From Allobaculum fili (GTDB taxonomy: Bacteria > Bacillota_I > Bacilli_A > Erysipelotrichales > Erysipelotrichaceae): a DNA stretch of 32,000 nucleotides. Below are positions 1 to 32,000 of the stretch, piece by piece. The stretch's first letter is position 1. Every line of letters starts with the position of its first letter. The stretch is taken from positions 1 to 32,000 of the forward strand of contig NZ_JAHDSX010000027.1 in assembly GCF_020969955.1 (NCBI RefSeq). Direction: 5' to 3'. The position numbers and the translations under genes were made by a program. The notes beneath the pieces were generated by a model that was not told the DNA's origin, searched no databases, and worked only from the letters and a program-made list of their open reading frames with translations.

Positions 1-402
1 CTGAAAGTGATCAGCGAAAGAACGTCGATTAGAAAGTGTCCGCAATTAGGGAACAGATCAAAACGATCGTCCAGTAGTTGGGGTCGCTGCTAATCGGGTG
101 TCCTTGGAATAGGTTGACTCTAAAAAAATTGTCCACTTTCTGGGGTACAGTTTACCATCTGCCAGGAGCACGGTCTTTGTGAAAATATATCTTCTCTTTG
201 TGATTTTAAGTCCTTTATAAAGCAATAAAACATGCGGAAATGATAATAAAAACAATGTACAAATTATTTTTCAGAAAACTCTTACATTTTTAAAAACTGT
301 TTTCGAAAAACCGATTCTGAAATAATGAAGGAAAGAGATTTTATGCAACAGCCGCTCCCGCCCGGGCATCCAACCGAGGGAGACACGTCGTGACAGTATA
401 TA

Positions 403-442
403 TATGGATGAGAACTTCAAACTATGGATGAGAACTTCAAAC
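403..442. repeat. Perfect tandem duplication of a 20-bp unit (TATGGATGAGAACTTCAAAC x2)
   Basis: Read directly: 403-422 and 423-442 are identical. It lies in a ~580-nt region with no convincing CDS, upstream of the 583 gene. Confidence 0.9.
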
Positions 443-582
443 GAAAAAGTGATTTTTAAAGAAAACGCCCAGATCTGGCTTTCGATGTCCAAGCCCGCCA
501 GAAGGTATGTCTTACGGCAGGAGCAAGCACAGTTTCTGCGGCGAGTAATCCATACGACTGTATGCAGGCAAGGAGGAAGGGT

Positions 583-936
583 ATGAATTTTGCAGACTGG
601 ATTGTAATTCTGATTCTGGTCATTCTGGCGATTGCCGGATTCAGGAATGCAAAAAAAAGACCGGACTGTACTGGCGACTGCATGAACTGCAAATCGTCCT
701 GCTCGCCGCACGACGAAAAAACGCCGGCTTTTGTGGACCGCTACTACAGGCGGCAGGCCGCAAAAGGAAAGAAAGCGGGACGATCGGATTCATATACAGA
801 TGCCCGGCTTTCAAATAAGCGGACTGTTTCCAGAGCGCAGGCTATGCAGGCGCTGGCCAAAGATTCCACCGAGAGCGAGAGCGCGCCTGAGGGCGCATCG
901 AAGCCGGCAGGCGATTTGGACAGAAATCTGCAGTAA
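583..936 (+). CDS. Small Cys-rich membrane protein, FeoB-associated-like N-terminus with a long charged C-terminal tail
   Basis: ORF 562..936. The internal ATG at 583 is preceded by AGGAGGAAGG (571-580). MNFADWIVILILVILAIAGF (one TM helix) followed by KKRPDCTGDCMNCKSSC fits the FeoB-associated Cys-rich membrane protein pattern. The remaining ~75 aa are K/R/A/S-rich low complexity. No feoB is present in the window. Confidence 0.6.
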   Translation: MNFADWIVILILVILAIAGFRNAKKRPDCTGDCMNCKSSCSPHDEKTPAFVDRYYRRQAAKGKKAGRSDSYTDARLSNKRTVSRAQAMQALAKDSTESESAPEGASKPAGDLDRNLQ

Positions 937-1082
937 GTCAGTATCTGTCCGCATACGCCTCAAACCGAAAAGTTTCGAGACGACCCGGTTTCGGGTTCGA
1001 AGCCGGATCGGTAACGATGAGAAATAGAAATACGATACATATAGAAAATATGAAAGAAAAACACGGAAAAGGAGCAGGGGAT

Positions 1083-2360
1083 ATGAGTGATCCAAAAACG
1101 AAAACCAATCCAGGCAAACGGGAAGAGCAGCTGAACCGTCTGGCTAATGCCGCTGTGCATGCGGGCGTGAAAGTTCAGCCGGGACAGCTGGTCATCATCC
1201 GCGCGGAAACGGAAATGCGCGATCTGGTCCATGCCATCTCCCGAAAAGCCTGGAACGCCGGTGCCGGCGATGTGCAGGTGTTCTGGAGCGATGAAGAATT
1301 AAGCCGTCAGTTTTACACGCACGCCAAAGACGATGTTCTGGAAACCATTCCGGAATGGATGAGCGTTCGCTACGAAGAAGCGGCGCGAAAAGGTGCGTGC
1401 TTCATTGCGCTCGACGGCGATGATCCGGACGGATTCAAGGATGTAGATCCGCGCAAAATGACCCGCCGTTCGCTGGCGATGCGAAAGAAAACGCAGCTCT
1501 ATCGTTCCGGCATTGACGAAGGAAAAATCGCCTGGACTGTTATTCCCTGCGCGACGAAAGCCTGGGCGAAAAAAGTCTATCCCGAATGCGACGAAGAAGA
1601 AGCGGTGAATCGTCTGTGGGACGATCTGATGTCCATTTGCCGGATTGAAGACGACGGACGCGAAGCGTGGGAAACCCATACAGCCAGTCTCGAGAGAAAA
1701 GCTGCGCGCCTTAACGAAAGAGGCTATAAAAAATTTCACTACACCTCTTCGAACGGGACCGATCTCTGGGTCGATCTGGTCGATGGCTCGATTTTTGTCG
1801 GCGGGGATACGAAACTCGCCAGCGGGCTGTCCATCAGCTGCAACATTCCGACTGAAGAAATCTTTTCGACCCCGCTGAAAACCGGCGTCAACGGTACGCT
1901 GGAAGCCGTGATGCCGCTCAACTGGAACGGCATGCGCATCGACGGTTTCGGCTTTACGTTTCAGGACGGCAAAGTTATCGATTTCCATGCCAGAGAAGGA
2001 TACGAGAGTCTGAAAGCCCTGCTGGAAAGCGACCCGAACGGCAAATACTTAGGCGAAATCGCGATTGTCGATAAAACTTCGCCGATCCGTCAGAAAAACC
2101 GGATTTACTACAATACACTGCTCGATGAAAATGCCGCCTGCCATTTTGCCTTTGGTCAGTCGTACATGGAAACATTGCCCGCACTCGAGGGTGCATCTTG
2201 TGAAGAACTGGAAGCGCACGGCATGAATCAGTCGGATATTCACGTTGATTTCATGGTCGGAGCCGAAGATCTGCACATTACCGGGGTACGCGCGGATGGA
2301 ACAGAAGAGGATGTGTTTGTCAACGGCCGCTTTTCGCCGTCGTTTGACCGTATTGCTTAA
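1083..2360 (+). CDS. Aminopeptidase, peptidase family M29 (AmpS/PepS-like)
   Basis: ORF 1017..2360. The ATG at 1083 has AAGGAG 8 nt upstream. The translation (LANAAVHAGVKVQPGQLVIIRAE..., ...CNIPTEEIFSTP..., ...HFAFGQSY..., DIHVDFMVG) looks like thermophilic-type M29 aminopeptidases, and the ~425-aa length fits. Confidence 0.85.
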   Translation: MSDPKTKTNPGKREEQLNRLANAAVHAGVKVQPGQLVIIRAETEMRDLVHAISRKAWNAGAGDVQVFWSDEELSRQFYTHAKDDVLETIPEWMSVRYEEAARKGACFIALDGDDPDGFKDVDPRKMTRRSLAMRKKTQLYRSGIDEGKIAWTVIPCATKAWAKKVYPECDEEEAVNRLWDDLMSICRIEDDGREAWETHTASLERKAARLNERGYKKFHYTSSNGTDLWVDLVDGSIFVGGDTKLASGLSISCNIPTEEIFSTPLKTGVNGTLEAVMPLNWNGMRIDGFGFTFQDGKVIDFHAREGYESLKALLESDPNGKYLGEIAIVDKTSPIRQKNRIYYNTLLDENAACHFAFGQSYMETLPALEGASCEELEAHGMNQSDIHVDFMVGAEDLHITGVRADGTEEDVFVNGRFSPSFDRIA

Positions 2361-2408
2361 TTATGGTTAGAATGGAACGAAAGGCTCAGGGTTCATCCTG
2401 AGAACAAG

Positions 2409-4205
2409 GTGATGAGCATGTCCGAAGAACAGAACAAAATCGAAGAAACCGTTTCTGAATCCGCAGCTGCAGAAAACGCAGAACCCTCCACTTTGCAGGA
2501 TGAAAACACGACGGCTTCCTCGAATACGGCATCACAGCCGGAAGAATTTGTCATTCATTCCACAATCGTAAAAGAAACCGCTATGGAAGAAGAGCCGGCC
2601 GAATCCGCCAAAGAAACGGAAAAGAACGCGGCGCCGGAAGACGATGGGATTTTTTCCGATCTGCTTCGCGATGCCCCGATTTCTTCTTTGAATATTGAAG
2701 AACCTGAATTTGGAACGTTCGATGTCAACGCGGCTTTAGAAGAAGCGCGTACGATTACGAAAAAGCCAAAGAAAAAAGGCAGCCGCTTAGGCAAGCGTCT
2801 GCGCCAGACGTTTGGGGCCTCCAAACCGGAAGATGAAAGTACCCCGAAGGAAAAACCGGAAGAAAAGCCAGCGGAAGAAGCCAAACCAAAAATCGAAGAA
2901 ACACCCGCTGAAACGCCGGTAAAAGAAGAAATTTTACCGATGTTCATGCCGGAATCTTCTTCGCGCAAGGAAAGCACGGCTGCAGCCCGTCAGGCGAGCA
3001 CCGAAAGCTTTTATTCGAATCTCGAAAGCATGGAAGATCTGATTTCAAACGATCCCCATAAAGCCAAGCCGGGCGACGGACTGAATCCGGAAGTGGAAAA
3101 AGAGCTTAGCTTTGAAGAACTCGTCAATTCCAATGAGCTGTTTGGCAATGAGAAAAAGCCGACCAGCTTCAGTGAACTGCTCCATTCCGGCTTTGGACAG
3201 CCGGAAACGGAAATCGCGGAAGAAGACATTCTGGTTCATACCGAAAAGGATAAAAACAGCGAAGCCGAACTCGCAAAAACCGCCGCTGCCGATCCTGCGG
3301 ATGCGCCGGTTGTGATCGGCCGTACCCACTCCATGCCTTCCCTGACCGATCAGGTCCGGGAGATGGAAGAGCAGAAAAAGGCGGAAAAAGAGCGAAAAGC
3401 CAAAGAACGTGCTGCCGCAGCCGCCAAACGGGAAGCCGAGCGCAAGCGTAAAGAGGAAGAAGACAACGCTGTTTACGATCCAAAGGCATCGCTAGTCGAT
3501 GACTACCGCTACGACGAATACCTCGATAAGAAGCGCTTCCTGCTTTCCGACTACAAGAAAACCGAAGAATACCTCAACACCCAGTCCCGTCAGGGCTTCC
3601 ACTACGTTCACCATGAAGGCAAGAAGTTCTACTTTATCAAAGGCAAACCGCACGATTTCTATTACAAGATTCTCTACTTTGCCAAGGAACCTTCCGATGA
3701 ATACTGGGATTCTCTGGAAGAAGAAGGCTGGAAAGAAATCGATACGTCTCCAAGCCGCAACAAGCGCGACGCGGGCTGGTACGTTGTCCGCAATGAACGC
3801 AAGGACGGCGACCTGACAAAAGTCATTGAAAACGAAGCCGAGAAATATCGCTATTTCACGAAATTTTCCTCGTCCTGCCGCTCGACTATGTTCCTGCTCT
3901 TTGTGGTTATGGTCTGCTCGGCGGTATCCCTGTTCTTCCAGTGGTGGTTCAAGGGATTCAAGGCCGTCATGATCGCTTCGGCGGTCCTGTTTGTCATCGC
4001 GCTCTGGGTATTCCTGGTGTATGCACGACTTCTCAATAAGTCGCGCAAACAGGCATCCCTGCTGGCCGCAAGACTGCGTCTGGCGGAAAACGATCCAAAG
4101 TATAAAGCCATGCTTCATGCCAAGGATACCGACGAAGAACTCGAAGAAGCCTGGGATGCCATCGACGCCAGAGAAGACGACGAAGACGATGAGGATGACA
4201 AGTAA
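2409..4205 (+). CDS. DUF2812 domain-containing membrane protein with ~360-aa acidic/low-complexity N-terminal extension
   Basis: The C-terminal ~230 aa (DYKKTEEYLNTQSRQGFHYVHHEGKKFYFIKGKP..YYKILYF....EYWDSLEEEGWKEI.., then two TM helices FLLFVVMVCSAVSLFF and VMIASAVLFVIALWVFLVY) match the DUF2812 pattern. The N-terminal part is E/K/P/A-rich. The exact start is uncertain (GTG 2409, ATG 2412 or ATG 2418). Confidence 0.8.
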   Translation: MMSMSEEQNKIEETVSESAAAENAEPSTLQDENTTASSNTASQPEEFVIHSTIVKETAMEEEPAESAKETEKNAAPEDDGIFSDLLRDAPISSLNIEEPEFGTFDVNAALEEARTITKKPKKKGSRLGKRLRQTFGASKPEDESTPKEKPEEKPAEEAKPKIEETPAETPVKEEILPMFMPESSSRKESTAAARQASTESFYSNLESMEDLISNDPHKAKPGDGLNPEVEKELSFEELVNSNELFGNEKKPTSFSELLHSGFGQPETEIAEEDILVHTEKDKNSEAELAKTAAADPADAPVVIGRTHSMPSLTDQVREMEEQKKAEKERKAKERAAAAAKREAERKRKEEEDNAVYDPKASLVDDYRYDEYLDKKRFLLSDYKKTEEYLNTQSRQGFHYVHHEGKKFYFIKGKPHDFYYKILYFAKEPSDEYWDSLEEEGWKEIDTSPSRNKRDAGWYVVRNERKDGDLTKVIENEAEKYRYFTKFSSSCRSTMFLLFVVMVCSAVSLFFQWWFKGFKAVMIASAVLFVIALWVFLVYARLLNKSRKQASLLAARLRLAENDPKYKAMLHAKDTDEELEEAWDAIDAREDDEDDEDDK

Positions 4206-4240
4206 TCCAAATTGGATGTATTAAATTCGACAATTAACAC

Positions 4241-4295
4241 AAAAGACCTCTTTTCTGCTTACGTGTCTGCGCACGTGAGCGAAAGAGGTCTTTTT
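4241..4295. terminator. Bidirectional intrinsic terminator between convergent genes
   Basis: AAAGACCTCTTT (4242-4253) pairs with AAAGAGGTCTTT (4282-4293). It is flanked by A-run/T-run, and an inner ACGTG/CACGT hairpin is present. Confidence 0.6.
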
Positions 4296-4373
4296 CAGTA
4301 CTGGGCAGTCGCAGATCCTTTCTTTATTGCGGATCGCGTTTCGATTCGGACAGAGGAAAGGGAACGCAGCGGG

Positions 4374-4895
4374 CTATTCGCTTTTCAGTTCGGCCGGCAG
4401 CTGCAGAACGCCTTTTTCCTGAAGCTCGGCAACCGTCTGTTCCATGACCTGAGCGGCCAGAGTCACCGTCTTGAGACAGCGCTCTTCTTTGGAATGATGA
4501 AGCATTTTGCATTTGGCACACTGCGTATCGCCGACATGATTTTTAAAGTTTCGAACGAGGGCTGCCTGACTGGCGCGCAGCGGTTCGCAAAGATGCGCCT
4601 TGTCTTCAACGAGAAGGCAGGAAAGCGCGGCGTTGCAGGCGCACAGCGCGCCGCATACGTTGCCGGTATACAGACCGGAACCAAAGCCGGACATGAGAAT
4701 GGATGCCTGCTTTCTGGGCAGACCAAGCTGGTAAACTTCATCGCAGGCCAGAATCAGCGTTTCGGCACAGTTGGTGTTTTCGCAGAGATAAATGCGGCGA
4801 ACGGTTTCTTCAAGGGAGGGTAATGACATATGCAATATGCCGCACGCAGACGCAAATGCGGCTTTTCCTTTCTTTTTCACATCGCGTTTTTTCAT
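4374..4895 (-). CDS. C_GCAxxG_C_C family (putative redox-active) protein
   Basis: ORF 4374..5066. The motifs NCAETLILA, GFGSGLYTGNVCGALCACNAAL and CAKC are typical of the C-GCAxxG-C-C family. The start is placed at the second of two adjacent ATGs (MKKRDV), which has AGAGGA upstream. The 55 codons upstream in the ORF track look non-coding. Confidence 0.75.
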   Translation of the reverse strand: MKKRDVKKKGKAAFASACGILHMSLPSLEETVRRIYLCENTNCAETLILACDEVYQLGLPRKQASILMSGFGSGLYTGNVCGALCACNAALSCLLVEDKAHLCEPLRASQAALVRNFKNHVGDTQCAKCKMLHHSKEERCLKTVTLAAQVMEQTVAELQEKGVLQLPAELKSE

Positions 4896-5118
4896 CGACA
4901 TTCCTCTGAAAAACTCTTCAGGAAAGCCGAGAATGCAAATTTTCTGGTTTGCCAGGCGATGTATTGGAAGTATACCGGATTCAGGTGCTTTTTGATCCAA
5001 TCCTGTCCATATGGACGCAAATTCGTCCGGTTTCTTTGCGCCGGATGCTTTAGCCGTTAGAATCACTGAAGTGTTCCTTTCGGATGCAGAGATGAGGAAC
5101 AGAGAAAAGAGAGGAAGT

Positions 5119-5613
5119 ATGAATTCAAAACCGATGAAGGAAGAAATGGACAGTCTTGCGGGGGAACTTCTTGATCAGGAAGTTCTGATGGTCCTGCCAA
5201 AGCGGGTCATCCATCAGGAAAGCCCGCTTCCTGATGACTGGAATGTGGACTGGATCGATCAAAGCGCGATCCTGAAAAACGGAGAAGAAATCATCGCCGA
5301 AGCCCGGCTGACGGACGCCGATGACTTTGGCTTTCTGCGCCCGGCGATCTGCTTTGAAATGAGCGGGGAAAAAGAAGACGTGATGAAGGCGTTCGAATCG
5401 CTGATCAGCCGGCTTGCACTCGACTATGAGAAAACGCCATCCCGCAATCCGCTTTACATTAAGCTGAGTGCCCAGGATCTGGAACTGATCGCGAAGGCGA
5501 GCCGGATGGGCTTTATTTCCTATTTTGGGGAGTGGAAACAGGCCGATCCGGATGAATCGGAAGCGCTGTGGATCCAGATCACCGAAGATCTGCGCCGCCG
5601 TTTTCCTGGATAA
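5119..5613 (+). CDS. Hypothetical acidic cytoplasmic protein
   Basis: ORF 5011..5613. The ATG at 5119 is preceded by GAGAGGAAG. Codon usage resembles neighbouring genes and a terminator follows. I recognise no family. Confidence 0.55.
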   Translation: MNSKPMKEEMDSLAGELLDQEVLMVLPKRVIHQESPLPDDWNVDWIDQSAILKNGEEIIAEARLTDADDFGFLRPAICFEMSGEKEDVMKAFESLISRLALDYEKTPSRNPLYIKLSAQDLELIAKASRMGFISYFGEWKQADPDESEALWIQITEDLRRRFPG

Positions 5614-5641
5614 TCCCAAATCGACGCAGAAAGAAATGGAC

Positions 5642-5678
5642 GCTGTCTTTGTCTGCCCAGACAAGAGCAGCTTTTTTT
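5642..5678 (+). terminator. Intrinsic terminator after the 5119-5613 gene
   Basis: The stem is GCTGTCTTTGTCT / AGACAAGAGCAGC with a GCCC loop, followed by TTTTTTT (5672-5678). Confidence 0.6.
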
Positions 5679-5719
5679 CTGCGCGAACGATTTGAGGAGA
5701 GTCGGTGAAAAGTACCAGA

Positions 5720-5757
5720 CAGAAAGAAACCCGGCACCTTCAGGAAGCTGCCGGGTC
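5720..5757 (-). terminator. Intrinsic terminator downstream of marR
   Basis: ACCCGGC (5729-5735) pairs with GCCGGGT (5750-5756). On the minus strand it is followed by a T-rich run (TTCTTTCTG). Confidence 0.5.
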
Positions 5758-5874
5758 TGTATTGGTTCTGTAAAGGAAAAACAAACGAGCTAAGCCCGAA
5801 AAGTACAGGCTGCGCACAGATTGAACAAAGAAATGTCCGATACTGGGGCGTCCCCAAGATGGAATGCGGAACAA

Positions 5875-6387
5875 TTATTCGTCCGAATCGGACTTGATCG
5901 TATCCAGAAGACGTTTCATTTCGCTCTGGAAAGTAAGGGTATAGGCATGAATCGAATCGAGCATGGCTCTGGCCTGCTCTGGATCGAGCGAGGCAAAGGC
6001 ATTGGTCTCCGCCTGATGAATGCCTGCCAGTACCGGATGGAATTTTTTCCGGCCCGCTTGAGTCAGTTTGACGCCTTTGGCTTTCTGGGAGCCGGGAATC
6101 GGTACGAAGTCAATCCATCCTTTTCGGTTCATTTTGGACAGCGCGGAATTCAGAGTCTGGACCGGGATGTGAATGCGTCTGGCGATGTCGGCCTGACATA
6201 AAGGAGGATCGGCATCGAACACCTCGAGCAGAACCCACAGCTCATTTTCCGTAATCTGAAGCGTTTTGGCAGCCGTAAGGTACGTAGCCCAGTTGTCCGA
6301 TTCAAGATCGACAAGTTCGTTATACAGCTCCGGCGCACAGCGTCCGTTTTTCGCTGGGATACTGCTGCGCTTTTTCGTATCATCCAT
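5875..6387 (-). CDS. MarR family transcriptional regulator
   Basis: The 170-aa translation has a winged-helix region typical of MarR (ITENELWVLLEVF...LCQADIARRIHIPVQTLNSALSKMNRKGWI....D.R...V.LT.AG). GAGGAA lies 7 nt before the ATG. Confidence 0.85.
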   Translation of the reverse strand: MDDTKKRSSIPAKNGRCAPELYNELVDLESDNWATYLTAAKTLQITENELWVLLEVFDADPPLCQADIARRIHIPVQTLNSALSKMNRKGWIDFVPIPGSQKAKGVKLTQAGRKKFHPVLAGIHQAETNAFASLDPEQARAMLDSIHAYTLTFQSEMKRLLDTIKSDSDE

Positions 6388-6565
6388 GACTCATTTCCTC
6401 GCTTAGGACCAGATTTGGCAGTTACATTCGATGCCGTCTTCCGGATCAGGCAGGAAGCGGAATTTTTCAAACTTCGATTGTCTGGCATCATATCGGTCTG
6501 GTCTTCTTCCAGTTTACCATTGTCGCGGGAGCCCAAAACGAGCGGCGTCTCCAGCCGGATGCGTT

Positions 6566-7968
6566 TTAGATCGCATGGGCGTTGGGCTCCATCGGGCCGG
6601 ATTTCTGTTCATGCGAGAAATAGCCGTATTTCTTACGGCAAAGGCAGAGCAGAAGAAATGCGGTAAGCATCGCCATGGCTTCGGCACACGGCATGGAAAA
6701 CCAGATGCCGTCGACACCCCAGACGGCTGTGAAAATCAGAATGAAACCGACCTGGAACACCAGCGAGCGTACGACGGAAATGATGGCCGAAACCGGACCG
6801 TCATTGAGCGCGGTAAAGAAGCCGGATCCAAAAATCGAAAAGCTGGAAAACAGGAACACAGGCGAGAAGATGTTAAACGCCTGAATCGTAAGGGCCATCA
6901 GTTCGGGATCGTAACCCGCAAAAAGACGGGCAAGCGGGGCAGCCAGCAGTTCGGTGGAAAGAAACATGCCCACAGATCCCACGGCCACAATCCACAGCGA
7001 TTTACGGGTAAGGCTGGCGAGCTCCTGCTTATCGCCCCGTCCATACTGACAGGAGACGAGCGGCGCGCAGCCGACGGTATAGCCCATGGAAACGGCCATG
7101 AAAATCATCGATACGTACATCACGTTCCATACACCGCTACGCCGTCTTCACCGGCAAACCGCATAAGCTGATAGTTGTACAAAATGGAAATCAGAGAAGA
7201 CGCGCAATTGGAAAACAGCTCGGAAATTCCATTCAAAGCCGCCTGTCCAAATTCCTTAAGGCGAATGCGGCTGGCCGTAAAGTAAAGAACTTTGTCCTCT
7301 TTCAAACGAAACGGTTTTTTCGCGGGAGAAAGAAAGCAGAGGATTGAAAGCGCAGCGCAGAGCAGCTGTCCAAGGGCAGTGGCGATCGCTGCACCAGGAG
7401 CACCCCAGCCCAGAACGCCCACAAAAAGAACGTCCTGCACAATGTTGAGCATGCCTCCCGCAAACGTGACCGCGAATCCGGCCTGCGGAATTCCGGCGGT
7501 TACGAAGATGCTCTGAAAGTACATCTGAATCATGTAGAGCGGAAGAGAAAGCTGAAGAATGGATCCGTACTGCAAAGCGTAAGGCATCATCTGTTCGCTG
7601 CAGTCCATCCATTCCAGCAATGGCCGCAAAAAGACCAAGCCAAGAACGGACAGGATCATTCCGAGAATCACCGTGGCTGTGAGCAGACTCGTCATCTGCT
7701 TTCTGGCTTTTTGGGGATTCTGTTCGCCGAGCGTCTTGCCGACCAGGACGGAAGAACCGGCGCCCATCATAAAGTCGAAACTGGCGAGAATCATGAGAAC
7801 CGGCATGATGAAATTGACTGCCGCAAAAGCGGTTTTGCCGGCAACGCTGGATAGGAAATAGCCGTCTACGACGCCATAGATCGATGTGAAAACCATGACA
7901 AGAATCGTGGGAAGCGTGAAGCGCAGCAGCTTTGGAATCGAATAGTGCTGCGCAAGCGTGTTCGTCAT
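6566..7968 (-). pseudogene. MATE family efflux transporter, interrupted by a -1 frameshift (fragments 7120..7968 and 6566..7123)
   Basis: The two adjacent ORFs (282 aa and 185 aa) together give a normal ~465-aa MATE protein: the N-terminal part reads like MATE TM1-8 and the C-terminal part like TM9-12. On the coding strand the junction reads GTG TAT GGA ACG TGA in the upstream frame, and continues as GTG ATG TAC GTA TCG ATG ATT in the -1 frame. AGGAGG lies before the ATG at 7968. Confidence 0.7.
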
Positions 7969-7987
7969 ATAAACCTCCTAAAATTTA

Positions 7988-8036
7988 TCCGAAATCGGAC
8001 AAAATAGAATATATCCGATATCGGATAAAATGTTAA
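7988..8036 (-). promoter_or_regulatory. Sigma-70-type promoter of the MATE-marR unit with two palindromic operator-like sites
   Basis: On the minus strand: TTAACA (8031-8036), a 17-nt spacer, then TATATT (8008-8013). The perfect 16-bp palindrome TATCCGATATCGGATA (8012-8027) fills the spacer. A second site, TCCGAAATCGGA (7988-7999), sits between the -10 and the RBS. Confidence 0.6.
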
Positions 8037-8155
8037 GGCAGAGGGATCTTCCAAAATTTCACATAGTCTTTCTGAAGCGCGAAAATCCGCTGCGGCAGGT
8101 GAAGACAGCGTTTCTTTGCTTCTGCGTTTATTCGATCTGCTCAATCAGGCGAAGA

Positions 8156-8191
8156 CGAAAAAACGCCGGAAATTGGCAAATTTCCGGCGCG
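8156..8191 (-). terminator. Intrinsic terminator downstream of DAHP synthase gene
   Basis: CGCCGGAAATT (8164-8174) pairs with AATTTCCGGCG (8179-8189) around a GGCA loop. On the minus strand it is followed by TTTTTT. Confidence 0.8.
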
Positions 8192-8230
8192 ATTTTTGTT
8201 TGGCAGGCAGAATGCCTGGAAAACATCGGC

Positions 8231-9271
8231 TTAGTATTCTTTGGTTTTGGCGTAAATATCGAGGATCAGACGCTTTGTATCTTCCCAGCCCAGGCACGGG
8301 TCGGTAATGCTCTGACCGCGCACATAGTTTTCGCAGATGTCCTGACGGCCTTCAATGAGATAGGATTCGATCATGACGCCTTTAACAAGCTTGCGGATTT
8401 CTGGATGATACTTGCGGTTGTGCATGACGTCCATGACGATGCGGATCTGCTCCTTGTATTTCTTATCGGAGTTGGAATGGTTCGCGTCCACGATGACCGC
8501 CGGGTTGGCGAGACCGGCTTTCTTGTACAGATCGCTGACGATTTTCAGGTCTTCGTAATGGTAGTTCGGGATGGTCTTGCCGTACTTGTCGACGCCGCCG
8601 CGCAAAATGACGTGGGCGAGGGGATTGCCGTCGGTCTGTACGTCATAGCCGCGGTAAATGAAGCGATGAGGATGCTGGGCAGCCGTGACGGAGTTCATCA
8701 TGACGGAAAAGTCGCCGGATGTCGGGTTTTTCATACCGACCGGAATGTCGATGCCGCTGGCGACGAGACGATGCTGCTGGTTTTCGACCGAACGGGCACC
8801 GACCGCTTCGTAGGACAGAATATCGTCCAGAAAGGAACGGTTTTCCGGGTACAGCATTTCATCCGCTGTGGAAAGGCCGGTTTCTTCAATGACACGCAGA
8901 TGCATGCGGCGAATGGCTTTCAGACCTTCAAGCAGGTCGGGCTGTGCGTTTGGATCCGGCTGGTGGAGCATGCCTTTATAGCCGTCTCCAGTCGTTCTTG
9001 GCTTATTGGTGTAGACACGCGGAATGATCATCAGACGGTCTTTAACAATTTCGTTCAGACCGGCGAGCTTGTGGCAGTATTCGAGAACGCTGTCTTCATT
9101 ATCCGCGGAGCAGGGACCGACGATGACGATAAAGCGATCGTCCTTGCCGGTGAAAATGTCCGCAATTTCCTTATCTCTCTGGGCTTTGATGGCTTTGGCT
9201 TTGTCCGACATCGGGATTTCTTCTTTGAGAAGGTCGGGATCGGGCAGCTGATGATTAATATGAATCGACAT
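8231..9271 (-). CDS. aroG: 3-deoxy-7-phosphoheptulonate (DAHP) synthase, class I (AroF/G/H type)
   Basis: The 346-aa translation has the class I-alpha pattern (KDDRFIVIVGPCSADNEDS, ...RVYTNKPRT..GYKG, ..DANHSNS.K). The isozyme, and so the feedback specificity, cannot be assigned from sequence by eye. AAGAGGAAA lies upstream of the ATG. Confidence 0.9.
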   Translation of the reverse strand: MSIHINHQLPDPDLLKEEIPMSDKAKAIKAQRDKEIADIFTGKDDRFIVIVGPCSADNEDSVLEYCHKLAGLNEIVKDRLMIIPRVYTNKPRTTGDGYKGMLHQPDPNAQPDLLEGLKAIRRMHLRVIEETGLSTADEMLYPENRSFLDDILSYEAVGARSVENQQHRLVASGIDIPVGMKNPTSGDFSVMMNSVTAAQHPHRFIYRGYDVQTDGNPLAHVILRGGVDKYGKTIPNYHYEDLKIVSDLYKKAGLANPAVIVDANHSNSDKKYKEQIRIVMDVMHNRKYHPEIRKLVKGVMIESYLIEGRQDICENYVRGQSITDPCLGWEDTKRLILDIYAKTKEY

Positions 9272-9752
9272 ACGTATTGATTTCCTCTTTCAATTTGTTA
9301 CATAAAATTTCATTCGGTTTTCAGTATAGCATTGCACGCTGTAATGAAAAGGAAAGCGTAAAACTCCCAAAGGAGTGCACGAAAAAACGTCAGAAAATCG
9401 ACGAGGAATCCCTGATCCTGTCCGACATCGCCCCCGCATGCAAGATCGAAATGTTACGGACAGAGCTATGTATAGATCCAGCTTTCTGTATAAAACAGAA
9501 GGCGGCAAACGGCGAAGTCAAAGCGAATAATGAAATCCCGCTCTTTCTTACAGGATCACCCGTCAAAAATCGAATCCTTTTCATGCTTTCAGAGAACGGC
9601 CGGACGGGTCAAATGAGATGCCCAGAGCCGGCCGATTCGGACAAAATCGTATCAAAGAAAGGATTTGCATAACTTGGTATGGATTAAGGGGATGTTTAAA
9701 AATGGATTCTTTTTCTGTATCATAGACAAATAGATATGAGGTGAATTTGATT

Positions 9753-10523
9753 ATGAAAACCTACGAAGTTCGACTGGGTTCGAGCGAAGGAGAAAGCACA
9801 GCTCCTTTTAACGGCAAGTCCTTTCGCAAACTGAGCGACGCATCGGCACAGATGAAGCGAATTGTCGCAATGCTTCAGGACGACAACAGCCTGATTTCCG
9901 ACGATCTCGGAATCTGGATTATTCGAAAAAACGCCCGCAAAAATGAGCCGGGAACGCAAACGGAACTGGTTCAGATGCTCTGCGGACTGGATGAAGATAC
10001 CAACGAATTCTGCTACGAAGGCATTTATCATTTGACAGCCTGCACCGATTTTGAACGCATGATTCTGATCGGCGAAAAGAAAGGCAGCTGGCTGGGCGAC
10101 TACAGCGTGCAGATCGCTTCCCAGGGCGTAAGCGAAGTCTGCTTCTTCTCGGATCTGGAAATGATTCTGGAATCCGTTAAGGATCTCAAAGGTACGCCGG
10201 ACCAGATTCGCAACCGCCTGCTGACGATCTACCGTCGTGTCAACGACAAGGAAGCCGAGCCGATTGCGCTGTTCCTCTACACGCTTAAGGACGGCGAGCT
10301 CGTTCTGCAAAGCCGCGTGAACGTCGCCGGTGAAGATCGCGACTTTGAAATGCTCGATCAGTTCATTTTGAGCGAGCAGAATCTGCCGGTTGTAGATGCC
10401 GAAAACGAAACGGCCGAAGAAGCTGCAGAAAAAGCGGAAGAAGCTGCCTTGAAAGAGGAAGCAGAAGAAGCAGCAGAAGAAACCAAAGAAGAAATGATCG
10501 AAGCGGTTTCGGCTCAAGCGTAA
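9753..10523 (+). CDS. Hypothetical protein with E/A-rich acidic C-terminal tail
   Basis: ORF 9741..10523. The ATG at 9753 has GAGGTGA ~8 nt upstream. Codon usage looks coding and a terminator follows. I recognise no family. Confidence 0.6.
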   Translation: MKTYEVRLGSSEGESTAPFNGKSFRKLSDASAQMKRIVAMLQDDNSLISDDLGIWIIRKNARKNEPGTQTELVQMLCGLDEDTNEFCYEGIYHLTACTDFERMILIGEKKGSWLGDYSVQIASQGVSEVCFFSDLEMILESVKDLKGTPDQIRNRLLTIYRRVNDKEAEPIALFLYTLKDGELVLQSRVNVAGEDRDFEMLDQFILSEQNLPVVDAENETAEEAAEKAEEAALKEEAEEAAEETKEEMIEAVSAQA

Positions 10524-10557
10524 TTCTCTTCCAGTACAAAATCATTATTATTCAGGC

Positions 10558-10586
10558 AAAAAAGTCGGTGAAAGCCGGCTTTTTCT
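10558..10586 (+). terminator. Intrinsic terminator after the 9753-10523 gene
   Basis: AAAAAGTCGG / CCGGCTTTTT hairpin with a short loop, followed by a T-run. Confidence 0.55.
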
Positions 10587-10623
10587 GTTGGAATAAATCC
10601 GTTGGAAAAGCACGGTATTGAGC

Positions 10624-10652
10624 TTGCAAACGAAAGTATAGAGAACTATACT
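10624..10652 (+). promoter_or_regulatory. Sigma-70-type promoter of htpG
   Basis: TTGCAA (10624-10629), a 17-nt spacer, then TATACT (10647-10652), immediately upstream of the CIRCE-like repeat. Confidence 0.6.
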
Positions 10653-10653
10653 G

Positions 10654-10680
10654 TTAGCAAGCTTAGAGATTAAGTGCTAA
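10654..10680 (+). promoter_or_regulatory. CIRCE-like inverted repeat (HrcA operator)
   Basis: TTAGCAAGC-N9-AAGTGCTAA compared with the consensus TTAGCACTC-N9-GAGTGCTAA: 7/9 and 8/9 matches with exact 9-nt spacing. It lies between the -10 and the htpG RBS. Confidence 0.65.
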
Positions 10681-10717
10681 TTCGCGTATACGCGCGAGTT
10701 CGATTATGGAGGTCTGA

Positions 10718-12721
10718 ATGTCTGAACGAAAAGAATTCAAGGCGGAATCGCGCCGCCTGCTTGATCTGATGATCAATTCCATTTACACGCACAAGGAAAT
10801 CTTTCTGCGTGAGCTGATTTCGAATGCGTCCGATGCACTCGATAAATACTATCTGGATTCGCTGAAAAACCATAAGATTCCAGAAAAACTGGCGATCCGC
10901 ATCGATTTTGATGAAAACGCAAGAATGCTCACGATTTCCGATAACGGAATCGGCATGACCAAAGAAGAACTCGAAGACAATCTGGGTACCATCGCTAAAT
11001 CCGGCTCGCTTGCCTTCAAGGAAGAGCTCAAGAAGGAAAAGGAAGCCGGTGAAAACCCGGAAGCCAGCAGTGACTCCGAAGCGGCAGCCAATTCCGATGT
11101 CGACATCATCGGTCAGTTTGGCGTCGGCTTCTATTCCGCATTCATGGTCGCGTCCAAAGTCACCGTCGTTTCGAAGGCGCTCGGCAGCGATCAGGCCTGG
11201 AAGTGGGAATCCGATGGAACCGACGGCTATACGATTGAAGAAGCCGAACGGGACGATCATGGTACAACCATCACCCTGCTTCTGAAAGAAGATGACGAAA
11301 ACGAGAAATACTCCGAATATCTGAATTCCTGGAAACTGGAGATGCTCGTTAAGAAATATTCCGACTATATCCGCTATCCAATTGAAATGGATATCACGAC
11401 GCAGAAACCGGTAAAACCGGATGAAGAAGCGAAGGAAGCGGAAGAGCTGGCAGAACCGAAATTCGAAACGGTTACCGAGACACGCACCCTGAACTCCATG
11501 ATTCCGCTCTGGAAAAAACAGAAATCGGAAATCACGCAGGAAGAATTCGATCAGTTCTATCAGGATCATTTCAACAACTACACCAAACCGCTCGATACGA
11601 TCTTCTTCAATATTGACGGTTCGATTTCCTTTACCGCGCTGCTGTACGTACCGTCCAAGCGTCCGGAAAACTTCTACTCCAGCACTTTTAAACCGGGTCT
11701 GGAACTGTATTCGCGCGGCGTACTGATTGAAAGCCACTGCGAGAGCCTGCTCCCGGATTACCTGCGCTTCATGCAGGGTCTGGTCGATTCGCAGGATCTG
11801 TCGCTGAACATTTCGCGTGAAATGCTTCAGCACGATCATCAGCTGCGCTTCATCCGCAAGCAGACCGAACGTAAAGTTCTTTCCGCTCTGGCAAGCATGC
11901 AGGAGAAGAAACCGGAAGACTATCTGAGCTTCTGGAAAAACTTCGGAATCAGCCTGAAGATCGGCATTTACAATTCGCAGGGCGCTGACACCAGCAAGCT
12001 GGAAAACCTGCTCATGTATCCGACCAGCGATGACGGCAAGTACAAATCGCTCAAGGAATTTGTCGCTTCCATGCCGGAAGAAGATAAGGACATTTACTAT
12101 CTGTCTGGAACGAACATCGATACGCTGAACAAGCTGCCGGCAGCGGCCAAGCTGAAAGCCAAAGGCTATCCGGTTCTGTATCTGACCGATGAAGTCGATG
12201 AGTTCATCATCCAGATGATCAGCCAGTACGACGGCCACAGCTTCAAGAACGCCGCTCAGGGCGATCTCGATCTCGATACCGAAGAAGAAAAAGAAGCTCT
12301 GAAGACTCAGAACGAAGAAAACAAGGACCTGCTGACGTACATGAAGGACGTACTGCCTGAAGTCAGCGAAGTCCGTCTGTCCAACCGTCTGGTCGATGAT
12401 CCGGTTATGCTCGTTGCCGGCGACGGCCTCTCCTTTGAAATGGAGCACATCTTTGATGTCTTTGCCAAACAGGCTGGCGAAGACACTAACCCGGGTCTGC
12501 AGGCTTCCCGTATTCTGGAAATCAATCCGAACAACCCGATCTGGAACGTCCTGCGTACAGAGTATGTAACCGATAAGGACAAGGTTAAGGAAATCGCGCA
12601 GATCCTCTACGATCAGGCGTGCCTGATTCAGGGCTTTGCCATTAAGGATCCAGTCGAATACTCCCGCAAGGTCGCTTCGCTGCTGTCGACAATGGCGACT
12701 GCCGATGCGAAAAAGGACTAA
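10718..12721 (+). CDS. htpG: Molecular chaperone HtpG (Hsp90 family)
   Basis: The 667-aa translation starts with the Hsp90 signature (FKAESRRLLDLMINSIYTHKEIFLRELISNASDALDK) and contains GQFGVGFYSAFMVA. GGAGG lies 5 nt before the ATG. Confidence 0.95.
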   Translation: MSERKEFKAESRRLLDLMINSIYTHKEIFLRELISNASDALDKYYLDSLKNHKIPEKLAIRIDFDENARMLTISDNGIGMTKEELEDNLGTIAKSGSLAFKEELKKEKEAGENPEASSDSEAAANSDVDIIGQFGVGFYSAFMVASKVTVVSKALGSDQAWKWESDGTDGYTIEEAERDDHGTTITLLLKEDDENEKYSEYLNSWKLEMLVKKYSDYIRYPIEMDITTQKPVKPDEEAKEAEELAEPKFETVTETRTLNSMIPLWKKQKSEITQEEFDQFYQDHFNNYTKPLDTIFFNIDGSISFTALLYVPSKRPENFYSSTFKPGLELYSRGVLIESHCESLLPDYLRFMQGLVDSQDLSLNISREMLQHDHQLRFIRKQTERKVLSALASMQEKKPEDYLSFWKNFGISLKIGIYNSQGADTSKLENLLMYPTSDDGKYKSLKEFVASMPEEDKDIYYLSGTNIDTLNKLPAAAKLKAKGYPVLYLTDEVDEFIIQMISQYDGHSFKNAAQGDLDLDTEEEKEALKTQNEENKDLLTYMKDVLPEVSEVRLSNRLVDDPVMLVAGDGLSFEMEHIFDVFAKQAGEDTNPGLQASRILEINPNNPIWNVLRTEYVTDKDKVKEIAQILYDQACLIQGFAIKDPVEYSRKVASLLSTMATADAKKD

Positions 12722-12829
12722 AGGGCTGAATTGAGAATTCGATGATTCTCGTTTAACCAGACAACCCAGTTTCGTCTTTGAATCCTGATTTAAAAAATCC
12801 AGCATCATCAAAACCGATTTGAATCTCTG

Positions 12830-12875
12830 CGCAGACGCAGAACCAGAACAGCTCTGGTCAGGCGTCTGCGTTTTT
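12830..12875 (+). terminator. Intrinsic terminator of htpG
   Basis: CGCAGACGC (12830-12838) pairs with GCGTCTGCG (12862-12870), with an inner CCAGA/TCTGG stem, followed by TTTTT. Confidence 0.8.
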
Positions 12876-13172
12876 ATATGGCAATTTTTGCCGCGCCTTT
12901 TGCTGCCTTCCAGGCCGCTTCCAGACGATCGGAATGGCTTCGTCTTTTTGAACAGAACCCCGTTTTTATATCCGTGTCATTCTGGAGTATGGATCAGAGC
13001 AGGAAAAAGCAGAAAAATGTATACTTTCAAAGGCCGCACCTTCTTGGAAAGGTTCGTTCGCATTTTGTATTTCTCTGTCCCAGAAATCGGATAGGAACGC
13101 TGGCAATACTGGTTTCCCCGTCGATCCAGCCAGTGCAGGCGGCCTGCCCAGGAAAAGAAGGATTGATTAAAC

Positions 13173-13850
13173 ATGAATCAGAAACAACCTAAACAGGCAC
13201 AGGAAACCTTCAGCTCGAAAAAGTTCAAGCTGATGATTTACATGACCGCGCTGAGTGCCGGCGCCCTGCTGATCTCCAATCTGGCAGCGGTAAAGCTCTG
13301 GAATATGGGCGGAATCGCCGTCGATGGCGGTCTCGTTCTCTTCCCGCTGACGTATATACTCAGCGACCTGATTGTAGAACTGTACGGAAAAGACCGTTCC
13401 CGCAGCGTAATCTATGCAGGCTTTCTCGTCAACGTGATTGCGGCACTCGTCTTTTATGTCGTAATCGCACTGCCGCCGTATCCCGGCTGGGATATGCAGG
13501 AAGCGTATGCGATGGTGCTTGGTTTTTCGCCCCGCATTATTCTGGGAAGTCTTAGCGGCTATCTGACCAGCAGTCTTCTCAACAACTATCTCTTCGAAAA
13601 AATGCGCGCGTCCTCCGGAATCTTTGCCCGAAGCTTTATCGCGCGTGCGCTGACCTCTTCGGTTTTTGCGCATATTCTCGATACGATCGTATTCGAAACG
13701 ATCGCTTTTCTCGGCGTTCTCTCCTTCCAGGAATTTCTGATGCAGGCTCTGTTTGCCTATATTCTCGGAATGGGACTGGAGTTCGTTCTCTCGCCCGTCG
13801 AAATCGCCATTGAAAAAGCGCTGAAAAAATGGCTGAATGAAAAGCAGTAA
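13173..13850 (+). CDS. yhhQ: Queuosine precursor transporter (YhhQ/DUF165, VUT family)
   Basis: 225-aa polytopic membrane protein. NLAAVKLW...G..VDGGLVLFPLTYILSDLIVELYG fits the YhhQ family. GAAGGA lies ~10 nt before the ATG. Confidence 0.8.
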   Translation: MNQKQPKQAQETFSSKKFKLMIYMTALSAGALLISNLAAVKLWNMGGIAVDGGLVLFPLTYILSDLIVELYGKDRSRSVIYAGFLVNVIAALVFYVVIALPPYPGWDMQEAYAMVLGFSPRIILGSLSGYLTSSLLNNYLFEKMRASSGIFARSFIARALTSSVFAHILDTIVFETIAFLGVLSFQEFLMQALFAYILGMGLEFVLSPVEIAIEKALKKWLNEKQ

Positions 13851-14036
13851 ACCGTTCGAAAACGTACCGGAAAATTCGCATCTCCGATCGAAACAAGAGA
13901 CGAAGCCCTTCTTCCAAAACGCATGAACCGGATGGAAACATCGAGACTTTCGTCCCAAGCAAGGCTTTAAACGAAAAAAACAGTCCAGAAGATGCAGTCT
14001 TTCTGGACGTATCGTGAATACACAGAAAGGCAGGTT

Positions 14037-15350
14037 ATGAATATGGATCAGACATCCGTTTCTTCTGCAGAAGACAGAATGGAAACAAAAGATACGACCC
14101 AGCAAAGCTTTCCCAATCGCTTTTCCTTTGAAATCCTGGAGAGAATTCCAGGCCATCTGGGTCGCGCAGGAATTATTCACACGCCGCACGGGGATATTCA
14201 TACACCTGCATTCATGTGTGTTGGAACCCATGGGGAAGTTCGTTACGTCAGCATGGAGCAGCTGAAGGAAATCTGCGCGCAGGCGATGCTCTCCAACGGC
14301 TACCATCTGCGCGGCCGTTCGCAGGAAATCGCAGATGCCGGCGGTCTGGCGAAGTGGTCCGGCTGGAACAGTCCGACGCTGACGGACTCCGGCGGCTTTC
14401 AGGTCATGTCGCTTGGAAGCGGCATCGGCAAAGTCGTCAGCATGGACCGGGAAAAGGAAGTCGTCAACGCGCCGAAAAAGGAGCGTCTGGCTATTGTCAT
14501 GGAAGACGGCATTCAGTTCCACGATCCATTCACCGATCAGGATGACTTTATCGGTCCGAAAGAATCCATGGAAATTCAGTGCCGGATCGGTGCGGACATT
14601 CATATGGCGTTTGATGAACTGACGTCTCTGGCCGATACGTATGAATACAATAAGGAAGCGCTGGAGCGTACGGAACGCTGGGCGCAGATTTCTCTCGATG
14701 TCCATAAGCAGCACCGCGACGATCTCGGCTATCGCCAGTCGCTTTACGGCGTACTGCAGGGCGGTCGCTGGGAAGATTTGCGCCGCTCGACCGCGAAAAA
14801 GCTTGGTCAGATGGACTTCGATGGATATGGCCTTGGCGGCGCGTTTCTCAAGAGCGATCTTGGAGAAATTCTGAAATGGTGCAACGAAGAACTGCCGGAA
14901 GGTAAGCCTCGCCATCTGCTTGGCCTATCCCGGCCGGATGACATTCTCATCGGTTCGGAAAACGGAGCCGACACCTTTGACTGTGTCGCCCCCACCCGCG
15001 AAGCGCGTCATGGCCGCCTGTATACGAAGTACGGCTACATCAATATCGAAAAGTACGCAGGAAGTCTCGACGTCATCGATGAACACTGCGACTGCCCGGT
15101 ATGCCAGGCCGGCTATACCCGTGATGAACTGCGCGCGCTTCTCAAAAGTCAGGATCCAGAAGACCGGGAGAAGTACTTCACACTGGCCAGCATCCATAAC
15201 CTGCGTTTTACGATCCGCCTGACGGAAGAAATTCGACAGGCTATTCTGGACGGCCGCTTTGAAGAATACAAGCAGCAGTTCATGAAAGACTATTACGGCT
15301 TCTCGCCAAAAGGCGCAGCCAACGAGAAGAAAAATACGAATAAACAATAA
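14037..15350 (+). CDS. tgt: tRNA-guanine transglycosylase (queuine tRNA-ribosyltransferase), divergent
   Basis: ORF 13992..15350; the ATG at 14037 follows GAAAGG. Conserved Tgt elements are visible: HTPAFM.VGT, LTDSGGFQV, GADIHMAFDE, VLQGG, GADTFDCVAPTR, and the Zn site CDCPVC...H. There are extra N-terminal residues and an insertion after DSGGFQ. Confidence 0.85.
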   Translation: MNMDQTSVSSAEDRMETKDTTQQSFPNRFSFEILERIPGHLGRAGIIHTPHGDIHTPAFMCVGTHGEVRYVSMEQLKEICAQAMLSNGYHLRGRSQEIADAGGLAKWSGWNSPTLTDSGGFQVMSLGSGIGKVVSMDREKEVVNAPKKERLAIVMEDGIQFHDPFTDQDDFIGPKESMEIQCRIGADIHMAFDELTSLADTYEYNKEALERTERWAQISLDVHKQHRDDLGYRQSLYGVLQGGRWEDLRRSTAKKLGQMDFDGYGLGGAFLKSDLGEILKWCNEELPEGKPRHLLGLSRPDDILIGSENGADTFDCVAPTREARHGRLYTKYGYINIEKYAGSLDVIDEHCDCPVCQAGYTRDELRALLKSQDPEDREKYFTLASIHNLRFTIRLTEEIRQAILDGRFEEYKQQFMKDYYGFSPKGAANEKKNTNKQ

Positions 15351-15409
15351 ATTCAGAATCCGGTAAACACTTTGCAGACGGTGAACCGGAATACGAACAG
15401 AAATGATTT

Positions 15410-15478
15410 ACGAGCAGAACGTACCGTCCAATTCGTCCGTTGCGCGGATTACTAAGGGCACAGTTCTGCTCGTTTTTT
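15410..15478 (+). terminator. Intrinsic terminator after tgt (long-loop hairpin)
   Basis: ACGAGCAGAAC (15410-15420) pairs with GTTCTGCTCGT (15463-15473), followed by TTTTTT. The loop is unusually long (~42 nt). Confidence 0.55.
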
Positions 15479-15801
15479 CATGTCTTACAGAAACGGGGAA
15501 AGTACAGAAAATGTGTACGTATTGCTCCGTTTTAATACAGACAAATATGGTATACGACTAGATTTTTAAATAAAACAGAGGATTGAAAAAGTAACAGAAA
15601 ATGAAACAAAACTGTAATTAAAAAATACAGGGAAAAACGACATTTTCATGTTGATTTTCCCCACTTTGGGAAAGTGGTTCCATATAGCTCCTACACTGAA
15701 AACAGAAAGGTGCAGGTTCGAGTCAGCTGGTCAGATCGGGCAGTCTGATCATTCGGGTCATTCTCGAACTTCGCACATTTGCTTTGCACGAAGGAGTATG
15801 T

Positions 15802-18243
15802 ATGAAAACAAAGCAATCAATGAAGAAGCTGCTGTCGCTGGCTTTATGCCTGAGCGCGCCGGTTTCGATGATGATCTCCATGCCGCAGACCGTTCTGGCA
15901 CAGGAAGCGACGACCGCGCCGCAGGAACTGCCAGATGTCTCGGATAAGAAAGAAAATGGAACCTGGGGAACAGTAAAATACTATCTTCTGGATGACGGAA
16001 CCCTGTATTTTGGACCTGGTCAGACAGCCACCACCCCAAAGAAATTTTATCTGGCAAGCTCTGTTACACGCATCGTCTGCCATCCCGATTTTGATTCCAG
16101 TCCGCTGACTTCCATGTATGAGATGTTTTATAACTATACAAAACTTGAAGACATTTCCGGACTGGCAGAATGGGATATCAGTAATGTAACTACCATGTAC
16201 GGTGCTTTTGCGAATACAAAAATTAAAAATACCGATGCGCTTTCCTCCTGGGAATCTTCTAAACTAGGGGGACTGAACAGTACGTTTTCCGGCTGTACGG
16301 AACTCACCGATTTAAGCGGACTGGCTAATCTTGGAAAAAGCGGCTCCATTCGCGACATGAACGGCGCTTTCCTTGGCTGCACAAGTCTGGAATCTCTGCA
16401 TGGACTGGAAGACTGGTTTTCCGCGGAAGAATCCAGTCTGGATTCCATGTCCTCAACGTTTGAAGGGTGCACGAAGCTGAGCGATGTATCTGCTCTGTCC
16501 GGATGGAACACCATGAACGCGACCAACCTCTGCCAGACGTTTAACAGCTGTCCGATTTCCGATCTTTCGGTCTTTTCCAACTGGAACGTTTCGAAAGTCA
16601 GCGGCTTTGCGGGAACGTTTACCGGAAATACTGCTCTTACATCCCTGAAGGGACTGGAAAACTGGAATACAGCCAGCGCCAGTTCCTATGCGCAGATGTT
16701 TGAAAACTGCACAAATCTGAAAGATGCGAATGCGATGAGCCACTGGAAAACCGAAAAATGGTTCAGTGCGGACAATATTCTAAACAATACTGCTGTCACT
16801 CATCTGGATTTATCGGGCTGGAATACCGCACAGATGTTTTTCAGTGATACATCGAGTTATTTGTTCTCCAATCCGCTTACCGCAATCCGACTTTCTGCAG
16901 ATTACCTGAGCATGATCCGCCCGAATAAGCAGGCGCTTGTCAAATCGAAAAACAGCGACGCCTACGGGGATTCCTGGGTCAGCCAGAACCTGCACGGACC
17001 GTATACGTCCGCAGAACTGACTGATGGAACAGTTACATGGACCGAAGATATGGATGGCTGGTGGGGACGAGCCAAAACGGCGACTCTCGTCGACGAAGCG
17101 CATGGTTTGACCAAAACGATTTCTCTTCCCGCCGATCTGGAAGTCAGCCTTCCGCTTGGAACGGGCGCCTTTGACGGGAGCCCATTCCATGCCAGAGTCA
17201 TCGGGTGGAAAAAAGCCAATAGTGAAGAAACCATCACGAAATATACAGCTGGACTGAGCGAAGAAAATATTGAACTCAACCCGGTATGGGAATTCGAGCT
17301 GCATGCGAACACCTGGACGTTTGATGCCAACGGCGGTACTGGAACGATGGATTCCATTGAGGTGAGCGTACCTTCGGATACGTCCGCTCGCGTTCCAGAC
17401 TGCTCGTTTACCCGCGAAGGCTACACGTTTACCGGCTGGAATACAAAAGCCGACGGCAGCGGTGATAATATCGCGGTTGGCGATACGATTGACGTGGATT
17501 ACTCCATTGACCAGTTCACCGTATACGCACAATGGAAGAAAATTCCTTCGCATCAGGTTGCCTTTGAAGCCAATGGCGGCACAGGCGATATGGAGACGCT
17601 GATCTGGAATGGTGAAGAAGATCACGCTTTGCCAAAAAATGGCTTTACCCGAACGGATTATGAATTCACGGGCTGGAATACGAAAGCTGACGGTACGGGT
17701 ATTACCTACGCGGATGAAGCGCAGCTGAGCGGCGGTGAAGAAGACTCTGAACTTACGTTATATGCTCAATGGAAAAAGATACCGTCTCATATGGTAACCT
17801 TCGCTGCAAATGGCGGAACCGGCACTATGGAACCTCTGCTCTGGAAAGGAGAAGAGGGAAATAAACTGCCCAAAAATACCTTTACCCGATTCGACTGGAT
17901 CTTTACCGGCTGGAATACAAAGGCCGATGGTACTGGTACCGCTTATGCCGATGAAGCCCAGCTGACCGGCGGCGAAGACGATACGGAAATCACGCTGTAT
18001 GCCCAATGGAAGGCTGTCCTGCATTACGATCTTCTCGATCAGGCGATTGAAAAAGGCGAGTCAATCGCTTCGAAATCGTTCAAATCAAATCAGAACGAGA
18101 CACTCAATGCGGCGATTGCAGAAGCAAAAACGGTTCGAACACAAAGTGAATCGCAGATCGAGATCGACCAAGCCGCCAGAACGCTCAATCAGGTACTTCT
18201 GTCTCTTCGCCTGACCACGGATACAGCACTGCCGAGTCTATAG
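15802..18243 (+). CDS. Secreted BspA-type leucine-rich-repeat surface protein with three InlB-B (Listeria-Bacteroides) repeats and a C-terminal helical (FIVAR-like) module
   Basis: The ATG at 15802 follows AAGGAG. The signal peptide is MKTKQSMKKLLSLALCLSAPVSMMISMPQTVLA/QE. There are about ten ~22-25-aa repeats of the W(D/N)(V/T)S.V......F..C..L type. Three repeats follow of the type F.ANGGTG.M......LP.N.FTR.GY.FTGWNTKADGTG..Y...A......D..LYAQWK. No LPXTG motif or C-terminal TM helix was seen. Confidence 0.85.
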   Translation: MKTKQSMKKLLSLALCLSAPVSMMISMPQTVLAQEATTAPQELPDVSDKKENGTWGTVKYYLLDDGTLYFGPGQTATTPKKFYLASSVTRIVCHPDFDSSPLTSMYEMFYNYTKLEDISGLAEWDISNVTTMYGAFANTKIKNTDALSSWESSKLGGLNSTFSGCTELTDLSGLANLGKSGSIRDMNGAFLGCTSLESLHGLEDWFSAEESSLDSMSSTFEGCTKLSDVSALSGWNTMNATNLCQTFNSCPISDLSVFSNWNVSKVSGFAGTFTGNTALTSLKGLENWNTASASSYAQMFENCTNLKDANAMSHWKTEKWFSADNILNNTAVTHLDLSGWNTAQMFFSDTSSYLFSNPLTAIRLSADYLSMIRPNKQALVKSKNSDAYGDSWVSQNLHGPYTSAELTDGTVTWTEDMDGWWGRAKTATLVDEAHGLTKTISLPADLEVSLPLGTGAFDGSPFHARVIGWKKANSEETITKYTAGLSEENIELNPVWEFELHANTWTFDANGGTGTMDSIEVSVPSDTSARVPDCSFTREGYTFTGWNTKADGSGDNIAVGDTIDVDYSIDQFTVYAQWKKIPSHQVAFEANGGTGDMETLIWNGEEDHALPKNGFTRTDYEFTGWNTKADGTGITYADEAQLSGGEEDSELTLYAQWKKIPSHMVTFAANGGTGTMEPLLWKGEEGNKLPKNTFTRFDWIFTGWNTKADGTGTAYADEAQLTGGEDDTEITLYAQWKAVLHYDLLDQAIEKGESIASKSFKSNQNETLNAAIAEAKTVRTQSESQIEIDQAARTLNQVLLSLRLTTDTALPSL
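17311..18012 (+). repeat. Three tandem ~237-bp coding repeats (InlB B-repeat units) inside the surface-protein gene
   Basis: Units run at about 17311-17523, 17524-17760 and 17761-17997, plus the closing YAQWK. Units 2 and 3 are ~75% identical in protein by eye but differ at many synonymous positions. Confidence 0.8.
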
Positions 18244-18333
18244 AGCGCCATTTCCGCTTGGAAATGATAGAGGAGATCCGTTTTTGAGAAAACGGAATCC
18301 GACCGATCCTAAACAAACGGCACCAAAATGAAA

Positions 18334-18390
18334 AGTCCGCTAGTGTCGGAAAACCAGATTTGGCTCCGACCTGGCGGACTGTTTGTTTGT
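18334..18390 (+). terminator. Intrinsic terminator of the surface-protein gene
   Basis: The outer stem AGTCCGC (18334-18340) / GCGGACT (18374-18380) encloses an inner GTCGGA/TCCGAC stem. It is followed by GTTTGTTTGT. Confidence 0.6.
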
Positions 18391-18410
18391 ACGAGGATTG
18401 AGCAGGGAAA

Positions 18411-18458
18411 GAAAAAACAGGCTGCGATCATTCCTTTCTCAGGAAGAAACTGCTGTTT
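18411..18458 (-). terminator. Intrinsic terminator of the TIR-domain gene
   Basis: On the minus strand, an AAACAGC...GCCTGTTT stem with an inner TTCCT/AGGAA hairpin is followed by TTTTTTC (plus-strand A-run at 18412-18417). Confidence 0.55.
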
Positions 18459-18482
18459 AGCAAAAGAACCGCGTTACCTGTT

Positions 18483-19544
18483 TTACTCAAACGAGGAGGC
18501 TATGTCCTCGGATTGTTCACGTTCTTTCAAAAAGTCTGCCAGAGGGGTGCACAGGTGATTCCACATATAATTGAACTCAGTGCGATATGCCTGGTACATT
18601 TCCCAGTCTTTTTTTGCTCCATCGAAAGTAAATGATTCCTGATTATCACTTGAACCATCACCATAGCGGTAGTTTTTTAAAGAAAGCGAACCCGTTCCGT
18701 CTTTTCGATGGACGAGGTAGGTTCGATGTAAAATCGGCAGCGAACATACGCGTACCTCTAGCAGTTCTGGGTAATTGGCGCTTCGTTCTCTCCAGATATT
18801 GAAGTTGTTTTCTAAAGGGATGTACCACTTCATTTGTTTACGCATATGCTGAACGATCTCTTCCGAGGTGTATTCAGACTGAATGATGACTCGTACCGGT
18901 ATGTGATGCTCCATTAGCTTCTGCAGAATGTCGATCTTTTCATTATTTAGATACCAGTAAGAACCGACATGAAAGGCCATATCTACACCGCTGACGTTTT
19001 GAGAGGAATCCAGAGAATACTTAAAAAAATCAGCAACATTTTGGCCAATGTTTAATCCTAGAGAAATTGTTCCAGGAGCTAGAAGGAGAAAGCTTACCAG
19101 ACGATCAACAGAGGCTTCGAAATATTCTGTTGAAAGGATAACTGAATTTAGCTGTTCAAGAATTTGCAGAGAAGGAGGTAATAGCGAGGACAGCTGACTG
19201 GACCAGACAAAACCGTGCAGCTGAACGGGTATAATAGTCTTCTTCAATTCCATAGCGGCTTCAATTTCCTGTCGGACCCAGTCTTCTTCATGAACGCAGC
19301 GATCGAGAGCGGCAGGGGAAAGAATCAGAATAAAATTTTCACAGTTCGCAATAGCATTCTTGATTCGATTGTTTATGTTTCCTGCTTTGGACTCTTCCAG
19401 ATCGAGAAAACAGGAAATTCCCAGAGATTCGAGCTGATCGCGAATCATTTTGGCCGCAAAAAAACCGTCAGCGCGGCGATAGCTGATAAAACAGTCCACA
19501 GGACTGGATCCGTCATGCAGCGGATCGGGCTGGAAATGGTTCAT
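18483..19544 (-). CDS. TIR domain-containing protein with uncharacterised ~200-aa C-terminal domain
   Basis: ORF 18483..19556. The ATG at 19544 is preferred because GGAGGTG (19554-19560) lies upstream. TIR hallmarks are DCFISYRRADG, FLDLEES..G, ILILSPAAL and EDWVRQEIEAAM (Glu at the usual catalytic position). The C-terminal half has no motif I can assign with certainty. GC is lower than in flanking genes (33-47% in the four 60-nt lines I counted). Confidence 0.8.
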   Translation of the reverse strand: MNHFQPDPLHDGSSPVDCFISYRRADGFFAAKMIRDQLESLGISCFLDLEESKAGNINNRIKNAIANCENFILILSPAALDRCVHEEDWVRQEIEAAMELKKTIIPVQLHGFVWSSQLSSLLPPSLQILEQLNSVILSTEYFEASVDRLVSFLLLAPGTISLGLNIGQNVADFFKYSLDSSQNVSGVDMAFHVGSYWYLNNEKIDILQKLMEHHIPVRVIIQSEYTSEEIVQHMRKQMKWYIPLENNFNIWRERSANYPELLEVRVCSLPILHRTYLVHRKDGTGSLSLKNYRYGDGSSDNQESFTFDGAKKDWEMYQAYRTEFNYMWNHLCTPLADFLKEREQSEDIASSFE

Positions 19545-19765
19545 AAGGATCTGCACCTCCGTTTCTTTTTCTCGGGTCCAGAAAGAAGCTTCTAAATCAG
19601 GGAATGATGTCTTCTTCCTTGGGATTGATAACTGTTTTCAATGCTCGTTGTATTGGAATGTTTCTGTTCATTCAGAATAGGCAAAGAAGGACAGACGTGC
19701 AATATCTGTTGGATTTCTTCGCATTTTCGATTGCGTTTTCCACAGATCTGTATCATTTTTCACAT

Positions 19766-19829
19766 ACAAAAATCGGCCGGTTTTCTGCAGCCGTTTCCGA
19801 AGGGAAACAGACTGCAGAAGACCGGCCGT
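19766..19829 (-). terminator. Intrinsic terminator of aspS
   Basis: The long hairpin CGGCCGGTTTTCTGCAG (19774-19790) / CTGCAGAAGACCGGCCG (19812-19828) has an inner CCGTTTCC/GGAAACAG stem. On the minus strand it is followed by ATTTTTG. Confidence 0.75.
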
Positions 19830-19883
19830 TTTGAGCTGATCGTTAATCCAGAGGATTTCTTGAAAAATTATCGTGAATCGGGA

Positions 19884-21740
<1,857 letters not shown>

Positions 21741-21923
21741 ATCAGATAACCTCCTTAAAGGGAAAAAACAAAAGGAATTTGAAAATTAAAGGAATTGGAA
21801 AAGGGAATATAGACGGCAAAACGGGAAGGGAGGCTGCGATTCAGACTTTCTATACGCATTTCGCAGGCGTTATGCCGTTTTTGGATAAGGAAATGGATTC
21901 AGGTCAGGACGGGTAGTGTCAGC

Positions 21924-23276
21924 TTAGTCCTGATGATCGTGCGCTTCGTGCTCGTCATGGTCATGATCGTGCTCATGATGATGATCGTGACCGTGCTCAT
22001 CGCCTTCTTCGAACTGACTGTCCATGAAGTCGATCAGCTCATCCGCATTCAGACTGGTCTGTTCGCGGGTCTGCGCGTTCTTAATCGTAACAGTGCGGTT
22101 TTTCGCTTCGTCTTCGCCGATCAGCAGCGTGAATTTGGCATGGGCGCGGTCTGCAGCCTTAAACTGCCCTTTGAACGATTTGCCCATGAAGTCCATGTCA
22201 GAACGGAATCCGTTGGCGCGCAGTTCGGTCAGAAGTTCAAACGCATAGCTGCGGGCTTCCGGATTGAGAACCATGACGTACGCATCCAGAGGCGGCTTTT
22301 CGCCAAGTTTAATGCCTTCCGCTTCCAGCGCGAGCAGAATGCGCTCTTCGCCAAGCGCCCAGCCGATGCCGGACATTTCCGGTCCGCCAAAATAGGGGAT
22401 CAGGTTGTCGTAGCGGCCGCCGGCAAGAAGCGTAGCCTGGGCACCCATGGAAGGCGATTCGCTGACAATTTCAAAAACAGTATGCGTGTAGTAGTCGAGA
22501 CCGCGAACCAGAGAAGGATCGACACGATACGGAATGTTCATTACATCGAGCAGATCAGTAACCGTCCTGAAGTATTCGCGGCTTTCCTCGTTGAGGTAGT
22601 CAGCCATGGACGGCGCGTTTTTCATGCAGTCCTTGTCGTGATCGACTTTGCAGTCGAGAAGACGGAGCGGATTCTGTTCATAGCGGCGCTTGCAGTCGGA
22701 ACAGAGATCATCGACATATGGTGCGAAGTATTCTTTTAAAGCGCTTCGATACGCCGAGCGGGATTCGTCATCGCCAAGGGTATTCAGCAGAATGGTAATA
22801 TGGTCAAGGCCAAGGGAACGCAGAATGGAGTAGGCGAGAACCATCGCTTCTACGTCCGAATACGGGCTCTTCAGACCAAGAGATTCGATACCGAACTGGT
22901 TGAAAATACGCAGACGGCCTTTTTGCGGACGTTCATGACGGTGCATCGGGCCGATATAATACAGCTTTACCGGAAGATCCGGCAGAGCGTACATTTTGTT
23001 TTCTACAAAGGAACGGACGACTCCTGCGGTTCCTTCCGGACGCAGAGTCAGGGACGTCGAAGAATTGGGAAGAGTAAAGGTGTACATCTCTTTGTTGACC
23101 ATGTCGCTCGAATCGTTTTCGCGCTTGAAGACATTGGTGTGTTCAAAGATCGGGGTACGAATTTCATCAAAGTTGTAAAGAAGACAGAACTGACGGAATA
23201 AAGTTTCGAGCTGCTGCCAGGAGTAGCTTGCTTCTCCGTAAATATCCTGCGTTCCTCTCGGAATTTGGTAACTCAT
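21924..23276 (-). CDS. hisS: Histidine--tRNA ligase with C-terminal His/Asp/Glu-rich tail
   Basis: The 450-aa translation shows HisRS motifs (PRGTQD, LRPEGTA, YY.GPM.R.ERPQKGR.R.F.Q.G.E, RGLDYYT..VFE, GGRYD.L). GGAGGAAAAC lies directly before the ATG. The last 28 aa are EEGDEHGHDHHHEHDHDHDEHEAHDHQD. Confidence 0.95.
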   Translation of the reverse strand: MSYQIPRGTQDIYGEASYSWQQLETLFRQFCLLYNFDEIRTPIFEHTNVFKRENDSSDMVNKEMYTFTLPNSSTSLTLRPEGTAGVVRSFVENKMYALPDLPVKLYYIGPMHRHERPQKGRLRIFNQFGIESLGLKSPYSDVEAMVLAYSILRSLGLDHITILLNTLGDDESRSAYRSALKEYFAPYVDDLCSDCKRRYEQNPLRLLDCKVDHDKDCMKNAPSMADYLNEESREYFRTVTDLLDVMNIPYRVDPSLVRGLDYYTHTVFEIVSESPSMGAQATLLAGGRYDNLIPYFGGPEMSGIGWALGEERILLALEAEGIKLGEKPPLDAYVMVLNPEARSYAFELLTELRANGFRSDMDFMGKSFKGQFKAADRAHAKFTLLIGEDEAKNRTVTIKNAQTREQTSLNADELIDFMDSQFEEGDEHGHDHHHEHDHDHDEHEAHDHQD

Positions 23277-23397
23277 GTTTTCCTCCAGTTGACGGGCAGT
23301 TCAGCAGGGGCTGAACCGTACACTAAATCTTACTATATTTATTACGGTCATATAGCCTGAATTGAACAGACTCTGAAAAGGTTTTGCATTTTGTTCA

Positions 23398-23700
23398 TCA
23401 AAACGGAAGGCCGTTTCCTTTCCGTCCGAAGATACTTCAAAAAAGCGGCAAGGGAAACGGGGCGAGCCCGGCCTTCCAAAAACTCCTGTTCAGAAAGGGC
23501 CTGTCCGCCTGCGGAATACCGAATTGAGGGAATGAAAAGCGAATTTCTTACCGTTCTTGCGTATTCTAAATACAGTTCTGTATTTTGGCGGTTCCAGCTG
23601 ACAAACAGTCTGCTTTTAAAAACTGACGGAAGGCGGAACGAGCGCACCGTCCTGGACATCGTCAGTCTGTACACCGACAGATTGACAATTCAGAAAACGG
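23398..23700 (-). promoter_or_regulatory. Structured hisS-aspS leader with two terminator-like hairpins (possible T-box/attenuator)
   Basis: In minus-strand RNA there are two hairpins. The first is a branched GCGGACAGG...CCUUGCCGC structure followed by UUUUUU (plus 23439-23508). The second is ACGGAAAGG-AAAC-GGCCUUCCGU followed by UUUUG (plus 23398-23426). Both lie ~120-230 nt upstream of the hisS ATG. A T-box-like CUGGAACCGCC lies at plus 23587-23600. I could not trace a canonical T-box 14-mer or a His specifier loop. Confidence 0.4.
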
Positions 23701-23880
23701 CATAACCGTCTGCGCGCCTGTATACGAAAGAGTCAGCAGGCAGGAATCAGCAGACAATAGATAAGAATAGAAACATTATGAGCGGCCGGGTTCCGGCTTT
23801 TCATCGAAAAGCAAAAGATAAAAATCCAGAGCACAAGGATGCTGAGCGCCAGAATAACCGGCCTGAAAAGAGGGGATAGG

Positions 23881-25614
23881 ATGAATGGTTCAGCGATTTT
23901 TAAACTGACAAGAAGTGCGCGAAAAGATTTTATTCTCGCCGTGATCTATGTTGCCATCGAGACTTTACTTGAAGTCATCACCCCGGTTTTGATGGCCGAT
24001 ATTATCGATATTGGCGTGATGCACCGGGATACGTCCATCTTTGTCAGCCGCGGTTTGGGGATGCTCGCTTGTGCAGCGGGTTCACTTCTTTTTGGTCTGC
24101 TCTATGCCAAAGCGGCAGCCCGGGCTGCGGCTACGGTCGCCAGCCAGATTCGACAGGCGCAGTTTGATCAGATCGAAAAGTTTTCGTTTGAAAACATCGA
24201 CCGCTTTGAATCGTCGGGACTGATTACCCGACTGACGAGCGATGTCATGGTTTTGCAAAATACGATCACCAACGGCATTCGACCGATCGCGCGCGGCCCA
24301 CTGATGCTCATTCTCGGCATCATCATGTGCTTTATCATCAGCTGGAAACTGTCCATCGTCTATCTGATCGTTTCGCCGATCATGGCTCTGCTGCTGATCT
24401 GGATCGTTTCGAAAGTCGCTCCGCAGTACCGGTTCATTCAGAAGACGGTCGATGCGCTCAATGAGGCAGTGGAAGAAAACCTGATTGCCATTCGTCTGGT
24501 GAAATCCTTTGTTCGTGCGGATTACGAAACAGACCGTTTCGACCGGGTCAACGAAGATCTGGCGTCTTTAATGCAGAAGACAAACCATCTGGCCTTCTTG
24601 AACCTGCCGCTCTTTCAGGCTTCGATGTATATCACGATTCTGGTTTTGCTGGCCATCGGTTCGATGATGATTGTGCAAAGCATGCTGGCTGTCGGTCAGC
24701 TGACCGGCATCATGTCCTACGTTCTGCAGATCATGAATGCCTTTATCATGATGTCCAATATCTTCCTGCTGCTGACCCGTTCCGCGGCTTCGATTCATCG
24801 CATTGAAGAAGTGCTCGACGAAAAGATTACAATGCACTCGCCCGAACAGGGAAAGCTGCTTCAGGACGGTTCGATCGATTTTGAAAACGTCAGCTTCAAG
24901 TATTCGAAAGAAGGCAGGGAAGACGTTCTGAGCGATGTGACGCTTCATATTCCTTCAGGAAGCCGGGTCGGCATTATCGGAGCTACCGGATCGGCCAAAT
25001 CGTCTCTGGCCATGCTCATTCCGCGACTGTATGACGTATCGAGCGGCACTCTGAAAGTCGGTCAGGAAAACGTTCATGATCTGGACTTGAAGGCGCTTCG
25101 CGAAGATGTTGCCATGGTTCTTCAGAAAAACACGCTCTTTTCCGGAACGGTTCGCGACAACCTGAAATGGGGCAATCCAAACGCCAGCGACGACGAAATT
25201 CTGAAAGCGATCGATCAGGCTGGAGCCAGCGAACTGATCGCCCGACTGCCCGGCGGTCTTGATATGGAACTCGGCCAGGCCGGCGTCAACGTGTCCGGCG
25301 GTCAGAAGCAGCGTCTGTGCATTGCCCGCGCGCTGCTGAAAAAGCCGAAAATTCTCATTTTTGATGACTCGACTTCGGCAGTGGATACGAAGACGGATGC
25401 GCTCATTCGTAAAAATCTTGCCGAGATTCACGGGCTTACGCAGATCATCATTGCACAGCGCGTCTCTTCAATTTCACACTGCGATCAGATCGTGGTCATG
25501 GATCAGGGTCGTATTGTACAGACCGGCACCCATGACGAACTTTTGAAAACCAGCCCGATTTACCGGGAAATTTATGAAAGCCAGCAGGGAGGAGGTCAGC
25601 CGGATGAACAGTAA
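23881..25614 (+). CDS. ABC transporter ATP-binding/permease protein (type I exporter half-transporter, degenerate-site subunit)
   Basis: ORF 23839..25614; the ATG at 23881 follows GAGGGGA. There are six N-terminal TM helices plus an NBD. Walker A is GATGSAKSS (A in place of the second conserved G), the signature is VSGGQ, Walker B is ILIFDDSTS (D instead of the catalytic E), and the switch is IIAQRVS (Q instead of H). Confidence 0.9.
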   Translation: MNGSAIFKLTRSARKDFILAVIYVAIETLLEVITPVLMADIIDIGVMHRDTSIFVSRGLGMLACAAGSLLFGLLYAKAAARAAATVASQIRQAQFDQIEKFSFENIDRFESSGLITRLTSDVMVLQNTITNGIRPIARGPLMLILGIIMCFIISWKLSIVYLIVSPIMALLLIWIVSKVAPQYRFIQKTVDALNEAVEENLIAIRLVKSFVRADYETDRFDRVNEDLASLMQKTNHLAFLNLPLFQASMYITILVLLAIGSMMIVQSMLAVGQLTGIMSYVLQIMNAFIMMSNIFLLLTRSAASIHRIEEVLDEKITMHSPEQGKLLQDGSIDFENVSFKYSKEGREDVLSDVTLHIPSGSRVGIIGATGSAKSSLAMLIPRLYDVSSGTLKVGQENVHDLDLKALREDVAMVLQKNTLFSGTVRDNLKWGNPNASDDEILKAIDQAGASELIARLPGGLDMELGQAGVNVSGGQKQRLCIARALLKKPKILIFDDSTSAVDTKTDALIRKNLAEIHGLTQIIIAQRVSSISHCDQIVVMDQGRIVQTGTHDELLKTSPIYREIYESQQGGGQPDEQ

Positions 25615-27460
25615 ATCAAATGCATCCAGACCCAGAAACCGTCGTTCGGTCTTTCGGCGTCTGCTCAACTACATGGGCAATCACCGGCTGACGTTTTTTG
25701 CGGTCGGCCTTCTGGTTACCGTTTCCGGTCTGGCCAATCTGGCTGGAACGTATATGATTCGCCCGATCGTCAATACAGCCGGCGAGGGCAATACGAACGG
25801 CGTGATCCGGCTTCTGGTGATCATGGGCGTCATTTATCTGACCGGCGTACTCAGTGCGTGGGGCTATACGCAGCTGATGGCCAAAGGCGCCCAGCAGGTC
25901 GTCAAGGAAATCCGGCACGATCTGTTTGTCCATATGGAATCTCTGCCGATCCGCGTATTCGATACGATAAAACAGGGCGATCTGATGGCGCGCTTCACTT
26001 CGGATGTCGATACAGTCAGCGATGCACTCAACAACTCGTTTGCATCCATGATTCAGAACTTCATTCAGGCATTTGGTACGCTGCTTCTGCTTTTCGTGCT
26101 CAACTGGAAGCTTTCGCTGATCGTCGCTGTATTCTACCTGTTCATGTTCGCGTACGTTCTTCTCGCCAGCAAGACGAGCCGGAAATACTTCTCTTTCCAG
26201 CAGAAATACATCGGCGCGCTGAACGGTTTTGCGCAGGAAGCCATCCACGGTCTTCGCGTCATCAAAGTATTCAATCATGAAGACGCCAGTATGGAGCAGT
26301 TTAAGAAATACGATAAGAATCTCTATGCGGCTTCGAAAAAGGCGCTGTCCTATTCGCAGACGATGGTCCCCTTTATCGTTTCTGTTTCCTATATTAATTA
26401 CGCCATTGTAGCGATTACCGGCAGCTACATGGTTCTGCAGGGTCAGGCGGACGTCGGTTCGCTGGCCAGCTATCTTGTCTTTGTTCGGCAGGCAGCAGCA
26501 CCGATTAACCAGTTCGTTTCCCAGGCAACGCTTCTGCTTTCGGCCCTTTCGGGTGCGGAGCGCATCTTTGATTTTATGGACATTGCGCCGGAAGCCGATC
26601 AGGGACACGTGACCCTCGCTTACGGAATTCAGGACGAAAATGGCAAATGGATGGAAAGTTCCATTCCGCAGAAAAACTGGGTGTGGAAACATCCGCGCCC
26701 GAACGGTTCCGTGGAATGCGTACCTCTTCGCGGGGATGTGCAATTTCGTCATGTCGATTTTGGCTATGTTCCGGAAAAGCAGATTCTTAAGGATGTTTCG
26801 CTGTTTGCCAAGCCCGGTCAGACGATTGCTTTAGTCGGTGCGACTGGCGCCGGAAAAACGACGATTACCAACCTGCTCAACCGTTTTTATGACATTTCCA
26901 AAGGAAGCATCTTGCTGGATGGCATCGACATCAAACTGATCGCCAAAGACGATCTGCGCCGGTCGATGGCCATGGTTTTGCAGGATACGCATCTGTTTGC
27001 GGGAACGATTCTCGATAACATTCGCTACGGCCGTCTGAACGCCAGCGATGAGGAAGTCATCGAGGCAGCCAAACTGGCGAATGCCGATTCCTTCATCCGT
27101 CGTCTGCCGGAAGGCTACCATACGCGTATCAGCTCCGATGGAGCGAGCCTTTCCCAGGGTCAGCGGCAGCTGCTTTCCATTGCGCGAGCAGCCATTGCAG
27201 ATCCGCCGGTGCTCGTTCTTGATGAAGCCACATCGAGCATCGATACCCGAACGGAAAAACAGATTGAAGAAGGCATGAAGCATCTGATGGATGGACGAAC
27301 GACGTTTGTGATTGCGCATCGTCTGTCGACCGTGCGCAACGCCGACTGCATTATCGTGCTCGATCAGGGAAAAATCGTTGAGCGCGGCAGCCATGAAGAA
27401 TTGCTCGAACAGAACGGCTTTTACGCCAGACTGTATAACGGCATGTTCGAACTCAGCTGA
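25604..27460 (+). CDS. ABC transporter ATP-binding/permease protein (type I exporter half-transporter, consensus-site subunit)
   Basis: ORF 25574..27460. The ATG at 25604 lies 7 nt after GGGAGGAGG and overlaps the upstream stop by 11 nt. Walker A is GATGAGKTT, Walker B is LVLDEATSS and the switch is IAHRLST, all canonical. The signature is LSQGQ, which is degenerate. Confidence 0.9.
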   Translation: MNSKSNASRPRNRRSVFRRLLNYMGNHRLTFFAVGLLVTVSGLANLAGTYMIRPIVNTAGEGNTNGVIRLLVIMGVIYLTGVLSAWGYTQLMAKGAQQVVKEIRHDLFVHMESLPIRVFDTIKQGDLMARFTSDVDTVSDALNNSFASMIQNFIQAFGTLLLLFVLNWKLSLIVAVFYLFMFAYVLLASKTSRKYFSFQQKYIGALNGFAQEAIHGLRVIKVFNHEDASMEQFKKYDKNLYAASKKALSYSQTMVPFIVSVSYINYAIVAITGSYMVLQGQADVGSLASYLVFVRQAAAPINQFVSQATLLLSALSGAERIFDFMDIAPEADQGHVTLAYGIQDENGKWMESSIPQKNWVWKHPRPNGSVECVPLRGDVQFRHVDFGYVPEKQILKDVSLFAKPGQTIALVGATGAGKTTITNLLNRFYDISKGSILLDGIDIKLIAKDDLRRSMAMVLQDTHLFAGTILDNIRYGRLNASDEEVIEAAKLANADSFIRRLPEGYHTRISSDGASLSQGQRQLLSIARAAIADPPVLVLDEATSSIDTRTEKQIEEGMKHLMDGRTTFVIAHRLSTVRNADCIIVLDQGKIVERGSHEELLEQNGFYARLYNGMFELS

Positions 27461-27496
27461 TTGTTTTTGCAATTAGTAATACAGATCTCGCATGCG

Positions 27497-27551
27497 AAAG
27501 CGGCGGTTCCATACGACTTTCCCTAGGAAAGCGTGAAACCGCCGCTTTTTT
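27497..27551 (+). terminator. Intrinsic terminator of the ABC exporter operon
   Basis: GCGGCGGTT (27500-27508) pairs with AACCGCCGC (27537-27545), followed by TTTTTT. Confidence 0.75.
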
Positions 27552-27671
27552 ACAGGATACAATGCACGGGGAAATGCTGCCGGAATGCCGGCGGCTGCGG
27601 AGAATTTCCGGAAGATTCGTTTCACACGTAGATCGGGCACGTCTTGCAAATATATACAGACGTTTAGTCCG

Positions 27672-27697
27672 GAAAAAAGCCGGTCCAGGACCGGCTA
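27672..27697 (-). terminator. Intrinsic terminator of plsY
   Basis: AGCCGGTCC/GGACCGGCT palindrome (27678-27696). On the minus strand it is followed by TTTTTT. Confidence 0.7.
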
Positions 27698-27716
27698 AAT
27701 GAGAAATCGATGAGAG

Positions 27717-28340
27717 TTAAATCCAGGTTACTTTGCTTTCCTTGCCGGCGCGAACTTTAAGAATGTTCGATTTGTGCCGGTAGATGATCAGCGCGGTCAG
27801 CATCCAGCTCCCGGCGATCAGGAGCAGATCCTGCGAATTGGTCGACCAGTTCATGGAAAGAATCTGCAGGGAACTGGCGAGTGCCGCACAGATGGAAGCC
27901 ACGGACACCCATTTGTATAAATACAGAATGATGAAGAACATCAGAAACGGAATGAGGAAATACAGTCCGTTATGGAAGACAAACAGGGAAATGCCAAACA
28001 GGAAGCCGTACATGCTGGCGACTGCCTTGCCGCCTTTGAAATGAGCAAAGATCGGATAGCAGTGACCGATGCAGCAGGCCAGTCCGCTGACCAGCGCGCA
28101 GGCCGGAGAAACGAGGGCGCCGATGCCAATGGCAGCAACAACTTTTAAGGCATCCATGAAAATGACGAGAACGCCGACCTTTTTGCCGAGAACGCGTCCC
28201 GCATTGGTACCGCCAGGATTGCCGGATCCTTTTTTACGCAGATCGGTATGGAAGAAGACTTTTCCGATGACCAGCGCGAACGGAATGGACCCCAGCAGAT
28301 AGCCGATGATAAGACAAAGAATAAACCAGAAAATTTGCAC
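27717..28340 (-). CDS. plsY: Glycerol-3-phosphate acyltransferase PlsY
   Basis: 207-aa membrane protein with GYLLGSIPFA and GSGNPGGTNAGR motifs. It uses a GTG start 7 nt after GAGGTG. Confidence 0.9.
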   Translation of the reverse strand: MQIFWFILCLIIGYLLGSIPFALVIGKVFFHTDLRKKGSGNPGGTNAGRVLGKKVGVLVIFMDALKVVAAIGIGALVSPACALVSGLACCIGHCYPIFAHFKGGKAVASMYGFLFGISLFVFHNGLYFLIPFLMFFIILYLYKWVSVASICAALASSLQILSMNWSTNSQDLLLIAGSWMLTALIIYRHKSNILKVRAGKESKVTWI

Positions 28341-28548
28341 AGATATTCACCTCTAAATATTCGTCTATCCCGATGCAGAGCATCGAATGCAGTTCCTGTT
28401 TCGAAAAGAAGCACAGGATCAAACGCGGGCAAAAGCCGACTGGAAAAGATGGCCTCCTGCTGCTTTAGACAGACAATTTACTGTACACCTATTGTATCAG
28501 TCCGAGCGATTTCTAGCCGTGCAGAAGGAAAAACAGATTTCCTGGTTT

Positions 28549-29574
28549 TCAGAGATCCTCGGGAAGAACCTGCTGCAGGACGCGAAAAACGTTTTCGCCC
28601 ATGACTTTGGCAATGTCTTCTTCACTCCAGCCCGCTTTTTCTAAGGCGTCCGCCAGCTTCTGCATCTGCGAAGCGTCTTCAATTTCGACTTTGGAGTGAA
28701 TGCCGTCAAAATCTGTACCGATCGCGCAGACGTCAATTCCGCCGGCTGCCCGCAGATGTTCAAGATGACGAATCATGTCTTCAAGCCGCGAGAGGTCTTC
28801 ATCGTTTTCCCGTAAAAAGTCGGCACAGAAATTGAGACCGATCACGCCGCCCGTTTTGGCAATGGCGCGAATCTGCTCATCGCTGAGGTTGCGGCTGACT
28901 TCGCATAACGCCCGACAGTTGGAATGAGAAGCAAGGACGGGTTTAGAGGCCATTTCCATCACATCCCAGAACGCCTTGTCTCCAAGATGCGAGACATCGA
29001 TTAAAATGCCGAGTTCTTCGCATTTGTGAACGAACTGTTTGCCGTGTTCGGTCAGTCCCTTTTCTGTTTCTACGCGAAAAAGGGGAGCCGGTTTTCGGTA
29101 ATCGACATCCGCAAGATCCGCAAAGGAAATGTTGGGGTGACCGATCGCGTTTGGATAGTTCCAGGTCAGCGCAATGAGCCGAACGCCCATGCGCTGCCAG
29201 AATTCGAGCAGGTCCAGATCCTGAAACATCACATCGCCTTCTTCCAGAGAAAGCAGAACGCCAGTTTTCGAAGAGTTTTGTAAAGCATCCAGATCCTTGC
29301 GGGTAAAGATCGGAAGCAGAAAAGCACGATGTATGTGCATCTGCTTCTGAAATTCGTTCAGCAGACGAAGCGCTTCGTGTTCGGGCTGACGGCCGTTGCC
29401 GCGATCAGTAAACAGCGCAAACGTCTGCAGCGCCACGCCGCCTTTTCGAAGTTTTTGAATATCGATGCAAAGATCGTTTTTTGCCAGAGAGGCGTCCTGA
29501 TTCTGATCGCGGCGTTCGCGCAAAGCGAGAATGGTATCGCAGTGCAGATCGCATACGGGATACGTTTTTGTCAT
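28549..29574 (-). CDS. Membrane dipeptidase (peptidase family M19)
   Basis: ORF 28549..29730. The ATG at 29574 (MTKTYPVCDLHCDT) follows GGAAAGGA. The motifs DLHCDT, LEEGD, ALTWN, VDVSHL, ASHSN and IGTDFDG are typical of M19 dipeptidases. Confidence 0.85.
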   Translation of the reverse strand: MTKTYPVCDLHCDTILALRERRDQNQDASLAKNDLCIDIQKLRKGGVALQTFALFTDRGNGRQPEHEALRLLNEFQKQMHIHRAFLLPIFTRKDLDALQNSSKTGVLLSLEEGDVMFQDLDLLEFWQRMGVRLIALTWNYPNAIGHPNISFADLADVDYRKPAPLFRVETEKGLTEHGKQFVHKCEELGILIDVSHLGDKAFWDVMEMASKPVLASHSNCRALCEVSRNLSDEQIRAIAKTGGVIGLNFCADFLRENDEDLSRLEDMIRHLEHLRAAGGIDVCAIGTDFDGIHSKVEIEDASQMQKLADALEKAGWSEEDIAKVMGENVFRVLQQVLPEDL

Positions 29575-29932
29575 GGATCGTTTTTCCTTTCCTGCCGGGT
29601 ATGAAATCGAATCGAGAGGGATATGGACCCGGCTTAAACCGTGTTCGTCTTTGATTTTAACGGCTGCACAAAAACAGGCGATCCTCTCGAAGCAAAATGA
29701 CAGAATTGTCTGAACCTGTACATTATCCAATCTCGTGTCCGTCCAAAAAGAGTTTTCCTTTTTCGAGGGGCGTGTAACGCGCTACTATATTTTCTAAAGT
29801 TTCTCTTTTGTGTTGTCCTTTCACGGACTGTACCCCGAAAAGTGGACACGAAAGAGAGGATCATCCTGGATCCTGCATATTTACAGAATTCCATAGAAAG
29901 GAAACAGTCCCTTAAGACCTTAAGAAACGCCA

Positions 29933-30487
29933 ATGTATACGATTCGATTTGCGAAAAAGGAAGAGGCCAGAAGACTTCTGGAAATTTATAGACCGTATGT
30001 GGAAAACACGGCGATTACGTTTGAGTGGGATGTACCTACCCTCGAAGAGTTTGAACACCGTATTGAAACCATTCAGAAGCACTATCCGTATCTGGTTCTA
30101 GAAGAGAAAGGCAAAATCATGGGCTACGCCTATGTCGCTCCATTTAAGGAAAGACAGGCATACGCCTGGAGTGTCGAAACCAGCATTTATCTGGATCGAA
30201 ATTCCCGTCACAAAGGGTATGGCTCCAGACTTTATGAGGCCCTCGAAGAAGAATGCCGCAAAGCTGGATTCATCAATTTTTACGCCTGTATTGCCATCCC
30301 TTCCTGTAAGGACGATCCGTATCTGAATCTGGACAGCGTTCGTTTTCATGAAGCCAGAGGATTTAAGGAGTGTGGCCGCTTTGACAACTGCGCGTTCAAG
30401 TTTGATCGTTCCTACGGCATCGTCTGGATGGAACATCGCATTCAGGACTATACGCTTCCTCCCAAACCGGTAAAGACGATCGGCTAA
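29933..30487 (+). CDS. GNAT family N-acetyltransferase (phosphinothricin/methionine-sulfoximine acetyltransferase-like)
   Basis: The 184-aa translation (IR.A...EA..LLEIY.PYVENTAITFE...PTLEEF..RI.........YLV.E..G...GYAY...FK.R.AY.WSVE.SIY.....R.KG.G..LY..LE) resembles the PAT/MddA-type GNAT subfamily. The RBS is weak. Confidence 0.8.
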   Translation: MYTIRFAKKEEARRLLEIYRPYVENTAITFEWDVPTLEEFEHRIETIQKHYPYLVLEEKGKIMGYAYVAPFKERQAYAWSVETSIYLDRNSRHKGYGSRLYEALEEECRKAGFINFYACIAIPSCKDDPYLNLDSVRFHEARGFKECGRFDNCAFKFDRSYGIVWMEHRIQDYTLPPKPVKTIG

Positions 30488-30572
30488 ACCTGCCAGTCGA
30501 AACTTTGCACAGGCAAAAGAAAGGGAAGAAAAGAAAGGGAAAAGGGAAGACAAAAAGAAAAGAGGCATAAGA

Positions 30573-30608
30573 AAAGGCTGTTCATGCAGGAATGCACGGG
30601 CAGCCTTT
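30573..30608. terminator. Hairpin between convergent genes (possible bidirectional terminator)
   Basis: AAAGGCTG (30573-30580) pairs with CAGCCTTT (30601-30608). The plus strand has an A-rich 5' side and a T-poor 3' side. On the minus strand it is followed by TTCTTATG. Confidence 0.45.
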
Positions 30609-30671
30609 GGCATTATTTTGATCTGAATAAGATTTTGTGCTGGCTTATTCTGGATGGGAAATGGATTGGAA

Positions 30672-32000
30672 TTATTCAACAACCCACCAGGCAACGCCTT
30701 CACCGAGCCATCCGCTGGAAATGAGGAATACATTTTCCTTGCGGCTTGTTGTGAAGTGGTGCGAGCCGGCCTGATCGGCGTTCGGATTGTATGTACGGAA
30801 TACAGGTACGCCTTTTCCAAGCGCGTTGGAGTACCAGGCGATGCCTTCATATTTCCAGCCGAGATCGGTAAGAACGTTCATTTCCTGCTCATCGAGCGTG
30901 AAGTGATGATCGCGGTTGTTCGGGTTGTACAGACGGTAAACCGGTTCGCTGGATGTTTCCGGGGAAACCCAGGCCAGACCTTCATCATACCAGCCGATCG
31001 CGGACAGGTAGTTTTTCTCGCGGACATCCTGAGTAAAGAGGTGTTCGCCCGTGTTCGGGTTGTAAACGCGGTAGAGGTTTACCGTTGGGCCAACTTCTTC
31101 TTCTCCGCCGGTATCCACGGTTTTGTCGAAGGTATAGGTGTAGGCAGCATCGTATTCCTCATTGGAGAGAACAATGCCGTTTTCATCGGTGTTGATTTCT
31201 TCGGTCCAGCGGCCTTTGCTCTGGTCAAAGCCTTCGAGAGCAACCATGCCGGTTGGAATGAGAGACGCATCGAGGGTACCAGCAGCGTGTGCGCCGTCAT
31301 TGGTTTTCACCATGTCCATGTCGATCTCTACGACTTTCGCATCGGCGGAACCGTCATCCCAGTTACCGTTTTCTACATGGAAAGCCACTTTGCCGGACGG
31401 TACGTCCAGTTCGAGACCGGTCTGGTCAATTACGCCGGTGAAGCGAATCGGAACGATCAAGGCCATCCAGGGATCCAGGTCAATGTTTCCGTGGAAGGTT
31501 GAGGTGCTCAGAATCGCCTGACCGCCTTTCTGGAAGTTTTCGTCCTTAATGAAGAGCGCGCCTTCTGGAGAGTAGGCATGGATTGTTTTCGGCTGTGTTG
31601 TTTTGTCGTCATCGAGCGTCTTGCAGGATACTTTGCCTGTTCCGTTTTCGTTGATTTCAAAGCGAACGGTGATTGTACCGGTCGTCGCATCATAAGAAGC
31701 CTGGGTACATTTCATGAACTTGAAGAAGCCTTCGGCAGCTGCGCCGCTTCCTTCTTCAAATACCTTCTGCCATGCCGATGTGTCGCAGAGAATGTCTTCG
31801 TTTACCGATACGATTTCCGGATTGATCTGGAACGTATAGGTGTAGCTTCCCTTGAGGGATTTTGTGTAAAACTGAGGTTTGCTGTTGGCCATGATGTACG
31901 CCAGACGGAAGGTTCTGTAGCTGTTCCATACGTTGGTCATGTCCAGATCGCCGCCGATCTGCACCTGACTCTGACCTTTACCTGGCTGATAGAGCAGGGA
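30672..32000 (-). CDS. Secreted/cell-surface repeat protein, 5'-truncated by the window edge
   Basis: The reading frame stays open from 31964 to position 32000 (…SLLYQPGKGQSQVQIGGDLD…), so the gene starts outside the window. The C-terminal ~135 aa consist of three ~45-aa repeats: YR(V/L)YNPN..(E/D)H(L/H)FT....E...L...GW..EG(L/I/V)AW. Confidence 0.7.
   Translation of the reverse strand, partial: SLLYQPGKGQSQVQIGGDLDMTNVWNSYRTFRLAYIMANSKPQFYTKSLKGSYTYTFQINPEIVSVNEDILCDTSAWQKVFEEGSGAAAEGFFKFMKCTQASYDATTGTITVRFEINENGTGKVSCKTLDDDKTTQPKTIHAYSPEGALFIKDENFQKGGQAILSTSTFHGNIDLDPWMALIVPIRFTGVIDQTGLELDVPSGKVAFHVENGNWDDGSADAKVVEIDMDMVKTNDGAHAAGTLDASLIPTGMVALEGFDQSKGRWTEEINTDENGIVLSNEEYDAAYTYTFDKTVDTGGEEEVGPTVNLYRVYNPNTGEHLFTQDVREKNYLSAIGWYDEGLAWVSPETSSEPVYRLYNPNNRDHHFTLDEQEMNVLTDLGWKYEGIAWYSNALGKGVPVFRTYNPNADQAGSHHFTTSRKENVFLISSGWLGEGVAWWVVE

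Follow-up and report, generated by a model that had tools for sequence, protein, structure and literature searches.

A TIR gene in an accessory segment between tgt and aspS

The DNA analysed here (the window) is a 32,000-nucleotide stretch of Allobaculum fili that holds, on its minus strand between tgt and aspS, a gene whose product joins an N-terminal TIR domain to a C-terminal module that we call X (TIR+X, Table 1). The longest frame (18483..19556, minus strand) opens with a GTG codon; the ATG at 19544 gives the protein of 353 aa in the ORF listing and is also the start used by gene callers for P0001, a 99%-identical protein present on 7 metagenome contigs. Together with the GGAGGTG box, this bears out the original prediction, made from the letters of the window, of a real ORF with its own ribosome-binding site. 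The same prediction held that the aspS terminator insulates the TIR gene from aspS, and folding agrees with it, as the hairpin has a dG of -50.8 kcal/mol (z = -7.5) and is followed by AUUUUUGUAU, a U-run. A terminator had also been proposed for the TIR gene itself. Its elements are present, namely a branched hairpin (18416-18482) plus a U-tract with a dG of -20.9 kcal/mol, and at z = -2.35 this terminator is plausible, weaker than the one of aspS.

Table 1. Features of the TIR+X locus, in coordinates of the window.
Feature	Position	Strand	Basis or remark
Accessory stretch separating tgt from aspS, with the DUF285/Flg_new surface-protein gene and the TIR+X gene	15351..19883	.	Species-specific
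TIR+X 3' hairpin plus U-tract, probable terminator between convergent genes	18405..18482	-	Folding energy
TIR+X coding sequence	18483..19544	-	353 aa plus stop; ORF list and 99%-identical P0001
C-terminal X module, residues ~165-330, predicted single-lobe non-catalytic PLD-superfamily fold	18555..19052	-	AF2 model, Foldseek
SARM1-like TIR domain, residues 12-153	19086..19511	-	Pfam TIR_2; SARM1 TIR alignment
Glu93 codon, predicted catalytic residue (WVRQE)	19266..19268	-	Aligned with Glu of SARM1 WVHKE
Ribosome-binding site GGAGGTG	19554..19560	-	9 nt upstream of ATG; direct reading
aspS intrinsic terminator, insulating the TIR gene from aspS	19768..19833 (about)	-	Hairpin and U-run

We also compared the locus with those of congeneric genomes, where nucleotide similarity reaches the ends of tgt and aspS and goes no further. 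The gap between the two genes ranges from 138 bp to 4.5 kb overall (138 bp to 1.2 kb in the relatives), a variable site, and the TIR+X gene is missing from 13 of the 13 congeneric aspS loci examined, which speaks against a syntenic gene conserved throughout the clade. The GC content is 43-44% in the TIR gene versus 52-56% in aspS and tgt, and no att-like direct repeats flank the segment. Judged from sequence comparison, TIR+X is an accessory, horizontally acquired gene. No close copy was found among GTDB representatives, and a partial protein 99% identical to TIR+X is labelled uncultured Allobaculum. Copies from the same species differ by 3-4 synonymous versus 3 non-synonymous substitutions, too few for a selection test. 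No other defence gene came up in the window, in agreement with the original prediction; this covers 20 ORFs searched with Pfam and 10 more with PADLOC.

A SARM1-type TIR domain with a predicted catalytic glutamate

The TIR hallmarks that had been read by eye are confirmed by profile searches. Pfam TIR_2 matches residues 19-149 with E=7.2e-17 (62.4 bits, cut-off 28), and the Pfam TIR and ThsB_TIR models also exceed their cut-offs. The best PDB match in a phmmer search is the TIR domain of human SARM1, an NAD+ hydrolase/cyclase (PDB 6O0R, 7NAG), with E=7.5e-25 over residues 12-153; the whole 142-residue domain can be aligned, at 36% identity and E=1e-31 by BLASTP. The two proteins share the motif pairs FISYRR/FISYRR, FLDLEESKAG/FIDVEKLEAG in the BB-loop and DWVRQE/DWVHKE (window/SARM1), and Y22/R23/R24, G55, C83, W89 and E93 of the window protein correspond to Y568/R569/R570, G601, C629, W638 and E642 of SARM1. 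In particular, the WxxxE stretch W89...E93 falls on W638...E642, placing E93, as anticipated, at the catalytic position. The SARM1 numbering used in this comparison derives from the alignment plus the established assignment of E642 as the catalytic Glu.

D88, W89 and E93 are invariant among 14 TIR+X proteins. Likewise invariant among the TIR+X relatives is G55, the counterpart of the glycine in SARM1 EAGKF. In SARM1 this BB-loop glycine, G601, is needed for TIR self-association. By alignment, the TIR of the window is shown to be of SARM1 type and to have kept the catalytic Glu as well as the BB-loop glycine, and NADase activity is predicted for it.

Differences were also noted. At the position of SARM1 F603, the window protein has Ile57, a departure from at least 90% of its relatives, which keep Phe; its counterpart of the C629-C635 loop has 3 residues fewer and no second Cys; and, unlike SARM1, it has neither ARM nor SAM domains. 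Regulation of the window protein would have to come from the unrelated, predicted PLD-fold module that follows the TIR. This TIR ranks among the bacterial ones nearest to human SARM1 and could become a small and tractable model of SARM1-type catalysis and regulation.

The C-terminal module is modelled as a PLD fold without the HKD motif

Searches of Pfam, NCBIfam, PADLOC and PHROGs returned no significant family match for the C-terminal half of the window protein, and PDB sequences searched with an X profile gave no meaningful match. This agrees with the earlier statement that this half fits no nameable family, and no housekeeping family appeared. Sub-threshold matches to PLDc_2 were obtained in 3 of 16 (best E 1.3e-3) and in 5 of 130 (best E 1.5e-4) family members, and to DUF5919 in 2 of 16 (E=0.16); none rises above the curated Pfam threshold, and the window protein itself matches neither model.

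Structure comparison was more telling. The AF2 model of a single X lobe (pLDDT 83, pTM 0.83) matched F13, PLD, phosphatidylserine synthase (PSS) and TrmBL2 in Foldseek with probabilities of 0.98-1.0 and TMq of about 0.5. With a two-lobe X model, the best 28 matches were members of the PLD superfamily without exception; 25 had E<=1e-3, and the top one reached 3.8e-9. With this, the early hunch of a PLD fold gained firm footing at the level of models. In our own consensus reading, the strand order and a C-terminal 'F..W' helix are typical of PLD lobes. The two-lobe model (pTM 0.53) departs from the lobe packing of canonical PLDs, with a TM of about 0.3 and an rmsd of about 14 A on bilobed PLDs, and therefore self-association of X through a Nuc-like dimer interface is unsupported by the modelling.

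The catalytic motif HxK(x)4D(x)6GSxN is absent family-wide (149 X domain instances), in line with the original prediction for the window protein. At the His position, H is found in 55% and R in 38% of instances, K makes up 0% at the Lys position, and neither the Asp nor the Asn position is conserved; the window protein reads H273-R-T...R280 at this site. Near-invariant in the same instances are W251 and Y292 (100% each), G194 (98%), Y294 and E323 (96% each), and the family signature can be written FHxGxxW ... W ... P..H/R ... YxY ... EFxYxW. The models and alignments thus show X as a PLD-superfamily fold that has lost the HKD catalytic motif and kept near-invariant residues of its own. From topology, we place these conserved residues where PLD enzymes bind phosphate, a position that stays putative. 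The window X departs from its family at N222 (89% conserved), which is Gln, and at N296 (55% conserved), which is Asp. Since Ile57, Gln222 and Asp296 are departures at three well-conserved positions, activity or regulation of the window protein could be altered.

X follows many kinds of N-terminal region

X belongs to a family not described before. Clustering at 50% identity divides it into about 245 clusters, which come mainly from Bacillota of the gut and rumen. At least 26 kinds (clusters) of N-terminal region precede it, and X itself is present in 1-5 tandem copies. A SARM1-like TIR stands before X in 34 of 150 representatives, and other N-terminal partners are DUF4062, SEFIR, DUF4145, Trans_reg_C and other HTH types, which adds two more TIR-like NADase families and several DNA-binding domains to the list of partners. 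For example, the TIR is replaced by DUF4062 in the family member P0137, and DUF4062 was shown to be a TIR-like NADase in a preprint (10.64898/2026.05.01.722283). On this sequence survey, X is shown family-wide as a constant module behind interchangeable, putative output domains, so that identifying the cue of this sensor candidate would annotate the whole family.

We also compared the evolution of the two halves. In 87% of 2016 pairs, conservation is higher in the TIR half than in X (mean identity 44% versus 35%), which suggests a division of labour between them. Because many X proteins carry HTH domains, X could as well serve regulation or ligand binding in general and not be tied to immunity in particular. 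Phage relatives of X were sought in PHROGs and in a viral structure library, with none found, and a search of the literature on DUF5919 or on TIR fused to a PLD-like sensor returned nothing.

Neighbourhoods of TIR+X relatives

TIR+X relatives have a patchy distribution (Lachnospiraceae, Ruminococcus, Butyricicoccus and Eggerthellaceae). In five independent contexts the gene lies directly downstream of parA-parB, with stop and start overlapping or at most ~50 nt apart, in an element that also carries DUF6017, resolvase or T4SS genes and that crosses phyla, from Bacillota to Eggerthellaceae. We read this recurrent post-parA-parB position as a hotspot for defence cargo on a mobile element of the gut. 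TIR+X is also found near a TIR-NB-ARC-TPR gene with a kinase-Card1 nuclease, near TIR-STING, TIR-STAND or P-loop-TIR genes, and on a viral contig, the only one found with TIR+X, that carries another TIR protein.

A second TIR gene of different architecture stands within one or two genes of TIR+X in at least 6 of ~13 contexts, and these neighbouring TIR genes vary from locus to locus. No X-bearing or constant partner gene was seen beside TIR+X, and the gene is solo at two unrelated chromosomal sites, the window and one other chromosome. Contexts were also sought for X proteins with other N-terminal regions (HTH-X, DUF4145-X, DUF4062-X, wHTH-X-X), whose contigs of 1-5 kb were uninformative.

Comparison with known single-protein and multi-gene systems

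The single-protein TIR NADases that sense infection directly, SpbK and Swarozyc among them, are just coming to be understood, and with every further sensor domain another cue monitored by bacteria comes to light. SpbK, from ICEBs1 of B. subtilis, is a single-gene TIR abortive-infection protein that is activated by TIR clustering, responds to the phage portal YonE and yields products including ADPR and N1-cADPR, like SARM1 (PMC11984713, PMC12847820). TIR+X resembles it in combining a recognition region and a TIR in one protein, and SpbK is also carried on an integrative conjugative element. The order is however reversed, with the SpbK TIR at the C-terminus; the SpbK recognition region is not a PLD fold, and no SpbK chain appears among the PDB matches at E<=1.

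Swarozyc is a single protein found in defence islands, in which an N-terminal DUF4062 TIR-like NADase is followed by a C-terminal auxiliary domain on which defence depends; the auxiliary domain has an HTH/winged fold and binds the portal (10.64898/2026.05.01.722283). The likeness lies in the layout, an N-terminal TIR-type domain and a C-terminal auxiliary domain in one protein, and in P0137 with its DUF4062. Unlike Swarozyc, the window protein has a predicted PLD fold in place of the HTH/winged one and a canonical TIR_2 domain as predicted catalytic part, with no DUF4062 match in Pfam. By architecture, solo occurrence and mobile or defence contexts, TIR+X falls in the single-protein TIR abortive-infection class with SpbK and Swarozyc, a functional class and not one of homology.

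Two further groups offer analogies. As in TrmB/TrmBL2 regulators, a presumed non-catalytic PLD fold follows an HTH in many members of the X family (TrmBL2, Foldseek probability 0.99-1.0). In the CBASS effectors TIR-SAVED and TIR-STING and in ThsB of Thoeris, oligomerisation upon ligand binding activates a TIR that is coupled to a sensor, a scheme proposed by analogy for TIR+X; the best PADLOC match of the window protein is in fact the SAVED_TIR model, in its TIR part only (residues 12-100), and X is neither SAVED nor STING.

Membership in multi-gene systems was considered as well and rejected. Thoeris would call for a ThsA effector (SIR2/SLOG, Macro or TM), which is found neither in the window nor beside any relative; for CBASS and Pycsar, neither a cyclase, in the window or beside any relative, nor the right C-terminal domain is present, the latter being predicted here as a PLD fold and not SAVED, STING or cNMP-binding; and the partner genes of pAgo systems are lacking.

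A candidate one-protein suicide switch and its alternatives

We propose that TIR+X is a stand-alone, trigger-activated NAD+ hydrolase of abortive-infection type, a reading to which we give a probability of roughly 55%, and most likely a one-protein suicide switch against phages or mobile elements. In the resting state, the TIR domains would be held apart and inactive. X would recognise a cue of infection or invasion, which may be a phosphate-bearing small molecule or a nucleic acid bound at the face of the relic PLD active site, or alternatively a protein of a phage or mobile element. Cue-bound X would then self-associate, and clustering of the TIR domains would form an active site shared between subunits, which is also how SARM1, SpbK, TIR-SAVED and TIR-STING work, able to convert NAD+ into nicotinamide plus ADPR or cADPR, so that growth of the infected cell would cease ahead of the invader's spread. 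The protein would work without a partner gene. This reading is supported by the identity of the TIR with its catalytic residue, the modular use of a non-catalytic PLD-type X, the unequal conservation of the two halves, the low GC and patchy distribution of the gene, the placement of relatives in defence islands and mobile elements, the solo occurrences and the precedents of SpbK and Swarozyc. Observations against it include the lack of defence-island or mobile-element neighbours around the window copy, a consensus scan that found no sigma-70 promoter in the 230-nt leader of the gene, the three departures from well-conserved positions, the unusual packing of the two-lobe model and the many X proteins with HTH domains. 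The original prediction of a TIR effector joined to a regulatory domain and working as a one-gene defence is supported, as the TIR matches are strong, E93 aligns with SARM1 E642, and neither universal conservation in the clade nor a housekeeping family for the C-terminal half turned up; we infer the activity, and we infer the 'sensor' role of X from the architecture.

The same NADase may instead serve its carrier and not host immunity, as a toxin for maintenance of the mobile element or competition between elements, by post-segregational killing or by keeping out rival plasmids, ICEs and phages; the window copy would then be stranded cargo. The repeated position right after parA-parB, with DUF6017, resolvase or T4SS genes aboard, and the passage of the element across phyla are what such a toxin would display. 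We nevertheless hold it to be unlikely, as no small antitoxin-like gene consistently adjoins TIR+X, the parA-parB slot is also occupied by known defence effectors, for example TIR-STING, which fits defence cargo, and both solo chromosomal copies are without element genes. In mechanism, this toxin and an abortive-infection protein overlap.

Another possibility is that the TIR makes a cADPR-type messenger, like ThsB, for an effector encoded elsewhere, or that X receives a nucleotide signal from a neighbouring TIR or cyclase. The ThsB_TIR score (26.8 versus 21.2 bits), weak ThsB/ThcB4 matches in NCBIfam and PADLOC, the frequent second TIR gene nearby and the putative phosphate-binding location of the conserved X residues all point that way. 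On the contrary, no ThsA-type (SIR2, SLOG, Macro) or cyclase gene occurs in the window or in homologue neighbourhoods, the adjacent TIR genes are inconstant and twice missing, and SARM1, which depletes NAD+, is a far better match to the TIR (E=1e-24) than the ThsB models are (E=1e-6 to 1e-7); we regard signalling of this kind as distinctly improbable.

X might also be an enzyme in its own right, a divergent PLD-fold nuclease or phosphodiesterase acting through H192, H273 or E323, in which case the protein would fuse two effectors. PLD-superfamily nucleases (Nuc, BfiI, NgoAVII, Zucchini) are indeed among the fold matches, and H192 is 73% conserved and the H273 position H or R in 93%, next to the 96% of E323. 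We find this hard to believe given that the motif Lys is never present, Asp and Asn are unconserved, the His position is Arg in 38% and H192 is replaced by Arg in second X lobes; moreover, many X proteins are HTH fusions, like the non-catalytic PLD-fold domain of TrmB-type regulators. Least of all do we credit a host-directed Tcp-type effector that, together with the neighbouring BspA-like surface protein, would interfere with TLR or NAD+ signalling in animals, an alternative raised with the original prediction that gained no support: the bacterium is a gut, Erysipelotrichaceae-like one, the resemblance of the TIR to an animal one is unusually strong and the gene adjoins the DUF285/Flg_new gene, but that adjacency is confined to this species and absent from all other contexts, the protein has no visible signal peptide and no secretion-associated gene, the family sits in mobile elements and defence islands, and X is also joined to bacterial HTH regulators.

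Returning to TIR+X as a stand-alone NAD+ hydrolase, we add a tentative proposal on X, with a small chance of being right, in which X would be a new ligand-sensing class that uses the relic PLD site as a pocket for a phosphate-bearing cue and couples it to many outputs. If so, X would be comparable to SAVED, CARF, SLOG or STING domains. Cues of this kind could be a nucleotide-derived immune messenger, possibly from the adjacent TIR genes, or an invader nucleic-acid end, and the outputs would comprise SARM1-like TIR, DUF4062 and SEFIR NADases together with several kinds of transcription factor.

A SARM1-type TIR domain joined to a PLD-fold module

TIR+X, a 353-aa protein with an N-terminal TIR domain and a C-terminal module X (residues ~165-330), most probably works as an NADase that is self-contained and activated by a trigger. 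Pfam TIR_2 matched residues 19-149 (E=7e-17, well over the curated cut-off), and among PDB sequences the closest were the TIR of human SARM1 (E=7.5e-25 over residues 12-153) and TIR-1 of C. elegans, the bacterial TIRs of solved structure (AbTIR, TIR-SAVED) being marginal matches only. Identity to the human SARM1 TIR by BLASTP was 36% across the entire domain. SARM1 residues were numbered by counting along the alignment from E642, the established catalytic residue; Y22/R23/R24 correspond to Y568/R569/R570, G55 to G601 of the BB loop, C83 to C629, W89 to W638 and E93 to E642 itself. Among 14 full-length relatives, G55, D88, W89 and E93 are invariant. One deviation is at the equivalent of F603, where the window protein has Ile57 and at least 90% of relatives have Phe. 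The original prediction of a TIR domain with the Glu of WVRQE at the catalytic position was thus borne out, and the N-terminal half is a SARM1-type TIR with its catalytic residues. The same SARM1-like TIR was also seen in ~48 reference genomes, where unrelated C-terminal domains take the place of X. Defence islands commonly encode TIRs fused to domains of unknown kind.

As had been proposed, X lies outside known families: Pfam, PADLOC, NCBIfam and PHROGs gave no significant match, nor did a profile run against PDB sequences, and the family was not found in the literature searched. An AlphaFold model built from a 16-sequence domain alignment was confident (pLDDT 83, pTM 0.83), and Foldseek matched this single lobe to vaccinia F13, phospholipase D and phosphatidylserine synthase, and also to the C-terminal domain of TrmBL2, an archaeal regulator (prob 0.98-1.0, TMq about 0.5). 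X is duplicated in tandem in six close and 15 more distant relatives, and one protein (P0024, 1072 aa) has five copies. A two-lobe model gave 25 PDB matches at E<=1e-3, every one from the PLD superfamily, led by PLD (3.8e-9) and followed by F13, polyphosphate kinase 1, phosphatidylserine synthase and TrmBL2, with Zucchini, NgoAVII and BfiI just short of the threshold; on the pairing of the lobes as a PLD dimer it gave no clear answer either way. The earlier guess of a PLD fold was therefore right at the fold level. Its DUF5919-type version found no support (2/16 members, E=0.16), and PLDc_2 gave sub-threshold matches in 3/16 and 5/130 members.

The predicted absence of HxK(x)4D also held. Across 149 domain instances, the His position of the PLD catalytic motif (HKD) holds His in 55% and Arg in 38%, Lys never occurs at its position, and the Asp position is unconserved. 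Near-invariant instead are W251 and Y292 (100%), G194 (98%), Y294 and E323 (96%), followed by W328 (93%), P270 (91%), N222 (89%) and W197 (87%). Placed by the secondary-structure order of the model, H192, N222, H/R273 and Y292/Y294 would lie at the strand ends and loop that bear HKD and GSxN in PLD enzymes. X is thus a PLD-fold module of an undescribed family, which has lost the HKD motif and has its own signature; that X is itself enzymatic is unlikely, as the motif Lys is missing.

X behind interchangeable N-terminal regions

A profile search of 1.84 billion representatives returned 245 X proteins at E<=1e-3, 193 of them at E<=1e-10. The SARM1-like TIR precedes X in 34 of the best 150, whose N-terminal regions, TIR group included, form 26 clusters, among them an HTH-like group (20), OmpR-type winged helix Trans_reg_C (7), HTH_23 (4), DUF4145 (4), Sel1/TPR extensions, SEFIR (one) and DUF4062 (one), recently shown to be the TIR-like NADase of the single-protein defence system Swarozyc (bioRxiv 10.64898/2026.05.01.722283). 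X is therefore a constant module behind interchangeable N-terminal regions. In 87% of 2016 TIR+X pairs the TIR half is better conserved (mean identity 44% vs 35% for X), the pattern of a conserved effector coupled to a recognition or regulatory module that evolves faster. We also noticed X alone (P0034, 184 aa) and X-X without any other domain (P0026, 328 aa). In copies of the relative P0015, X is cut short or frameshifted and its profile match stops at position 130, and a separate 107-aa X fragment adjoins an rve transposase; both look like decaying genes.

By analogy with SARM1, TIR-SAVED, TIR-STING and SpbK (PMC12847820), NADase activity would need head-to-tail TIR clustering; X would bring this about once it recognised its cue, and NAD+ depletion and an arrest of growth would follow. 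Two features lean towards a small ligand that carries phosphate, or towards nucleic acid, as the cue: the invariant residues at the relic PLD site, and the many fusions between X and HTH domains, an arrangement shared with TrmB-type regulators, which likewise join a PLD-fold domain to HTH domains. The precedents of SpbK (PMC11984713) and Swarozyc (bioRxiv 10.64898/2026.05.01.722283), both portal-activated, lean towards a phage protein. By its architecture TIR+X belongs to the one-protein TIR NADase defences, a class that is growing, but it differs in its sensor candidate, an unannotated PLD-fold family, whose breadth and possible general ligand-sensing role make X worth experiment. Membership of Thoeris, CBASS, Pycsar, SpbK and Swarozyc was rejected, TIR+X lacking their defining features.

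Neighbourhoods of the relatives

Full-length relatives (34-41% identity) are patchily distributed in Lachnospiraceae, Ruminococcus, Butyricicoccus, other Clostridia and Eggerthellaceae (Actinomycetota), and their neighbourhoods point to conflict systems. In five independent contexts TIR+X lies directly downstream of parA-parB, on an element whose other genes include DUF6017, a large protein kinase and, in some cases, a resolvase; TIR+X is followed there by a TIR-STING, a P-loop-TIR protein or nothing. Among copies in defence islands, some are flanked by a TIR-NB-ARC-TPR gene and by an RNase_T / PP2C / kinase-Card1-nuclease cluster, another has a TIR-STAND NTPase and T4SS coupling protein beside it, and one lies on a viral contig beside another TIR protein. 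At least six of about 13 contexts have a second TIR gene of different architecture one or two genes away. No constant partner recurs across the contexts, no second X-bearing gene accompanies TIR+X, and the window holds no other recognisable defence gene, as originally noted.

The parA-parB linkage suggests that TIR+X could instead serve its carrying element by addiction or exclusion, but there is no antitoxin candidate and solo chromosomal copies would be left unexplained, such as a lone relative between an AraC regulator and metabolic genes that mirrors the window arrangement. A Thoeris-like signalling role would be without any ThsA-type partner. A host-directed, Tcp-type role has as its sole basis the adjacent BspA-like surface-protein gene, an adjacency unique to the window species.

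On contigs L009, L013, L019, L020 and L163, a backbone of large Pkinase, DUF6017, a 53-aa ORF, parA and parB lies about 5 kb upstream of TIR+X. It occurs in Bacillota and an Eggerthellaceae (Actinomycetota) MAG with variable cargo after parB, and this slot is apparently a hotspot for defence cargo on a gut mobile element that crosses phyla. TIR-STING (CAP12-PCTIR_TIR + prok_STING) directly follows a two-lobe TIR+X in L009 and in L010-L012; the next 7 kb downstream show no CD-NTase/cyclase, so it looks like an orphan CBASS effector on the parA-parB element. The P-loop-TIR protein (P-loop-like N-terminus, C-terminal TIR, without X) follows TIR+X in two independent contexts. Just after TIR+X, on the opposite strand, L013 and L020 carry an HSP70-like protein with a smaller partner, joined in L013 by a metallo-beta-lactamase with an Anti-Pycsar Apyc1 Pfam match; the pair may be another defence or anti-defence module.

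Features of the window and of contigs bearing TIR+X relatives
Feature	Sequence	Position	Strand	Remark
TIR+X ORF	window	18483-19544	-	353 aa; ATG 19544 to stop 18483; ORF calling and direct reading
GGAGGTG	window	19554-19560		
DUF285/Flg_new gene	window	15784-18243	+	819 aa
hisS C-terminus	window	21927-22010	-	
aspS C-terminus	window	19887-20000	-	
Antisense ORFs	window	13167-14915; 10670-12811	-	
Antisense ORFs	window	19641-20627; 20820-21749	+	
TIR-STING	L009	9633-10730		
P-loop-TIR protein	L163; L019	10042-11061; 5102-6142		339-346 aa
HSP70-like pair	L013; L020	11924-16761; 11025-14854		894-918 aa and 342-376 aa
P0015 TIR+X copy	L015	8001-8966		
X fragment	L015	16233-16553		107 aa

An accessory gene between aspS and tgt

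The predicted ORF with its own RBS was recovered, the ATG lying 9 nt downstream of GGAGGTG; automatic ORF calling put the start four codons upstream, at a GTG that falls inside this Shine-Dalgarno sequence. Gene callers chose the same ATG in P0001, a 99% identical protein on seven metagenome contigs. The proposed aspS terminator, a hairpin then a U-run (dG -50.8 kcal/mol, z = -7.5), precedes the gene, and a branched hairpin with U-tract (z = -2.35) separates it from the convergent surface-protein gene. With terminator structures on either side, the gene is likely monocistronic as claimed, although a consensus scan of its 230-nt leader found no sigma-70 promoter.

We compared thirteen metagenome loci that probably belong to the same genus, as their aspS is 73-90% identical. 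All 13 retain hisS-aspS but lack both TIR+X and the surface-protein gene. In one, aspS and tgt are 138 bp apart; in four, the gap measures about 1.2 kb and contains unrelated small ORFs; in two, it is occupied by other genes. Nucleotide similarity to the window ends exactly at the tgt and aspS ends, flanking repeats marking insertion were not found around the segment, and GC is 43-44% in the TIR+X gene vs 52-56% in aspS and tgt. All same-species contigs (99.5% identical) bear the gene, and a partial, 99% identical protein is labelled 'uncultured Allobaculum sp.'. TIR+X is thus accessory and mobile, neither syntenic nor universal.

The surface-protein gene (DUF285/Flg_new, BspA-like) is also species-specific accessory DNA, missing from all congeneric aspS-tgt intervals; it holds three 237-nt Flg_new repeats and is broken into two ORFs in the same-species contig L003. 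The long ORFs on the strand opposite tgt, aspS and htpG had no family matches and look like shadow ORFs of GC-rich genes rather than genes themselves. HisS ends in a His/Asp-rich tail, EGDEHGHDHHHEHDHDHDEHEAHDHQD, which is variable or species-specific, since congeners align only to residue about 422, and may be a metal-binding extension. The C-terminal AspRS extension of about 40 aa is common to the 73-90% identical congeners, and relatives at about 52% identity align to residue about 579 only.
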